This document shows positions 1 through 54,834 of a stretch of DNA of 54,834 nt, one piece after another. The notes beneath the pieces were generated by a model. The model was not told where the DNA came from and did not search any database. It saw nothing but the letters and a program-made list of their open reading frames with translations. Position 1 is the first letter of the stretch; each line of letters opens with the position of its first letter. Source of the DNA: Candidatus Kaiserbacteria bacterium (GTDB taxonomy: Bacteria > Patescibacteriota > Minisyncoccia > Phycocordibacterales > UBA918); assembly GCA_031418275.1 (NCBI GenBank), contig JANOXF010000065.1, positions 1 through 54,834 of the forward strand, in the 5' to 3' direction. The position numbers and the translations under genes are program-made.

Positions 1-682
1 CATTGAGAAGACTAGCAACATGTGGATCAAATCGCGCAGTGAAAATGTATGGACCGATGAGATTGTAGTAGGTGACAGAGTTTTGCTTGAGAGGATTTTC
101 ATTAAGCGTATATTCAAAGAGACTACCAAGCACCTCTTTGCGTTTTTGTGTCACACATCGATCAAGTGCGCCTGCGTGTGTGAGAACGATTCGTGAGATA
201 CGTTTGCTTTCAATATGTTTCTTGATCCAAAATGAGTCAGTATCGTAACGCACATACATGTACCAATCGTGTGGCTGTATTGAATATGAATAGCTATCAT
301 TTCCAATATGTTCAGAGAGTAAGAGATACGCGTGTGTCCAAAAAAGATCAATCTCATTAAGCGTACGAAACGTGAATTGTACACGTTTTTTCTTCCCGTT
401 ACGGACATCCTCCAAATACGAGCTGGAACGGTATGCCTCCTCTGCAAACAGAAGTTTTTCACGTTCATTTCCTATCCATACCACGGAAAGCGATGCAGTG
501 TGTGCATGAACCGAGATTACTTCCTCTCTTTTCAACACACGGAGAGCTTTGTAGACACCCTGTATAGAGACTTTCCTTAGATAAGCAACTTCCTCAACAA
601 GATCAGTAACGCCCCTCGGCCCAGGATACAGGCGAGTTAAGATTTCTTTTTCGAGGCTGTGCCGAGATGTATTAACTGACAT
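1..682 (-). CDS. hypothetical protein with N-terminal winged-helix-like DNA-binding region; 3' end runs off the window
   Basis: My own reverse-strand translation from the ATG at 680-682 stays open to position 1. It is absent from the ORF track because there is no stop in the window. Sequence: MSVNTSRHSLEKEILTRLYPGPRGVTDLVEEVAYLRKVSIQGVYKALRVLKREEVISV... Confidence 0.6.
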   Translation of the reverse strand, partial: MSVNTSRHSLEKEILTRLYPGPRGVTDLVEEVAYLRKVSIQGVYKALRVLKREEVISVHAHTASLSVVWIGNEREKLLFAEEAYRSSSYLEDVRNGKKKRVQFTFRTLNEIDLFWTHAYLLLSEHIGNDSYSYSIQPHDWYMYVRYDTDSFWIKKHIESKRISRIVLTHAGALDRCVTQKRKEVLGSLFEYTLNENPLKQNSVTYYNLIGPYIFTARFDPHVASLLN

Positions 683-687
683 ACTAA

Positions 688-726
688 TTCACTATCTTTT
701 AAACTTTAAGTTTAAAAGATAGTGAA
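688..726. promoter_or_regulatory. perfect 39-bp palindrome (19+1+19) in a divergent promoter region; candidate operator
   Basis: ttcactatcttttaaactt-t-aagtttaaaagatagtgaa. Every position pairs around centre 707. It starts 6 nt upstream of the ATG of the wHTH gene. Confidence 0.6.
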
Positions 727-821
727 AGTCTACAACTTTTTGGACTCTGAGTCAAACTACGTGCAATACTCTTCCACGAAGCACTGTTGCTTTGTTCTTC
801 GCTCATTGAAAGGAGGTCGTC

Positions 822-1508
822 ATGACCACATCACTCAAAAGCAGCCGACCCGCAGTATCCGTGTGGCACGTCAGCTTCTCGCGTGCAGGGCTCATCCCAA
901 TTCTCATCGCAGACTGCCTCATCGCGTATTTCTATTACGTATGGCGGTTCACCGACGGGACAGATGGCCTTCCGCCCAAGTACACCCTCGTACTACTCGC
1001 TGCTGTGCATAGCCTACAGATCTTCGTGTTTCTGCTCGAAGTCACAATACGCACGTGCCAATGGGTAACCACCCTATTCACTCGGCAAGACAAGGGGACC
1101 ATCAAGTTCTTTCTGAGGAAAGTGTGTACGGGGCCCTTAGGGTTGGTTGCGTTTCTGGGACTTTGTGTATTCATTGCGGATTGGTATACACGAGCTTCCG
1201 ATCCTTACACCGAGGGATCCATGCCCACGCAAAGCGGTATAGCGGTGTACAAGCTCTACCATCACGACCAGTCAGTCCACTACTACACGCAAAAGAATCC
1301 AGCAAATGGGTTTGTGATAACAATACTCTGCAAGAGTGACTCATCTGACCTCATCGAGAAAACTTACGTCCGGTGCCTGTACCGAGAGCGTAGCGTGGTA
1401 ATGGGAAGATCTCCTATGCGCGCACCTGGAAGTTGGGTCACTGGTCCACTCACCGAAGTCGACAAACGAGTGCTCGAAACACTCAGACAGAAAGGAGCGC
1501 TCAAATGA
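822..1508 (+). CDS. hypothetical membrane protein
   Basis: ATG is preceded by AAAGGAGG. Several hydrophobic helices are present. Its stop overlaps the next start (ATGA). Confidence 0.65.
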   Translation: MTTSLKSSRPAVSVWHVSFSRAGLIPILIADCLIAYFYYVWRFTDGTDGLPPKYTLVLLAAVHSLQIFVFLLEVTIRTCQWVTTLFTRQDKGTIKFFLRKVCTGPLGLVAFLGLCVFIADWYTRASDPYTEGSMPTQSGIAVYKLYHHDQSVHYYTQKNPANGFVITILCKSDSSDLIEKTYVRCLYRERSVVMGRSPMRAPGSWVTGPLTEVDKRVLETLRQKGALK

Positions 1509-2173
1509 AAATGGGATACATGATCGTTCGAATTGTATTTCTGCATCTCCTGCTTCTAGGCGGGTATGCACAAGCTGCAACTCCTTGGGAACTGAAACAG
1601 CACCCATCAGGAACTTTGGAGGTAAATGGTGTAACCTATATTCCGTCAAAGTCACAATGGGAAAGGGTGGGGGTCGCATCATTGAGAGAAGGTGAGGTGC
1701 TGAAGTTAAACAATTCGTGCACAACTAGCCCGTCCGGATTGTGGAAGAATATCCGGGTATGCACCTGGGAAACAGAGCTACACGATCGAGGGAGCTTCGT
1801 GGAAAAGCTTCCCGGAGACGAGACGGAACAAACTGGATGGAACGCTCGTGTGTTTGCGTGTACGAGCATGGTGCTCATGGTTGTCTTTTTGCTCCTAGCA
1901 AGGAACGTTGGACCAGTGCCAATGGGCTTTCGGCGAGCGATCATTCTAGCTACTTCCTCCTTGCTCCTCCTCATCAGTAACACCCTCACCGTAATACCAC
2001 TTCCTGGTTATCCCGAACCTGCGATATCTGGACTTACGTACCTCACTGGCCTTGCCTCGCTCTGTATCGCGTTCGTAATCATATTCAACTCCATGGATAT
2101 GAAACTGAGGGTTGTCCTACCTCTATTCCTCACACACATCGGAGGAATGGTCGTCATTGCAATCTTCACATGA
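1505..2173 (+). CDS. hypothetical secreted/membrane protein (signal peptide plus C-terminal TM helices)
   Basis: An internal ATG at 1505 overlaps the upstream stop. MKMGYMIVRIVFLHLLLLGGYAQA is signal-like, and the C-terminal half is hydrophobic. Confidence 0.65.
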   Translation: MKMGYMIVRIVFLHLLLLGGYAQAATPWELKQHPSGTLEVNGVTYIPSKSQWERVGVASLREGEVLKLNNSCTTSPSGLWKNIRVCTWETELHDRGSFVEKLPGDETEQTGWNARVFACTSMVLMVVFLLLARNVGPVPMGFRRAIILATSSLLLLISNTLTVIPLPGYPEPAISGLTYLTGLASLCIAFVIIFNSMDMKLRVVLPLFLTHIGGMVVIAIFT

Positions 2174-2208
2174 CGAGAGAGCACTCAAGGGAAACTGAAC
2201 AAGAGCAA

Positions 2209-2241
2209 CCCCGTGGCGACCTTTGTCGCCGCGGGGTTTTC
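2209..2241 (+). terminator. rho-independent terminator
   Basis: ccccgtggcgac-cttt-gtcgccgcgggg followed by TTTT. Confidence 0.75.
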
Positions 2242-2363
2242 TATATTCGACACTCCCCCATTCTTTTGATACTCTGGGAATGTAGATTTATTGAACGATA
2301 AGCTGAAACGGCCACACTCCGCGCTGACTCAAGACGACAGAATTCCAGTACGACAGGCACGGA

Positions 2364-3908
2364 ATGGCCTCAACACAACATATGCAGAGCACCATATTGC
2401 TTGCGATCATCGCAGGCGGGGTCATCGGCATCGCACTCGGCTACTATCTCCGCTACATTCATGCTCTTAGTAAGAAACAATCGCTCGAACATGCAATCAA
2501 AGAACGCGTGCTCGAAGCTGAAGAAAGAGCGCTCAAGATAGTTGAAAAAGCTGAAGCGAAGGCCGAGACCCTCGACAAAGAGGTACGACAGGAACTCAAG
2601 GAACTCGAAGAACGACACAAGAAAACTGAAGAGCGGCACATAAAGAAAGAAGAACTTCTTGATCAGCGCCAAATTGACATTGATTCAGAGAAAGAGAATG
2701 TTCGGGACAAAATTGAACAAATTAAAAGTATCAAAGAACAGCTGGACGTACGGCAATCGAGCATCGCGCTTGAAATTGAAAAAGCTGCAGGACTGAGCAA
2801 GGAGGATGCACTCAATATCCTCGTTAAAAAGGTTGAGAAGGAGAATGAGTCTGACCTCATGAGCAGAATTCAAAAACTACGGATTCGTGGTGAGGAACAG
2901 TATGACGACGAGGCGCGAAACATCATTACCGCTGCAATTCATCGCATTGGAAATACACTTCGTGTAGACATTATGAGTTCGATGGTTGCACTCCCGAGCG
3001 AGGATATTAAAGGAAAAATTATTGGTAAGGAAGGACGTAATGTTCGTGCGTTTGAACGTGCGACCGGTGTCGATGTGCTCATCGACGATACTCCCGGACA
3101 CATCACCCTTTCGTCATTTGATCCGGTGCGTCGTGAAATCGCGCGTGTGGCACTTGAAATACTTTTCACCGATGGACGTATCCAACCAGCGAAGATTGAA
3201 GAAGTGGTCGAGAAAGCGCGGGGAGAAGTGGGGACAATCGTACGCAAGATGGGTGAGAAAGCAGCGTATGAAGCAGGGGTGCCTAACCTCCATCCAGACC
3301 TCATAAAAATTCTCGGTCGACTTCACTTCCGTACGAGCTACGGACAAAACGTGCTGTGGCATTCAGTTGAAATGGCACACATCGCTGCTATCATTGCTGA
3401 GGAAATCGGCGCCGACGTCGCAGTCTCACGCGCGGGTGCACTCCTCCACGATATCGGTAAGACAGTAAGCCAAGAGGTGCAGGGTACACACGTAGAAATT
3501 GGAATTCGTATTCTTCAAAAGTACGATGTCGATGAGCGAGTCATTGTCGCAATGCGCGCACACCACGAAGAATACCCTTATGATACGCCAGAATCTATCG
3601 TCGTACAGGTTTCTGATGCGATTTCTGCAGGCCGACCTGGTGTGCGTAGAGACTCTATTGAAAACTACATCAAGCGCCTCGGGGAACTCGAAGATATCGC
3701 AACATCACGAAGCGGTGTCGAGAAAGCGTTTGCGATTCAGGCAGGTCGTGAACTCAGGGTCATTGTAAACCCTGAAAAAATTACTGACCTTGAAGCACAC
3801 AATCTTGCGCGCGAGATTGCGAACGAAATTGAAGCAAAACTCCGTTATCCCGGTGAAATTAAAGTAAATGTTATCCGAGAATTACGTTCAATTGAAATCG
3901 CACGTTAA
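2364..3908 (+). CDS. rny: ribonuclease Y
   Basis: N-terminal TM helix and a coiled coil. KH domain (GKIIGKEGRNVRAFERATGVDVLIDD) and HD domain (LLHDIGK...AHHEE). Length of 514 aa is typical for RNase Y. Confidence 0.95.
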   Translation: MASTQHMQSTILLAIIAGGVIGIALGYYLRYIHALSKKQSLEHAIKERVLEAEERALKIVEKAEAKAETLDKEVRQELKELEERHKKTEERHIKKEELLDQRQIDIDSEKENVRDKIEQIKSIKEQLDVRQSSIALEIEKAAGLSKEDALNILVKKVEKENESDLMSRIQKLRIRGEEQYDDEARNIITAAIHRIGNTLRVDIMSSMVALPSEDIKGKIIGKEGRNVRAFERATGVDVLIDDTPGHITLSSFDPVRREIARVALEILFTDGRIQPAKIEEVVEKARGEVGTIVRKMGEKAAYEAGVPNLHPDLIKILGRLHFRTSYGQNVLWHSVEMAHIAAIIAEEIGADVAVSRAGALLHDIGKTVSQEVQGTHVEIGIRILQKYDVDERVIVAMRAHHEEYPYDTPESIVVQVSDAISAGRPGVRRDSIENYIKRLGELEDIATSRSGVEKAFAIQAGRELRVIVNPEKITDLEAHNLAREIANEIEAKLRYPGEIKVNVIRELRSIEIAR

Positions 3909-4039
3909 ATTAGGACACAGTAAACAGTACCCTACTAGAGTATTGCGTAGAAACTGGCGTACTATATAATTATTCGCAGCCATTCAGGCATCAGTGCTCA
4001 CGCACACGTTTATCAAAAGCCACTAGTTCACAAATATAT

Positions 4040-4312
4040 ATGAATAAGGCAGATATCATCGATAAGGTTCACGAAGTTGTTGGCGGTACTCGCGCAGACG
4101 CAGAGCGCGCAGTTGAAGCAGTGATTGATAGTATTTCTGATTCACTTAAGAAGGGAAAGGAAGTATCAATCGCAGGACTTGGTATCTTTGCAACAAAGAC
4201 ACGCAACGCTCGCACAGGACGTAACCCACGTACTGGTGAATCAATTGATATTCCATCAATGCGCGTTCCAAAGTTCCGCGCAGCGAAAGCACTTAAGGAT
4301 GCAGTGAAGTAA
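4040..4312 (+). CDS. hup: DNA-binding protein HU
   Basis: 90 aa: MNKADIIDKV...GLGIFATKTRNARTGRNPRTGESIDIPSMRVPKFRAAKALKDAV. Confidence 0.95.
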   Translation: MNKADIIDKVHEVVGGTRADAERAVEAVIDSISDSLKKGKEVSIAGLGIFATKTRNARTGRNPRTGESIDIPSMRVPKFRAAKALKDAVK

Positions 4313-4331
4313 CTCTATACACAAGTATAAG

Positions 4332-4361
4332 AAAACCCGCGACCGAAGGTCGCGGGTTTTC
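4332..4361 (+). terminator. rho-independent terminator of hup
   Basis: cccgcgacc-gaa-ggtcgcggg followed by TTTT. Confidence 0.85.
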
Positions 4362-4502
4362 TTATACACACGCTGTGCACAGATGTGCTTTTCTTACAAT
4401 GTGATAAAATACTTGTGTAGCGGAGGTATTAGCTTGGTTCATGTACAATCAAGTCAACGCTATATCGAGGGTAGAACTTCTAGTTCTATGTCTCACCACA
4501 AC

Positions 4503-4528
4503 AAAAGGTCCTTCGCGGGGCCTTTTGT
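4503..4528. terminator. bidirectional terminator hairpin
   Basis: aaaaggtcc-ttcgcg-ggggcctttt, with an A-run on one side and a T-run on the other. It lies downstream of the minus-strand gene ending at 4580. Confidence 0.6.
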
Positions 4529-4579
4529 ATTGGGGCAAAGCAAATGCCCAACCGAAGTTGGGCATGCAGGGGTGGAATA

Positions 4580-5143
4580 TCACCACCTCTTTGTGGTCAC
4601 GCAGCTGTGTGGGATGCCCGTGAGCGGAAGAACAAGATCAGCACCAGGGTCTCGCTTGCGTGGGTGCACATGGACATTGCCCAGTTGGAACACTCTGTGA
4701 AGAAGTTCCCTATGTTCAATACCGAGCGCACCGTAGTACCCTTCGCGGAGTTCAAGATACAACTGAACGTACATCCGCCGGTGAGTGCGCCAATCGTCAT
4801 TGGTGCACTCATCAGCACGGAGAACGATTCGCTGAACCTTCAGAACCTCCCGGATGCGTCGCCGAGCCTCTCCGTAGATACTTAGGAGCTTCCCCTGAAG
4901 TACCAGTTCGACATCGGGACTATTTGCCTCCCGTTCGCACGGCGACGCAAGCAACTGCTGTACCCCATCAGAACCTCGAGCTAATTTCTGCTCAAGCATA
5001 TGAGGTAAGTCTTCAAGGAACGCGATGCGTTTCAGTACAGAATCCCCACGACTTGTCGACTCAATACCGCTTTTCAACTCTCGGTGAAGCTTTGCACCCT
5101 CAATCGCTCCACGTCGTAACGCCTCACATTTGACTGTTGTCAT
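4580..5143 (-). CDS. hypothetical protein
   Basis: 187-aa ORF with AAAGGAAA before the ATG. Two hairpins follow the stop. I recognise no motif. Confidence 0.45.
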   Translation of the reverse strand: MTTVKCEALRRGAIEGAKLHRELKSGIESTSRGDSVLKRIAFLEDLPHMLEQKLARGSDGVQQLLASPCEREANSPDVELVLQGKLLSIYGEARRRIREVLKVQRIVLRADECTNDDWRTHRRMYVQLYLELREGYYGALGIEHRELLHRVFQLGNVHVHPRKRDPGADLVLPLTGIPHSCVTTKRW

Positions 5144-5159
5144 TACACATTTCCTTTGC

Positions 5160-5492
5160 TTACTTTGTGAAATCGTTGACGAATCGTGAGTGAAGGTGAT
5201 GATCGTATTCAGCGAGAACTATCGCCTGATACGCATCGGGAGGTTTCTTCTGAGCAGTCAGGACAGAGAGCTCACCTTTGATGCTTGCGAGAGCACCCTC
5301 TAGGCGATGAAAGCGCCCCATTATCTCCTTGCGCTTCTTGAACTCCCAAAACCTGAGTGGCTGAAGCTGTCTCTGAAGTGCCGCAATTTCGCGGTTGAGA
5401 TTCTGAACTACAATGGAGTAGACTTGCACCTTATGCTCCAAATTTTTTGCTAGCATACGGCCAGCGCGTACAAACCAGAACGTACGATACAT
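5160..5492 (-). CDS. hypothetical coiled-coil protein (start moved to an internal ATG)
   Basis: The track ORF 5160-5567 contains a strong terminator hairpin at 5522-5550. ATG 5490-5492 sits 6 nt after a TATAAC box (5499-5504). Confidence 0.5.
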   Translation of the reverse strand: MYRTFWFVRAGRMLAKNLEHKVQVYSIVVQNLNREIAALQRQLQPLRFWEFKKRKEIMGRFHRLEGALASIKGELSVLTAQKKPPDAYQAIVLAEYDHHLHSRFVNDFTK

Positions 5493-5521
5493 ATATTCGT
5501 TATATTCGTCAATTTTGTATG

Positions 5522-5550
5522 AAAAGGCCGTCCACGGGGACGGCCTTTTT
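5522..5550 (-). terminator. rho-independent terminator after the 5564-5899 gene
   Basis: ggccgtcc-acgg-ggacggcc flanked by A4 and T5. Confidence 0.7.
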
Positions 5551-5563
5551 GCGAGCAGCGCTT

Positions 5564-5899
5564 TCATGCGCTGAACAGCCTAAAGCATTCACGAAGAAAG
5601 AAGGGTTCAATTGCTGTATCCTTGCGAAGCTGGATTGGTTTGTTGACTACCTCCATGAGCAGTACGCCGACTGCAATGGGAAGTGGCCACTGCGGTGAAG
5701 AACGAATGTTCCCCCTGACGGTGTAGACCACACCTACTCGGGGAACGATAAGGCCCTTGTCAATCAGACCTTTGGTCCAGATTTCTCTGTCAGGTTCAAC
5801 GATACACCTGACCTTCGTGCCGAGTCTCGGTGGAAACGTGAGGTCACTTACCACATGTCTCTTCCCAAACATAATCGTACTCCTTGCGAGTTGAGACAT
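5564..5899 (-). CDS. hypothetical protein
   Basis: 111-aa ORF followed by the terminator at 5522-5550. Confidence 0.5.
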   Translation of the reverse strand: MSQLARSTIMFGKRHVVSDLTFPPRLGTKVRCIVEPDREIWTKGLIDKGLIVPRVGVVYTVRGNIRSSPQWPLPIAVGVLLMEVVNKPIQLRKDTAIEPFFLRECFRLFSA

Positions 5900-6023
5900 A
5901 TTTACTATACGCCTCTTTGAATAATTTTTAAGTTGGGGAGGTGCTTAACTTTGTGAAGCTAGAGGAATCGGTCACAATACTTATAGATTCTGAATGCTAT
6001 AATTTCTTTGTAATCCGTAACAC

Positions 6024-6623
6024 ATGAAAAAAAATACTAAGATTGTTGTTTCTTTCGTCGTGGTAATTATCATTGGTGTTCTCGTCTATATACAAACGTT
6101 TGGCGCAAAGCCGGTTGAACAAAGTGTTCAGAATGCGGTAGTTACAGAACAATCCCCAACTGCATACGAAGTTATAAACGGTGTAACCGTACCTCCAGAA
6201 CCCGACCCAGAGCTCAACAATGCGACGCTCGCGGGGATTGATGTGAATGAGAATGGTGTGAGGGATGATGTGGAGCGGTGGATAGTACGTACATACCCCA
6301 ACTCCGAAAAGACTCAAAAAATACTTATGATTATGGCGAGGGAGTTCGAATCAGCTCTATTCTATACAAAAAGTGACAATACACAGTCAGCGATACTTGC
6401 ACAAACCCGAGTCACTGACTCTATCGACTGCTTATGGTACATACGATCAGATGATGCTATTAGCATAAGAAGTTTACTCTTTGCACAAATACTTAGTACC
6501 AAAGAAAGGACTCTTACATACGTAGAGTACAATAGACTTTCCGCTGGTTCTCCTGTAGATCGTCAACCTGAAGAATTTAAAGATGGATGTACAGGATTTG
6601 ACCCTGATCTATTGATAAATTAA
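6024..6623 (+). CDS. hypothetical membrane-anchored/secreted protein
   Basis: N-terminal MKKNTKIVVSFVVVIIIGVLVYI anchor. A TATAAT box lies about 25 nt upstream. Confidence 0.7.
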   Translation: MKKNTKIVVSFVVVIIIGVLVYIQTFGAKPVEQSVQNAVVTEQSPTAYEVINGVTVPPEPDPELNNATLAGIDVNENGVRDDVERWIVRTYPNSEKTQKILMIMAREFESALFYTKSDNTQSAILAQTRVTDSIDCLWYIRSDDAISIRSLLFAQILSTKERTLTYVEYNRLSAGSPVDRQPEEFKDGCTGFDPDLLIN

Positions 6624-7026
6624 TGCGCGAGAGGAATCGAAGTCTACGACTTCAGTACACCTTTTGGATACTTTGCTTCGTGTGTCCTCGCAAAATATCT
6701 CAAAAGGTCTTCGATTCGTCCTCCTGTTTCCTAAAGGAAACAGTTGCGGCTCTCGCTCGCCGTCGTAAAAAGCCCCTTGCGGGGCTTTTTACTTTGTGCG
6801 AGCGAGAGGAAGCGGCGCAGCTCACTAAGTATTTTTCGCAAACTCAAAAATACTAAGTGGCTCCTGCCCTGACTCGGCCACAATCTCCTTACAGTCGATT
6901 GGCTTCGCGGCCTCCGTCTTTCGATTCCCGGTGCTCGCTACAGAAACGCAACAACGCCGACACTTTCGTGTCGGCGTTGGCGTTCTGTGCGCAGACGGCG
7001 ACGACATTCGAACCCGTTCGAACCCT
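6624..7026. repeat. mosaic of tRNA-3'-end-derived fragments (sense and antisense) plus one copy of the CTAAG hairpin
   Basis: 6624-6641 tgcgcgagaggaatcgaa and 6795-6811 tgtgcgagcgagaggaa match the reverse-complemented 3' end of tRNA-Gly(TCC) at 8103-8119. 6918-6939 ctttcgattcccggtgctcgct is a T-arm/acceptor-like piece in the opposite orientation. Hairpin at 6824-6858. Confidence 0.7.
6767..6790. terminator. terminator hairpin
   Basis: aaaaagcccc-ttgc-ggggcttttt. Confidence 0.7.
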
Positions 7027-7132
7027 TTAGGGTGCGAAGAACCACGACTGTGTGAATACCTCGCGTACGTAAAGCAAGCATGGGGTATGCGCGATCCTGC
7101 GTTCATGAAGCTTCTCGACCAGGTGCGTACGG

Positions 7133-7354
7133 TCAGTGAAATGATGGACGGGTCGGTGCCGACACATTCTCCTCGCCTTCCGGTGGGTCATGTGCGAGTA
7201 CCCAGAACAAGTTCAAAAGGGAGAGGTATCGACCCTTTGCTTCGGCAGGCGAGACGTCTTCGCCACACGCGTGGAGACGATCTCGGAACTGCTCCACCAC
7301 CTGTTCACTGATTTCCATGTGAGACAGCTTCGCATGGATCAGTCCGGAGTGCAC
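7133..7354 (-). CDS. hypothetical small protein
   Basis: 73-aa ORF divergent from the MazF-like gene. No motif recognised, and it lies in a GC-rich stretch. Confidence 0.3.
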   Translation of the reverse strand: MHSGLIHAKLSHMEISEQVVEQFRDRLHACGEDVSPAEAKGRYLSLLNLFWVLAHDPPEGEENVSAPTRPSFH

Positions 7355-7430
7355 GAGGTGAGTTTGTACCTGTGGGGCAACTATCTACGCGTTGCGTATT
7401 TATTCAAAAGATACTATCGTTTTAGGGACT

Positions 7431-7877
7431 ATGCTCGAATACATAAAACAATTTAACGAATGGAATGAGAAAAAGAAACGTGTTGATACGAAATCAATTT
7501 CAGAGGACTTCTTCTTTCATGAGCGCGAAGTCTGGTGGTGTGCAGTTGGTGTGAATGTTGGTGCTGAGATAGACGGAAAGAATGATGACTTTGAACGACC
7601 GATACTCGTGATTCGAAAGTTCAACAGAGACATGTTCTGGGGAGTGCCACTCACGTCGAAGGAAAAGAGTCATCCTGCGTATGTATCCATCGCGCATGAC
7701 AAGGGTGTCTCGTATGCCAATATGACGCAGCTTCGTACATGGAGCTCAAAACGACTGCTGCGTAAGGTGGGAATGGTGTCTGAAGAGAGCTTCGGTGTCG
7801 TGGTGACAAAACTACACGAGCTTATAACAATCGAACCCCACCGCGGGGGTGGGGTTCTCGGAGGCCGAAGCCACTAA
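7431..7877 (+). CDS. PemK/MazF-family toxin-like protein (long form), no obvious antitoxin partner
   Basis: REVWWCAVGVNVGAEIDGKNDDFERPILVIRKF...GVPLTS resembles the PemK/MazF SH3-like core. Start taken at ATG 7431 (MLEYIKQF...). Confidence 0.6.
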   Translation: MLEYIKQFNEWNEKKKRVDTKSISEDFFFHEREVWWCAVGVNVGAEIDGKNDDFERPILVIRKFNRDMFWGVPLTSKEKSHPAYVSIAHDKGVSYANMTQLRTWSSKRLLRKVGMVSEESFGVVVTKLHELITIEPHRGGGVLGGRSH

Positions 7878-8041
7878 TGCACATATATTATACTATCTGC
7901 TTATTAATGCAAGTACGCATCCATGTACCAGAGGAGTATTACACCCACGAATATAAAACGCAGCAAGACGTGTGGATGACTCTCTCAGGGTTCGAACGTC
8001 GTCCTCGAGGCTCACTCAGTTGCCTCATAGAGCGACAAACG

Positions 8042-8069
8042 AAAAGGAGGCTCTGGTGAGCCTCCTTTT
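8042..8069. terminator. bidirectional terminator hairpin
   Basis: aaaaggaggctc-tggt-gagcctcctttt. Confidence 0.75.
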
Positions 8070-8104
8070 CGTCAAGAGGTGCGTTTGTGCCTCATAGTCA
8101 AATG

Positions 8105-8175
8105 TGCGAGCGAGAGGAATCGAACCCCCAACTACTGCTTGGAAGGCAGTCGTTTTACCACTAAACTACGCTCGC
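8105..8175 (-). tRNA. tRNA-Gly (anticodon TCC), no encoded CCA
   Basis: Manual cloverleaf: GCGAGCG-TA-GTTT..AAAC-G-ACTGC-CTTCCAA-GCAGT-..-GGGGG-TTCGATT-CCTCT-CGCTCGC-A. Confidence 0.9.
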
Positions 8176-8260
8176 GGTTAACGACCGGAAACAGGCGTTA
8201 TCCGCACGATAATAGCACATCCGGATTTTGTATTAAAGCCCATGCTACAATTTGCACGAC

Positions 8261-9424
8261 ATGCCCTTTCTCGATTTTTTAGGTAATACGCTCGTAAGTG
8301 TACTCGTTGTCTACCTCTCGCTTGTAAATACGTTTGCCGAGAGAATCGAAACATACTTTACCCAAGACACTTCACATATCGAAGTGAGTGCACGCGAGAA
8401 AACGCCCTCGGTCACCGCATCTGTTCCAAGTGAAAAACTCACACTCCTCTCGCGTCTCTACGCACACGCAGGGGGCATCCCCGCAATCCTCAAAGAGAAT
8501 AGTGCGTTCCAAGATGCAGCGCGTGGAGCTGAACAATTAGCTACAGTCCAAAGCGCCTTTTCTCCTGAAACACCAATCAATGTTCAAATGAAGGCATCTA
8601 TTGTGAATATTCTCTGTGAGTACAAGACCGACGCATATACGCGCACCACAACAGGAACTGGGTTCTTTATCCATGAGAACGGGGTAATCCTCACGAATGC
8701 ACACGTTGCACAGTTTCTCCTCCTTAAGGGCACCCATGACACAATCAAGGCAGCAGGGTGCATCGTACGAAGCGGAGACCCTGCAACACCTCGGTACAAA
8801 GCAGAACTCCTTTTCATTTCGCCGACATGGATATCGCACAACGCTAAACTTATCACTGAAGAGACCCCGCGCGGGACAGGCGAATTTGACTACGCACTCC
8901 TTTACGTAGCTGGTTCACTCGATGGAACCCCGCTTCCAACAGTTTTCCCTGCTATTCCGGTAGACACTACATTTCTCTCAAAAAATCTCACGAATGCGGA
9001 AGTCCTCACTGCTGGGTATCCGGCAGAAAAACTCTTCCAAAATGGTGCCAATGCAAAACTTATTCCCAAAGTTGCGTCGACAACGATACACGAACTCTAC
9101 ACATTCGGAAGTAACTACGCTGACATATTCTCAATTGGATCAACACAGGTTGGGGAGCAAGGTGCGTCTGGTGGTCCCATCGTACTTCCCACAAAAGGAG
9201 CTATTGGCCTCATTGTCACAAAGGGAGATGAGTTGACCGACGGTACGAGTAGTCTCCGCGGGCTCACCCTCTCATACATTGATCGTACCATTCAAGCGGA
9301 GACTGGATTTTCGCTCATACAGAATGCCCAAGGGGACTTACCATTCCGGAGTGAAGTGTTTGCAAAGGCTCTCGCTCCGTTCCTTGGGCAACTACTTACC
9401 TACGAACTCCGCGATACAGAATAG
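8261..9424 (+). CDS. trypsin-like serine protease, membrane anchored
   Basis: GTGFFIHENGVILTNAHV (His) and GEQGASGGPIV (Ser) motifs. The track start at 8252 is TTG. ATG 8261 lies 9 nt after TACAAT (8246-8251). Confidence 0.8.
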   Translation: MPFLDFLGNTLVSVLVVYLSLVNTFAERIETYFTQDTSHIEVSAREKTPSVTASVPSEKLTLLSRLYAHAGGIPAILKENSAFQDAARGAEQLATVQSAFSPETPINVQMKASIVNILCEYKTDAYTRTTTGTGFFIHENGVILTNAHVAQFLLLKGTHDTIKAAGCIVRSGDPATPRYKAELLFISPTWISHNAKLITEETPRGTGEFDYALLYVAGSLDGTPLPTVFPAIPVDTTFLSKNLTNAEVLTAGYPAEKLFQNGANAKLIPKVASTTIHELYTFGSNYADIFSIGSTQVGEQGASGGPIVLPTKGAIGLIVTKGDELTDGTSSLRGLTLSYIDRTIQAETGFSLIQNAQGDLPFRSEVFAKALAPFLGQLLTYELRDTE

Positions 9425-9444
9425 TAGTTAATTTAGAAAAGAGA

Positions 9445-9476
9445 GCAGCGCGCCCCACAGGGGGCGCGCTGCTTTT
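9445..9476. terminator. bidirectional terminator between convergent genes
   Basis: gcagcgcgcccc-acag-ggggcgcgctgc followed by TTTT. Confidence 0.8.
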
Positions 9477-9487
9477 ATACTCACCGG

Positions 9488-10864
9488 CTATTGAACCTCG
9501 AGGGGTTCTGGAGTCTCATCAACAACAACTGTTGTGGAGCTCGTCGTAGTGCCAACCGTTCCTTCGGTCGTCGTTGCTGTGGTTGTTCCGAGTAACTCAC
9601 CGGTGACCGTTCCTGGCACAGGAAGTATTTCGCCCACTACCGGTGCTACTAACTTCATAAGGTCTTCAGCAAGTGCTCGTGCCTCGCCACCAACGGTCTC
9701 AGCACCTTCAATGTTCTCTTCGGTTATAAAAGCGCGTGCTGCTTCAATGCGGAGTACAAGGTCAGCAAGTCCAATCTTTACTTTCTCGGCAATTCCCGCA
9801 TCAGTTATGGTGGGCGTTGCAGCTTCAACAGCTACCCTACTCGCCTCGGATTCAGTTATGCTTTGTTGAACTGCACTGAGTCTTTCCGCAGGTGTGAGCA
9901 CGACAGGGACGAGTGTCTCAAGCGTTACGGTCTCACGAATATCAATGTCGGTCATAAACGCAATGAGTTTCTGCGTGAGGCTGAGTGCGTCAATCATGTC
10001 ACCCATCGCAGTAGCCTCATCAGTCGCGCGGAGCTCTTTTGCTCCAACTATTTTTCGGTCAATATCAGCGAATCGTCTATCGATGTCGGCAATCTCCTCC
10101 GTCGTCGCTGATTTCTTCACTGATTCGAAGAGTTCATACGCTCGCGTCGTCTCGCTCTCGATACGTCCTGTGAGGCCGTCAAACGATGGCGATGCAGAAT
10201 CTGCGTCTGAGGCTACCTCTTCGCGTACGGTATTCACCGCATTAATAATGCCATCAACTGACGAGGTGTTCTCTTCTTTTCCGCTCTCATTAAGTACCGC
10301 AGATTGCACCTCAAGCGCAGAACTGAAGGCAATCCCCGCAAGTGCTGCCTCCTCTTCGTTATCTACCCGAATTTCAGCAATTCCCGTCTGTACCGCACTT
10401 GCGTGCTCCCGTACCGTTTCAGCAATCTGAGCCTCAACTTCCTCCGTAAGCTTTCCCTCACTCGCAAGGAGACGTGCTTCACCAATGCGGCGCTCCATGA
10501 GCTTTGTCTCGAGGGTGACCTTTTGATACGGTGTCGTCGCAAGCTGTGTACGAATACCTTCGGTTACCCCAGTCTTCACCAAGTAGAGCACATCACCAGG
10601 CACTGAACGCTCTGCAACAAATGGTACGCCCACAATGAGCACCATAGCTACTACAGTAGCAAAAATCTTTACACGGAGTGTGTTGAGTGAAACATATACA
10701 AAATCTGTTCGATTGAAAAACGAGACGTGCTCTGTCTTCCCATGCTTGGGGAGTGGATGGTATTCCATATACGAAAGCACGCGATCGCGTATTGCCTCTC
10801 GCTCAATCGCCTTAAGGCGTGTCTTCAATGCGTATTTTTTTATCTCTGTCTCAAATGACTTCAT
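9488..10864 (-). CDS. anti-sigma-like membrane protein (DUF5667-like extracellular region)
   Basis: It overlaps the upstream sigma gene by ATGA. Short cytoplasmic N-terminus, one TM helix, then a long helical Ala/Glu-rich ectodomain. Confidence 0.6.
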   Translation of the reverse strand: MKSFETEIKKYALKTRLKAIEREAIRDRVLSYMEYHPLPKHGKTEHVSFFNRTDFVYVSLNTLRVKIFATVVAMVLIVGVPFVAERSVPGDVLYLVKTGVTEGIRTQLATTPYQKVTLETKLMERRIGEARLLASEGKLTEEVEAQIAETVREHASAVQTGIAEIRVDNEEEAALAGIAFSSALEVQSAVLNESGKEENTSSVDGIINAVNTVREEVASDADSASPSFDGLTGRIESETTRAYELFESVKKSATTEEIADIDRRFADIDRKIVGAKELRATDEATAMGDMIDALSLTQKLIAFMTDIDIRETVTLETLVPVVLTPAERLSAVQQSITESEASRVAVEAATPTITDAGIAEKVKIGLADLVLRIEAARAFITEENIEGAETVGGEARALAEDLMKLVAPVVGEILPVPGTVTGELLGTTTATTTEGTVGTTTSSTTVVVDETPEPLEVQ

Positions 10865-11469
10865 AGTATTGGTTTCAAACGTTTGTCCTCTGCTCGTTCT
10901 TCTCTGAGCACAATCTTCTCTTTGAGTAGTCGGAGTGCGCGGTGAATTCGCACCGACACCACATTTTCTGTCTCCTCGATGAGCTCACTGATTTCTTTTG
11001 GCCCGAGCCCATCGACGTACCGGAGTGTGATTACCTCGCGGTACACCGGTGGCAGTTCTCCAAGGAGCTCGAGTGCTTGTTTCGCGTCGAGCGAGAATGT
11101 AACCTCATCAACATTCCCTGCATGGAGCTCTGGAAATGCACCTTCATCAGTCCCCTCTTCGGCGAGCATTGCGTCAAGCGAATACTCTTTTCGCCTCCGA
11201 TACTCATCGATAATCAGGTTATTGATGACCTTGTAGAGAAAGGACTTGTACGTCTCAATCTCATGGCCCCCACGCACATATCCCCATACCTTGGTATAGG
11301 TGTCATGGACGATCTCTATCGCACGTTCACGATCTGAGAGCCGGTACACTGCATGGCGAAAAAGTGCATCGGCGTACTCATCGAACGCTTTCAAAAAACG
11401 CTCTTCTGGGTTTCCACCAGGCGAGTCGCCCCCCGCTCCTCCGGCTTGGTTGTTGTCCTTCTTAGCCAT
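10861..11469 (-). CDS. ECF-type RNA polymerase sigma-70 family factor
   Basis: Region 2 (IVHDTYTKVWGYV) and region 4 (VITLRYVDGLGPKEISELIEETENVVSVRIHRALRLLKE). ATG 11469 lies 9 nt after TATAAT (11479-11484). Confidence 0.85.
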   Translation of the reverse strand: MAKKDNNQAGGAGGDSPGGNPEERFLKAFDEYADALFRHAVYRLSDRERAIEIVHDTYTKVWGYVRGGHEIETYKSFLYKVINNLIIDEYRRRKEYSLDAMLAEEGTDEGAFPELHAGNVDEVTFSLDAKQALELLGELPPVYREVITLRYVDGLGPKEISELIEETENVVSVRIHRALRLLKEKIVLREERAEDKRLKPIL

Positions 11470-11560
11470 GTGGAAACCATTATAAGCGAAGACGGTCAAA
11501 ATGCCGACTTCTTTCACAGAATATTGTGTAATGTGAGGGCAAGACTACTAAAAACCATTG

Positions 11561-11593
11561 AAAAAGGCCGCAAGCTGAGGCTTGCGGCCTTTT
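11561..11593. terminator. bidirectional terminator hairpin
   Basis: aaaaaggccgcaag-ctgagg-cttgcggcctttt. Confidence 0.75.
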
Positions 11594-11617
11594 GACCTTG
11601 GAAACCCCCGTCTGGTT

Positions 11618-11992
11618 TCACCAGAGTGAGTCAAACCCGTGACCACCCCGCCCCGGCTCCGAGAAGTCCTGCCGTCCAAAATCAGTGCCGAAAAACTTGC
11701 GGCGTGGGCTGGCAAGACGACGTGCCTCCTCCTGTCGTTGACGCTTACCCCGTTGCCATGTCTCCCTGATGGAACCAAGCATGAGCTTCACAAACTCGAA
11801 CGACGGTGGGTCGTTGAGCTCGTCTGTCACACCATTGAGCCAATCCACATAGCTTGTGCCGTCGGGAGCGTGCTCGAAGAGCGAACCAACAATGGAACGC
11901 ATACCCTTGTGGCTTTTGTAGGCAATGCACGAGAAACAATCTTCTGGTGCTTTGAACCCCTCTGGGAAGGGCGCTGTGAGAACAAGGAACAT
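11618..11992 (-). CDS. hypothetical protein
   Basis: GGAGG lies 5 nt before ATG 11992 (MFLVLTAPFPEGF...). Confidence 0.55.
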   Translation of the reverse strand: MFLVLTAPFPEGFKAPEDCFSCIAYKSHKGMRSIVGSLFEHAPDGTSYVDWLNGVTDELNDPPSFEFVKLMLGSIRETWQRGKRQRQEEARRLASPRRKFFGTDFGRQDFSEPGRGGHGFDSLW

Positions 11993-12275
11993 AACAACCT
12001 CCAATCGTGATGGGATGATTCGATGCTACTCCAAGACGTACTCACTGTCTACAAACACAAACCCCCACGTGTTCCCCATCGCTCTTACTCAAGTACGGCA
12101 CGAGTCTCTCCGGTATCATCTTATGCATCAAAAATTGCTGTGTCCCCAAGACCTTTTCAATCGGAAGGCTAAGATCTTTCCGGCTTTTTGGGGAATTCCC
12201 TTCCTTGAATCTAATGATGGTGTTTCTTGCATATATAAGTTTATCATTTCCGAACTTAATCCACTTAGGCGCGCC

Positions 12276-12896
12276 TTAATTACCGTGTAAACGAATGTGC
12301 TCAATAAGCTCGGGGAATTCTTCAATGATGAAATGGTTCTTATCCTCGAATGAGATAAGCTCAGCATCAGGAAGCGCAGCTTTGTATTTGAGCGCATGAG
12401 CGTAGGGGACAACAGGATCATCTTTTGAGTGGAGAATGTACATTGCCCCGACTTGCGCAGCAAGTCGGGGCAAGTTTGCAGGTTCGAACTTAAAGTCGCC
12501 TCCGTCTTCCCCGCCAAAATCATCGGGCTCAAACGCTGCTGCGAGGAGGTAGAGCGCACGCACCGTCACAGGCATCTGTTCTTCCGAAAGATACCGAGCA
12601 AGAAAATATCCACCATGTGAGTGCCCAATGAGTGTTACTCCGTCACGGAGAAACGAATGGTATCGCTCGAACCAAATCTTCCATTCGAGGTATTTTGCAC
12701 TCTGTTTGTTCGGCATTGAGGGGTAGTACACTTCGTGTGTTTCAATAAGCGTTTCTCGTAACGATGATTGCCATCGCTTCCGGACATTTTCGCCGAGCGG
12801 ATCATCAATTTCTTCGGTGTGAAGATATATGAGAAAATCTTCATACCTGGTGAATGCTTCCCCTCCATGAATGAATACAATTTGTTTCTTTTCCAT
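12276..12896 (-). CDS. alpha/beta hydrolase (YdeN/RBBP9-like serine hydrolase)
   Basis: IVFIHGG and the nucleophile elbow LIGHSHGG. Length about 200 aa. Confidence 0.7.
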   Translation of the reverse strand: MEKKQIVFIHGGEAFTRYEDFLIYLHTEEIDDPLGENVRKRWQSSLRETLIETHEVYYPSMPNKQSAKYLEWKIWFERYHSFLRDGVTLIGHSHGGYFLARYLSEEQMPVTVRALYLLAAAFEPDDFGGEDGGDFKFEPANLPRLAAQVGAMYILHSKDDPVVPYAHALKYKAALPDAELISFEDKNHFIIEEFPELIEHIRLHGN

Positions 12897-12902
12897 ATCT
12901 AA

Positions 12903-13826
12903 CTATAGCCATCGATTGCGACTAAAGAAATACACCGTCCCTCCCATTGCGACGATAATGAGTAGGACAACTCCCCAAAATGCGTGTGGCAATCCTTGAA
13001 AAGGAAGCGGGACATTCATACCAAAAAGTGATGAGACGAGTGTTGGAATAGTGAGGACAATCGTCACGGCAGTGAGAATGCGCATTGTATTGTTGAGCTC
13101 TTGCGTAAGTATGGCTTCGCTCGCGGTACGAATGTTTTGAATGGTTTTTAAGATTGATTGTGCTGAGTCAATGAGCTGACCACATTCAATGAGTAGGTCC
13201 TCGAGAAGTTCGCGATCATCATTAAGAAACTGAATGTGGTTCCCTTTCGTGAGGTGGTTGAACCACACGTTCGTCGGCACGAGCGCTGAAATCATTTCAT
13301 TGAGCTCCTGCTCAATGAAAACGAGTCGTTCGAGGTCTCCTCCACGCATACTGCGCACCCGTCCCATGTCCCGGTATACCATCTTTCGTGTCCGTGTGAG
13401 CTTACGTTCATACGCAACCATGAGTTCAGTAAGGAACTCGAGGAACAAAAAGGTTTTCTCCGTGGTGAGAAACGAGCGTTTTCCGTCTATGAATGCCCGG
13501 AGAAATGGTACCTCCTGTTCAGCAATGGTGATGAGGAATGTTTCACCAAGAATAATAAGAATTGGTGCAGTATCAATATCAAGGTCCTTTACGTCGTATG
13601 GATACCTTGTGAAAAAGTATGCTACTGAACCTTCCTTTTCAAAACGTGGAACTTCAAAAAAATCTTGAATATCTTCAATGATTGTTTCTTCAAGCCCATA
13701 CTGTGCAGTAAGTTCAACAAACTCCTCAGGTGTCGGTGCGACAACATGTGTCCACAACCCCGTACGAGACACGTCTACTGTTGTGAGGCCGGTTTCCTTT
13801 TCGCTTTTATAATAGTGAGTAACCAT
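12903..13826 (-). CDS. corA: CorA-family magnesium/cobalt transporter
   Basis: GMN motif (LFGMNVPLPF) followed by a C-terminal TM helix. Length 307 aa. Confidence 0.9.
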   Translation of the reverse strand: MVTHYYKSEKETGLTTVDVSRTGLWTHVVAPTPEEFVELTAQYGLEETIIEDIQDFFEVPRFEKEGSVAYFFTRYPYDVKDLDIDTAPILIILGETFLITIAEQEVPFLRAFIDGKRSFLTTEKTFLFLEFLTELMVAYERKLTRTRKMVYRDMGRVRSMRGGDLERLVFIEQELNEMISALVPTNVWFNHLTKGNHIQFLNDDRELLEDLLIECGQLIDSAQSILKTIQNIRTASEAILTQELNNTMRILTAVTIVLTIPTLVSSLFGMNVPLPFQGLPHAFWGVVLLIIVAMGGTVYFFSRNRWL

Positions 13827-13945
13827 AGTATTCCAATTCTTGTGAGTGTATCAGACAACTTTGAATCTCGCATTTTTTGCAGTGGGATGGTATCATCGGG
13901 GGCACGAAGTTAAGGGATTTTTTACTTTATGTGAGAAATTCAGGG

Positions 13946-13999
13946 TGTATCTTCGATACATTTCTTCTTCAAAGAACGAATGGGGTGTATCACGATACA
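13946..13999. promoter_or_regulatory. two TGTATC-N2/3-GATACA palindromes 40 bp apart; candidate operator pair
   Basis: 13946-13960 tgtatcttcgataca and 13986-13999 tgtatcacgataca, each preceded by GGG. Confidence 0.4.
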
Positions 14000-14132
14000 A
14001 CCCTGCTTCGCTCGGAAATCTTGAATTTCGCACTCCGTGCTTGTTCTCTCGCAAATACTTAAAATTCAAGTAAACTTTGATTTCAAGTATTTGCGAGAGA
14101 ACGCCTTGAATTCAAGACTTCTCTCGCTACAT

Positions 14133-14203
14133 CGGGGTGTAGCATAGTGGTAGTGTACTCGGTTTGGGACCGAGTGGTCCGGGTTCGATTCCCGGCTCCC
14201 CGA
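14133..14203 (+). tRNA. tRNA-Pro (anticodon TGG), no encoded CCA
   Basis: CGGGGTG...CTCGG-TTTGGGA-CCGAG...CCGGG-TTCGATT-CCCGG-CTCCCCG-A. Confidence 0.9.
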
Positions 14204-14207
14204 CAAG

Positions 14208-14230
14208 AAAGCGGCCTTTAGGCCGCTTTT
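14208..14230 (+). terminator. terminator of tRNA-Pro
   Basis: gcggcc-ttta-ggccgc followed by TTTT. Confidence 0.75.
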
Positions 14231-14417
14231 GTCGTGGAGCCGGGAATCGAAAGACGCAGCGTTGTGAGACACTATTCACAATGTGTCGAACAAGCGAGTC
14301 GGGGTCGCGAGTGCTTACTAAAATTAGAGCAGAGCGAATAATTATAGTTAGCAACTTGTGACCGATTCCCTGCTTTTTCGTAATGAAAGATTTATAGTTT
14401 CTTTCCACAAAAGCACA

Positions 14418-14949
14418 GTTTCATGTGAAACGGTGCTTTTGTGAAAAAATTGCTTTATTATCGTTCCACGTGGCACGTTGTATAATGTTTCACATGAAAC
14501 TAATCAAGTATTACATTATCAATTAGTTTAATTCGAGCAATCTTTTCACGTGGAACGAGGCGCAAAGTAATTATATCTGTCTGCCACTCCCCTTTATATT
14601 TATTCTCAGCAATCCACGTCTGGATTGCCCTTTTGAACCGATCTATTTTATTTCTATGAACATTTTCCTCAGGTCTCCATGTTTCATGTGAAACCGAATA
14701 ATCTAATGCAGACTTTGTTTCATATGAAACAGTTTTTACCTCTACAAAATGGACCTTTCCTGATGTTTCACGTGTAATGATATCAATTTCTCCCCACTTT
14801 TTGTTGTAGTTACACTCGATAATACGAAAATCTTGCGATTCTAACCACGCAGCAGCCATTTGCTCACCTAGCTTCCCAATTTCGTTATGCCTTGCCATGT
14901 TTCATATGAAACACTAGATTGTACTTCAAATCAATGTTCCACGTGGAAC
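14418..14949. repeat. cluster of nine 14-bp palindromes GTTYCAYRTGRAAC
   Basis: Sites at 14418, 14463, 14487, 14543, 14681, 14717, 14765, 14899 and 14936 (start coordinates). Some have one imperfect half. Confidence 0.85.
14500..14898 (-). CDS. YraN-family (UPF0102) predicted endonuclease
   Basis: GKLGEQMAAAWLESQDFRIIECNYNKKWGEIDIITRE...VHFVEVKT matches the YraN pattern (GE.A..yL...G...l..N.r...GEiDli......lvFVEVK). Confidence 0.75.
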   Translation of the reverse strand: MARHNEIGKLGEQMAAAWLESQDFRIIECNYNKKWGEIDIITRETSGKVHFVEVKTVSYETKSALDYSVSHETWRPEENVHRNKIDRFKRAIQTWIAENKYKGEWQTDIITLRLVPREKIARIKLIDNVILD

Positions 14950-15293
14950 TTTGAAAGTGTGAATATTGTTAGATAACCTAACTGCAATTACATGTTTTGA
15001 GCCATATGTTAAGGACATGACTCTTTTTTAGTTCTGTCCTTTATACACATATACACTGAGTTTTCAACATCTTTCCACATATTCTCTGAGAGTGTCTTTT
15101 ATGAGGTTGGGGATGTCTTATAGAGACGAATTCCCCTGAATCAGGGTATTCTGAGGTAATTGCTGACATACGGTCGCAGCTTTGGTTGATGCTATTTTAT
15201 TCCTACAACATGAAATTACCGGCAAACTCTTTCGATTACTTCTCCTGTTTGCATAAAACGAACAGATGCGGCAAAGGGTAATGATCCCTTGGA

Positions 15294-15373
15294 TTCTAAG
15301 TATTTACTTTGCTCATAAATACTAAGATCCTTGGACGGCTGCTCGTATCACGGGCATTAGGAATAGCCAGTGA
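15294..15373. repeat. two-hairpin module, copy A
   Basis: H1 at 15294-15328 (ttctaagtattt...aaatactaagat). H2 at 15348-15373 (tcacgggc-ATTAGGAATA-gccagtga). Confidence 0.7.
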
Positions 15374-15468
15374 TATACTGCGCAGCTTTCGATTACCCAC
15401 AGAAAGCACGAAGGTGCTTTGTTCTAGCTGCGCCAATAGAAAAGGCGCCGTGAGGCGCTTTTTCATTG

Positions 15469-15492
15469 GTGCGGCCAGGGGTAATCGAAACC
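15469..15492 (-). repeat. 24-bp duplicate of the 3' end of tRNA-Gly(GCC)
   Basis: gtgcggccaggggtaatcgaaacc is identical to 15794-15817. Confidence 0.9.
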
Positions 15493-15660
15493 TGATGGTC
15501 ACTAATTCGTTTCACTCATAAGTGCCACGGGTCACGCCTCACTTGTTCGTAAACTCACATAGTTCCGGCGGTTTCGATTACCCCAAAAGGTGCGCAGGCA
15601 CCTTTCTCCTGGCCACAATCGTAAAAGTCCTTGAAGGAGACTTTTGTTTTGACCTCTGGT

Positions 15661-15733
15661 TTCTAAGCTCATTGCATTCGCTAAGAACCTCCTGCCCGGG
15701 CTCGCCCGTTTTTGTATTAGGAATAACAAAAAC
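15661..15733. repeat. two-hairpin module, copy B
   Basis: H1 at 15661-15687 (ttctaagc...gctaagaa). H2 at 15708-15733 (gtttttgt-ATTAGGAATA-acaaaaac). Confidence 0.7.
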
Positions 15734-15794
15734 ATGGCTCCGCCTCACAAAAGCGAAACGACCTGAAATTAATCAGGTCGTTTTAGCGCTTTTG

Positions 15795-15865
15795 TGCGGC
15801 CAGGGGTAATCGAAACCCCGACTAATGCTTGGCAAGCATTCGTTATACCACTTAACCATGGCCGC
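15795..15865 (-). tRNA. tRNA-Gly (anticodon GCC), no encoded CCA
   Basis: GCGGCCA-TG-GTTA..-AATGC-TTGCCAA-GCATT-..-GGGGT-TTCGATT-ACCCC-TGGCCGC-A. Confidence 0.9.
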
Positions 15866-15876
15866 AAACTACTCCT

Positions 15877-16536
15877 CTATAACTCCTTTAGAGCAAGCTC
15901 TATCCACTTCATGAGCTTTTTCTTCATGACAGCGCTACCGATTATAGTATTTCCAACACCATACTGCAATGTGCGCTTTGTACTTTTTCCTTGAATTACT
16001 TGATATTTGTGGAATTGAGCGAGGGGAATCTTAAGTGCCTTTGACCACGCTCGTGAACATTTCTCCGGATCAAGATCAGGGTAGAGCAGTACCCAAAAAC
16101 GTATCTTTTCACGTGGAACACCCAAAAACGCTTCGAGAAAAGCGATGAAGATGCGGTGGATGTCCATTTGTATATTTGCGAGACGGATGAGGCGAGAATC
16201 GCCATTATCACCCTCACCAACGTAGAGCATGAGCCCCGCAATGAAAAGGGAACTGGTCTTGTAATGTTTGTATTCAATAACTGCAGAACGCTCCGCTTCT
16301 GCATAGAGTTTTTTGTATTGATTCCCACGAGCTTTATTGAGGAGAGAGATACGTTTACTATTTTCTTTTGAGGCACGCTTCTGATTGTCTTCGGTTATTT
16401 TATGAGACCATTGCTCATCTTTGAGCCAGAGGGAAATCGTGCTCACCGAGACGCCAACGTACTTTGCAATCTCAGTATAGGTAAAACCTCGCCTACGAAG
16501 CTCTAGGGCTTTTTGTTTTTCTGCTTTTTTACTCAT
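15877..16536 (-). CDS. HTH domain plus single LAGLIDADG-like motif protein (putative free-standing homing-endonuclease-like)
   Basis: RRRGFTYTEIAKYVGVSVSTISLWLKD (HTH) and FIAGLMLYVGEGDNG (LAGLIDADG-like). Paralog of 17069-17746. It stops 11 nt before tRNA-Gly. Confidence 0.55.
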   Translation of the reverse strand: MSKKAEKQKALELRRRGFTYTEIAKYVGVSVSTISLWLKDEQWSHKITEDNQKRASKENSKRISLLNKARGNQYKKLYAEAERSAVIEYKHYKTSSLFIAGLMLYVGEGDNGDSRLIRLANIQMDIHRIFIAFLEAFLGVPREKIRFWVLLYPDLDPEKCSRAWSKALKIPLAQFHKYQVIQGKSTKRTLQYGVGNTIIGSAVMKKKLMKWIELALKEL

Positions 16537-16660
16537 GGTAGTATGAGTATATTATCTACTAAGCCATAGGTTCGATTTATACTGATTTCGAGTATGGTGG
16601 GGGATACTGGGGTCGGAGGGACTCGGTCGCAAGTTGCCAAGTCACTTTGTGGGGTCAAGT

Positions 16661-16733
16661 TTCTAAACTCTCTATGTTCGTTAAGAACTTTCTCCCCGGA
16701 CTCGGTTGTTTTGGCATTAGAAATAGCCAAAAC
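16661..16733. repeat. two-hairpin module, copy C
   Basis: H1 at 16661-16687 (ttctaaac...gttaagaa). H2 at 16708-16733 (gttttggc-ATTAGAAATA-gccaaaac). Confidence 0.7.
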
Positions 16734-16833
16734 ATACCTCCGTCTTGCACCAAGGCACGAAAGCAAAACCTTTTGCTTTCTAAACTAAAGACCACATCAG
16801 TTTTAAAACTGATGTGGTCTTTAGTTTGCCTTG

Positions 16834-16915
16834 GTGCACCCGGAGGGACTCGGTCCTTACAGGACCAGTACCCGTTGTAGCTACTTTTCTTCACTATATT
16901 CGAAAAGTAGCTCAC
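16834..16915 (-). pseudogene. decayed tRNA-like remnant (3' end resembles tRNA-Arg)
   Basis: 16834-16852 gtgcacccggagggactcg matches 16980-16998 at 18 of 19 positions. A D-arm-like TAGCTACAACGGGTA is retained, but there is no T-arm and no 5' acceptor strand. Confidence 0.5.
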
Positions 16916-16980
16916 AACAGCTTCGAGTCCCTGGACTTACAATAGAAAAACCGGCGCAAGGCCGGCATTTCTATTGTAAG

Positions 16981-17053
16981 TGCACCCAGAGGGACTCGAA
17001 CCCCCAACCCCTTGTTCCGAAGACAAGTACTCTATCCGTTGAGCTATGGGTGC
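16981..17053 (-). tRNA. tRNA-Arg (anticodon TCG), no encoded CCA
   Basis: GCACCCA-TA-GCTC..GAGT-A-CTTGT-CTTCGGA-ACAAG-GGGTT-GGGGG-TTCGAGT-CCCTC-TGGGTGC-A. Confidence 0.9.
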
Positions 17054-17068
17054 AGTAGACAGAGCTTA

Positions 17069-17746
17069 CTATCCTTTTGCGTAATGTTCAATCAACATAT
17101 TCTGCCAAAATTTCATTTTCAAGAGTAGTCCCTTACTCTTTCTCACCTCAATGCGCACGCACCCCTTGTACTGTGGGCGCTTTTTAACACCACGTCCGCT
17201 CGGTTTATATGTCGTCTTTCCAAATTGTACCGCTTGCACTCCAAGTTTATTCTGCCACCATAACTCACAGTTTTCATGAGCATAGAGTTTATGTATGTAT
17301 AAGCGAAAGTGTAACTCCAACTTCTTTACTTCAATGTACTTCTCAAGCCACTTAATCATTACGAGTGACATTTCCTCATCCGAATTTGTAAATCCCCACT
17401 GGTTCACGCGTTTTGAGCCTTCGGCCCAATATAGGGCAACACCTGTATGAAAAAATGGCTCGTGTTTATATTTTCGGAAAGTCTTTCTTGCTTCATCGAG
17501 CCACACAGACTCACGGCTTAATCTCCTATTTCTTAATATCCCAGCGACTTTAATTCTTCCGCGCGTTATGTTGCTCGTTCGACGTTTCTTGAGTGCTTTT
17601 TTCTCATAATCAGTCAGGGGGAAATCCTTTAACCAGAGTGAGAGTGAGCTTTTTGCAACTTTGACTTCATCAAGGATATCCCGATAGCTCATCCCACGTT
17701 TACGCATTTCAATTGCTCTCTCTTTTTCTTGTACTAGTGCTTTCAT
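17069..17746 (-). CDS. HTH domain plus single LAGLIDADG-like motif protein (paralog)
   Basis: RKRGMSYRDILDEVKVAKSSLSLWLKD and HTGVALYWAEGSK. It stops 15 nt before tRNA-Arg. TATAAT (17756-17761) lies 9 nt before the ATG. Confidence 0.55.
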   Translation of the reverse strand: MKALVQEKERAIEMRKRGMSYRDILDEVKVAKSSLSLWLKDFPLTDYEKKALKKRRTSNITRGRIKVAGILRNRRLSRESVWLDEARKTFRKYKHEPFFHTGVALYWAEGSKRVNQWGFTNSDEEMSLVMIKWLEKYIEVKKLELHFRLYIHKLYAHENCELWWQNKLGVQAVQFGKTTYKPSGRGVKKRPQYKGCVRIEVRKSKGLLLKMKFWQNMLIEHYAKG

Positions 17747-17830
17747 ATATATACCATTATATCATGGTTCGAATAACCCACAATATATTGTGTGTACATT
17801 TCTTACTAATACCAATACAATAATGAAATT

Positions 17831-19303
17831 ATGATTGTCCGAAGCGAAATACCTACAGAAGTCCAGTTTGTCGCCGATACCCTCGAAAATGCGGGATTTG
17901 AAGCGTACCTCGTCGGCGGTTGCGTCCGGGATATTCTCATCGGGAAACAGCCCAAAGATTGGGATATCACCTCGAATGCGCATCCTACTGACATTGAAGG
18001 ACTATTCGAAGAAACATTTGTGAACAATGAGTACGGAACAGTAGGGATTGTAACCAAAAGCGAGGATGCGCGGCTTAAGGTTGTCGAAGTCACTCCATAT
18101 CGCACCGAATCCGAATACACAAACGCACGCCACCCCGACAAGGTGGAATTCGGTGTGTCCCTCGATGAAGACCTTAAGCGTCGTGATTTTACCGTGAATG
18201 CGATTGCATACCGGCTTAAGGACCAAAAAATTGTCGATAACTACAGCGGGGCAGATGATATCGCAAAGAAACGCATTCGAGCAGTAGGGAAGGCGAGTGA
18301 GCGATTCGCTGAAGATGCCCTCCGCATGATGCGCGCCGTACGACTTGCGGTTGAGCTCGGGTTTGTCATTGATAGCGAGACCATGACCGCAATTGCCGAA
18401 AATGCAGAGAACCTCGGACGCATCTCAAAAGAGCGCATACGTGATGAATTTGTGCGTATTCTTGAGTCAAAGCAGCCCATGCAGGGTATTATCTTCCTTG
18501 AAAAGCTCGGTATGCTCCCTTACGTTGCCCCTGACCTCCTCCGCGGCATCGGGATAGAGCAAAACCAGGCGCACGCGTTTGATGTCTACGAACACCTCCT
18601 CCGCACCATGCAACACGCAGCTGACAAGGACTGGGACTTCGATATTCGTCTTGCGGGGCTCTTTCATGATATTTCAAAGCCCGAGACACGACGCTGGTCT
18701 AAGGAAAAGAATGACTGGACCTTCCATGGCCATGAAGTTGTAGGTGCAAAAGTAGCTAAAAAGGCACTTTTCGACTTGAAATTTCCTCGTGAAAAAATTG
18801 ACCGTGTGGTCACGCTCATCCGTTGGCACATGTTTTTCTCAGATCCTGCTCAAATCACCCTTTCTGCAGTACGTCGTACCATCGCAAACGTGGGGCAGGA
18901 AAATATTTGGGACCTTCTCAAGCTCCGCCGTTGCGACCGCATTGGCACCGGACGCCCGAAGGAACAGCCATTTAGGCTCCGGAAGTACACCGCAATGGTA
19001 GAAGAAGCACTCCGCGACCCTATCTCGGTTAAGATGCTCAAAGTCGACGGTTCACGTATTATGGAAATTACCGGTGAGAATCCAGGGCCAAAGCTCGGCA
19101 ATACCCTCAACGCACTCCTCGAAGAAGTCCTCGATGATTCGCTCAAAAACACTCCTGAATATATGGAAAAACGCGCAATTGAACTTATGAAACTCCCTGA
19201 TGCTGAGCTCGTAAAACTCGGCGAAGCAGGGAGACTGAAGCGTGAGAAGGAAGAGGCAGCCGAAATTGCTGAATTACAAAAGAAACACGACGTTTGCTGT
19301 TAG
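17831..19303 (+). CDS. cca: CCA-adding enzyme (tRNA nucleotidyltransferase with HD domain)
   Basis: GGCVRDILIGKQPKDWDITSNA, RRDFTVNAIAY, and an HD region (LFHDISKP...HGHEVVG). Confidence 0.9.
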   Translation: MIVRSEIPTEVQFVADTLENAGFEAYLVGGCVRDILIGKQPKDWDITSNAHPTDIEGLFEETFVNNEYGTVGIVTKSEDARLKVVEVTPYRTESEYTNARHPDKVEFGVSLDEDLKRRDFTVNAIAYRLKDQKIVDNYSGADDIAKKRIRAVGKASERFAEDALRMMRAVRLAVELGFVIDSETMTAIAENAENLGRISKERIRDEFVRILESKQPMQGIIFLEKLGMLPYVAPDLLRGIGIEQNQAHAFDVYEHLLRTMQHAADKDWDFDIRLAGLFHDISKPETRRWSKEKNDWTFHGHEVVGAKVAKKALFDLKFPREKIDRVVTLIRWHMFFSDPAQITLSAVRRTIANVGQENIWDLLKLRRCDRIGTGRPKEQPFRLRKYTAMVEEALRDPISVKMLKVDGSRIMEITGENPGPKLGNTLNALLEEVLDDSLKNTPEYMEKRAIELMKLPDAELVKLGEAGRLKREKEEAAEIAELQKKHDVCC

Positions 19304-19487
19304 AAAACAAACGCTGTTGAGGAGAGTTCGAGGAAAAACAAGAGTTGCGAACGAGACGTACATGGACGTGCGGCGAGGAGGGTAGTAAAAATGATTGAGT
19401 TCGTTCGTCCAGCGATTTGCCCTGGGGTGGGACAAATCGGGACATAAATTCAGAATAGTCGCTACGCTCGTTTCTTCATTTAAAAAA

Positions 19488-19540
19488 GGCCTGAGGGATT
19501 GATGGGCGAGCTCTATGCTCGTCAGCCAATCCGTCAGGCC
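19488..19540. terminator. long imperfect hairpin flanked by A6 and a T-rich run (bidirectional terminator-like)
   Basis: ggcctgagggattgatgggcgagc-tctat-gctcgtcagccaatccgtcaggcc. Confidence 0.5.
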
Positions 19541-19907
19541 TTTGTTGGTTTGATCTTGAGTCGTTCGTGGGACGAAGTCCCTAAGGGTGGAGTTTAAGTA
19601 CTCCGTACCCAAGTTTCGACTCTTTAAAGTTGTGTGATTCTTGCGTGAACCAAAACGGTTCTTGCGATCCTCACGTGTGTGATGTACTTAGAGTTTTTTT
19701 GGAGGTATTAACTCAATTTTGAATGATCTCTTTAAGGGGCTAAATCATCTTGCGATGATCGCCTGCTCGCCCTTTCTGGGCCTACATATGATGATATGTC
19801 CTATAGGCAATACTGTAAAGGACATACCTGTGCATAACTGTGGAAAACTATCCCGAAAATGTCCTTAACAGAATACATCGTGTCCTTGATAAAGGACATG
19901 GTGCATT

Positions 19908-20705
19908 CTACGGCTCAATTGCTATATCAATTGAAACAGGGCAATGATCGCTTCCAAATACATCATCATGTATCCGTGCATGTTTCACAGCAGACATGAG
20001 CGCTTGTGAAACCATCATATAGTCAATTCTCCATCCAACATTCCTATCGCGTGCGCCTCCCCATGCAGACCACCACGTATAGTGCCCGTTACCTTTCGTG
20101 AAGTGTCTGAAGCTATCCACATACCCTGCAGTAATCATTGCATCAATACCACTTCGTTCCTCTTGCGTGAAACCTTTTTTGCCTTCGTTCTCCTTTGGTC
20201 GTGCAAGGTCGTCAGCAGTGTGCGCAACGTTGAGGTCGCCGCAGAAAATGACTGGTTTCACAGCTTCAAGCTGTTTCATGAACTCAAGATAGGCAGGGTC
20301 CCACGCTTGCCGCATCGGAATGCGTGAGAGATCGTCTTTTGCATTTGGTGTGTAGACGGAGCTGACGTAAAAATGCTCAAACTCGAGCGTCACGACTCGT
20401 CCCTCCCTCGTTGTATCACCATAACTGTCAGAAAGTGCGTATTCTGAGCTAATTTCCTCGGGAATTCCCTCAATCACCTCGAGCGGAGCATGTTTCGTGA
20501 AAATTGCGGTACCAGAATATCCCTTTTTGTCTGCCGAGTTCCAGTATTCGTCATACTCAGGTAAATCAACTTCTACTTGATCGCGGTTGGCCTTTGTCTC
20601 TTGGAGGCAGAGAATGTCTGGATTATGTGCCTCTATGAACCTCTGAAAGTCCCCCTTCTTGATGACCGCCCGGATGCCATTGACGTTCCACGAATAAATT
20701 TTCAT
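19908..20705 (-). CDS. xth: exodeoxyribonuclease III
   Basis: MKIYSWNVNGIRA...LCLQETK...GDLNVAH...SDHCPVSIDI. Confidence 0.9.
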   Translation of the reverse strand: MKIYSWNVNGIRAVIKKGDFQRFIEAHNPDILCLQETKANRDQVEVDLPEYDEYWNSADKKGYSGTAIFTKHAPLEVIEGIPEEISSEYALSDSYGDTTREGRVVTLEFEHFYVSSVYTPNAKDDLSRIPMRQAWDPAYLEFMKQLEAVKPVIFCGDLNVAHTADDLARPKENEGKKGFTQEERSGIDAMITAGYVDSFRHFTKGNGHYTWWSAWGGARDRNVGWRIDYMMVSQALMSAVKHARIHDDVFGSDHCPVSIDIAIEP

Positions 20706-20888
20706 GTAAATAGTGTAACAGACATGGTTGTGAAACATAAAAACTCAGCAAGGTGCTTTGGTATCCCCATGAGTACCTCATGCCGCCGCATCACAAGGAA
20801 CTTAATTAAGCATTCTCACGTCCTTTCGTCAGCCCAGTAGTCGAAAACATCAATGAATCCAATCAAAAATGCTATACTCGCTTAACCT

Positions 20889-21587
20889 ATGGAAAATGAC
20901 ACCGTACCCATTTTGAAAGTGGAAGGAGTGACGAAGACTTTTACCACGCCGCAGGGACCACTCACGATTCTCCGTGAGGTGAGTTTCTCTGTTCTGCAGG
21001 GAGAAAAGGTAGCCATTGTGGGACCGTCGGGGTCGGGGAAGTCGACACTCCTTGCGCTCATCGGGCTCCTTGATACACCAACCGAGGGGAGGGTCACGGT
21101 GAAGGGGGTCGACATTGGCACGCTTTCCGAACCAGAACAGGCACGATTCCGAAATATGCACATCGGATTTGTGTTCCAGTCGTTTGAACTCATTGAGCCA
21201 TTTACCGTCACAGAGAACATCGAAGCACCTCTCGACATCCGCGGTGGCGACGTGGACCATGCGCGCGTCCGCGAGCTCATCGACCACGTCGACCTTCGCG
21301 AACGTGCGCACACGCTTCCCTATACACTCTCAGGGGGAGAGAAACAACGTGTCGCCATTGCTCGGGCACTCGTTCATGCACCAACACTCATTCTTGCAGA
21401 CGAGCCAACAGGAAGTCTTGACCGCATAACGGGAAAAAAAGTGCTCGACCTTCTCCTCACACAGGTAGAAAAAACACACGGAACGCTCGTCGTCATTACG
21501 CACGACGAAGCAGTCGCTGAGCGCATGGATCGTATTTTCGAACTCCGTGATCGTACCCTCTATGAAAGACCTCATACTCATTTGTAA
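20889..21587 (+). CDS. ABC transporter ATP-binding protein (YbbA/LolD-like)
   Basis: Walker A GPSGSGKST, signature LSGGEKQR, Walker B LILADEPT. Confidence 0.9.
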   Translation: MENDTVPILKVEGVTKTFTTPQGPLTILREVSFSVLQGEKVAIVGPSGSGKSTLLALIGLLDTPTEGRVTVKGVDIGTLSEPEQARFRNMHIGFVFQSFELIEPFTVTENIEAPLDIRGGDVDHARVRELIDHVDLRERAHTLPYTLSGGEKQRVAIARALVHAPTLILADEPTGSLDRITGKKVLDLLLTQVEKTHGTLVVITHDEAVAERMDRIFELRDRTLYERPHTHL

Positions 21588-24048
21588 ATACAGCGTCCGC
21601 CTCCTCACTCGTGAGTGGCGTCGTTTTGTGCTTCCCTCAGCCTCGCTCGTCATCACGGGTGTCGTCATCATGCTCATGCTGCTCCTCACTGAGGGCGGGA
21701 GTACACTCATTGGAGAAAAAGCGCGCGAACTGCAGGGTGGGGACATGGTCATTGAGTCGAACACTCCAATAGATGCAGACGCACTCTTGAACGAAATTAG
21801 TATTGTTCCAGAGAAAAAATCATACACGCGTGCGTTCACCGCATCACTCGGGACACGTGAGCGCGCGCTCCCTGTTTCGTTTGAGGTGGTTGATGGCACG
21901 TACCCACTCTTTGGCACGATCACCCTTCAGAGTGGTGTCTATCGAGCACTCAGTCCAGACGAGCTACTCCTCGACCAAGCAGGCGCGGAACGTCTCAATG
22001 TGAAAGTTGGTGACACACTCTTGTTTTCAGAGAAGACATACACCCTCGCCGGCATCGTCACGGAGGAACCCTCATCGCTCTTCGGTGGATTTCGATTTTT
22101 TCCTCGGGCGTTTATGAGCGACGCGGGGTTCGCGCGCGCAGCGCTCCCCACTGAACTCCTCCGAACTGAGTATCGCTACGCGTACGCACTACCCAACCTC
22201 ACCGATGCGATGCGCGTGCGCATTCTTGCGTACAAAGAGACTCACCATACTGACATCACCATTGCCGGAACGTCACGAACGGGTTTTGACCGGAGCCTTA
22301 GTACCGTTTCCGATTTTCTCATTATCGCAGTACTCATCACCATCGTGCTCGGTGCAGCAAATGTCTACACGAGCACCGTGCACCTCATCGCTTCCGAGCG
22401 AAAAAGTTTTGCCGTTCTCCTTGCCCTCGGCATGCGTGCACGGACACTCGGGAGCGTAGTGGGAACATCGCTCCTTCTCATTGTCATTCCGAGCGGCATA
22501 ATCGGAGCGGGACTGGGCACACTCCTTTTCACCGTTGCGCAGGGTGTCATCGAAACCCGGTACGGAATTAGCATTCCTCTCCACGATGCTCTATTCCAAG
22601 GATTCATTACAACACTCCTCATTCTGGTCACCACGCTCTCTGCCTTTGTACCTGGCGTGCTCCGTCTCCGAGGAGTAAGTCCAAAAGACATGCTCCACGG
22701 CAAAGACGAGGGCGCGCGTGAGAAACAAACACTCAGCGCACTTCTCGTTATTGTCATCGGGTCACTCGCGCCCCTCGTACTTCTCGCATCACTACTCCTT
22801 CAGAGTTTCATACGTGGCATAGTGGTCATTGGGGGTATTCTCGTTTCATACGTTGTCATCTCATCCATATTTGTCGCTCTTCTTTCGCTCCTCTACCGCT
22901 ATCGCACACGTTTCACATTCATGGTGCGGGGTGTCATTGCACACAAAAAAGCTGACGGGGTCCTTGGGGTGATTTCCTTCACCTCACTCTTTATCGCGCT
23001 CACCGCACTCGCAACGCTCGCCCTTACCCAGGTTTCACTGACACGGTACCTAGAACAAGACCTCGTGCGCACCATCCCGACCACCTATGTCATCGATATT
23101 CAGCCATCACAAAAAGATGCACTCCTCAGTGCGTTTCCGGATCTCACGGTCTTCCCCAACATTCGCGCGCGCATTGTTGATATCGACGGAAGACGAATAC
23201 AAGACCTCGTTGAGGCAGGCGACCCAAACACTGATCGTGAGCTTAGACGCGAGTACAATCTGACGATGCGCGACTCACTCCTTTCGAGTGAGTCAATCAC
23301 GGAGGGAGTCTGGGGGGAGGGGAATGCGGGAGAAATGTCAGTGGACCGAGAGTTCGCCGAACGGGCGAACATTCAACTTGGGTCATCGGTCACGTTTCTC
23401 ATACAAGGATTTGACGTACGCGGAACGGTCACAAGCTTGCGTGACACCGACTCCCGCTCTGGACTTCCTTTTTTCTACTTCGTTCTCTCACCAATGGATG
23501 TGGGGGAATTTCCATCGGTATATTTTGGGTACGCGTACTACACCGCTGAGACGCAGCGCGCGCTCGAACAATTTCTCCTCCCCACAATGCCGAACGTGTC
23601 GGTCATAAAAACAGACGCACTCGCACCGATTGTGCGGAGCATTGTGAACACACTCCTCACGCTCGTGTTCCTCATTATCATTCCACCGCTCCTCATCGCA
23701 ACACTCCTCATCGCTACGATTGTCGTCTCTTCGTACCCGTCCCGAAAGAAAGAGGGGGCGCGACTCCAAGCACTCGGCCTCCCGATCAATCGCGTCCGTC
23801 TCTTCTACCTCCTCGAAACAATTGCGCTCACACTCGCCGGTGCGATTATGGCCTATGTTTCGAGCTTACTCGTGACGTACTTCATCACGTCTCGGTACCT
23901 CAAACTTGGTCAGCCGGTACTGTTTGATGCTGAACTCTTCCTCGGCCTCGGTTTTGTCGTCCTCTTTGTTGCTATGATAGGTGCGTACCTCTTTACTAAA
24001 AATCGAATGCCCCTTCGAGAACTTCTCGCGTATGAAACAAATCGTTAG
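21562..24048 (+). CDS. ABC transporter permease with two FtsX-like domains (YbbP-like)
   Basis: About 830 aa with two clusters of TM helices separated by large loops. It overlaps the ATPase gene. Confidence 0.8.
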   Translation: MKDLILICKYSVRLLTREWRRFVLPSASLVITGVVIMLMLLLTEGGSTLIGEKARELQGGDMVIESNTPIDADALLNEISIVPEKKSYTRAFTASLGTRERALPVSFEVVDGTYPLFGTITLQSGVYRALSPDELLLDQAGAERLNVKVGDTLLFSEKTYTLAGIVTEEPSSLFGGFRFFPRAFMSDAGFARAALPTELLRTEYRYAYALPNLTDAMRVRILAYKETHHTDITIAGTSRTGFDRSLSTVSDFLIIAVLITIVLGAANVYTSTVHLIASERKSFAVLLALGMRARTLGSVVGTSLLLIVIPSGIIGAGLGTLLFTVAQGVIETRYGISIPLHDALFQGFITTLLILVTTLSAFVPGVLRLRGVSPKDMLHGKDEGAREKQTLSALLVIVIGSLAPLVLLASLLLQSFIRGIVVIGGILVSYVVISSIFVALLSLLYRYRTRFTFMVRGVIAHKKADGVLGVISFTSLFIALTALATLALTQVSLTRYLEQDLVRTIPTTYVIDIQPSQKDALLSAFPDLTVFPNIRARIVDIDGRRIQDLVEAGDPNTDRELRREYNLTMRDSLLSSESITEGVWGEGNAGEMSVDREFAERANIQLGSSVTFLIQGFDVRGTVTSLRDTDSRSGLPFFYFVLSPMDVGEFPSVYFGYAYYTAETQRALEQFLLPTMPNVSVIKTDALAPIVRSIVNTLLTLVFLIIIPPLLIATLLIATIVVSSYPSRKKEGARLQALGLPINRVRLFYLLETIALTLAGAIMAYVSSLLVTYFITSRYLKLGQPVLFDAELFLGLGFVVLFVAMIGAYLFTKNRMPLRELLAYETNR

Positions 24049-24724
24049 TGTCGTCCTACTCACGCTCACACTGTTCGGAGTCATTCTCGGAATGTATGTG
24101 TACGTGGTAAAGAAAGACACTACCCCTGCACTCCCGCCGAGTGGGAGTGCAGGGGTAGTGTCGAAATACACCATCATTGCGTTCGGAGACAGTCTCACAG
24201 CAGGGTACGGAGTGTCGCAGAGCGAGAGCTACCCGTCACAACTTGAAGCACGACTCAGGGGAAAGGGAATTGACGCGAAGGTCATCAATGCAGGAGTGAG
24301 CGGAGAAACCACAAAGGGAAATCTCGAGCGCGCCACGTTCATTCGAAAACAGAATCCTCAGATTGTTATTCTCGGGATTGGGGGCAATGACGCACTTCGC
24401 TATCTTCCTGTCGAAGAAACGTCGAAGAATATGCGTGCAACAATTGAGATTCTCCGCGGCGGAGACAATCCTCCGCTCGTTCTCCTGCTTCAAATGCAAG
24501 CACCTCTCAATGCAGGATTTTCATACAAGCAGAAATTTGATGCACTGTATGAAACATTCAGTAAAGAATACAATATCCCCCTTGTTCCATTCTTAACGAA
24601 ATCAATTTTTCTTAATCCAGCATATAAGCTCGATGATGGAATCCATTACAACCGTGACGGGTACGCGAAGGTGATTGATGAGTACCTTCTCGAATCAGTG
24701 AGTGATGCTCTTTCAAGTCTCTAG
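24032..24724 (+). CDS. SGNH/GDSL hydrolase (TesA-like arylesterase)
   Basis: IIAFGDSLTAGYG, GIGGNDAL and DGIHYN blocks, plus an N-terminal signal/anchor. Confidence 0.85.
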   Translation: MKQIVSVVLLTLTLFGVILGMYVYVVKKDTTPALPPSGSAGVVSKYTIIAFGDSLTAGYGVSQSESYPSQLEARLRGKGIDAKVINAGVSGETTKGNLERATFIRKQNPQIVILGIGGNDALRYLPVEETSKNMRATIEILRGGDNPPLVLLLQMQAPLNAGFSYKQKFDALYETFSKEYNIPLVPFLTKSIFLNPAYKLDDGIHYNRDGYAKVIDEYLLESVSDALSSL

Positions 24725-24828
24725 TGCAAATCCGTAGGAGATTCTTAAGCAGTGGGCACATGAGGACAACTCGCACTTTCACGAGAAAAAACACGTACAA
24801 TACATATATTAGAAGCAATGTATGTAAT

Positions 24829-24894
24829 ATGGCAAAAGGAAACAACGCCCAACAGAAAAACAAGAAGAAACCGAAGAAGGATAAGAAAAAGTAA
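24829..24894 (+). CDS. candidate 21-aa highly basic micro-protein
   Basis: ATG..TAA encodes MAKGNNAQQKNKKKPKKDKKK and is followed directly by the terminator at 24895-24928. No clear SD. Confidence 0.3.
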   Translation: MAKGNNAQQKNKKKPKKDKKK

Positions 24895-24928
24895 AAAGAA
24901 CGGTGTCCCCATGGACACCGTTCTTTTA
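24895..24928 (+). terminator. rho-independent terminator
   Basis: gaacggtgtcc-ccat-ggacaccgttc followed by TTTT. Confidence 0.8.
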
Positions 24929-24991
24929 TTTCTTGGCGTAGTGTTGGTTACACTTACGTATTCATTCAAAATAAGGTAGTCTTATGCACCT

Positions 24992-26446
24992 ATGTCTCGT
25001 TCTGAGGGTCTCATTACATTCAGCGACGTATCGCATGAATACACGCACAATAAACCGATTCTCATCGGGGCAAATTTTGTCATTCGAAAAGGTGCGAAGC
25101 TTACGCTCATGGGCCAAAATGGTGCAGGGAAAAGTACCATCTTCGGACTCATTACGGGGGAGCACCAATTAACGGCAGGCGCTATTAACATCGCCGCTCA
25201 CACCACGATTGCGCAGTCACGGCAGGTTATTCCACGCGATGAACTCGACCTGACCATTCGTGCATTTTTTGAAAAGTGTTTTAGCGAAAAAGTATATAAC
25301 ATTGATCCGAAAATTGATGAGGTGATGGAGATAGTTAACTTTCACGCACCGCATGACCGCATTATTCGCTCGTTTTCTGGTGGACAGCAGGCACGACTTC
25401 TCCTCGCCTCAGCACTCATTCAAGATCCTGATCTCCTCCTTCTCGACGAACCAACAAACAATCTCGATACCGAAGGAATTCTCCACCTCACCAATTTTCT
25501 CCGAGCATACAAGAAGACCGTCGTCGTAATTTCTCACGATGCAGATTTTCTCAATGCATTCACTCACGGCGTTCTCTACCTCGATGTCCACACACACGTC
25601 GTCGAACAGTACGATGGAAACTACCACGACGTGGTCAAGGACATTGCCGCTCGTATCGAAAAAGAGAATCGAAAAAATGCTCAGTATGCCAAGGAAATAC
25701 AGGCAAATAAGGATAAGGTGAACTACTTTGCTCACAAGGGTGGCAAAATGCGCGTACTTGCAAAGAAATTGCGCCTACAAGCAGAAGAGGATGAGGAGAA
25801 TATGGTTGATGTACGAAGGGAAGATAAGACCATTCGTCCCTTTACGATTGGCGTTCCAAAAGAACTTCCGCCAAAAATTCTTACCATCACCTCATACTCG
25901 GTTATCAAAAATCATAAACCAACTGAACGTACGTGCAACATTACGCTTAGTAAAAACAAACACCTCCAGCTCGTCGGGCCAAACGGCATCGGTAAGAGCA
26001 CACTCCTCGAATCGCTTGCCTCCGGCCACGCGAAAGGGGAGACCGTTGCACCCCAGGTGAAGATTGGGTACTACCGCCAAGATTTTTCAACACTCAATTT
26101 TAACGACACAGTGTTTGAATCGCTCCTCTCTGTTATGGAGAAAAAAATAGAGGAAGAGATGCGCGCAACTGCGGCAGGGTTCCTCCTCACGCGAGATGTC
26201 ATGCAGACAAAGATTGGTGACCTCTCCGAGGGGCAAAAAGGCCTTGTCGCATTTGCACAGCTCGTTCTCATGAAACCAGGACTCCTCATTCTTGACGAAC
26301 CTACCAACCACATTAATTTCCGCCACCTTCCCATCATTGCTGAGGCACTCAATCAGTACCAAGGAGCAATGATTCTCGTATCACACGTACCTGACTTTGT
26401 AGAAAAAATCCGCATCGATGAAGTGCTCGACTTGGGGAAGAAGTAG
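24992..26446 (+). CDS. ABC-F family ATPase (two ABC domains, no TM domain)
   Basis: GQNGAGKST and GPNGIGKST Walker A motifs. FSGGQQARL and LSEGQKGLV signatures. Confidence 0.9.
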   Translation: MSRSEGLITFSDVSHEYTHNKPILIGANFVIRKGAKLTLMGQNGAGKSTIFGLITGEHQLTAGAINIAAHTTIAQSRQVIPRDELDLTIRAFFEKCFSEKVYNIDPKIDEVMEIVNFHAPHDRIIRSFSGGQQARLLLASALIQDPDLLLLDEPTNNLDTEGILHLTNFLRAYKKTVVVISHDADFLNAFTHGVLYLDVHTHVVEQYDGNYHDVVKDIAARIEKENRKNAQYAKEIQANKDKVNYFAHKGGKMRVLAKKLRLQAEEDEENMVDVRREDKTIRPFTIGVPKELPPKILTITSYSVIKNHKPTERTCNITLSKNKHLQLVGPNGIGKSTLLESLASGHAKGETVAPQVKIGYYRQDFSTLNFNDTVFESLLSVMEKKIEEEMRATAAGFLLTRDVMQTKIGDLSEGQKGLVAFAQLVLMKPGLLILDEPTNHINFRHLPIIAEALNQYQGAMILVSHVPDFVEKIRIDEVLDLGKK

Positions 26447-26507
26447 GGATTTGAAAAACCGCCGCGGTGCTGTGAGGCACACGCGGCAGTCGGTCGATGA
26501 TTGTCTC

Positions 26508-26846
26508 CTACTTCTTGCAGTAGACGACCACCTTCATCTCGTCGGCCTTCTTCTGACCCTCGACGTACGAGTCGCAGCCAGGGCTGAGGGTCTCGACCGC
26601 CTTCTTCAGCTCGGCCTTCTGGGTCGCAACACCCGCGAAGGTGTACTCCTTGATGCCGCTGCCGTAGTCTGCCACTGTGCCGGCAAAGGCGGTCTTGCCC
26701 GCGTAGACCATCACCGAGCGAGCCGGCGGCGCATCGACCACCTTCACCGGCGGCTCGATGGCAAAGGCAGCTGGCGAGACGATGACGAAGATTGCCAAAA
26801 TCAGAAACGCAATTTTCGTTTGAACGGACAGTTGAACAGTCAGCAT
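26508..26846 (-). CDS. small secreted protein, GC-rich compositional outlier
   Basis: AAGGAG RBS. Signal peptide KIAFLILAIFVIVSPAAFA. Codons are strongly GC3-biased compared with the flanking genes. Confidence 0.7.
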   Translation of the reverse strand: MLTVQLSVQTKIAFLILAIFVIVSPAAFAIEPPVKVVDAPPARSVMVYAGKTAFAGTVADYGSGIKEYTFAGVATQKAELKKAVETLSPGCDSYVEGQKKADEMKVVVYCKK

Positions 26847-26956
26847 TGGGGTCTCCTTGGAATGCTGGGTTTGGGAACAAAATACTATTCATTATACTAC
26901 TTCGTACGTATTTGTCAAGTATCTTGATTAAAAGGCACGCTCAGGTATTTGGTGGC

Positions 26957-26989
26957 AAAAAAGACCATCGGCCTGCCCGTGGTCTTTTT
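26957..26989. terminator. bidirectional terminator hairpin
   Basis: aaaaaagacca.cgg-cctgc-ccg.tggtcttttt. Confidence 0.65.
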
Positions 26990-27006
26990 GTGACTCACAC
27001 GAATCA

Positions 27007-28557
27007 CTATTTATACTGTGCAAGCATGAGATACTCGATTGGTGCCCGGTCATCAGTAAATACAAGCTCGTCTCCATTCAAATATTTGGCTATATCGACT
27101 TCCATATTTGATACCCTGAGTGTATCCCCGGTAACACTCAATAATGAATTGGGTTCAAAATTTATGGGGGAGTTTCCTTTTCGGGCAACAAATAAAATAT
27201 TTTGTCTTCGATCAGTGTTTCGATATATTCCATACATTTTTATATTCGGGAAAACGGAATAAAGAGTTTTCACTAATGAGCCCGTAAGTGACGGTGCCTC
27301 TGCATTAAGGTTTCCAACATAGTTCACCATAAACACCCCCTCATCATTTAGTTTTCTACGAACGAGTTGAAAAAATTCACGTGTTGCGAGGTGTGCAGGG
27401 AGTGTAAGATCAGTACCAAACGCATCCATAAGAATGAGGTCGTACGGGCGCGCATCTTGATTCAAAAATACCCGCCCGTCAATGACATGATTTACCAATT
27501 GTGCTGAATCTGGTACATCAAAGTACGTTTGTGCAATTTCAAACAGAGTCGGCTCGACTTCTGCAACATCAATCGTTACCAGTTCATCGCGCGCAAGCAT
27601 TGAGCGCGGTACGGTATATGCACCCCCACCAATCATGAGTGCTCGTTCCACATTTTTTACAACCGTTGGATAGAGCATGAAAAATTGAGTGTACTCAAAG
27701 GGGAGATCATACGAATCAAGGTACACTGCAGATTCATTGTTGGTATCTCGTTTCAGTGCACGAAGTGGATGCCCAAGGAGTTCAGTTTCATATACGAGGA
27801 TGTGCCCGTACGTTCCATCAGCACGGTAGAGCACCTTGTGGGGGAAAGGAAATTTCGAGTTAAATATGAGTACGAGGAGAAGTGTCGTCATTATGACAAC
27901 CGAAAGAACAAATGAACTGTAGCGAGCAATGTACACATACGGTGACGTGCGCGTTATGAGCGTATGGAAAACGAGCGCCCCAATGATTCCGAGAAGGACG
28001 AGCGCAATCCCGGTGCTGACCATACTCATTCGTACACCAAAAACTGGGATGAGCACAAACCCCGAAAGCAAACTCCCCACAATACTCCCCATTGTTCCGT
28101 AGAAAAAGACCGTCCCCGAAAGGGTGCCAATTGCGTCTACTCCCCCGGTCCGCGAGATGAGCTTAATGATGTAAGGAGAAACAATACCGAGGAGAAACCC
28201 GGGTGCAAAGAAAAGAATTGACCCAAAGATGAGCGGCCCCGTAAGTATCGAAAAAATTCCTTCAACGCCGGGAAGTATGGTGAGGGCAAGAAATTCAGCA
28301 AGAAGCGTGGTGATGCCACTCACCGCAATGAGCGCGTAGAGGCGTTCAAACGTGGGGAAGCGATCAGCAATCCTTCCTCCGACATAGTACCCGAGCGAAA
28401 GTGCAGCGAGGATAATGGTAAGGACACTCGAGAATACGTAGAGTGAAGCGCCAAAGTACGGAGAGAGAATGCGTACCGCCGCGACCTCAATGACGAGCAC
28501 TGCAGCGCCAGTAATGGCGACAGTTACGTAAAGGAGTACACGAAGCGGGCGTTCCAT
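27007..28557 (-). CDS. fused membrane domain plus spermidine-synthase-like methyltransferase-fold protein
   Basis: The N-terminal ~200 aa are polytopic. The C-terminal part carries MIGGGAYTVPR and DLILMDAFG. Start taken at ATG 28557; the track start is GTG. Confidence 0.8.
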   Translation of the reverse strand: MERPLRVLLYVTVAITGAAVLVIEVAAVRILSPYFGASLYVFSSVLTIILAALSLGYYVGGRIADRFPTFERLYALIAVSGITTLLAEFLALTILPGVEGIFSILTGPLIFGSILFFAPGFLLGIVSPYIIKLISRTGGVDAIGTLSGTVFFYGTMGSIVGSLLSGFVLIPVFGVRMSMVSTGIALVLLGIIGALVFHTLITRTSPYVYIARYSSFVLSVVIMTTLLLVLIFNSKFPFPHKVLYRADGTYGHILVYETELLGHPLRALKRDTNNESAVYLDSYDLPFEYTQFFMLYPTVVKNVERALMIGGGAYTVPRSMLARDELVTIDVAEVEPTLFEIAQTYFDVPDSAQLVNHVIDGRVFLNQDARPYDLILMDAFGTDLTLPAHLATREFFQLVRRKLNDEGVFMVNYVGNLNAEAPSLTGSLVKTLYSVFPNIKMYGIYRNTDRRQNILFVARKGNSPINFEPNSLLSVTGDTLRVSNMEVDIAKYLNGDELVFTDDRAPIEYLMLAQYK

Positions 28558-28807
28558 AAATGTGTTTCTATAGTACGCAAATTGTGTAGGGCTGTACACT
28601 TCTGATTCAGTGGGGCTATGGTCTATTGTGCGAAATATCGACAGTGCCTGAAATATACATAATAGTTCTCATTGGCTTGTTCTCGATGTTCAACAATCTA
28701 CCTGAAGAGGACTGATCGGGAACTGTGTGTGTAACTTACCCAACCCGCGAGACCTGCTTGCGGGTTTTGCTATTTTTATTTGCGATAAAAAACCGTATAC
28801 TGGATAT

Positions 28808-29191
28808 ATGGATGACGAAATGCTGAAAGAACAGAACCCCGAGCTCTATCGTGTCGCACGAGAAGGCGGAACAGAACCCGCATTTACCGGCGAGTATGTT
28901 CACACTGAGGAGGACGGTACGTACCACTGTGCAGTGTGTGACGCACCGCTTTTTTCCTCCGACACGAAGTTCGACAGCGGTTCTGGCTGGCCTTCGTTTA
29001 CTGACCCCGCTGTTTCGAGTGCGGTGAAATTAATCGACGACGACAGTCACGGAATGCATCGTACTGAAGTGCAGTGTGCAAAATGCAATGCACACCTCGG
29101 GCATGTGTTTCCTGACGGACCAGTAAAAAACGGAAACGTGTGTAATCGATTCTGTATTAATAGCGTGTCACTCGAACTTAAGAATGACTAA
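28808..29191 (+). CDS. msrB: peptide-methionine (R)-S-oxide reductase
   Basis: [25 protein letters not shown] and RFCINS motifs. TATACT (28796-28801) lies 6 nt before the ATG. Confidence 0.9.
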
Positions 29192-29333
29192 GCAATCACT
29201 ATTCGCTGGCGGATGCTTCTGGGTGAGCCAGTCTGGGGGACTGGCGCAAAAGGTTGTCGACAGTTTGAGGAAACGAGAACTGTCATACAACCTGAACAGC
29301 GTCTGTAAGACGAAGAGACTTAGTTATGACTAA
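29184..29333 (+). CDS. 49-codon ORF whose first 13 codons duplicate the MsrA N-terminus (status uncertain)
   Basis: [13 protein letters not shown] then [36 protein letters not shown]. Its ATG overlaps the msrB stop and its stop overlaps the msrA ATG; both junctions read ATGACTAA. Confidence 0.3.
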
Positions 29334-29811
29334 ACAAGCACTATTCGCAGGCGGGTGTTTCTGGGGACTCGAAGACCTCATCCGTACCCAACCCGGTGTC
29401 ACCGAAACCGAAGTCGGCTACACCGGTGGAACGAATGATAATCCGACATATGAAAATCACCCCGGACATGCAGAAGCAGTCCTCATTACCTACGATGACG
29501 AAATAACGTCGTACAAAAATCTCCTCGATTTCTTTTTTCAGATCCATAATCCGACAACCTTGAATCAGCAGGGGAATGACCGCGGCACTTCCTACCGTTC
29601 CGCAATTTTCTACAAAACGGAGGATGAACGAAAAGAGGCTGCAGATTTCATCGATATTGTAAACGAATCAGAACGGTGGTCTGACCCTGTCGTCACAACC
29701 CTTGAGCCATTCACCCGCTTTTGGCCGGCTGAAGCTTACCATCAGGATTATCTCGTGAAGAATCCGGGTGGATATACATGCCATGCAATTTATTTCGATA
29801 GCTACATATAA
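29326..29811 (+). CDS. msrA: peptide-methionine (S)-S-oxide reductase
   Basis: [17 protein letters not shown]...GHAEAV...YHQDYL. Confidence 0.9.
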
Positions 29812-29855
29812 AAACGACGCCACGACAGTGAAACGTCGTGGCGGTGCTCTCTGCC

Positions 29856-30173
29856 CTAAGTAGAGAGCACGATGCGGACAGGACATCGATCCTGTGAACA
29901 ACGAGGGATACCGCTCCCGAGCGTCTTCACAAGCGTGTGCGATGCTGGACACTCGCAGGTGGGCGCAAGAGAATTTTCTGCCCATCCGCTCCCTATACGA
30001 AACGGACACTGGTCTGTTGACCGTGTCCGAGGATCACTCGTCTCCTTTCGAAAAAGCGCTTCTACCGCCGGTAGAAAATCTATATCGAAGTAGGGTTCTC
30101 TCGGTGAGTCAAGGTGACGATTGTCACCAAGATACTCGTCAGTCCGAAAGAGGTCTCCTTGTCGATTGTACAT
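29856..30173 (-). CDS. hypothetical protein (shortened from the track ORF)
   Basis: AGGAGA lies 4 nt before ATG 30173. The longer 30356 start would read through the minus-strand terminator at 30197-30222. Confidence 0.35.
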   Translation of the reverse strand: MYNRQGDLFRTDEYLGDNRHLDSPREPYFDIDFLPAVEALFRKETSDPRTRSTDQCPFRIGSGWAENSLAPTCECPASHTLVKTLGSGIPRCSQDRCPVRIVLST

Positions 30174-30401
30174 TTCTTCTCCTGTGTAAAAAGTGGACAA
30201 AAAAAGACCGCCGGGAGGCGGGAATTGAATCACTGAGACATGCGGTATTCTTTTGAATACTTTTTTCAATCTCAGCATATCTCTAGTATAGCCTACCAAA
30301 TGGAGAACCGGGCATCGTGTGTGCATAGGATGCTCAGCTCTAAATAAGGTGTACACTATTTACAGAGAGTATATTTATAGGCTAGAAGACTACACATATA
30401 T

Positions 30402-30815
30402 ATGGATGTTAACTATGTAACGATTCTTGGTGCAGCGGTGACCTCAATGATTGTGGGGGGTATATGGTACGGACCCCTGTTTGGGAAGAAGTGGATGGAA
30501 ATCTGTGGAGTGAGTGCGTTCGATGAAGCACAACGAAAGCAAATGCAAAAAGAGGCACTTCCACTTTATGGAATTCAATTTGTTCTCGCCCTCCTCCAAC
30601 TCTACGTACTCGCCGGTTTAGTAAATTGGGAAAATGGAAGTGCCGTCGGAATTGCATTTTGGATGTGGCTCGGATTTGTGATGCCTACGATTGCGGGAAG
30701 TGCCATGTGGAATAATGATTCTACAAAAATTAAATGGGCACGATTCCTCATTCAAACAGGGTATCAACTCGTCATGTTTCTTATCTATGGCTATATGCTC
30801 GGCCTCTGGGGCTAA
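30402..30815 (+). CDS. DUF1761-like membrane protein
   Basis: MDVNYVTILGAAVTSMIVGGIWYGPLFGKKW and four hydrophobic segments. Confidence 0.6.
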   Translation: MDVNYVTILGAAVTSMIVGGIWYGPLFGKKWMEICGVSAFDEAQRKQMQKEALPLYGIQFVLALLQLYVLAGLVNWENGSAVGIAFWMWLGFVMPTIAGSAMWNNDSTKIKWARFLIQTGYQLVMFLIYGYMLGLWG

Positions 30816-30948
30816 CATGTACTCTAAGACCTCGTCTACTTCGTTACTTTCGTCCTTCAAACAGTCGTCGTACGAAAGGTACGACTTCTGTCTTCATTCC
30901 TCAGTGCCTCGTATCCAAAGTCTTATATCACATGATAGTAACTAAAAT

Positions 30949-31275
30949 ATGAAAAACTATATTCAGGAACACATTGAATACCTACATGACAATCCCGAAG
31001 GGTATTGGTTTAAACGAAAATTGTATGGTTGGGGCTGGACTCCTGCTACCCGAGAAGGGTGGGGAATCCTTGTGCTCTTTGCCGGTCTCATTGTATTTAA
31101 TTTCATTCGTATTGATCGTGCGTCGCACTCAGCAAGTGATACGCTCATAAATTTTGTTCCACAGACCATCATAGTAGTGTCCATACTCATAGTGATTTGT
31201 TACAAAACGGGAGAAAAGCCGAAGTGGCAGTGGGGACTACCGAAAGAACCTCGAGGGGAGAAAGGGGTGAAGTGA
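30949..31275 (+). CDS. hypothetical membrane protein
   Basis: Two TM helices. A terminator follows at 31281-31314. Confidence 0.6.
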   Translation: MKNYIQEHIEYLHDNPEGYWFKRKLYGWGWTPATREGWGILVLFAGLIVFNFIRIDRASHSASDTLINFVPQTIIVVSILIVICYKTGEKPKWQWGLPKEPRGEKGVK

Positions 31276-31280
31276 AGGGA

Positions 31281-31314
31281 AAAAGCCCCGCGGCCTAAGG
31301 CCGCGGGGCTTTTT
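31281..31314 (+). terminator. rho-independent terminator
   Basis: gccccgcggcc-taa-ggccgcggggc followed by TTTTT. Confidence 0.85.
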
Positions 31315-31369
31315 GAGAGGAAACGCGCAATATGGTACGCTGTGTAGGTTATTTTAAGCACGATATTTC

Positions 31370-32149
31370 ATGAATCAACTTCAGACTGAGAAAGAGACGC
31401 TGGTCTCACCAACAACAGAGAGTACACTCATCACCGATGCAACTATTATTACTGAGGCTCCGAGCGCGAGTGAAACGGCTCCGGTGAAAAAATCATACCT
31501 CAAGTATGTACTTCTCGGGATTGTCGTAGCGGTGGCTTCCGGAGCACTCTACAACACATACGTTAAAAACCATGCTGATGCGGTTGCTATCGTAAACGGG
31601 ACACGCATCACTCAGACTGAACTTGACGAGAATATTGCAATGATGACAAAGGGTGCTGCAGCACAAGGTATCGACACAACCAGCACTACTACCCTTGAAG
31701 AAATTCGTACACAAGCAATTGAGAACCTTGTAAATAACGCGCTCCTCATGGGTGCAGCAAAAAATGCAGGGAAGGAGGCGGACGAGGCGGCAATACAAAC
31801 TGCCTACGACAAGCTCGTGGGGGAAGTTGGCGGAGAGGAAGAACTCAAGACTCGTATGGCAGCTGTCGGACTCACTCGAGAAACTCTTTTTAAGAACATT
31901 GCTGAAAGACTCATGGTTGACGCGTATATTGAATCAGAGACTGACATAAAATCACTCACCGTCACTGATGCCGAAGTTACGGCATACCTTGATTCTATTA
32001 AAACTGAGGGTGTGACGCTTCCACCCCTTGAAGAAATTCGCCCGCAGATAGAGAGTACTCTTCTTGCACAAAAACAGCAGAAAGTGGTTGCGGATCTTAT
32101 AGAAAAACTACGTACTGAAGGAAAGGTTGAAATTATTGAAAAGAAGTAA
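31370..32149 (+). CDS. SurA N-terminal-domain-like chaperone (no obvious PPIase domain), membrane anchored
   Basis: One TM helix, then a helical region (VNGTRITQTELDENI...LVNNALL...) typical of SurA_N/PrsA-like proteins. Confidence 0.55.
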   Translation: MNQLQTEKETLVSPTTESTLITDATIITEAPSASETAPVKKSYLKYVLLGIVVAVASGALYNTYVKNHADAVAIVNGTRITQTELDENIAMMTKGAAAQGIDTTSTTTLEEIRTQAIENLVNNALLMGAAKNAGKEADEAAIQTAYDKLVGEVGGEEELKTRMAAVGLTRETLFKNIAERLMVDAYIESETDIKSLTVTDAEVTAYLDSIKTEGVTLPPLEEIRPQIESTLLAQKQQKVVADLIEKLRTEGKVEIIEKK

Positions 32150-32156
32150 CACTTGC

Positions 32157-32184
32157 AAACGCGCGCCCTCAGGCGCGCGTTTCT
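32157..32184 (+). terminator. rho-independent terminator
   Basis: acgcgcgcc-ctca-ggcgcgcgt followed by TT. Confidence 0.7.
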
Positions 32185-32190
32185 ATTACT

Positions 32191-32658
32191 ATGCTTACCC
32201 CACACACACCCGCACCCGACTTCTCACTCACTGACCAAAACGGTGTTATTCACTCGCTTCGAGACTACCGGGGAAAATGGGTACTTATGTATTTCTACCC
32301 AAAGGACGACACCCCCGGATGTACAAAACAGGCATGTGCCATTCGAGACTCGTGGGCGGAGTTTGAGAAAATAAACTGCGTTGTCCTTGGCATCTCAACT
32401 GATGGTGAGAAAAGTCATAAGAAATTTGAAGAGAAGTACGCGCTCCCATTCTCATTACTCGCCGACATAGAAAAGAAAGTGGTGCAGGCGTATGGGGTAT
32501 GGTCTCCAAAGAAGTTCATGGGGCGAGAGTTTCTGGGGACACAGCGTTCATCGTTCCTCATTAACCCTGATGGGGTTATCGTGAAAGTGTATGAAAAAGT
32601 GAAGCCTGAACTTCATGCGGAAAACGTGCTCTCAGATTTAGTTGCTTTACAAGCATAG
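32191..32658 (+). CDS. bcp: thiol peroxidase Bcp (peroxiredoxin)
   Basis: VLMYFYPKDDTPGCTKQAC. Confidence 0.9.
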   Translation: MLTPHTPAPDFSLTDQNGVIHSLRDYRGKWVLMYFYPKDDTPGCTKQACAIRDSWAEFEKINCVVLGISTDGEKSHKKFEEKYALPFSLLADIEKKVVQAYGVWSPKKFMGREFLGTQRSSFLINPDGVIVKVYEKVKPELHAENVLSDLVALQA

Positions 32659-32675
32659 GGTGCTCAAATAATTAG

Positions 32676-32706
32676 AAAGGGCCCGCGGAACTTGGCGGGC
32701 CCTTTT
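32676..32706. terminator. bidirectional terminator
   Basis: aaagggcccgc-ggaacttg-gcgggccctttt. Confidence 0.8.
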
Positions 32707-32722
32707 CGATTTGCTTTTGCAA

Positions 32723-33025
32723 TCAGTGGATGCAGATGACCTCGAGGTTATGTGCACGTCCGTACTCGCGCGCTGCGTGCTCAAGGCTCATTGCTGCCAT
32801 GTGCGTAGGACACACCTCAACCGAGCAGCCCACACCGAGGGACGCGACCACTTCCTCTGCGACTCTGACCAAGTCATGGTCGCAGACAAAGACCACCACG
32901 CGGGTGATCACCACTTCGCACTCATCAATGAACGACTTGAGGGCCTCGATGCATGCCTCGCACAGAGGCTCCTCCTCACCCTTGGGGAGATACCCCAGAA
33001 TTGTTGCAGCAGCAATTCCTCTCAT
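32723..33025 (-). CDS. hypothetical Cys-rich protein, GC-rich outlier
   Basis: GAGGAG lies 7 nt before ATG 33025. 100 aa with 7 Cys. Overlapping plus-strand ORFs were judged to be shadows. Confidence 0.45.
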   Translation of the reverse strand: MRGIAAATILGYLPKGEEEPLCEACIEALKSFIDECEVVITRVVVFVCDHDLVRVAEEVVASLGVGCSVEVCPTHMAAMSLEHAAREYGRAHNLEVICIH

Positions 33026-33153
33026 ATCAACTCTCCTCGAGTGGTTGGTGGGGAACAGGGGAACTAGAAGCGCAAAAAGAATACATCTTACTTGACATAC
33101 TGTCAAGTTGCTCCCCATTTGTATCAAAATAAGAGAAAGCTCATTTTGAATTG

Positions 33154-33909
33154 TTACTTGGTACTCATGAGGATACTTAAATCAGTTGCATTGACCATTC
33201 CATCCCGATTGAAATCAAAACGTGTCTCTGTACCGAGCATATTGAGCATAAATATACTTACATCTGCAATCGACTGTTTTCCATCTCCATTCAGATCAGT
33301 ACTCGGGAGTTCAGATACGACCGTGAGCGAAGTGGTTGTCGTTCGTGGTGACGCTACCGTCTGCGCTTCAATAACTGATTCAGCGACCGTGAAGAGTCCG
33401 TCAATCGATTCTTTGAGTGGTGCGTCAGTACCAAGTCCATTATGTTCAAGAATACGGGCACCCTCGAGGTGGAGGAGCGCATCTCCCTCCGCGAGCGTCA
33501 CAAAAGTGATGGTCATGAGTGTCCCCGTACCAAGAAATCCACTTTTCTCGGTAGTTCCTCCAATGAAGTTAATGGTTCCTTCACCATTCTCATACCACGG
33601 CTTCTCGGCCCACAAATTAGCAATGGACGTATTGTATTCAATTGCCGTAACCGCGAGGAGTGTGTGGTCGAAACGAATCTCTCCTTTGAACACATTTGTG
33701 GGAGTATCAGCAGTGACGACAACCCGTAAGGTAAAAGAATCTCCTTTGGCTACCACACCGGTATGCGGTTCAATACGCATGTCAGCCTTCGGTTCAACGG
33801 CTCCCGGTATCATGAGGAGCGTGAGTACCGAGAGAAATGCAACAATAGCACTCGCCACGAGTGCACCTTGCAACACCACCCCACGCCTGATTTTTGATAC
33901 AGTGTTCAT
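33154..33909 (-). CDS. membrane-anchored protein with a cohesin-like domain and a C-terminal type-I dockerin
   Basis: Dockerin duplicate DLNGDGKQSIADVSIFM...DFNRDGMVNATDLSILM. The preceding ~150-aa beta-rich domain (FTLRVVVTADTP...GEIRFDHTLL) is cohesin-like. Confidence 0.65.
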   Translation of the reverse strand: MNTVSKIRRGVVLQGALVASAIVAFLSVLTLLMIPGAVEPKADMRIEPHTGVVAKGDSFTLRVVVTADTPTNVFKGEIRFDHTLLAVTAIEYNTSIANLWAEKPWYENGEGTINFIGGTTEKSGFLGTGTLMTITFVTLAEGDALLHLEGARILEHNGLGTDAPLKESIDGLFTVAESVIEAQTVASPRTTTTSLTVVSELPSTDLNGDGKQSIADVSIFMLNMLGTETRFDFNRDGMVNATDLSILMSTK

Positions 33910-34021
33910 GCCACTATTATACGCTCACAAAATAACATTACTTCAGTTTTGCAACATCCATTTTGCGACACACACCATACTCCCTATTTTCTTTTCCCAA
34001 AGTCATGTAATACTTTAACCA

Positions 34022-34615
34022 ATGAATGATGATGACCAGCAATTAGTAGAACGATGCGCGCATGGTGAAAACGATGCGTTTGGTATTTTGTATGATCGAT
34101 ACATTACTAAGATATACCGCTTTATCTACTACAAGACATTTGTTCGTGAAACCGCTGAAGACATTACGAGCGATGTTTTCCACAAAGCGTTTGAGCGTAT
34201 CCATTCCTTTAACAGTCACAAGGGGACGTTTTCGGCATGGATATACCGTATCGCGCGAAATAGTGTCATCGACCACTACCGTACCCAGAAGAAAAATATT
34301 CCCATTGACGACGTATTCGACCTCCACACAGAAAACCGGACCGCGGAGGAACACGACGCTATTACGGCCCTTGCGCGGGTTGAAGAGTACCTGAAGACAC
34401 TCCCGTCCCGTCAGCGCGAGATTATTATCCTCCGCCTCTGGGAAGAGCTCTCGTACAAAGAGATTGCTAAGATTATCGGCGGAACTGAAGATGGTACAAA
34501 AATGGCGTTTTCACGAGCAATCCGTGAGCTCCGTGAACAGTGCGGACCGTTCGCGCTCACCCTGTTGCTTACCCTCACCGCAACGAGCGCGTTACCTTTC
34601 CGTAACCTTTCGTAA
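34022..34615 (+). CDS. ECF-type sigma-70 family factor
   Basis: Region 2 (FSAWIYRIARNSVIDHYR) and region 4 (REIIILRLWEELSYKEIAKIIGGTEDGTKMAFSRAIRELRE). Confidence 0.85.
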   Translation: MNDDDQQLVERCAHGENDAFGILYDRYITKIYRFIYYKTFVRETAEDITSDVFHKAFERIHSFNSHKGTFSAWIYRIARNSVIDHYRTQKKNIPIDDVFDLHTENRTAEEHDAITALARVEEYLKTLPSRQREIIILRLWEELSYKEIAKIIGGTEDGTKMAFSRAIRELREQCGPFALTLLLTLTATSALPFRNLS

Positions 34616-34624
34616 TACATATAT

Positions 34625-35449
34625 ATGAGTACCCGAGACACCACAGACATCATCATGCGCGAACTCATTGCGCTCGACCCTACCTTCGCAGAGAAGGAGG
34701 CTGATGCGCGTGCACTCGTCACCCTCCTCACAGCGGAAAAGCCCAACGTCACTATTGACGAAATCTTCGTGCGCAACCTTCGTGCGCGACTCTTAGTGCC
34801 GCATACGTTTCCCCTTCGTTCGCCGTACCACAAAGTGAACTGGTGGGCAGTGCACCTTGCACCGATCGGTGCACTTGCGATTCTCCTCCTCGTGCTTATG
34901 CCAAATACACTCCATTACTTTGAAAATGAAACCGCAATACCCGTAGAAATATCTCCTACTGAAAGTCTCCGCATGGATGCGAACAATGATACTTCTTCCA
35001 GAGATGCTGCACCGAGCGCAAAGCTCGCGCCACAATCGGGTGGTGCTCAAGGGGACGCCGTCAACTCGTATAGCATCATGCAAGAGAGTACGAATGTCTC
35101 ACTTCCGCCACCCGACAGATTTGAGCTCGCCACACAACAGCCAGGGATAGCAATCAGTATAACGTCGGTAACACTCACGCGACCCGGCTATGTGGTAATT
35201 CATTCGTTCGGTCCGGAAGGCATTGGTCCGGTTGTTGGAGTAAGTCCACTCCAAAATAGTGGGACAACCGTTGGCGTCCCGGTCTATCTCCGCACCGTAA
35301 CGCATCGGGGTGATGAGTACTACGCCGCACTCTACTATGACAATGGGAACGGGGTCTTTAATCTTACGGACGACATTCCGGTCATTAACCCAAACTTGGG
35401 AATACCGATGGGTGCCGAATTCACTATCGGTATACCTCCAACATGGTAG
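34625..35449 (+). CDS. anti-sigma-like single-pass membrane protein
   Basis: It starts 9 nt after the sigma gene. Short cytoplasmic N-terminus, one TM helix (WWAVHLAPIGALAILLLVL), then an ectodomain. Confidence 0.5.
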   Translation: MSTRDTTDIIMRELIALDPTFAEKEADARALVTLLTAEKPNVTIDEIFVRNLRARLLVPHTFPLRSPYHKVNWWAVHLAPIGALAILLLVLMPNTLHYFENETAIPVEISPTESLRMDANNDTSSRDAAPSAKLAPQSGGAQGDAVNSYSIMQESTNVSLPPPDRFELATQQPGIAISITSVTLTRPGYVVIHSFGPEGIGPVVGVSPLQNSGTTVGVPVYLRTVTHRGDEYYAALYYDNGNGVFNLTDDIPVINPNLGIPMGAEFTIGIPPTW

Positions 35450-35533
35450 AGGGCGCAACGTTTGTTACCCAAGTGGTCAAGACTCGTAGTACATTGAGAA
35501 ATAGAAGCATTATGTATCTAATAATCACACACT

Positions 35534-36568
35534 ATGAATTTTAATTTTTTTAAACAATTTAATATCACGACCTCCCAACTCATAAAATTCAGCCTTCTCG
35601 TGCTCGGCGCCATGGTCATACTGGTGATTCTAAACATGGTAACAAACCAAAATGGTGGCATGAATACACTCAATCTGGGCAGTGATTACACTGGAGAAAG
35701 TGTGTCTCCATCCATGGGTATGCCTGCATACAATAGTAATGATGGCTATGGCCAAAAACTTTCTGCACGCAACGTGACGACTACGTCTATGCCACCACAA
35801 TACGACGTGTACTCAACAGGGAATGATGCTGAGGCATTTGAGGTTAAAAACTATAACGTAAGTATTGAAACACGTACCCTTGACGAGGATTGCAATTCTC
35901 TCCGCGCACTCAAGGCACGTACCGATGTCATCTTTGAAAATGTGAGCGAGTACGATCGTGGTTGTAATTTTACCTTTAAGGTAGAGAAAGGGGGTATTGA
36001 AGCAATACTCACCCTCATTAAGAACCTCGATCCAAAAGAACTGGGTGAAAACACGTATACGATTAAACGTGAAGTCGAGGATTATACGAGCGAGATACAG
36101 ATTTACCAGAACAAACTCGCGTCACTTGATGCCACGCTCGAAAATGCGCTCGCGTCGTACGAAAATATTACTGCGCTTGCAACAAGAACAGGAGATGTAG
36201 AAAGTCTTGCAAAAATCATAGACAGTAAGCTCGCGCTCATTGAACGCCTCACCGCGGCACGTATCGACACCCAAAATCAGCTCGATTACATAGCGCGCGC
36301 AAAGGCTGATGCACTCGATCGGCTTGCGTATACGTATTTCACCGTAAATGTGTACGAAAGTACGTACGTGGATGGGGAGGCGCTCAAGGATTCATGGAAG
36401 CGAGCAGTGCAACAATTTGTAAATAACGTAAATACGTTTGCACAGGAGATGAGCATTGGACTGGTAATGCTGCTTCTCCTCATTGCAAAGATTGCTCTGT
36501 ACGGAACACTACTGCTCCTTGGAGTAAAATTTGGATGGAAGTTTGTCCAAAAAGTGTGGCGAAGTTAG
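35534..36568 (+). CDS. DUF4349-like protein (N-terminal anchor, coiled coil, C-terminal TM helices)
   Basis: The architecture and central coiled coil (IQIYQNKLASLDATLENA...) fit DUF4349. Confidence 0.5.
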   Translation: MNFNFFKQFNITTSQLIKFSLLVLGAMVILVILNMVTNQNGGMNTLNLGSDYTGESVSPSMGMPAYNSNDGYGQKLSARNVTTTSMPPQYDVYSTGNDAEAFEVKNYNVSIETRTLDEDCNSLRALKARTDVIFENVSEYDRGCNFTFKVEKGGIEAILTLIKNLDPKELGENTYTIKREVEDYTSEIQIYQNKLASLDATLENALASYENITALATRTGDVESLAKIIDSKLALIERLTAARIDTQNQLDYIARAKADALDRLAYTYFTVNVYESTYVDGEALKDSWKRAVQQFVNNVNTFAQEMSIGLVMLLLLIAKIALYGTLLLLGVKFGWKFVQKVWRS

Positions 36569-36648
36569 ACGAAATATCTACTTGGCGTAAGAATAACAAA
36601 GGTCATGCGTCAGCGTGAATGTAGAGACCCCAAGAAAAATAGAAAACT

Positions 36649-36858
36649 ATGTACGCAAAAGCAAAACAATTTACCCTCACCCGCCCCCGCGTCAAAAAAT
36701 CGCTTGGGGTCTTTCTCGTCATCGTAGGAATTGTTGGACTCATTGTCCCCATAGTTCCCGGAGCACCTATCGTATTCATAGGACTTGAACTTCTCGGTTT
36801 CCGCCTCATCTTCCTCGACAAAATCCTCAAGAGAGTTCCAGCAGTAGCTCAGGAATAG
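36649..36858 (+). CDS. small PGPGW-type membrane protein
   Basis: GVFLVIVGIVGLIVPIVPGAPIVFIGLELLGF. Confidence 0.5.
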   Translation: MYAKAKQFTLTRPRVKKSLGVFLVIVGIVGLIVPIVPGAPIVFIGLELLGFRLIFLDKILKRVPAVAQE

Positions 36859-36867
36859 AATTCAAAC

Positions 36868-36911
36868 AAAAAACAACCGCCGGCCCGATGGGGGGTCGGC
36901 GGTTGTTTTTT
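36868..36911. terminator. bidirectional terminator
   Basis: caaccgccggccc-gatggg-gggtcggcggttg flanked by A and T runs. Confidence 0.8.
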
Positions 36912-37011
36912 ACAACCCCAAAGCTCGCTTCGACATGAAAAAAGACCACAGCGGAATTGCTGGGGTCTTTGTCGAGCCGATACTCCTTTCTTTGGCTCTG
37001 AAGAACGACTG

Positions 37012-37530
37012 TCAACCCTTGCACATGGTGACAACAGAGTCCTTGCAGAGTGGCCCTGCGAGGGTGATTGGTTTTCCGTCCTTCACCGCGATGAGTTCGA
37101 GGGAGTCGAACTCAAGCTTGCCGGCGGTGAGCTTGCTCCGCGCCGAGATGCGGACGGTTATTCCCGCTGGAATCGTCGTCGGGGAAGTGAGGTTGAATGC
37201 CTCGTAACCGTTCGCGTTCGGTGCCGTGGTCTGCAACCCATACCACCAGGCGCTCCCGACGAACGTGTCGATGTCTGTGCCCGTAGACACGGGCGCAGTG
37301 AGCAGTTCCCGGAGGTGAGTGATTTTGCACCCACCGGAGTCTGCCGGGCAAGCGAGGTCGAAACCGGACATCTCACCGTACCCGACCTTCGAGAAGGTCG
37401 CAGGAGAGACGTTGCTGACCGTAGCAGTCAGTACCACCACAACCGGTGCCGGCGGATCATCGCCGCCACCGCAGGCGGAGAGGACAAGAGCGAACAGGAA
37501 TGCAAACAGCCCAGAGTGGACGTTTTTCAT
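37012..37530 (-). CDS. lipoprotein, GC-rich compositional outlier
   Basis: AGGAG RBS. MKNVHSGLFAFLFALVLSAC lipobox. GC3-rich codons. Confidence 0.75.
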   Translation of the reverse strand: MKNVHSGLFAFLFALVLSACGGGDDPPAPVVVVLTATVSNVSPATFSKVGYGEMSGFDLACPADSGGCKITHLRELLTAPVSTGTDIDTFVGSAWWYGLQTTAPNANGYEAFNLTSPTTIPAGITVRISARSKLTAGKLEFDSLELIAVKDGKPITLAGPLCKDSVVTMCKG

Positions 37531-37844
37531 GAAAGATCTCCTATGAAGAGCAGGGGGGGTACGCACCATGCGTACTTTTTTCCTGAATGGATTAAACCAT
37601 AATAATAGCATAAATGCAAGTATTATTGCATCTGACCGGTATTAGGGAGTCCATACAAACCTTCGGTTCGAAAGGCTGGTGTAAGTGAGCTTTCACTCGA
37701 CTCTGTATGGATGCACAAGGCAAGCCTGTCATCCATACAAGTTTTCGTCTCGGAAATCCCAAGTAAGCAAGCTTCCTTGGTCTTCCTCGACTCGACTTGT
37801 AACGTTTTATATACAAATCTCTATTGTTAGGTAGAGTAGTGAAT

Positions 37845-38381
37845 ATGGCGACTGATTCGGAGAACGCACTCGAAAGACTCCTTGCGGAGAGCGCCCGTGG
37901 CGACACGGCATCTTTCAAGGAGCTCTACGAACTTCTCTCGAATCGCGTGTTTTCGTATGTGCGCACGAGAACAGGGGGTCGCGAGGACGCACTCGACATT
38001 ACCCAGCAAACCTTCATTGCGCTCTGGAAAGCACTCCCCGGGTTCACGTACCAATCTGATCCTGCATTTTATGGGTTTCTATTTACTATCGCGAAGCGCC
38101 AACTCATCCGCACGTACCGTGACGCAGAAAATGCTGTGGTCCCACTCGAACGGGAAGAAGATGTTCCCGATAAAAAGGGGGACACGGAACTCGAAGACAT
38201 GCTCCTCCGCGCACTCACTTCTCTCGATGAAGTTTCCCGTGAGATTGTCGTCCTTCACCACTGGTCGCGGCACACGTTCGGAGAGATAGGGGAAATGCTT
38301 AATATGAGCGAGAGTGCCGTGCGCGTACGCCACCACCGCGCGTGCGCAACACTTAGAGGAACGCTCAAAGAACATACCTAA
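37845..38381 (+). CDS. ECF-type sigma-70 family factor
   Basis: DITQQTFIALWKALPGF and REIVVLHHWSRHTFGEIGEMLNMSESAVRVRHHRA. Start taken at ATG 37845; the track start is TTG. Confidence 0.85.
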   Translation: MATDSENALERLLAESARGDTASFKELYELLSNRVFSYVRTRTGGREDALDITQQTFIALWKALPGFTYQSDPAFYGFLFTIAKRQLIRTYRDAENAVVPLEREEDVPDKKGDTELEDMLLRALTSLDEVSREIVVLHHWSRHTFGEIGEMLNMSESAVRVRHHRACATLRGTLKEHT

Positions 38382-38383
38382 AT

Positions 38384-39301
38384 ATGGAAAAAAATATTGA
38401 ACACATTATAAATACAACACGCCCCGAACTCACCGACTATGAGCGTGCATCCGTGTGGACAAAAATTTCTTTGGCACTCACCCCGACTCAGACAGGTTTT
38501 ATGCTCTCTCCATTTTCAAAAATGGTACACGCGCATCGAAGCGTGTTCGCACTCGCTCTCATTGTCGTCCTGCTCGTGAGTGGCGGCGCTACTGTAGTAA
38601 CTGCTGAGGCAGCGCGCCCCGGGGATACACTTTTCCCACTCGACCAAGCGATTGAACAGGTGCGTATTCGCCTCGCCCGAAGCGATGACGACCGTGGACG
38701 GCTTGCGAGTGCATTTGCTGATGAACGCCTCGGTGAGCTTCGTTCGATTGTAGCTGAACGACGCGGTAGCGCATCCTCAAGTGAAGACATGAACGATGAT
38801 GAGCGCGTCGGGATAGCTGTCGGCGCCCTCATGCGTGTTATGGACGAGTCAAACATGAGTGACACTGCGCGCGAAAATGTGTACGGACATTTGTTTACTG
38901 AAATTGATGATCTCTCAATTGATGTGCGCGTTGATGAAAAGACGGGTAAGGAAAATAATGAGCATGAACGGGTAAAAATTCACCGGGACGAGTCAGGAAG
39001 TAAAATTGAAATCCGAAAGGAGGGTGTCCGTACACGTATCCATAAAAAAGATGGCAAAGTACGAATTGATCGTACACAAGATGATGAGTTCATGGACAAT
39101 GAGATTAGTGATGATTCTGGGCAGGAAAATGTTTCTGACACTGACACCGAACACGTTGATACGGATACGCCAGACGATAGCGAGCAGGATGACGGGGAAC
39201 AAGAAATAAAGGATACTGAGCAGCAACCCGAAGTTCATGGCATAAAGTTCGACTCAGGTGACGATAGTCATGAAAAAAAAGTGGAGGGGGACAATGATTA
39301 A
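38384..39301 (+). CDS. anti-sigma-like membrane protein (DUF5667-like) with an acidic C-terminal tail
   Basis: It starts 3 nt after the sigma gene. One TM helix (VFALALIVVLLVSGGATVV) and an Asp/Glu-rich tail. Confidence 0.55.
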   Translation: MEKNIEHIINTTRPELTDYERASVWTKISLALTPTQTGFMLSPFSKMVHAHRSVFALALIVVLLVSGGATVVTAEAARPGDTLFPLDQAIEQVRIRLARSDDDRGRLASAFADERLGELRSIVAERRGSASSSEDMNDDERVGIAVGALMRVMDESNMSDTARENVYGHLFTEIDDLSIDVRVDEKTGKENNEHERVKIHRDESGSKIEIRKEGVRTRIHKKDGKVRIDRTQDDEFMDNEISDDSGQENVSDTDTEHVDTDTPDDSEQDDGEQEIKDTEQQPEVHGIKFDSGDDSHEKKVEGDND

Positions 39302-39360
39302 TCACACTCGCATCAGTTACAGTACTTTTCAATGTTCGCGTCACGGAGCATACTATAGGT

Positions 39361-39918
39361 ATGAAATATCTTAATCACACATTCATAGCAGTACTTATCA
39401 TTTCAATACTTGGTGCGCTCTTTGTGTTTACACAAAATACTCCACCAAAAAATGAGGGAATCGCATGTACCATGGACGCACGCATTTGTTCGGACGGTAG
39501 TGCTGTAGGTCGTACCGGTCCAAACTGTGAGTTTGCACCCTGCCCAACTGTACCAGTCGTGGACGAAACTCAAGCACACATAAACTCAAAGGCAGACCGA
39601 ATCGTGATGAATACGCCAGTGCGAGACAGTGTCATTACTTCACCAGTGACAATTACCGGCAAAGCCCGCGGGACCTGGTATTTCGAAGCGAGCTTCCCTA
39701 TCACCATCGTCGACTGGGACGGACTCATCATTGGGCAGGGGATTGCACAAGCACAGAGTGATTGGATGACCGAGGACTTCGTACCATTCACTGCCACCAT
39801 TAACTTTACGGTCGCCACCGATACTCCCTACCGCCGCGGTGCAATTATCCTAAAGAAGGACAACCCCTCAGATCTCCCCGAACACGATGACGCCCTCGAG
39901 ATCCCGGTGAAGTTTTAA
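39361..39918 (+). CDS. Gmad2 immunoglobulin-like domain protein, membrane anchored
   Basis: VTITGKARGTWYFEASFPITIVDWDGLIIGQGIAQAQSDWMTEDFVPFTATINF. Confidence 0.6.
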   Translation: MKYLNHTFIAVLIISILGALFVFTQNTPPKNEGIACTMDARICSDGSAVGRTGPNCEFAPCPTVPVVDETQAHINSKADRIVMNTPVRDSVITSPVTITGKARGTWYFEASFPITIVDWDGLIIGQGIAQAQSDWMTEDFVPFTATINFTVATDTPYRRGAIILKKDNPSDLPEHDDALEIPVKF

Positions 39919-39956
39919 TCATTTGCACTTTTTATAAAAGAAATCATAATCGTTCA

Positions 39957-41201
39957 ATGAAAACAAATACATTCGTCGTGGTACTCCTCGTGAGCATACT
40001 TTTTGCATCAACTCCAACGTCTACTTTTGCTCGAGAAAATACGACGGCGCTCGAAGCGCAGGTGCGTGCGCTCAACACATACCTTGTGCGCGAACGTGAA
40101 AAAAATTCAGGTGTTCCACTTACACCGACTGAACTCCGTACATCAATCGTGGGTGGTGTTGAGTGGCTCAAGCATGCGCAAGAACCAAATGGACATTTCA
40201 AGTACGAGTACATTCCGTACGAAAATAAGTATCGCGCCGATGATAACATCGTGCGCCAGACCGGTGCACTCTACGTGCTCGGAGAAATTCTGAGGCGTAA
40301 CAAGACTGATGTCTACAAAATCTCAGGTACATTTACCCAATCGTTTCTCTATTTTTCATCACTAACGAAGGCTACCGAGGGTGGTGGGCGATGCATTGCA
40401 ACATCACTCACGAGCACCAAGTGTCAGCTCGGTGCGACAAGCCTCGCGCTCATTGGGCTCCTCGACTACCTTACCTACGCACCGTCTAAAACATCACAGT
40501 ACGCGAAGGATATCGACGGGTATGTCACCTTCATTCTCGCGATGCAGAAAGAAAATGGGGGGTTCCGGAATCAGTACCGCGTCAAAGGTACAAGACAGAG
40601 TAGCGCGGAATCACCCTTTTCAAATGGGGAAGCCCTCCTCGCGCTCGTCCGGTACTATGAATTTAATAAACGTGCGGACGTCAAAGGGGCTATCGACAGG
40701 GCGTTTGCATATCTCAAAGAGCAACCGTACGATGCGTCACTCTACTTATGGATTATGGCCGCACTCAAAGATTTGCATCAAATAGACCCAAACCCTCTGT
40801 ATGTGGAATACGTAGATTCTTTTACGAAATGGCGAATAGCGGGTGGCGCTTCGTATCTCACTGGTGCTCGGAATACGTGTCCTTATGCAGAGGGGATTGC
40901 GAGTGCGCTCAGTGTTCTCAAAGGTACTATTCCTGAATCTCGCTACCAAACCTACCGTGCCGTACTCGACAAAGGAAACTGGATAAACCATCGATTCCAA
41001 ATCATTACTACTGATACAACGCGTGTACTCACACCACCATCAGGGATAACCATGGAGTCGCTCGAGCAACCTGAATTGGCACTTGGTGGATTCCTCACGA
41101 GTGATTCCGAACCAACACAGCGTATCGACTTCACTCAACACTGTATCAACACTTACGTGCAAACGGCTGTTGACCTCGACTTAGAGAAACTTATCCAATA
41201 A
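39957..41201 (+). CDS. secreted alpha/alpha-toroid (prenyltransferase/squalene-oxidase-repeat-like) protein
   Basis: Signal peptide. Repeats of the type GGVEWLKHAQEPNGHF... and QKENGGFRNQY.... Confidence 0.4.
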   Translation: MKTNTFVVVLLVSILFASTPTSTFARENTTALEAQVRALNTYLVREREKNSGVPLTPTELRTSIVGGVEWLKHAQEPNGHFKYEYIPYENKYRADDNIVRQTGALYVLGEILRRNKTDVYKISGTFTQSFLYFSSLTKATEGGGRCIATSLTSTKCQLGATSLALIGLLDYLTYAPSKTSQYAKDIDGYVTFILAMQKENGGFRNQYRVKGTRQSSAESPFSNGEALLALVRYYEFNKRADVKGAIDRAFAYLKEQPYDASLYLWIMAALKDLHQIDPNPLYVEYVDSFTKWRIAGGASYLTGARNTCPYAEGIASALSVLKGTIPESRYQTYRAVLDKGNWINHRFQIITTDTTRVLTPPSGITMESLEQPELALGGFLTSDSEPTQRIDFTQHCINTYVQTAVDLDLEKLIQ

Positions 41202-41210
41202 TTTTTTTGT

Positions 41211-41465
41211 ATGCGTTTCACACTCATCGCAGGATCTTTTGGGGCATTGATTCTTTTGCTCGTATTTGGGTTTCTTCTCTTCAAATCACCTAAAGAAAAT
41301 GTTGTAGACATACCGACGAGCGAGCGCGAGGTACCTGCGGAGGCTTCAGTGAGCCAAAATGAGACCACGGTCTCTACAAATCAAGACGTTTCACACGGAG
41401 TCACACCAAATGAGCGGCCCCTCGGAAATGACATCAACATGGAGTTTCCCACACTCGAGGAGTAG
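41211..41465 (+). CDS. small membrane-anchored protein
   Basis: N-terminal TM helix (LIAGSFGALILLLVFGFLLF). Confidence 0.5.
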   Translation: MRFTLIAGSFGALILLLVFGFLLFKSPKENVVDIPTSEREVPAEASVSQNETTVSTNQDVSHGVTPNERPLGNDINMEFPTLEE

Positions 41466-41519
41466 TGCGTTTCGCAGTTTGCAAAAACACCCGTCGCCCA
41501 AATCGACGGATGTTTTCAT

Positions 41520-42467
41520 TCACACCTGTTTCTTGTTATGAAATTTCTTGTGAATATCCCGAAGATGCTTGTCCGTCACATGCGTGTATATTTGGGTCGT
41601 CCCTATGTGTGCGTGTCCGAGGAGTGCCTGTACCGAGCGGAGGTCGGCACCATTGCTGAGGAGATCAGTCGCGAAGCTGTGTCGTATGACGTGCGGGGTC
41701 ACCTTGCGCGTAATGCCGGCTATAGTCGCATACTTTTTGATGATGCGTTGCACGCTCCGTGGGGTAAGGCGTAAGTCCTTATTATCAGTTGTCGTCTGTT
41801 TCGCGTTTTTTCCATACTGTACAAACATCGCGTCATCAAAATCTTTGCGCGCTTTAAGGTACTCTCGAATTGCTTCACGTGCGGTGTCGGAGAGAAACAC
41901 GACGCGTACTTTATCTCCCTTTCCTCGTACCGAGAATTCGTCCCGAGAAAGATCGACGTCCTCTTGTGAGAGTCCGCAAAGTTCTGAAACGCGGAGACCG
42001 GTCGAAAAGAGGAGTTCAAGCATGGCGCGGTCGCGCATGCCGACGAGTGTGTTTCGCTCGGGCGCTTCCATGAGCCGCGTGAGCTCTTCTGACGAAATGA
42101 GGTCGAGCGAACGTTCCGGAACTTTTGCGAGTTCGATACGCTCGGGGTTGAGTGAATCGACTCCGCGTCGACGTAAGTATTTCAAAAATGCACGGAGTGC
42201 GATGAGATAGTAGTTTTGTGTCTTGCGTTTGAGTGTGTCTGTTTGTCGTCCCACCTTCGTCCCAGGTTGACGATTGAGCCAGAGGCGATATTCACGCACC
42301 ATTTCTTCGGTGAGTTTTTTTGGGTCGGTTACTTTACTGTATTCAAGAAAGCGGGTGAGGTAATGATCATAGTTTGTGACCGTATGAATGCTCCGTCCCT
42401 TTTCGATTTCGAGGTACTCGAGAAATTGTCGTTTAAGCTCATGAAGATTCATCATATGCAGATACAT
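41520..42467 (-). CDS. tyrosine recombinase XerC/XerD family
   Basis: LRVSELCGL (Arg), HVIRHSFAT (H-x-x-R), LLGHAHIGTTQIYTHV (His, Tyr). The exact start is uncertain. Confidence 0.9.
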   Translation of the reverse strand: MYLHMMNLHELKRQFLEYLEIEKGRSIHTVTNYDHYLTRFLEYSKVTDPKKLTEEMVREYRLWLNRQPGTKVGRQTDTLKRKTQNYYLIALRAFLKYLRRRGVDSLNPERIELAKVPERSLDLISSEELTRLMEAPERNTLVGMRDRAMLELLFSTGLRVSELCGLSQEDVDLSRDEFSVRGKGDKVRVVFLSDTAREAIREYLKARKDFDDAMFVQYGKNAKQTTTDNKDLRLTPRSVQRIIKKYATIAGITRKVTPHVIRHSFATDLLSNGADLRSVQALLGHAHIGTTQIYTHVTDKHLRDIHKKFHNKKQV

Positions 42468-42539
42468 AACATTGTACTGGAAAAAAAAGAAGCCGCACGG
42501 TTGCCCATGCGGTGTCTCAATATTGTATGTGTTTTTTCA

Positions 42540-42800
42540 TCAGGTCATCTGCTGTTCGGGTACCGCTACGTTCTGCTTCCTTCCGTTTGCACGATACACG
42601 AGTTCCGCAAGACGATCCATGACGAGACCCAGAAATCGATCGGGGCCGAGAAAATCAGAATCTCCTTGTTGTTGCCGTACCTGATCATGACCTGCGCGCA
42701 AACCATCGAGTACATCGAGAAGCTCCTTCGGCTGAAGCCCTGAAAGCTGCTCGCCGATGCTTCGGTACTCTGGTGGTGACAATCCTCTCTTGATATCCAT
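42540..42800 (-). CDS. hypothetical protein
   Basis: GAGGAG lies 6 nt before ATG 42800 (MDIKRGLSPPEYRS...). Confidence 0.5.
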   Translation of the reverse strand: MDIKRGLSPPEYRSIGEQLSGLQPKELLDVLDGLRAGHDQVRQQQGDSDFLGPDRFLGLVMDRLAELVYRANGRKQNVAVPEQQMT

Positions 42801-42894
42801 GCTGTACTCCTCTTCAGACGGACATCCTCCATTGTAGTGGTAGCGCATAGATTGCAAAGGATTAAAGGTGCACAACCCAAGACTACACGAGGGG

Positions 42895-42923
42895 TTGCAA
42901 AAAGTGTCAATGTATGCTATAGT
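42895..42923 (+). promoter_or_regulatory. sigma-70-type promoter of rpsO
   Basis: TTGCAA-17 nt-TATAGT. Confidence 0.6.
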
Positions 42924-42999
42924 ATACATACCTTCGCAGGTTACGTAATAACGTCCGCGAACATGCTATCTACATGTTCGCGAACACATTTTCGAGCAT

Positions 43000-43266
43000 A
43001 TGCTTACAAAACGAAAGAAAGAAAACGCAACGAAAGAATTGAAGCGGCATGATGCTGACACTGGTTCGCCAGAAGTACAGGTTGCCCTCCTTACCAAGCA
43101 GATTGACGAGCTCTCAAAGCATCTCAAGAAGCATAAGAAGGATTTTCACTCACGACGCGGACTTCTCCAAATGGTTGCTGACCGTCGCAAGCACCTCAAG
43201 TATCTTGAGCGCAAAGACGAAAAAGGCTACAAGTCGGTAATTAAGAAACTCGACCTGAAGAAGTAG
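43000..43266 (+). CDS. rpsO: 30S ribosomal protein S15
   Basis: [48 protein letters not shown]. Confidence 0.95.
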
Positions 43267-43276
43267 CACGCACATT

Positions 43277-43314
43277 CAAAATGCGCCGCGACCCACAAGG
43301 TCGCGGCGCATTTT
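43277..43314 (+). terminator. rho-independent terminator of rpsO
   Basis: aaaatgcgccgcgacc-cacaa-ggtcgcggcgcatttt. Confidence 0.9.
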
Positions 43315-43398
43315 CGAGACATCGGTAATTTGGTATACTCAGAGGAGTACTTTTTCAAAACGTTCCTTATTTTCAAAGTTAATTTTTAATTATTTTTT

Positions 43399-43974
43399 AT
43401 GTCTATTGTTAAACACAAGGACCAACGTGTCGCTATTTTCATCGACACACAAAACCTCTATCACAGTGCTAAAAATATTTATCGTTCAAAGGTGAATTTT
43501 GACGCGGTCGTGAAACGAACACTCGGCGATAGAAAACTTATCCGAGCAATTTCGTACGTAGTCACCACCGAGACTGGTGAGGAGCAATCATTCTTCGAGG
43601 CCCTTGCAAAGATAGGTATCGAAGTAAAAACAAAAGATCTTCAGATTTTCTACGGTGGCGCAAAAAAAGCTGACTGGGATGTCGGTATGGCTGTTGACGC
43701 CATTAAACTCTCACCGAAAGTTGATGTCATTGTCCTCGCTACAGGTGACGGGGACTTCGTTCCGCTCGCTGAGTATGTACGCTCACAGGTGTGCCAGGTA
43801 GAATGCATCGCCTTTGGTAAATCGAGTTCCGCACGACTCCGTGAAACGGTTGATGACTTTATTGATATGGACGAGAGCCCCCGAGAATTTCTCATTGGCC
43901 ACCGCGGTACTGCAACAGGAAAACCGCGAAAGCAAATGAGTCGGAAGGTAGTTGGCACTGATACCGACGATTAG
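43399..43974 (+). CDS. NYN-domain (LabA-like) protein
   Basis: RVAIFIDTQNLYHS...DWDVGMAVDAI...VIVLATGDGDFVPL. Confidence 0.8.
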   Translation: MSIVKHKDQRVAIFIDTQNLYHSAKNIYRSKVNFDAVVKRTLGDRKLIRAISYVVTTETGEEQSFFEALAKIGIEVKTKDLQIFYGGAKKADWDVGMAVDAIKLSPKVDVIVLATGDGDFVPLAEYVRSQVCQVECIAFGKSSSARLRETVDDFIDMDESPREFLIGHRGTATGKPRKQMSRKVVGTDTDD

Positions 43975-44110
43975 TAAAACCTACTGTAAAGTCTCATCTA
44001 CTTTGTTGTTATCAACATTAAGACACTTACCGTACAGTAAGTACGCCTCGCGCCTTCATGTTTCGACGCCTCGTATCTGAGACCTTACACTACGTTTTCG
44101 TTACATATTA

Positions 44111-44150
44111 AAAACCGCACGGATGGACATACGTCCATCCGTGCGGTTTT
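44111..44150 (+). terminator. rho-independent terminator
   Basis: ccgcacggatggac-atac-gtccatccgtgcgg followed by TTTT. Confidence 0.85.
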
Positions 44151-44265
44151 GCGTCGTTTTTGGTAAACTCACACTATTATCGGTAGGGGCGCACATAGAC
44201 GGTTTCAAGTACTTCTTGAAATCTCACTTGTGCGCCACTCAATAAAATTAGAACTTCGGAAGATT

Positions 44266-46401
44266 ATGAAAACAAAATCTTATACCCTCGATATTGAAGG
44301 AAAGGTACTCACCGTCGATTTTACCGACCTCACCAATCAAGCGCACGGTTCGGTCATCGTGCGTATGGGGGAAACTGCGGTACTCGTGACTGCAGTCATG
44401 GGGTACGAGGACAAGCCGAGCATGGGGTACTTCCCCCTCTCGGTCGAGTACGAGGAGCGTTTTTATGCGAGTGGAAATATCCTCGGCAGTCGCTTTTCTC
44501 GACGCGAAGGAAAGCCGAGTGATAGTGCCGTGCTCGGCGCGCGCATCATAGACCGGACCATTCGACCCCTCTTCAATCATGCAATCCGTACGGACGTACA
44601 AGTTGTTGCAACGGTACTCGCGATTGGCGAGGAGGCGCCCGACGTACTTGGGGTCATTGGCGCATCACTCGCACTCGGCGTTTCTGATATTCCCTGGGGC
44701 GGACCCGTTGGTGCCGTGCGTATCGGGAAACGAGCTGACACAGGCGCTATCGTGGTGAACCCAACGTTTCGTGAACGTGAAGAAAAACTCCTATCCTACG
44801 AAGTGCTCGCGTGCGGGAGAGACGGCAACATTAACATGATTGAGACGGAAGGTTTTGAGATACGCGAAGCGGAAGTTGTTGACGCACTCGAGCGTGCCAC
44901 AGCTATTAACACTGCGCTTGAGAACTTCCAAAAACAAATAATTTCTGACATTGGAAAAGTGAAGCGTGCCGAAACCACTCCAGAAACGTCACCGGACGTG
45001 GTGAACCTCTTCAGTGAACACATGGCGGCAAAACTCTCTTCAACACTCTTCTCAAATCGTACAGGGAAACACCACCTCCATGAGCTCAAAAAGGAGTGGC
45101 TCATGCTCACGGAGACGTTGCCCGAGGAGAGTGACACGAGTAAGGTGGGCGACTACTTTGAACACATGATCGATAGTGAACTTCATCGTGGTGCGATTGA
45201 TGAGCACAGACGCCCTGATGGGCGCGGTATGGATGAGGTACGACCACTCTTTGCACAGGCAGGGAATTTTTCTCCCGTACTCCACGGCTCAGGTATTTTC
45301 TACCGCGGTGAGACACATATATTTACAGCACTCACCCTGGGAGGGCCTGATGATTCCCAAATCCTCGATACCATTGAAGAGAATGGGACGAAGAAACAGT
45401 TTATGCACCACTACAACTTTCCCCCATTTTCTGTGGGGGAAGCAGGGCGCGTCGGAGGATTCAATCGGCGTATGATTGGGCACGGTGCACTCGCTGAGAA
45501 GGCAATTGCTGCGGTCATCCCCTCAAAGGAAATATTCCCGTACACGATTCGCCTCGTTTCAGAAACACTCGCGTCAAACGGTTCAAGTTCGATGGGTTCA
45601 GTATGCGCGTCGACCCTTGCGCTCATGGATGGGGGAGTACCCATCACGGCGCCGGTTGCCGGCATTGCCTCAGGACTCATGATGCGAAGCCACACTGAGT
45701 ATGCACTCATCACCGACATCCAGGGACCTGAAGATGAGTACGGGGATATGGACTTCAAAGTTGCGGGGACGCGGAATGGCATTACCGCAATTCAAATGGA
45801 TGTCAAAGTTGATGGCGTTCCCGTAAAGATTCTCGGCGAGGCACTCGAAAAAGCACGTGTCGCACGACTTCAGATTCTCGACGTCATTGAAAAGGAGATT
45901 AGTACACCACGAAGAGACATATCACCACGAGCACCAAAGATTCTTGTTCTGAAAATTCTCCCTGACCAAATTGGTCTCGTCATCGGTGGAGGAGGAAAGA
46001 CCATCAACGGTATTAAGGACGAAACGGGCGTTGAAGAAATAACCATTGAAGATGACGGTACGGTGTACATCACGGGCAAGGACGGTTCAGCAGAAAAGGC
46101 GCAGTCGCGTATTGAGTCGCTCACCCATGTCTATGCACTTGGTGAAGAAATAGAAGTCGAAATAACCCGCATCGCTCTTTTTGGTGCATTTGCAAAAATG
46201 GGCCCCTATAGTGAGGGGCTCATTCACATTTCTGAAATTGTGCCGTGGCGACTCGAAAATCTCGATGGCATTCTCGCCGTTGGAGAACATGTCCGCGCTA
46301 TCGTGATAAAAGTGGAAGATGGAAAAATCGGTCTCTCCATTAAGAAAATTGACCCTGATTTTGCAACACGAAAAGGACTCAAGGCCCCCGAACAGAAATA
46401 A
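44266..46401 (+). CDS. pnp: polynucleotide phosphorylase
   Basis: Two RNase PH domains, a KH domain (LVIGGGGKTINGIKDETG) and an S1 domain. About 710 aa. Confidence 0.95.
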   Translation: MKTKSYTLDIEGKVLTVDFTDLTNQAHGSVIVRMGETAVLVTAVMGYEDKPSMGYFPLSVEYEERFYASGNILGSRFSRREGKPSDSAVLGARIIDRTIRPLFNHAIRTDVQVVATVLAIGEEAPDVLGVIGASLALGVSDIPWGGPVGAVRIGKRADTGAIVVNPTFREREEKLLSYEVLACGRDGNINMIETEGFEIREAEVVDALERATAINTALENFQKQIISDIGKVKRAETTPETSPDVVNLFSEHMAAKLSSTLFSNRTGKHHLHELKKEWLMLTETLPEESDTSKVGDYFEHMIDSELHRGAIDEHRRPDGRGMDEVRPLFAQAGNFSPVLHGSGIFYRGETHIFTALTLGGPDDSQILDTIEENGTKKQFMHHYNFPPFSVGEAGRVGGFNRRMIGHGALAEKAIAAVIPSKEIFPYTIRLVSETLASNGSSSMGSVCASTLALMDGGVPITAPVAGIASGLMMRSHTEYALITDIQGPEDEYGDMDFKVAGTRNGITAIQMDVKVDGVPVKILGEALEKARVARLQILDVIEKEISTPRRDISPRAPKILVLKILPDQIGLVIGGGGKTINGIKDETGVEEITIEDDGTVYITGKDGSAEKAQSRIESLTHVYALGEEIEVEITRIALFGAFAKMGPYSEGLIHISEIVPWRLENLDGILAVGEHVRAIVIKVEDGKIGLSIKKIDPDFATRKGLKAPEQK

Positions 46402-46413
46402 AGTTCAGGGTAC

Positions 46414-46449
46414 AAAACCCACGACCGCACATGTGCGGTCGTGGGTTTT
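46414..46449 (+). terminator. rho-independent terminator of pnp
   Basis: aaaacccacgaccgcac-at-gtgcggtcgtgggtttt. Confidence 0.9.
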
Positions 46450-46475
46450 GCGTCGGGTGCGCTACAATATATGCT

Positions 46476-48338
46476 ATGGATACAGATGTGGTACACGAGC
46501 CGAAACTTCCCGGAGTTCGGACCTACAAAGAAGCCATCATCGAAAATGAATCACTCAAAAAAGTGAGCGGTGTTTCTTTTACCGTTCCTCAAAAACCTCT
46601 TGAGGGGATGCTCGCACAAGGAAAAGGTATGCAGCGTACCGAACGACCTGATGGGAAACAGCTCTTTGATGTTGAGCGAGCATTCAACAACGAAGAGGTG
46701 CAGGAAGGGACAATAGTGACGGACAAACGGCGGAGTAAATCTTCTGTCGGCGGACTTCTCAAGTCTGCATTCACCGAGTGGTGGGGGCAGACCCAAGAGT
46801 CTGTAGAAAAGGTAGTGGATAAAATGGAGTTCCTGAAGCCAGAAGAGATCCCGACGGTCGCCGCACCCGAGGAACGGACGCATACCATTCTTGAAGCCGC
46901 ACAACATGCGCGGCAAGCACCACGTGATGATCACAAAGTTGTTATAGAAAAAATACGCACGTTCGCTCATGATGCAGAGGTGGTGATCGGAAAACCGTTT
47001 ACAGTTAAAGCGGAAAAAAGCACTGACACGCAAACGTGGATACAGGAAGCTGAAGCAAAAAAGGCTGCGCGTGCCGAGACTCGAGTGATACCACCTGAAG
47101 GACCTACCGCCACACACACACTTGACCTCCGTTCATCAAACGTTACTCCCGATACCATCAAACGCACGGCGGTATCACTCTCAAGCTATGCAGACGATGT
47201 CGAACCAAAGAAGACCACCTTCTCTAAGGAAGCGCTCACGGTGCGTATACCTGAGAAGACAAAACCACCGACACCGGTAAAAAAAGACACTTCGTGGTCA
47301 CTCTTCGAGGGTGCGGGGAAAACAAGAACAAACACGCAGACACGGAAGGAACCAAATGCATTCCGACCGACACCGGTACCCAAAGTAACTCTGAGTGAAG
47401 CAGCTCAGAAAGCGGGTTCTCTTTCGCGCGAAGAAATTCGTGAACGACTTACCACAAAGACAGCCCCCGCATTACCCCAATACGAAGCACCAAGAGAGAC
47501 TCCTTCAATTCCACTCCCAGAAGTATCCGTAGCTCCCGTTCAATTTGAATACGAACCAAGTAATGCGAAGACTACTGGGCAGCCAAAATTTGAGTCGGCG
47601 CGGCTCCGTGGCACAACGGGTTCCCGCGTACCACTCAGTGAAAATCGTGCTTTGAAATCTGCACTCATCACAGGAGTAATTATCTTTGGTAGTGCACTCG
47701 GAATATTTGCTGCAGTCTCTTTTAAATCACCTTTCCCAAGTAGTGAATCCAAAATATCAGAGAGCATTCCCTCTTTCATCAGGACCGATACACAAACAGC
47801 GATACCGCTCGGGATTGAGAGACTCGCTTTCTTTAGCACCCTTTCTCAAATTAATGCACAAAAGGGAAAGGGTATTACACAGTACTATCCGGTTGTGGGA
47901 GACGGAAATAGCATTGCAACAACTGATACGATCATGGAGGTCCTCTCCCTTCGGGCTCCCGGCTCCTTCATTCGTGCACTCAGCCCAGGTATGGTGTGGG
48001 GTTTCTCAAAAAATGGAGACACTGATAATCCATTTATTATGCTCCAGTCACAAAATTACGATGTGATGTTTGCGGGTATGCTCGAGTGGGAACCCTTCAT
48101 GAGCGAAGATCTTGCACCACTTTTTGGTTCTCCTATCGGAACAACGAAATCACGAACTGCGGAGGGAAAAATTACTGTCGCTCATTTTTCTGATGCGCTC
48201 GAGTCGAATCGCTCAATCCGAATCCTCTATGATGAAACAGGAAAAGAGCGTATGGTCTACGCATTTGTGAGTAAAAGTCTTCTCATCATCACCACAGATA
48301 CCGAAACACTCGCACGACTCATTGAGCGAGTTCAATAA
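46476..48338 (+). CDS. hypothetical single-pass membrane protein
   Basis: The track start lies inside the pnp terminator. ATG 46476 is 7 nt after TACAAT (46463-46468). One TM helix (ALITGVIIFGSALGIFAAV). Confidence 0.65.
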   Translation: MDTDVVHEPKLPGVRTYKEAIIENESLKKVSGVSFTVPQKPLEGMLAQGKGMQRTERPDGKQLFDVERAFNNEEVQEGTIVTDKRRSKSSVGGLLKSAFTEWWGQTQESVEKVVDKMEFLKPEEIPTVAAPEERTHTILEAAQHARQAPRDDHKVVIEKIRTFAHDAEVVIGKPFTVKAEKSTDTQTWIQEAEAKKAARAETRVIPPEGPTATHTLDLRSSNVTPDTIKRTAVSLSSYADDVEPKKTTFSKEALTVRIPEKTKPPTPVKKDTSWSLFEGAGKTRTNTQTRKEPNAFRPTPVPKVTLSEAAQKAGSLSREEIRERLTTKTAPALPQYEAPRETPSIPLPEVSVAPVQFEYEPSNAKTTGQPKFESARLRGTTGSRVPLSENRALKSALITGVIIFGSALGIFAAVSFKSPFPSSESKISESIPSFIRTDTQTAIPLGIERLAFFSTLSQINAQKGKGITQYYPVVGDGNSIATTDTIMEVLSLRAPGSFIRALSPGMVWGFSKNGDTDNPFIMLQSQNYDVMFAGMLEWEPFMSEDLAPLFGSPIGTTKSRTAEGKITVAHFSDALESNRSIRILYDETGKERMVYAFVSKSLLIITTDTETLARLIERVQ

Positions 48339-48366
48339 AAAATGTGCTGTGATATACTGAACAAAT

Positions 48367-48741
48367 ATGGACACACCCCACTACAAACTACTCCTCGAGG
48401 GAATGCTTGGGGAACTCGTTCAGGAACTCAATGCCATCGGCATTCATAACCCAAAAAACCCACAAGACTGGATTGCGGTCCCTGAAAGTATGGATGTGCA
48501 AGAGGCAGATACTGACCTTATTGCTGACGTTGTCGAAGAATGGGACGAACGGCAAGGGCTTGTTGCAACACTTGAAAAACGGTACAACGATGTTACGCGC
48601 GCGCTTGGTAAAATTGAAACGGGCACGTTTGGAGTCTGTGAAATAAGTGGTGAATCTATTGAAGAGACGCGACTCGAGGCAAACCCTGCCGCGCGTACAA
48701 ATATCGCCCACATGAATGAGGAGGGGACACTCAGAGAATAA
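48367..48741 (+). CDS. DksA/TraR-family protein (degenerate zinc finger)
   Basis: ALGKIETGTFGVCEISGESIEETRLEANPAARTNI. Only one Cys of the usual four is present. Confidence 0.55.
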   Translation: MDTPHYKLLLEGMLGELVQELNAIGIHNPKNPQDWIAVPESMDVQEADTDLIADVVEEWDERQGLVATLEKRYNDVTRALGKIETGTFGVCEISGESIEETRLEANPAARTNIAHMNEEGTLRE

Positions 48742-48746
48742 TTACC

Positions 48747-49684
48747 ATGGCAGTCGCACGAATATTTGCAGCTCAACCTTCAGTCCTCGGCGCAGACATT
48801 GTCACTGTAGAAACAGACCTCTCACGAGGTCTGTATGCGTTTACGGTCGTTGGACTCCCTGGAAAAGCGGTCGAGGAAGCTCGCGATAGGCTCAGTAGTG
48901 CAATTAAAAACTCAGGATTTGAATCTCCGAAAAGCCGAAATCACAAAGCGGTTATTTCACTTGCACCTGCCGACCTCAAAAAGGAAGGCCCCTTATTTGA
49001 CCTCCCTATGGCCATCGCCTACCTCATTGCTGCTGAAGTAGTGCATGCTGATGTCGAAAAATGTTTGTTCGTCGGGGAGCTCGCGCTCGATGGAAGTGTA
49101 CGTATGGTACGTGGGGTACTCCCTATAGTTCGCGAGGCGGTACGGAAAGGATTTACCGAGGTCATTGTGCCCCATGAGAACAGTGAGGAATCAGCACTCA
49201 TTCCCGGCATACGTGTTACTCCCGTACGCACACTGAACGAAGTGGTGCAACACATTGATTCGTCGCGCGACGATCACGCGGTGATTGCTCCAGGCCACTC
49301 ACCACCATTCCTGACGCATGGGAGGAATCGACTATTCGACTCGAGGATATCCGTGGGCAAGAATCTGCAAAACGAGGACTCATGATAGCTGCAGCGGGCC
49401 GGCACAACGTGCTCCTCGTAGGACCACCCGGAACCGGAAAGACAATGCTCGCACGTGCCCTCTCGGGAATTCTTCCGCCCCTCACCACCGATGAGGCACT
49501 CGAAGTTACATCCATTCATTCTGTAGCAGGAACAAACACGGGAATTTCAACACGTCCACCATTTCGCACACCACATCACACTGCGTCGTACACCTCACTC
49601 GTCGGCGGCGGTACCTACCCAAAACCAGGAGAAGTGACGCTCGCGCACCGCGGCGTACTTTTCCTTAAAGCTGTCTCACAATAA
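48747..49684 (+). pseudogene. comM: comM/yifB (Mg-chelatase-like AAA+ competence protein), frameshifted and 3'-truncated
   Basis: N-terminal Lon-like domain in frame 0 (to 49385). [44 protein letters not shown] is in another frame. Homology stops after GVLFL at about 49666, where Walker B D-E is expected. Confidence 0.85.
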
Positions 49685-49835
49685 ACCTCCTTAGAGTTGT
49701 GAGACACATATTGCAATAACTGTTACACAGTAAAACTCATAATTGTGGAACACTTATTGTAATAGTAGTCACACAGCAAAGTCTATTTCTGTAGAACATT
49801 TCTTTGAATAGTTGTCATTCAATAAATTGACTGGG
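49672..49835. repeat. terminal repeat array: 10-bp inverted repeat plus three degenerate 46-bp tandem units (six ~23-bp TGT-initiated subrepeats)
   Basis: tgtctcacaa (49672-81) pairs with ttgtgagaca (49697-706). Units start at 49698, 49744 and 49790 (tgtgagacacatattgcaataac / tgtggaacacttattgtaatag / tgtagaacatttctttgaatag). Confidence 0.75.
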
Positions 49836-49861
49836 GGAGTACTGGTATCATATTGAGGTAT

Positions 49862-50179
49862 ATGAAAAAGGGGGAGATATATTTTGGTATTAACAACCTA
49901 GAGGGAGGACACCCTATAGTATTTCTGGCTGACAGGGATGAGTATAGTTTTGACGGTCTAATGCTTACACATTCATCTGGTTACGGTAACATAAAGTTAG
50001 AATCAGAACATTTCAGTTATGTTGAACCAGATTTCAAAATAAATAATACGCACCTAGTAGCAAGACGACTAATCAAAATGACAGAATGGGAACCGTTTGT
50101 GAAAAAGGGTGAGCTTTCTATGAGTGGCTTAGAACTTGTCATGAAATTAATTGATGGCCAAGAAGCAACTTACTGGTAG
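49862..50179 (+). CDS. hypothetical protein, possibly PemK/MazF-like SH3 fold
   Basis: GAGG RBS. MKKGEIYFGINNLEGGHPIVFLADRD...MLTHS resembles the toxin-family N-terminus only weakly. Confidence 0.45.
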   Translation: MKKGEIYFGINNLEGGHPIVFLADRDEYSFDGLMLTHSSGYGNIKLESEHFSYVEPDFKINNTHLVARRLIKMTEWEPFVKKGELSMSGLELVMKLIDGQEATYW

Positions 50180-50218
50180 GAATATTTACTGTAGGACACT
50201 CTTTATAAGAGATGTCTC

Positions 50219-51478
50219 TCATTTATTTTCATGTTGCACTAATGCTTTTCCCAACCCGTCAATTACTCCCACTACTAAAGCATTTCCCATAAAGAATGCC
50301 CTCTTTGTATCTGCATGTCCCGCAGTATGATTATCTGGAAACATACATAGACGTTCAAGCTCAATAGGTGTCAGACGGCGGTATCCTTTCTTTGTTTTTA
50401 TCACATGTTTAAATCTAGAGGGAGATGAACCTCCTTCAGCTGTAATAATAGTTCTAGACGGTTTGTCTAAAGGTTCGGGGAAAGCCACCGCCCCTTCTTT
50501 ATATATGAACTCGAAACCACTTGCTGCCTTGCGAGGTTCATCTTTTGCTCCTTTCAAGTATTCCCAATCTTTGAGAGAATCTTTTGAAATGAAAAACTCT
50601 TCAGGAACTTCTTTGTCATCAACTAGCTTACTTCTCAGGGTTTCAAAAGGACCATCATAGTTTGGCTCAACTCGTGCCGTGTAGACTTTATTATTAAATG
50701 CTACACCAGCATTTTCAAATGGAGATACTTTGGGTTTATCTAAATTGAAGTTCTTAGAAACGACAGCAGGGTCAATATCAATATCAAATGTCTTAATTCC
50801 TGTAACTAAGTTTGCTGGAAAAGATGATTGCACAACTCCTTCCTTTTTCAACCACTGAGTTGGGTCATTTACCTGACTGAACCTCTTTTGGATATTAGAA
50901 CCTTTCTTATATCCTAAGATAAATATTCTCCGTCTTCGTTGAGGCATTCCATAGTCGGCAGCATTAATAACACGCCATTCAACTGTATATCCTAGTTCGT
51001 TTAATGAAGAGAGAATGATTGCAAAATCTCTACCTCTTCGTGAAGCAGGTGAACTAAGTAATCTGTCTACATTTTCCAGCATTAGGTATTTAGGAGAATT
51101 CTTTCCCTTGTGTTTGAGAATATTATAGATAGACCACCATAAAACACCTTTTTTTCCTTCTAAACCAGCCGAAGCAGAAAGGTTTCTTGCAACAGAATAA
51201 TCCTGACAAGGGAATCCTCCTACCAACAAGTCGTGGTCTGGAACCTTCTCCACTACTTGAGCAATGTCTTTATTCGTATTTTCATCAATGAATCCAAACC
51301 GCTCAACGTAGGTCTCATGTGCGTGCTGTCTTTTTGTAGCTGGCTCCCATTGATTGAACCAGACGGTTTCAAAATGTTTATGGTGCTGTTTTTTGTTTCC
51401 CTTATAGCCTTCTAGGCCAAGTCTAAAACCACCGACTCCGGCAAATAACTCAACAACTTTTATCTTTTTTTCTTTCAT
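50219..51478 (-). CDS. DNA (cytosine-5)-methyltransferase
   Basis: Motif I ELFAGVGGF, motif IV GGFPCQDYS, motif VI LMLENV, motif VIII QRRRRIFILG, motif X GNALVVG. Confidence 0.95.
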   Translation of the reverse strand: MKEKKIKVVELFAGVGGFRLGLEGYKGNKKQHHKHFETVWFNQWEPATKRQHAHETYVERFGFIDENTNKDIAQVVEKVPDHDLLVGGFPCQDYSVARNLSASAGLEGKKGVLWWSIYNILKHKGKNSPKYLMLENVDRLLSSPASRRGRDFAIILSSLNELGYTVEWRVINAADYGMPQRRRRIFILGYKKGSNIQKRFSQVNDPTQWLKKEGVVQSSFPANLVTGIKTFDIDIDPAVVSKNFNLDKPKVSPFENAGVAFNNKVYTARVEPNYDGPFETLRSKLVDDKEVPEEFFISKDSLKDWEYLKGAKDEPRKAASGFEFIYKEGAVAFPEPLDKPSRTIITAEGGSSPSRFKHVIKTKKGYRRLTPIELERLCMFPDNHTAGHADTKRAFFMGNALVVGVIDGLGKALVQHENK

Positions 51479-51600
51479 AGTCAGGCTTTAAATATGGTGC
51501 TAGTATCATATCACTGGACTAAAAAGGGATCAAGGAATTCAGACATTCAACAACATTTTTTGAAAAGATCAAATCGACATGATTTTTAAACATAATTTAT

Positions 51601-52359
51601 ATGGGAACAATTAACATCGCGGACATCAAAACGGTTGAGGAACTAGAGACGGTAGCCAAACTCCATCTCGAGGGTAAGAAACTAAAGGAAGTAATGGCTG
51701 AAGTGTCCAATGACGATGAAACGAAACGTGTTTTGTCAAAGGCAAGTGTTGGTTATGTCGTTGAGGAAGGTCTTTTTGGCATAAAGAGAAACAATACCGC
51801 AGGAGCTGATATTGCCCACCTTGATGTTGAGATTAAGACAAGTCCTCTAAAAATGGGTAAAGACGGTAAACTCCGCGTCAAAGAACCTCTCTCTTTAAAT
51901 ATCATTAATTATAACGAGGAGTATAAGCACGGCAATATTAAAGATTCTTCTTTATATAAAAAGAATAAGAACATTCTGCTTGTTTGGTATGTTCATGACA
52001 AAGATTTGCCACGTTCCGAATATCTTATCAAGTATGTCTTCATCTGGAAGATGACTGACGGTGTTTTGACAGAGCTTAATCCTGACTATCAGCTCATACT
52101 GAATAAAATAAAAGCTGGTCAAGCACACCAGATACACCAATCAGACCATAATAATCTAACCTTATGTCCTAAACATGGGGGCACCTTTAAAGACCCTAAT
52201 GACAGAAAATCAAAAACGACACAACCATTTAGTGACAGTCCGGCTGAAATCAGAGCTTTTCGACTAAAGAACTCCTACATGACAAAAGTGATTCAGCGAC
52301 ACCTTGCCGAGAAACAGCCTGATTCTGTGGGTGATTTCATTGCAGAAAAGAAGTCTTAA
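51601..52359 (+). CDS. MutH/Sau3AI-family type II restriction endonuclease
   Basis: ADIAHLDVEIKTSPL...KEPLSL fits the MutH-type D..E-x-K core. It is divergent from the methyltransferase gene. Confidence 0.65.
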   Translation: MGTINIADIKTVEELETVAKLHLEGKKLKEVMAEVSNDDETKRVLSKASVGYVVEEGLFGIKRNNTAGADIAHLDVEIKTSPLKMGKDGKLRVKEPLSLNIINYNEEYKHGNIKDSSLYKKNKNILLVWYVHDKDLPRSEYLIKYVFIWKMTDGVLTELNPDYQLILNKIKAGQAHQIHQSDHNNLTLCPKHGGTFKDPNDRKSKTTQPFSDSPAEIRAFRLKNSYMTKVIQRHLAEKQPDSVGDFIAEKKS

Positions 52360-52365
52360 AAAAGA

Positions 52366-52587
52366 CTATTTTATAAAATAAGCAATGTCTTTTGCATATA
52401 TCTTTGCAAAAGTCTGTAGTTCAACCACGTCCACTCTTTGCTGTCCTGACTCGATATTAGAGATATGTGACTGTGGGCGTTTCAACTTCTTAGCGACTTC
52501 AACTTGAGTTAATCCAGCTTCCTCTCGAGCATTTCGCAAGCGTTCCACAAAATAAGCATACTCCTTAGTTTGTGTAGACCTAGTCAT
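52366..52587 (-). CDS. XRE-family HTH regulator (candidate RM controller protein)
   Basis: LRNAREEAGLTQVEVAKKLKRPQSHISNIESGQQ. Confidence 0.8.
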   Translation of the reverse strand: MTRSTQTKEYAYFVERLRNAREEAGLTQVEVAKKLKRPQSHISNIESGQQRVDVVELQTFAKIYAKDIAYFIK

Positions 52588-52614
52588 ATACCACTATCGT
52601 CTATCTAAATATTC

Positions 52615-52635
52615 AATATCCAAAGTTTGGATATT
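52615..52635. promoter_or_regulatory. perfect 10+1+10 palindrome; candidate operator of the XRE regulator
   Basis: aatatccaaa-g-tttggatatt, 28 nt upstream of the XRE start. Confidence 0.55.
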
Positions 52636-52683
52636 TTGATACTATGGCAACGAAGTTAATTTATTCGTTTTGCCAAAAAAAAT

Positions 52684-53187
52684 ATGGAACGGAATCAGGG
52701 TGAAAGAGAGAATGTATTGAAAGAGTTATGGGGTGGTTTAAAGAAATTGTTTATTGGTATCTTTGTTATTCTCTTTTCGGTCGTTATTATTGTCGTAATA
52801 GGTTCATTTACTTTAAGAGATAACAAACCTACACCGGTAGATACGGTTGCGTACGAACCAGTAGATATAGTCGTCACAAGTCAGATTGTTAAGCCTGTTG
52901 ATGGTAAGTACAGATACTTTTTTGATATTAGGAATCAGGATACGAAGTCATTTACAGGGAACGTAAACATCAATCTCGTAAATTCGTTGGGTCAATCAAT
53001 TTACGATAAGGACTTTACTGCTGTCGAACCAATCTCATCTGGTGTTGGAAAAAGTGTCTATTTTGACACAAGTACTGGGCCAACTTCCGTTCATGGTGAA
53101 AACGGTATTGAGACATTTACGTACACTGTTACAAACAATGGTCAGACGGTGAAAAGTGACTCAGGCACGATATCTACTCAAAAGTAA
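52684..53187 (+). CDS. hypothetical membrane-anchored beta-rich protein
   Basis: TM helix LFIGIFVILFSVVIIVVIGSF. A terminator follows at 53287-53316. Confidence 0.6.
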   Translation: MERNQGERENVLKELWGGLKKLFIGIFVILFSVVIIVVIGSFTLRDNKPTPVDTVAYEPVDIVVTSQIVKPVDGKYRYFFDIRNQDTKSFTGNVNINLVNSLGQSIYDKDFTAVEPISSGVGKSVYFDTSTGPTSVHGENGIETFTYTVTNNGQTVKSDSGTISTQK

Positions 53188-53286
53188 ACAAACGTTCTAA
53201 AGAATGGGTGCACGGGGTTTGCACAGGCCTTGAAATGACAACGTGCTACCAAATTTCGACTTAGAGGTAGTATTTATTAAGTTTAC

Positions 53287-53316
53287 AAAACAAGCAGGAC
53301 ACACTGCTTGTTTTTT
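53287..53316 (+). terminator. rho-independent terminator
   Basis: aaaacaagcag-gacaca-ctgcttgtttttt. Confidence 0.85.
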
Positions 53317-53566
53317 AGTTGACATTAAAAAAATATGTCGCCAAGTTTAAAGCTGTCCACAGGCAAAAACGGCTCTGTACATACATGAAGCAAAAATACA
53401 TAGACATATATAGCGGTAGTTTCCTCTCAACACAAATGCTACTTTCTCGTTATGAATATGCAATCAAGCAACCTCCAAATATCAGATGCAGAGCTGGCGG
53501 TAGCTTGGGAGCTATTCTTTAACAGAATACTTTCTGACGAGAAAGAAACAGTAACAATACACGTTC

Positions 53567-53806
53567 ATGAGAAAAGACGAATTTAAAGAGCGAGGAATTG
53601 AGTTAGCGGCATATAGCGACTGGCTTGGGCCGAAAATGAGATGGCTGGAACAGGCCAATCCTAGTTATCATCGAATGGTTGAATCAAGCGAGGCAAGACT
53701 TCCGAGAAATTGGACGTTAGAGAGATACAGAGAGCTTGTAAAGATAACTGAGAGAACAATAAAGAATCACACTTCCACAAAGGAAGCCAATGATATCCCT
53801 TTCTAA
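53567..53806 (+). CDS. hypothetical protein (phage-like small gene)
   Basis: 79-aa ORF ending 3 nt before the RepO-like gene. Confidence 0.5.
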   Translation: MRKDEFKERGIELAAYSDWLGPKMRWLEQANPSYHRMVESSEARLPRNWTLERYRELVKITERTIKNHTSTKEANDIPF

Positions 53807-53809
53807 TAT

Positions 53810-54214
53810 ATGAACGTCAAAGCCCACACAGAATTTGAAGGATTCAAGAGTGCATACGTTAGAGACTTCTTTATCTACCCAAATGTGCTTGAAGAACACT
53901 GGTATCGACTTTCTGGTTCCGAGCAGAAAGTGTTGGACTTTATTCTAAGACAGACTATCGGCTTCCGAAAAGTGACAGACCGAATTGCATTAAGTCAGTT
54001 TGTGCACGGAATAGGCACACGAAATAAAGGTACTGGTTTATCAGTCTCCCAAGTACGAAGAGCAATCAAAGGACTGGAGAATAAAAAATTCATTGTAGTT
54101 CACAGATCCAAAGTACGTCCCAGTATATTCCATCTGGTGCTTGAGAAGCCATCGTATAACCCAGAATCACACGATTACGATTCAAAAGCTTTCGAAGCTT
54201 TCAGATGGCTATAA
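53810..54214 (+). CDS. phage replication protein O N-terminal-domain-like (winged helix) protein
   Basis: LSGSEQKVLDFILRQTIGFRKVTDRIALSQFVHGIGTRNKGTGLSVSQVRRAIKGLENKKFIV fits the RepO_N pattern. Confidence 0.5.
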   Translation: MNVKAHTEFEGFKSAYVRDFFIYPNVLEEHWYRLSGSEQKVLDFILRQTIGFRKVTDRIALSQFVHGIGTRNKGTGLSVSQVRRAIKGLENKKFIVVHRSKVRPSIFHLVLEKPSYNPESHDYDSKAFEAFRWL

Positions 54215-54426
54215 ACATCCTGGGTATTCATCTTGAACATCCGGTCAGTTCATTTTGAACAGTCTAGTGTGTTCATAATGAATACCACAATATACAAATC
54301 AATAAACAATCTACAAAATCCATTTTTTTCTGGAGAAAAAAATTCTGGAGAAAAAATTGAATACGTTCAGAACTTGTTAACAACAAATATGTACATCTCG
54401 AGTGCTCTGTATACGATTGGCAAAAT

Positions 54427-54630
54427 ATGGAACTACTTGTCAATCCAGAAGAATCGAACCAAGAGATACTATCACCACGTAAAAGAAATCAATTCATCAA
54501 AAGACTTCTAGAGGAGTGTGAGATGCCGACAGTCAACATCAGAACTTACGAAAACGAAGGGAGAATTATCACCAGACTCACTAATAAACAAAATGACAAC
54601 AGAACTAAACGGAAAAGGAGTAAAACTTAA
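54427..54630 (+). CDS. hypothetical small basic protein
   Basis: 67-aa ORF; no further support. Confidence 0.3.
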   Translation: MELLVNPEESNQEILSPRKRNQFIKRLLEECEMPTVNIRTYENEGRIITRLTNKQNDNRTKRKRSKT

Positions 54631-54834
54631 AACAGCAGCATACATAAGATATATGGACGAATTAGACGAAGAGATGGCTACGAGAGTAGGTTTCACTCAA
54701 AGTGGACTATTAAACTGGTGCAATGATGAGCATATGACCAGCTCTCGTGAACTAGTATTTGTAGATGACCACTGTTTCAGACATACTCACCCCTCTCAGC
54801 TACCAGCATTGAACAAGTTGGTTCAGGCCATTAG
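54593..54834 (+). CDS. hypothetical protein, 3' end beyond the window
   Basis: My own translation from ATG 54593 is open to the window end: MTTELNGKGVKLKTAAYIRYMDELDEEMATRVGFTQSGLLNWCNDEHMTSS... Confidence 0.4.
   Translation, partial: MTTELNGKGVKLKTAAYIRYMDELDEEMATRVGFTQSGLLNWCNDEHMTSSRELVFVDDHCFRHTHPSQLPALNKLVQAI

Follow-up and report, generated by a model that had tools for sequence, protein, structure and literature searches.

Several of the sites bound by Spo0J in B. subtilis lie within genes, spo0J itself included, and the plasmid centromeres sopC of F, parC of R1 and parS of P1 each consist of multiple closely spaced sites that nucleate one partition complex. Amongst the published chromosomal parS sites, that of B. 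subtilis and C. glutamicum reads TGTTNCACGTGAAACA, that of M. smegmatis GTTTCACGTGAAAC and that of Myxococcus xanthus, where 22 sites form a cluster, TGTTCCACGTGGAACG (Table 1 of PMC7022226).

The window (by which is meant the whole stretch of 54,834 nucleotides from a Candidatus Kaiserbacteria contig that was analysed) carries an array of GTTYCAYRTGRAAC palindromes in and around a gene of the UPF0102/YraN family. Judged by its sequence, the window motif is a canonical parS, GTTYCAYRTGRAAC being the core of tGTTNCACGTGAAACa, the centromere site of ParB/Spo0J (consensus in Table 1 of PMC7022226). With a probability of roughly 0.7, we propose that these palindromes are parS sites which jointly form a compact, centromere-like ParB loading region of the chromosome, overlapping yraN. 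The array resembles the chromosomal ParABS sites of B. subtilis (Spo0J) and M. smegmatis in having the same palindrome, in few copies, in one region and with the capacity to lie in coding sequence. It departs from them in packing six to nine sites into approximately 0.5 kb, in placing four of these in fixed codons of a 132-aa gene and further ones at its start and stop, and in having neither parAB nor dnaA within 10 kb. The plasmid centromeres, unlike this array, use other sequences and binders, are usually non-coding and lie beside the par operon. Literature searches turned up nothing that connects CPR bacteria with parS or ParB, or parS with YraN, CPR papers searched by text made no mention of ParB, and the yraN-embedded arrangement is, as far as can be told, undescribed.

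The palindrome array and its host gene

A plus-strand scan of the whole window returned six exact matches to GTTYCAYRTGRAAC, at 14418, 14487, 14681, 14717, 14899 and 14936, against 0.01 expected by chance, and not one of 100 dinucleotide-preserving shuffles of the window gave six. Degenerate copies were located at 14463 and 14543 (one mismatch each) and at 14765 (two mismatches); the nine copies within 530 bp reported by the initial annotation are all present as sites, albeit not as equals, with six exact and three degenerate. The sole further good copy in the 54.8 kb, at 16106 (one mismatch), falls inside a neighbouring gene, and the three other two-mismatch matches in the window are scattered and match the 2.9 expected by chance. 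Ten copies consequently occupy 1.7 kb of the window with no good copy elsewhere, which bears out the reported confinement of the motif. Equally confirmed were the copy abutting the YraN start, the copy overlapping its stop (by one nucleotide), the larger hairpin around the 14418 copy, and the common phase of the four copies within the coding sequence, all of which begin at codon position 1 (ITRET, VSYET, VSHET and VPREK). The features are as follows.

14409-14440: inverted repeat of 32 nt enclosing the 14418 copy, AAAAGCAC.GTTTCATGTGAAAC.GTGCTTTT, the arms AAAAGCAC and GTGCTTTT being read from the sequence
14418-14431: parS-like copy GTTTCATGTGAAAC, exact match, between yraN and tRNA-Pro
14463-14476: degenerate copy GTTCCACGTGGCAC, one mismatch, downstream of yraN; matches the conserved downstream pair in related loci
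14487-14500: exact copy GTTTCACATGAAAC, sharing one nucleotide with the yraN TAG stop (14500-14502)
14500-14898, minus strand: UPF0102/YraN-family gene, 132 aa, host of the array (Pfam PF02021, E=1.2e-18)
14543-14556: copy within the coding sequence, one mismatch, encoding V115-P-R-E-K119
14681-14694: exact copy within the coding sequence, encoding V69-S-H-E-T73
14717-14730: exact copy within the coding sequence, CATATG centre, encoding V57-S-Y-E-T61 immediately past the E-V-K catalytic motif
14765-14778: decayed copy within the coding sequence, two mismatches, encoding I41-T-R-E-T45
14899-14912: exact copy TGTTTCATATGAAACA, CATATG centre, abutting the yraN ATG (14896-14898)
14936-14949: exact copy GTTCCACGTGGAAC, canonical CACGTG centre, upstream of yraN
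15877-16536, minus strand: gene of an HTH protein, earlier called LAGLIDADG-like, with Pfam matches to HTH_23 only; syntenic neighbour
16106-16119: outlying copy, one mismatch, in the upstream HTH-protein gene, encoding V-P-R-E-K

The host protein scores 67.7 bits against PF02021 (cutoff 23.6), and its matches to the NCBIfam YraN models fall below their curated equivalog cutoffs, which places it in a divergent subfamily. More than 2,000 YraN homologues were found in the protein collection, and an exact-sequence look-up of the window protein returned no record. The residues D39, E53 and K55 of the D...E-x-K motif are invariant or nearly so in its relatives. The AlphaFold model (pLDDT 82) adopts a PD-(D/E)xK nuclease fold, the best Foldseek matches being the UPF0102 structure 3FOV (E=1.3e-5) and the Holliday-junction resolvase Hjc (1OB8), and the peptides encoded by the parS copies (residues 41-45, 57-61, 69-73 and 115-119) map to strand ends and turns of this model. 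The yraN ATG is directly preceded by a parS copy (14896-14912) with no Shine-Dalgarno sequence, and in many orthologues the ATG chosen as the start sits within the CATATG centre of a site. Since a Shine-Dalgarno sequence finds no space at yraN, initiation must be SD-independent or leaderless.

Conservation of the array across CPR genomes

YraN relatives are encoded by 577 species-level genomes, from which 80 loci of approximately 20 kb each were kept. By name, nearly all belong to the Patescibacteria/CPR (Kaiserbacteria, Nomurabacteria, Paceibacteria, Parcubacteria, Campbellbacteria, Wolfebacteria and Minisyncoccia), and their YraN proteins are 42-68% identical to that of the window. Comparison of these sequences reveals that, in the Paceibacteria/Parcubacteria part of the CPR, the sites of the array have stayed at orthologous places. 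Sites recur within the coding sequence at about +120, +168, +204 and +342, and in the flanks at about -60, at the start codon, at the stop codon and some 25 bp past the stop. The site at residues 57-61 (V-S-Y-E-T) matches the motif without a mismatch in most of the 80 loci, and the position of the decayed 14765 copy is occupied in the relatives by GTTGCACGTGRAAC (V-A-R-E-T). A CG-centred upstream site is kept about 45-50 bp ahead of the yraN start, and a downstream pair is conserved at a spacing of 24-25 bp. On average, 5.7 sites per locus lie within 400 bp of the yraN coding sequence; of the 81 loci, 52 have a site that lies at, covers or abuts the start codon, and 25 have one at the stop codon.

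Altogether, 534 sites with at most one mismatch were collected, approximately 90% of them from -300 to +600 bp of the yraN start, with a tail to -2.6 kb. The 80 genomes hold 195 sites within the coding sequence and 242 within 300 bp of it; in the roughly 1.2 Mb of flanks, no more than three are over 3 kb away. Rather than occurring at the uniform frequency of a HIP-like palindrome, the motif is restricted to one locus in the window and in the 80 loci alike. The cyanobacterial HIP1 and the REP elements resemble it in being short palindromes that can be coding and that prefer certain frames, but they are spread over the whole genome.

The surrounding gene order is also conserved, comprising the CCA-adding enzyme (in divergent orientation), the HTH protein, a tRNA, yraN, tRNA-Pro, CorA, a hydrolase, a sigma factor and a DUF5667 protein. 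Taken singly, these neighbours occur in 36-61 of the 81 loci. Such stability bears on three related suggestions, namely that the palindromes act in RNA as hairpins or terminators, that they derive from a mobile palindromic element, or that they mark the recombination boundaries of a cassette, a group of readings which we consider largely refuted and highly improbable. The first could appeal to the 14418 copy, part of a longer hairpin with a T-rich stretch behind it, and to the 14936 copy, which scores as terminator-like; however, an arm of 6 bp and a centre of 2 nt are too small to make a full hairpin alone, and the sites flank the transcription unit on both sides and occur in an oppositely oriented gene. 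The propagating palindromic element offered by the initial annotation is contradicted by copies that stand at orthologous codons and flanks in 80 species, not at insertional positions, and that are nearly absent from the 1.2 Mb of flanks. Recombination or cleavage sites delimiting a gene cassette, also proposed there, sit badly with the stable synteny, with sites inside the coding sequence and in neighbouring genes, and with the shift of sites to the CCA-enzyme gene in some loci. Sites of the attC type, for which a variable context would be expected, were likewise rejected, as the synteny of yraN is conserved instead (in 50-61 of the 81 loci).

A conserved structured RNA of approximately 180 nt was observed at 15445-15625 of the window (minus strand), between tRNA-Gly and the parS/yraN cluster, with a terminator-like hairpin after it (15458-15445); a second, weaker copy lies near 16650-16760 on the same strand. 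It recurs in other loci (L015:1185-1362, L046:7108-7290 and L028:8705-8900, amongst others) and its sequence identity is 72-88% between loci at which that of the proteins is only about 55%. In the RNAalifold structure, 19 of the 46 base pairs show compensatory changes. A 7-bp stem closes the structure, whose other elements are a hairpin of 8-9 bp capped by four nucleotides, mostly CUGC, and a helix of 13 bp that does not vary, GGUAAUCGAAACC/GGUUUCGAUUACC. A search of Rfam returned no match for this RNA even at E<=1, and only tRNAs were found amongst the Rfam families in the region; it is possibly an undescribed CPR small RNA.

Selection at silent positions and the shared reading phase

The peptides VSYET, VSHET and VPREK are conserved at the protein level, which raises the question of whether the palindromes could be a mere by-product of the conserved protein. 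In 81 yraN genes aligned by codon, 16 motif codons were compared with 108 others, and synonymous identity amounted to 0.81 in the former versus 0.43 in the latter (Mann-Whitney p=2.7e-9). Glutamate is written as GAA in 188 of 202 cases inside motifs versus 501 of 866 outside, and arginine as CGT in 124 of 151 versus 79 of 563. At the 57-61 site, the prevailing codons are GTT for V57 (76/78), TCA for S58 (69/79), TAT for Y59 (63/66) and GAA for E60 (68/69); at the 69-73 site, GTT for V69 (52/53), TCA for S70 (39/43) and CGT for R71 (29/29); and at the 115-119 site, CCA for P116 (54/55), CGT for R117 (51/51) and GAA for E118 (59/66). Equally conserved residues outside the motif use all their codons, E12 being GAG in 41 genes and GAA in 40, P76 having four codons and R75 six. 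The near-fixation of silent positions in motif codons rules out the by-product explanation and demonstrates selection on the DNA itself. Far from encoding the same residues from non-palindromic DNA, as the refuting condition of the initial annotation would have required, the orthologues keep the silent positions fixed as well.

The common phase of the copies within yraN calls for less. Across the related loci, copies within the coding sequence of any gene occupy two frames only, V-S-R/x-E-T and F-H-V-K/E, in a ratio of 33:13, and the third frame of the motif reads GT TTC AYR TGA, i.e. a stop. The single shared phase is hence largely explained by one of the three frames creating a TGA stop, and the chance of 1 in 27 given by the initial annotation was too strong: with two open frames at 33:13, four copies would agree in phase with a probability of about 0.1-0.3.

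Site centres and candidate binding proteins

Public metagenome contigs were scanned for two motif copies 5-35 bp apart, yielding 120 contigs. ParA/ParB homologues were found on 65 of them (both on 50, Soj/ParA only on 14 and Spo0J/ParB only on one), the GC content of these 65 ranged from 27 to 72%, and in the contig rows that were checked the motif pair lay directly upstream of parA. It is this adjoining of motif pairs to parA/parB that argues for the motif being canonical parS, and it renders ParB a far better candidate for the binder than YraN or the neighbouring proteins. The earlier suggestion of binding sites for a dimeric protein therefore survives in kind, as predicted ParB sites, with YraN and its neighbours giving way as the binder. 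The flanks point the same way: roughly 45-65% of the 534 sites from related loci have a T just before the 14-mer and an A just after it, which reproduces the 16-bp parS consensus.

Dense arrays of perfect parS were also noticed on metagenome contigs, at L146:1045-2026 (15 identical copies of GTTTCACGTGAAAC in 1 kb), L142:106-1963 and 4933-6156 (29 copies in two blocks), L113:174-1174 and L170:281-1145 (10 copies upstream of parAB), and these may be the centromeres of other small-genome lineages or of plasmids. The M. xanthus cluster and the L170, L146 and L142 arrays share with the CPR array many tandemly spaced parS sites in one centromere region. The arrays of L170, L146 and L142 lie where no long ORF was called, that of L170 directly upstream of parAB, whereas a conserved ORF runs through the CPR array, which carries two codes at once, an extreme case of gene overlap.

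The sites of the window type differ at their centre, which is relaxed to YR with CATATG common. Amongst 172 exact sites on parA/parB contigs, the centre is CG in 157, CA/TG in 15 and TA in none; the intergenic sites at CPR yraN loci comprise 50 with CG, 48 with TA (43%) and 13 with CA/TG. Nearly half of the CPR intergenic sites are therefore CATATG-centred, unlike parAB-adjacent parS, and on these counts the CATATG-centred form looks specific to the CPR yraN lineage. Its frequency here and its absence beside parA/parB would imply that the specificity of the binder is altered or relaxed, or that a second protein is involved.

A regex for GERRxRA and phmmer searches with Soj and Spo0J as queries found neither ParA nor ParB in the window or in the 80 loci of 20 kb each. 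Regexes for DnaA and SMC signatures found nothing within 10 kb of yraN in the 81 loci, a DnaA-box scan found no cluster in the window, and the GC-skew profile of the window gave no origin signal and no switch of sign. Taken in the orientation of yraN over the 80 related loci (L001-L080), the skew is about zero or slightly negative upstream and strongly positive over the 10 kb downstream (80-99% of loci), probably because the conserved downstream genes all share the orientation of yraN. In record coordinates, which are not distances from the origin, yraN is placed 26 kb into the 617 kb of OZ244961.1 and 302 kb into the 995 kb of CP060229.1. A gene for a tyrosine recombinase of the XerC/XerD type is present at 41520-42467 (minus strand; Phage_integrase, E=6e-46), 27 kb from the parS cluster.

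The HTH-protein gene lies upstream of yraN in 61 of the 81 loci, and its family carries motif copies in 14 loci, the 16106 copy of the window included. It has a paralogue at 17069-17746 (minus strand), the two being 25% identical to each other, and a tRNA gene directly follows each of them (tRNA-Gly at 15794-15865 and tRNA-Arg at 16980-17053). The description of the neighbour as LAGLIDADG-like is unsupported, given that Pfam and NCBIfam yielded HTH profiles only for both paralogues and that the top 50 Foldseek PDB matches of the HTH model included no LAGLIDADG structure and none at E<=0.001. In the model (pLDDT 84), the HTH is N-terminal and is accompanied by a helix of 50 residues and an alpha/beta domain. 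With 786 homologue matches, the best 120 of which show 61-87% identity, above the conservation of YraN, the first paralogue is a member of a very conserved uncharacterised Paceibacteria family. This gene is a syntenic neighbour and at most a candidate part of the mechanism.

A lineage-specific protein, either this upstream HTH protein or a YraN dimer, might nevertheless bind the sites, as a replacement centromere binder or as an autoregulator of the locus. That no ParB was found in the window or the 80 loci would suit such a protein, as would the CATATG variant specific to CPR yraN loci. The HTH protein recommends itself by its strong conservation, its position on the same contigs and the motif copies in its gene, and the N-terminal HTH and long helix of its model could permit dimerisation; YraN has a restriction-enzyme-like fold. 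We nonetheless hold this explanation to be unlikely. The motif is identical to canonical parS and is linked to parAB in 65 of 120 unrelated contigs, and its retention without ParB would be an odd coincidence. Five loci, L005 (eight sites), L033 (five sites), L065, L070 and L074, have arrays of three to eight sites each with no HTH gene within 10 kb. A YraN homologue was found on three of the 120 metagenome contigs, and the other 117 bear parS pairs without YraN, which speaks against YraN as the binder; the contigs with neither ParA/ParB nor YraN homologues are mostly too short to judge. A YraN that cleaved the site would, moreover, destroy its own gene.

The most divergent loci (L067, L068, L072, L075, L076 and L080) have a yraN with few or no sites, and in these the adjacent CCA-enzyme gene holds sites, usually two per locus. 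Given that sites shift to the CCA-enzyme gene, and occur in the HTH gene too in 14 loci, their distribution would show the function of the array to be positional and not gene-specific, which fits a chromosomal landmark and not a single-gene operator.

The predicted centromere and what it would mean

By analogy with ParABS (PMC7022226), ParB dimers encoded elsewhere in the genome would bind each palindrome, close into CTP-dependent clamps and slide outward, and the resulting partition complex would load SMC and/or be moved by ParA, so that ParB binding, clamp loading and segregation are all predicted to take place at the array. The yraN codons for V-A-R-E-T, V-S-Y-E-T, V-S-H/R-E/G-T and V-P-R-E-K, together with the start and stop regions, would double as parS. 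YraN would be the host of the sites and not their binder, its gene merely lying beneath the centromere in a tiny, gene-dense genome. Counting against the centromere reading is the fact that the array does not lie beside parAB, the commonest place of parS elsewhere. Also against it weigh the CATATG centres, the lack of an origin signal in the window, and the outcome that no signature of ParA, ParB, DnaA or SMC was found in the window or within 10 kb of yraN in the 80 loci.

A closer relation between the two codes can also be imagined, in which ParB-bound parS and yraN form one functional unit, occupancy of the sites gating the transcription or translation of the nuclease, or YraN acting at the centromere. 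The sites at the two ends of the gene (start codon in 52 loci out of 81, stop codon in 25), the lack of room for a Shine-Dalgarno sequence in the window, an association lasting down to about 45% protein identity and the intact catalytic residues of YraN would all accord with it. Against this, divergent relatives keep yraN without sites and have sites in the CCA-enzyme gene, and in B. subtilis the expression of genes beside parS is unaltered on loss of Spo0J (PMC7022226). A coupling of gene and centromere is purely conjectural, and we give this version only a slim chance. Somewhat less doubtful, yet still speculative, is the broader notion that the Paceibacteria centromere and the nuclease gene constitute one dual-code object, in which the CATATG sites would be owed to a ParB whose preference for the central bases has changed, or else to a second reader that is not ParB (the upstream HTH protein being the candidate), with occupancy also controlling YraN, or with ParB even replaced.

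Under the preferred reading, that of a ParB loading region overlapping yraN, the locus would offer a first solid starting point for studying how chromosomes segregate in the Parcubacteria/Paceibacteria, a very large part of the CPR with almost no cultured members, by providing a predicted centromere with exact sites and a testable prediction of ParB specificity (CG versus TA centres). The locus may also be usable as a marker of the segregation/origin region in fragmented MAGs. For annotators, the peptides VSYET, VSHET and VPREK in this YraN subfamily may reflect a function of the DNA and not of the protein. The array constitutes an unusually clean natural case of overlapping codes, in which a DNA-binding array would have fixed approximately 20 codons at their silent positions as well as in the residues that they encode, a fixation that spans the sampled lineages with YraN down to about 45% identity.

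Follow-up and report, generated by a model that had tools for sequence, protein, structure and literature searches.

The window, that is the whole stretch of 54,834 nucleotides of contig JANOXF010000065.1 analysed here, carries tRNA genes that are followed by copies of a module made of two hairpins, together with one module of a second type, M2. The copies and the associated tRNA genes are listed below (bit scores refer to two covariance models, R1 and R2).

6804..6924, minus strand: copy D, hairpin 2 with a different apex (R2 37.8 bits; sequence)
14133..14204, plus strand: tRNA-Pro(TGG), followed by copy P (ARAGORN and Rfam; sequence)
14247..14373, plus strand (also given as a minus-strand find): copy P, 43 nt after tRNA-Pro (R2 69.9 bits)
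15282..15390, minus strand: copy A, diverged, with a long hairpin 1 (R2 48.2 bits; alignment)
15479..15575, minus strand: copy E, between copies A and B, with a short hairpin-2 tip (R2 48.1 bits; orthologues in L050 and L052)
15641..15750, minus strand: copy B, canonical, 44 nt after tRNA-Gly(GCC) (R2 103.6 bits)
15794..15865, minus strand: tRNA-Gly(GCC), followed by the array B, E, A (ARAGORN and Rfam)
16641..16750, minus strand, which is the strand of the upstream tRNA-Arg: copy C, canonical core (R1 117.7 bits, R2 108.8 bits)
16855..16921, minus strand: M2, a long hairpin, GTACTG and a small hairpin with a GTA loop
16980..17053, minus strand: tRNA-Arg(TCG), followed by M2 and then by copy C (ARAGORN and Rfam; sequence)

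When the window was scanned on both strands with R2 at full sensitivity, exactly six copies and nothing further came up at E<=1, with E-values from 1e-28 to 1.5e-8. The original prediction had described three full copies, A, B and C, and these were found where it had placed them, although the conserved unit of each is somewhat longer than it had proposed. What it had taken for a fourth copy of hairpin 1 alone, at 6824-6858, does contain hairpin 1 but is actually a complete copy, D, in which the tip of hairpin 2 is altered, while copies P and E had been overlooked. Copy P has the hairpin-2 loop ATTGTGAATA and a fold z of -10.5, and orthologous copies of C are present in L013 and L053. Outside the window the covariance model, whose use had been proposed as a check, detected about 70 further copies in assemblies of Saccharibacteria, Kaiserbacteria and Paceibacteria, with pairing preserved.

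The element family is absent from the public catalogues searched. Rfam 15 at gathering thresholds reported only four tRNAs across the window and, at E<=10 over positions 14900-17100, only chance-level miRNA and sRNA matches over the modules. No blastn match to the module was obtained in phage and plasmid collections, and a full-text literature search gave no description of the element. A phage or plasmid origin was considered and rejected; two pattern matches in IMG/VR are partial and due to chance (16.9 bits).

Fold and covariation of the core

The two hairpins form the conserved core, about 95 nt long, of a non-coding, structure-conserved element family of the Patescibacteria (CPR). Read in the sense of the upstream gene, hairpin 2 comes first and hairpin 1 follows; both are irregular, measure about 40-50 nt each and are unlike each other in sequence and shape. 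Covariation of the stems had been proposed from three copies, and it is borne out far more strongly than three could allow: RNAalifold predicted 23 pairs, 17 of them with compensatory changes, and in an alignment of 31 copies made with MAFFT, which is blind to structure, double compensatory changes were found in 17 of 24 pairs. When this alignment was compared with 500 shuffles and with slid controls, 96.2% of its cells were paired versus 81.1% after shuffling, and 111 cells carried double changes versus 29, values attained by none of the 500 shuffles, while the slid alignments reached only 36-50% pairing. It is the helices that covary; invariance is seen in the internal loops, in the flanks of the loops and at the A.A mismatch.

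Both hairpins are longer than described. Hairpin 1 is extended by an AAG/CTT helix and a GGN/NCC helix; in hairpin 2 the invariant internal loop TCG/CTCC is followed by two further covarying base pairs and GRC/GYC. As for the loop of 10 nt in hairpin 2, which had been called invariant, the exact ATTAGRAATA is restricted to copies A, B and C; the loop is probably an ATT/AAT pairing around a variable triloop (AGG, AGA, ATG or GTG). In copy A, hairpin 2 contains a single G.A mismatch, and the CGTAG in the tip of hairpin 1 is conserved in part only. The conserved linker was confirmed, its pattern occurring four times where 0.42 occurrences are expected by chance. The ends of the core, AGRCGGAG on one side and TTGACCCC on the other, are fixed and have no inverted-repeat relation. 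As a statement on structure, the reading of the module as a conserved fold, either a structured RNA or a hairpin DNA site bound by a protein, is strongly supported.

The evidence on the strand is split. In 69 of 74 copies the more stable fold is that of the strand in the sense of the upstream gene (mean -32.7 versus -28.1 kcal/mol), whereas the single conserved G.T pair, present in 44 of 62 copies, pairs on the antisense strand only. A typical structured RNA is expected to show an excess of wobble pairs; here the non-Watson-Crick cells comprise 15 G.T, 22 A.C and 38 others, with no wobble excess on either strand, a split that is roughly that of random single changes if about half of these are transitions. 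In the sense direction a terminator scan placed the core behind a competent-looking intrinsic terminator, and therefore RNA of the core would exist by read-through only. The core hairpins are not followed by T-runs on either strand and so do not correspond to intrinsic terminators themselves; the terminator-like hairpins are the tips of a separate and variable basal hairpin, H0, outside the core.

Gene ends, flanking copies and turnover

The position of the module downstream of tRNA genes had been described correctly, but the strand on which it had been written is antisense to the tRNA for copies A to E (five of the six, copy P being on the other strand) and, in the wider set, for 43 of the 44 tRNA-associated copies. 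Across all loci, 44 of 67 tRNAs have a copy within 500 nt downstream, a proportion that is biased upward because loci were picked for containing a copy. The copy is co-directional with the upstream tRNA in 43 of these 44 cases, and the gap is usually 43-84 nt. Copies are also found, again co-directional and at a distance of 7-123 nt, behind protein-coding genes for DnaJ, ClpP, S9, L7/L12, EF-G, FtsZ, transketolase and a ComM-like protein (the upstream genes include rplL, rpsI, fusA, dnaJ, clpP and ftsZ). In the sampled loci the element thus occupies the positions behind most tRNA genes, and it also follows the final gene of operons with strong expression. The basal hairpin, the copies of tRNA ends, the tandem arrays and the placement behind protein-coding genes had all been overlooked earlier.

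The full unit consists of three hairpins, which in the direction of the upstream gene are H0, hairpin 2 and hairpin 1. The 5' arm of H0 is the 3' end of the upstream gene, whether that of a tRNA or the final codons of a protein-coding gene, its tip resembles an intrinsic terminator in the terminator scan, and hairpin 2 typically begins within about 1 nt of it. In 47 of 60 copies the 22 nt preceding the core contain an exact complement of at least 8 nt to the end of the upstream gene; the median length of the complement is 11 nt versus 5.6 after shuffling, and in 22 copies it stops 1 nt short of the core. This pairing covaries between orthologues, being TATTTAGGC/GCCTAAATA in L001 versus CATTTAAGC/GCTTAAATG in L037, and GGCA/TGCC in the window versus GGTA/TACC in L053. 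The basal hairpins and the copies of tRNA ends described in the window are as follows.

6798..6815, minus strand: direct copy of the tRNA-Gly(TCC) 3' end, after copy D (sequence)
14184..14251, plus strand: H0 of copy P, formed by the tRNA-Pro 3' end, a terminator hairpin and, in inverted orientation, a second 23-nt version of the tRNA 3' end (repeat I10, 96% complementary; sequence)
15385..15435, minus strand: diverged inverted copy of the tRNA-Gly 3' end with an inserted hairpin, before copy A (sequence; T-loop pattern matches)
15466..15492, minus strand: direct copy of the tRNA-Gly(GCC) 3' end, from T-loop to CCA, after copy E (repeat family D1, 96% identity to 15791-15817)
15570..15617, minus strand: inverted copy of the tRNA-Gly(GCC) 3' end, before copy E, with a hairpin inserted exactly at the acceptor/T-stem junction (sequence; kept in L050 and L052)
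15746..15796, minus strand: H0 of copy B, in which CACAAAAGCG pairs with CGCTTTTGTG around a terminator-like hairpin and the 5' arm takes in the final bases of tRNA-Gly (sequence; terminator scan)
16746..16839, minus strand: H0 of copy C, in which the tRNA-end copy GTGCACCAAGGCA (16828-16839) pairs with TGCCTTGGTGCA (16746-16757) (repeat I5)

Inside the H0 of copy C lie a 23-bp hairpin (16782-16827) and a small conserved hairpin, AAAGCAAA-N4-TTTGCTTT (16760-16779), a layout that recurs in L053 with a compensatory change. The M2 module is flanked according to the same logic as the main module, by an inverted (16922-16934) and a direct (16833-16854, with the CCA end) copy of the tRNA-Arg 3' end, and homologous modules are present in L002, L013, L034, L042 and L050.

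Some copies in the other loci are also flanked by direct repeats of the target; in L016, L017 and L029 these are 19-20 nt of a tRNA end, and in L018 about 25 nt from the end of clpP. The inverted copies too are derived from the target (in L018 from 11 nt of clpP coding sequence, in L004 from 10 nt of coding sequence, in other cases from 16-23 nt of tRNA ends), and the inverted copy halts 0-3 nt from the start of the direct repeat. Target duplications, where present, measure 10-34 nt and are variable in length; in most canonical copies they are at chance level (median 7 nt versus 5.9 in controls). Certain tRNA-end copies carry a CCA while the adjoining gene does not. The presence of CCA is mixed, and CCA-encoding genes could account for it. 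The T-arm and CCA pieces had also suggested a tmRNA or permuted tmRNA, a candidate that was rejected, as neither ARAGORN nor Rfam detected one and the pieces correspond to the tRNA next to them.

Copies at orthologous sites change at a slower pace than the neighbouring genes, and almost solely through compensatory pairs. Copy E is 93-98% identical (window versus L052 and L050) where the adjoining gene is 76-80% identical, and eight of its nine substitutions form four compensatory pairs. Copy B, by contrast, is missing from the orthologous site in L050 and L052, the module content varies across four syntenic relatives, and tandem arrays as well as decayed copies were observed. Copies within a genome are only 71% identical (15-30% divergence), as against about 85% identity to copies in other classes, and the comparison of identities within and between genomes gave no sign of recent bursts. 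Because of the tandem arrays, the copies of target ends and the presence/absence differences between relatives, we infer that duplicative insertion at gene 3' ends accounts for the spread and turnover of the family.

Concerning genes that could act on the element, an all-against-all comparison of the ORFs of 50 loci found only housekeeping synteny and no recurring partner gene; among these ORFs no transposase, integrase or reverse transcriptase recurs near copies. The 20 window ORFs scanned with Pfam include no reverse transcriptase, and neither they nor the recurring neighbours include a RAYT (Y1) transposase or a TnpA. Their sole tyrosine recombinase is XerC/D-like (41520-42467) and lies 25 kb away. 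A gene for a MazF-like toxin (7392-7877) stands between tRNA-Gly(TCC) and its array, and small variable genes occur at the tRNA-Arg flank in relatives. The HTH proteins encoded beside the tRNAs (15877-16536 and 17069-17746) were considered as possible LAGLIDADG nucleases and set aside; they belong to a conserved single-copy family of Saccharibacteria and are missing near copies in Kaiserbacteria and Paceibacteria. In these proteins Pfam and NCBIfam detect the HTH domain alone, a sequence search of the PDB gave no match, and an AlphaFold model (pLDDT 86) has weak I-DmoI-like fold matches only (E 0.25-1).

Known systems and possible explanations

We tentatively favour a fold that is recognised by a protein on read-through transcripts. 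The element would act in folded, single-stranded form, with a lineage-specific protein recognising its invariant unpaired bases, and the most likely substrate would be the RNA of transcripts reading through the terminator. H0 would hold the tRNA or mRNA 3' end in a long helix, and a factor that processes or protects this end, or that provides fail-safe termination, would be recruited by the two hairpins. In its spread and turnover at gene 3' ends such an element resembles the co-transcribed repeats Correia, ERIC and BOX. It should be noted, however, that several observations speak against RNA: a wobble excess is missing and the one conserved G.T pair pairs on the antisense strand only; the arrays, decayed copies and direct target repeats resemble mobile DNA; the terminator precedes the core; and no partner protein is found among the recurring neighbours of copies.

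Correia (Neisseria), ERIC and BOX/RUP (pneumococcus) are, like the element, small structured non-coding repeats near gene ends, and they are transcribed with their neighbours and affect RNA processing or stability. Members of the Correia/MITE type, however, have terminal inverted repeats, short fixed target duplications and copies that are near-identical within a species, and the element has none of these: its core ends are not inverted repeats, its target duplications have no fixed length, and the inverted repeats that flank it are copies of the local gene end and not of the element. It also differs from the Correia group in being common to class-level CPR lineages at about 85% identity.

A possible, though rather unlikely, explanation is a hairpin site of single-stranded DNA, similar to REP/REPIN or attC, that folds during replication, transcription or DNA uptake. 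A structure-specific recombinase or transposase encoded elsewhere in the genome would recognise it and would insert and duplicate the units at gene 3' ends, and any RNA would be incidental. REP/BIME and REPIN of proteobacteria are short non-coding hairpin repeats found in extragenic positions at the 3' ends of transcription units, often beside terminators; they are numerous in each genome, non-autonomous and long-persisting, and their partners are the RAYT transposases. The element is likewise short, non-coding, hairpin-forming and multi-copy at the 3' ends of transcription units, but instead of palindromes of 20-40 nt with a 5' GTAG in inverted doublets it has two different, irregular hairpins in a core of about 95 nt, a fixed orientation and a linkage to tRNA ends. 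The likeness to attC lies in structure kept over sequence, conserved unpaired bases, Watson-Crick covariation, 3' position, fixed orientation and tandem arrays. On the other side, attC has one hairpin and the element two, the RYYYAAC/GTTRRRY boxes were not evident on inspection of the consensus, no intI or attI is nearby, and the units are usually gene-free and scattered behind housekeeping genes. Palindromes derived from IS200/IS605 (PATE) do not match either, hairpins 1 and 2 being unrelated to each other.

In favour of such a DNA site are the almost purely Watson-Crick pairing, with mismatches that look like random single changes, and the unpaired bases and A.A mismatch kept in variable stems, as in attC and the ends of IS200/IS605. 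The arrays, the absence of copy B (which adjoins the tRNA) from the orthologous site, the decayed copies, the differences among relatives and the direct repeats of tRNA ends and of the clpP end point the same way, as do the M2 family with like flanks, the lack of a detected promoter and the XerC/D-like gene as the only tyrosine recombinase among the scanned ORFs. Against it, an orientation bias of 43 in 44 is not usual among REP or MITE elements, the neighbourhoods of copies share no recurring transposase, RAYT or integron integrase, the identities within and across genomes give no evidence of recent bursts, the ends lack inverted repeats, the target duplication has no fixed length, and the structure of one orthologous copy, which appears not to move, is strongly constrained.

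A retro- or snap-back origin appears improbable. According to this explanation a terminated transcript would fold at its terminator hairpin and prime the copying of its own 3' end, which gives the inverted copy; the polymerase would then switch to the module RNA, and the product would integrate at a gene 3' end. It is consistent with inverted copies that are contiguous with the hairpin and target-derived (L018, L004, tRNA ends) and stop within 0-3 nt of the start of the direct repeat, with the fixed ends of the module core, with targets that are abundant transcripts (tRNAs, rplL, rpsI, fusA) and with the CCA on some tRNA-end copies but not on the adjacent gene, although CCA-encoding genes could explain the latter. 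However, no reverse transcriptase was seen in the 20 scanned window ORFs or in recurring neighbours, many hairpin tips are unlike the terminator after the direct repeat, and the inverted copies often hold a conserved inserted hairpin that simple copying does not explain. Class C group II introns are placed in an orientation-specific manner right after terminator hairpins, with EBS/IBS complementarity to the upstream flank, and the element shares both the placement after a terminator and a segment complementary to the upstream flank. It has no intron domains or reverse transcriptase and measures only about 100-300 nt, and Rfam gave no group II intron at E<=10 over 14900-17100, the other two copies being searched at gathering thresholds only. 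Group II introns, like TIGR-Tas arrays, bridge RNAs and retron RNAs, were set aside on unit size, invariant internal loops and the missing adjacent protein gene. The term mobile double-hairpin element is in use for fungal and chytrid mitochondrial DNA, for example in PMC4478555; those elements are likewise small, look mobile, consist of two adjacent hairpins and are scattered between the genes of compact genomes. The analogy is one of form only, with no sequence relation, another host and no tRNA-end logic. It is equally improbable that the inverted and direct copies of the upstream gene end arise at insertion, from the target or from its transcript; in that case the modules would mark a new class of non-autonomous mobile element targeting the 3' ends of abundant CPR transcripts, and the double hairpin would be a handle for a polymerase or a recombinase.

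Still less probably, the modules and tRNA-end repeats are arm or att remnants of genomic islands or prophages that a conventional integrase has inserted into tRNA genes. The classical att signature consists of such direct repeats, here spanning the tRNA 3' end between T-loop and acceptor, and the MazF-like toxin gene and the small variable genes at the tRNA-Arg flank would fit, but such repeats accompany only a subset of copies and bound about 170-330 bp of DNA without an integrase. Moreover, the module also stands behind protein-coding genes with no tRNA nearby, the viral, phage and plasmid collections hold no copy, and compensatory evolution keeps modules at orthologous sites.

It is very improbable that the strand on which the module had been written carries a small RNA gene of its own, which would be convergent to the tRNA gene and end at a shared bidirectional terminator. 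A hairpin with an A-tract and a T-tract does follow the module on that strand, and the lone conserved G.T pair is a wobble there only. On the other hand, the 60 nt upstream hold about 0 bits of conserved information and no promoter or promoter-like site, another terminator hairpin directly adjoins the start of the module in several loci, and this is the less stably folded strand in 69 of 74 copies.

Finally, a 26-residue peptide on the minus strand, for instance a hydrophobic peptide like those of type I toxins, can practically be dismissed: the reading M-F-x-L-F-L-M-x-K...SLET followed by a stop exists in only about 9 of 31 canonical copies, 12 of the 31 have no ATG, many stop after 17-18 residues, about one third of the copies are put out of frame by a 1-nt indel between the hairpins while the downstream nucleotides are still conserved, and the frame is missing from A, D, E and P, which are diverged. 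Residues 3 and 8 co-vary only because their codons base-pair, and the GGAG is 1-2 nt from the ATG and hence too close for a Shine-Dalgarno site.

Meaning for the biology of the CPR

The CPR, or Patescibacteria, hold a large share of bacterial diversity in tiny genomes for which almost no non-coding elements have been described. The covariance model can be used to annotate these genomes, and the invariant loops provide a defined bait for finding partner proteins. The element accounts for many tRNA-end fragments in these genomes that could otherwise be mistaken for pseudogenes or att sites, and the inverted and direct repeats, being taken from the target, point to a mode of insertion that has not been described before. 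In the sampled loci, which were picked for containing copies, the element stands behind about two thirds of the tRNA genes. Alternatively to a function in the host, it may be a very successful genomic parasite of gene-end sites; its compensatory upkeep, its sharing across classes and its sites at gene ends make it likely, however, that it has a role in finishing, processing or insulating the most active transcription units.

Copies in the window and in other genomes

Two covariance models were used, the first made from homologues; the second, broader one searched the entire window, on both strands, with filters switched off. The broader model found six copies of the double hairpin at E<=1 and none besides. 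The three full copies of the original prediction (A, B and C) were confirmed at their coordinates; its fourth hairpin 1 is present, not as a lone hairpin but within a full copy (D) with a different hairpin-2 tip, and two more copies (E and P) had been overlooked. Three tRNA genes (Pro, Gly-GCC and Arg-TCG) lie within 14.1-17.1 kb, and a fourth, Gly-TCC, lies outside that region.

Copies and neighbouring genes in the window
6804-6924, copy D
14247-14373, copy P (second model; match on the - strand, in the strand sense of the original prediction)
15282-15390, copy A
15479-15575, copy E
15641-15750, copy B
16641-16750, copy C
8104-8175, - strand, tRNA-Gly-TCC
14133-14204, + strand, tRNA-Pro
15794-15865, - strand, tRNA-Gly-GCC
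16980-17053, - strand, tRNA-Arg-TCG
15877-16536 and 17069-17746, - strand, two HTH paralogues, 26% identical

The gene content of the window points to Saccharibacteria or another CPR bacterium; DUF5667, a CCA-adding enzyme and YraN are among its genes, and Saccharibacteria MAGs share synteny with the region. The HTH paralogues, each ending 11-15 nt before a tRNA gene, have an HTH at the N-terminus, together with a long helix and an alpha/beta domain that carries a GLxLYxGEG / LYWAEGS motif; their family is conserved and syntenic in Saccharibacteria, and the AlphaFold model (pLDDT 86) gave only weak matches to an I-DmoI-like fold.

One pattern scan of species-representative genomes yielded 20 loci, true homologues in about 16 cases, from Candidatus Saccharibacteria, Kaiserbacteria, Paceibacteria and unclassified Patescibacteria MAGs, and a metagenome scan added a further 29. 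The further copies that the original prediction had proposed to look for do exist: covariance models recovered 68-70 in the collected loci, with pairing preserved, some of them in diverged subfamilies whose hairpin-2 tips differ or whose hairpin 1 is longer. Rfam 15 contains no similar family, the element was not found in INPHARED phages, PLSDB plasmids or IMG/VR, and a literature search found no description of it. Two canonical copies stand behind an ftsZ gene on a 4.4-kb contig (JBLHQB010000046.1) that was binned with a Flavobacteriaceae MAG and bears the label Patiriisocius sp. MAG; the contig is probably of CPR origin and mis-binned.

Pairing and its maintenance among relatives

RNAalifold, applied to 16 copies, predicted 23 pairs, with compensatory double changes in 17. 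We also aligned the 31 canonical copies with MAFFT, wrote the structure down by hand and compared it with 500 shuffles and with slid controls. Standard pairs occupied 96.2% of cells (81.1% when shuffled), and both sides had changed in 17 of 24 pairs (10.6 when shuffled) and in 111 cells (29 when shuffled); none of the 500 shuffles reached the observed values, and the slid controls paired at 36-50%. Judged by these alignments the two-hairpin structure is real, and the proposal of covarying stems around a conserved loop is upheld.

Each hairpin is longer than had been described. Hairpin 1 consists of GGN/NCC, an internal loop, AAG/CTT, a bulged T, TTCT/AGAA, the A.A mismatch, 1-3 more pairs and a small covarying tip; hairpin 2 of GRC/GYC, an invariant internal loop TCG/CTCC, two strongly covarying pairs, a 1x2 loop, the 8-bp stem and ATT-NNN-AAT-A. 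In both, the unpaired parts are the invariant ones, a pattern that would be expected if a partner reads shape together with specific bases.

Four relatives were fetched via the neighbouring HTH protein (82-86% amino-acid identity). Copy E stands at the same place in the window and in two of them (L052 and L050), differing from the window at 2 of 97 positions in L052 and at 7 in L050; of these nine substitutions, eight make four compensatory pairs (T-A to C-G or G-C, A-T to G-C). The adjacent protein gene is just 76-80% identical in nucleotides among the same relatives. On these grounds copy E is strongly constrained for pairing at a fixed locus. Copy B and its own hairpin are missing at the orthologous site of L050 and L052, where the tRNA is directly followed by the terminator that stands after B in the window; the difference may be due to an insertion or to a deletion. 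Module number and type behind tRNA-Arg and tRNA-Gly vary among the four relatives, as do the small genes there. B and C are only 71% identical, while each shares about 85% identity with copies from other lineages, and nothing indicates that copies multiplied in a recent burst in the window's genome.

Genes are gained and lost at a hot spot in the tRNA-Arg flank: close relatives have different small genes there (acetyltransferase, glyoxalase; 3497-3910 of L051 and 3433-3819 of L052), and the window has only modules (16537-16979). Between tRNA-Gly(TCC) and a module array carrying its 3'-end copies lies a gene for a MazF/PemK-like toxin (7392-7877), preceded by a small ORF (region 7190-7877), and this arrangement suggests cargo inserted into that flank. 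Elsewhere, a 48-nt direct repeat, 83% identical (29176-29223 and 29318-29365), lies where two adjacent ORFs begin; on inspection by eye, each seems to code for an N-terminus of the form MT-K-Q..., and the pair would then suggest MsrA-like genes in tandem. The stretch 50000-54300 has a GC of 0.37-0.40, against about 0.48 elsewhere, and is probably the remnant of a mobile restriction-modification element or of a prophage.

Genes of the low-GC stretch
50219-51478, C-5 cytosine methylase
51601-52359, MutH/Sau3AI-like endonuclease
53810-54214, phage replication protein O-like gene

Position behind genes and flanks of the unit

The location downstream of tRNA genes was borne out: among all loci, 44 of the 67 tRNA genes with enough downstream sequence have a copy within 500 nt, usually at 43-84 nt. 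This is an upper estimate, the loci having been chosen for a copy; unselected tRNAs also carry copies, for example all five in one locus (L017). In 43 of the 44 the strand originally written is antisense to the tRNA, so that the element, once reverse-complemented, is co-directional with it. Copies in the same orientation follow genes for DnaJ (two orthologous loci), ClpP, the ribosomal proteins S9 (two loci) and L7/L12, EF-G, FtsZ, transketolase and a ComM-like ATPase, which we take to be mostly the last genes of strongly expressed operons.

In the upstream gene's direction the unit consists of the gene's 3' end (T1), a variable terminator-like hairpin, an optional small hairpin, a segment complementary to T1 (T'), and the core, in which RAGRCGGAG, hairpin 2, hairpin 1 and TTGACCCC follow T'. 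Often TAG, a small conserved hairpin AAAGCAAA-N4-TTTGCTTT and CG stand between the terminator-like hairpin and T'. This small hairpin, whose loop is usually CTGC, occurs at 16760-16779 of the window and in L008, L013, L016, L020, L029 and L053; in some copies it is sited exactly at the acceptor/T-stem junction of an inverted tRNA-end copy.

In 47 of 60 copies the 22 nt before the core contain a stretch of 8 nt or more that is exactly complementary to part of the 140 nt preceding them (median 11, against 5.6 when shuffled), and in 22 copies this stretch ends 1 nt from the core. T' can complement sequence that plainly belongs to the target: in L018 it matches 11 nt within the conserved end of clpP that codes for GLVD, in L004 it matches 10 nt of a coding region, and at the window's tRNA-Pro, L009 and copy E it matches 16-23 nt of tRNA, T-loop to acceptor. 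T1 and T' covary between orthologues (TATTTAGGC/GCCTAAATA in L001, CATTTAAGC/GCTTAAATG in L037; GGCA/TGCC in the window, GGTA/TACC in L053).

About 15 of 59 copies ('class II') have after the core a direct target copy, from T-loop position 56 to the 3' end, sometimes with CCA. A closing helix joins it to T', units stack in tandem as T-h-T'-module-T-h-T'-module-T, and several carry a hairpin within T' exactly at the acceptor/T-stem junction. A second structured module (M2), unrelated to the double hairpin, is found in equivalent slots behind tRNA genes, with one inverted and one direct copy of the tRNA 3' end on its flanks; it consists of a long hairpin, GTACTGA and a small hairpin whose GTA(A) loop is fused to the T-loop, and occurs also in L002, L013, L034, L042 and L050. 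Some tRNA 3'-end copies end in CCA though the adjacent tRNA gene encodes none.

tRNA-derived and second-module features in the window
16833-16854, 15466-15492, 15267-15282, 6798-6815, 6624-6640 and 14229-14251, partial tRNA 3'-end copies (T-loop to acceptor, both orientations)
16855-16921 and 6641-6709, M2

Strand and possible function

We conclude that selection acts on the fold of a single strand. Four observations favour the sense strand, either as RNA or as non-template DNA: the orientation rule, the link of H0 (the variable basal hairpin) to the gene 3' end, the more stable predicted fold in 69 of 74 copies and the finding of no conserved promoter for the antisense strand. One conserved G.T (44 of 62 copies, alternating with C-G) could pair on the antisense strand only. 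Two observations count against classical RNA: the core stands behind a terminator-like hairpin, and the non-Watson-Crick cells number 15 G.T, 22 A.C and 38 other, which is roughly what random single changes would give if about half were transitions, with wobble tolerance on neither strand. The sense strand is somewhat more likely, be it as RNA or as single-stranded DNA.

We tentatively prefer an element that sits where transcription units end (3') and works on read-through transcripts. H0 would lock the tRNA or mRNA end into a long helix, the two hairpins would offer their invariant loops to a putative lineage-specific protein for processing, protection or fail-safe termination, and the family may have spread by duplicative insertion, as with other co-transcribed bacterial repeats. 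The main rival, possible if rather doubtful, is a REP/REPIN- or attC-like single-stranded DNA site for a recombinase encoded elsewhere; a XerC/XerD-type tyrosine recombinase gene (41520-42467, - strand) is the sole recombinase among the window ORFs scanned. A more novel but improbable idea is that snap-back copying, with the terminated transcript itself as template, produced the inverted and direct target copies. Conventional att remnants are quite unlikely, and an antisense small RNA gene is very unlikely. The 26-residue peptide (...SLET) offered as an alternative is rejected with near certainty: only about 9 of 31 canonical copies give the product, 12 of 31 lack the ATG, about one third have a 1-nt indel between the hairpins that alters the frame while downstream nucleotides stay conserved, many stop after 17-18 residues, and the frame is wholly missing from the diverged window copies.

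Structured non-coding repeats at gene ends are an already known kind of object. The family itself has no counterpart that could be found, nor have several of its features: the near-systematic, one-orientation link to tRNA 3' ends, the target-complementary arm, the hairpin at the acceptor/T-stem junction and the conservation across CPR classes. It should be noted that the tRNA 3'-end copies risk being confused with pseudo-tRNAs or att sites.
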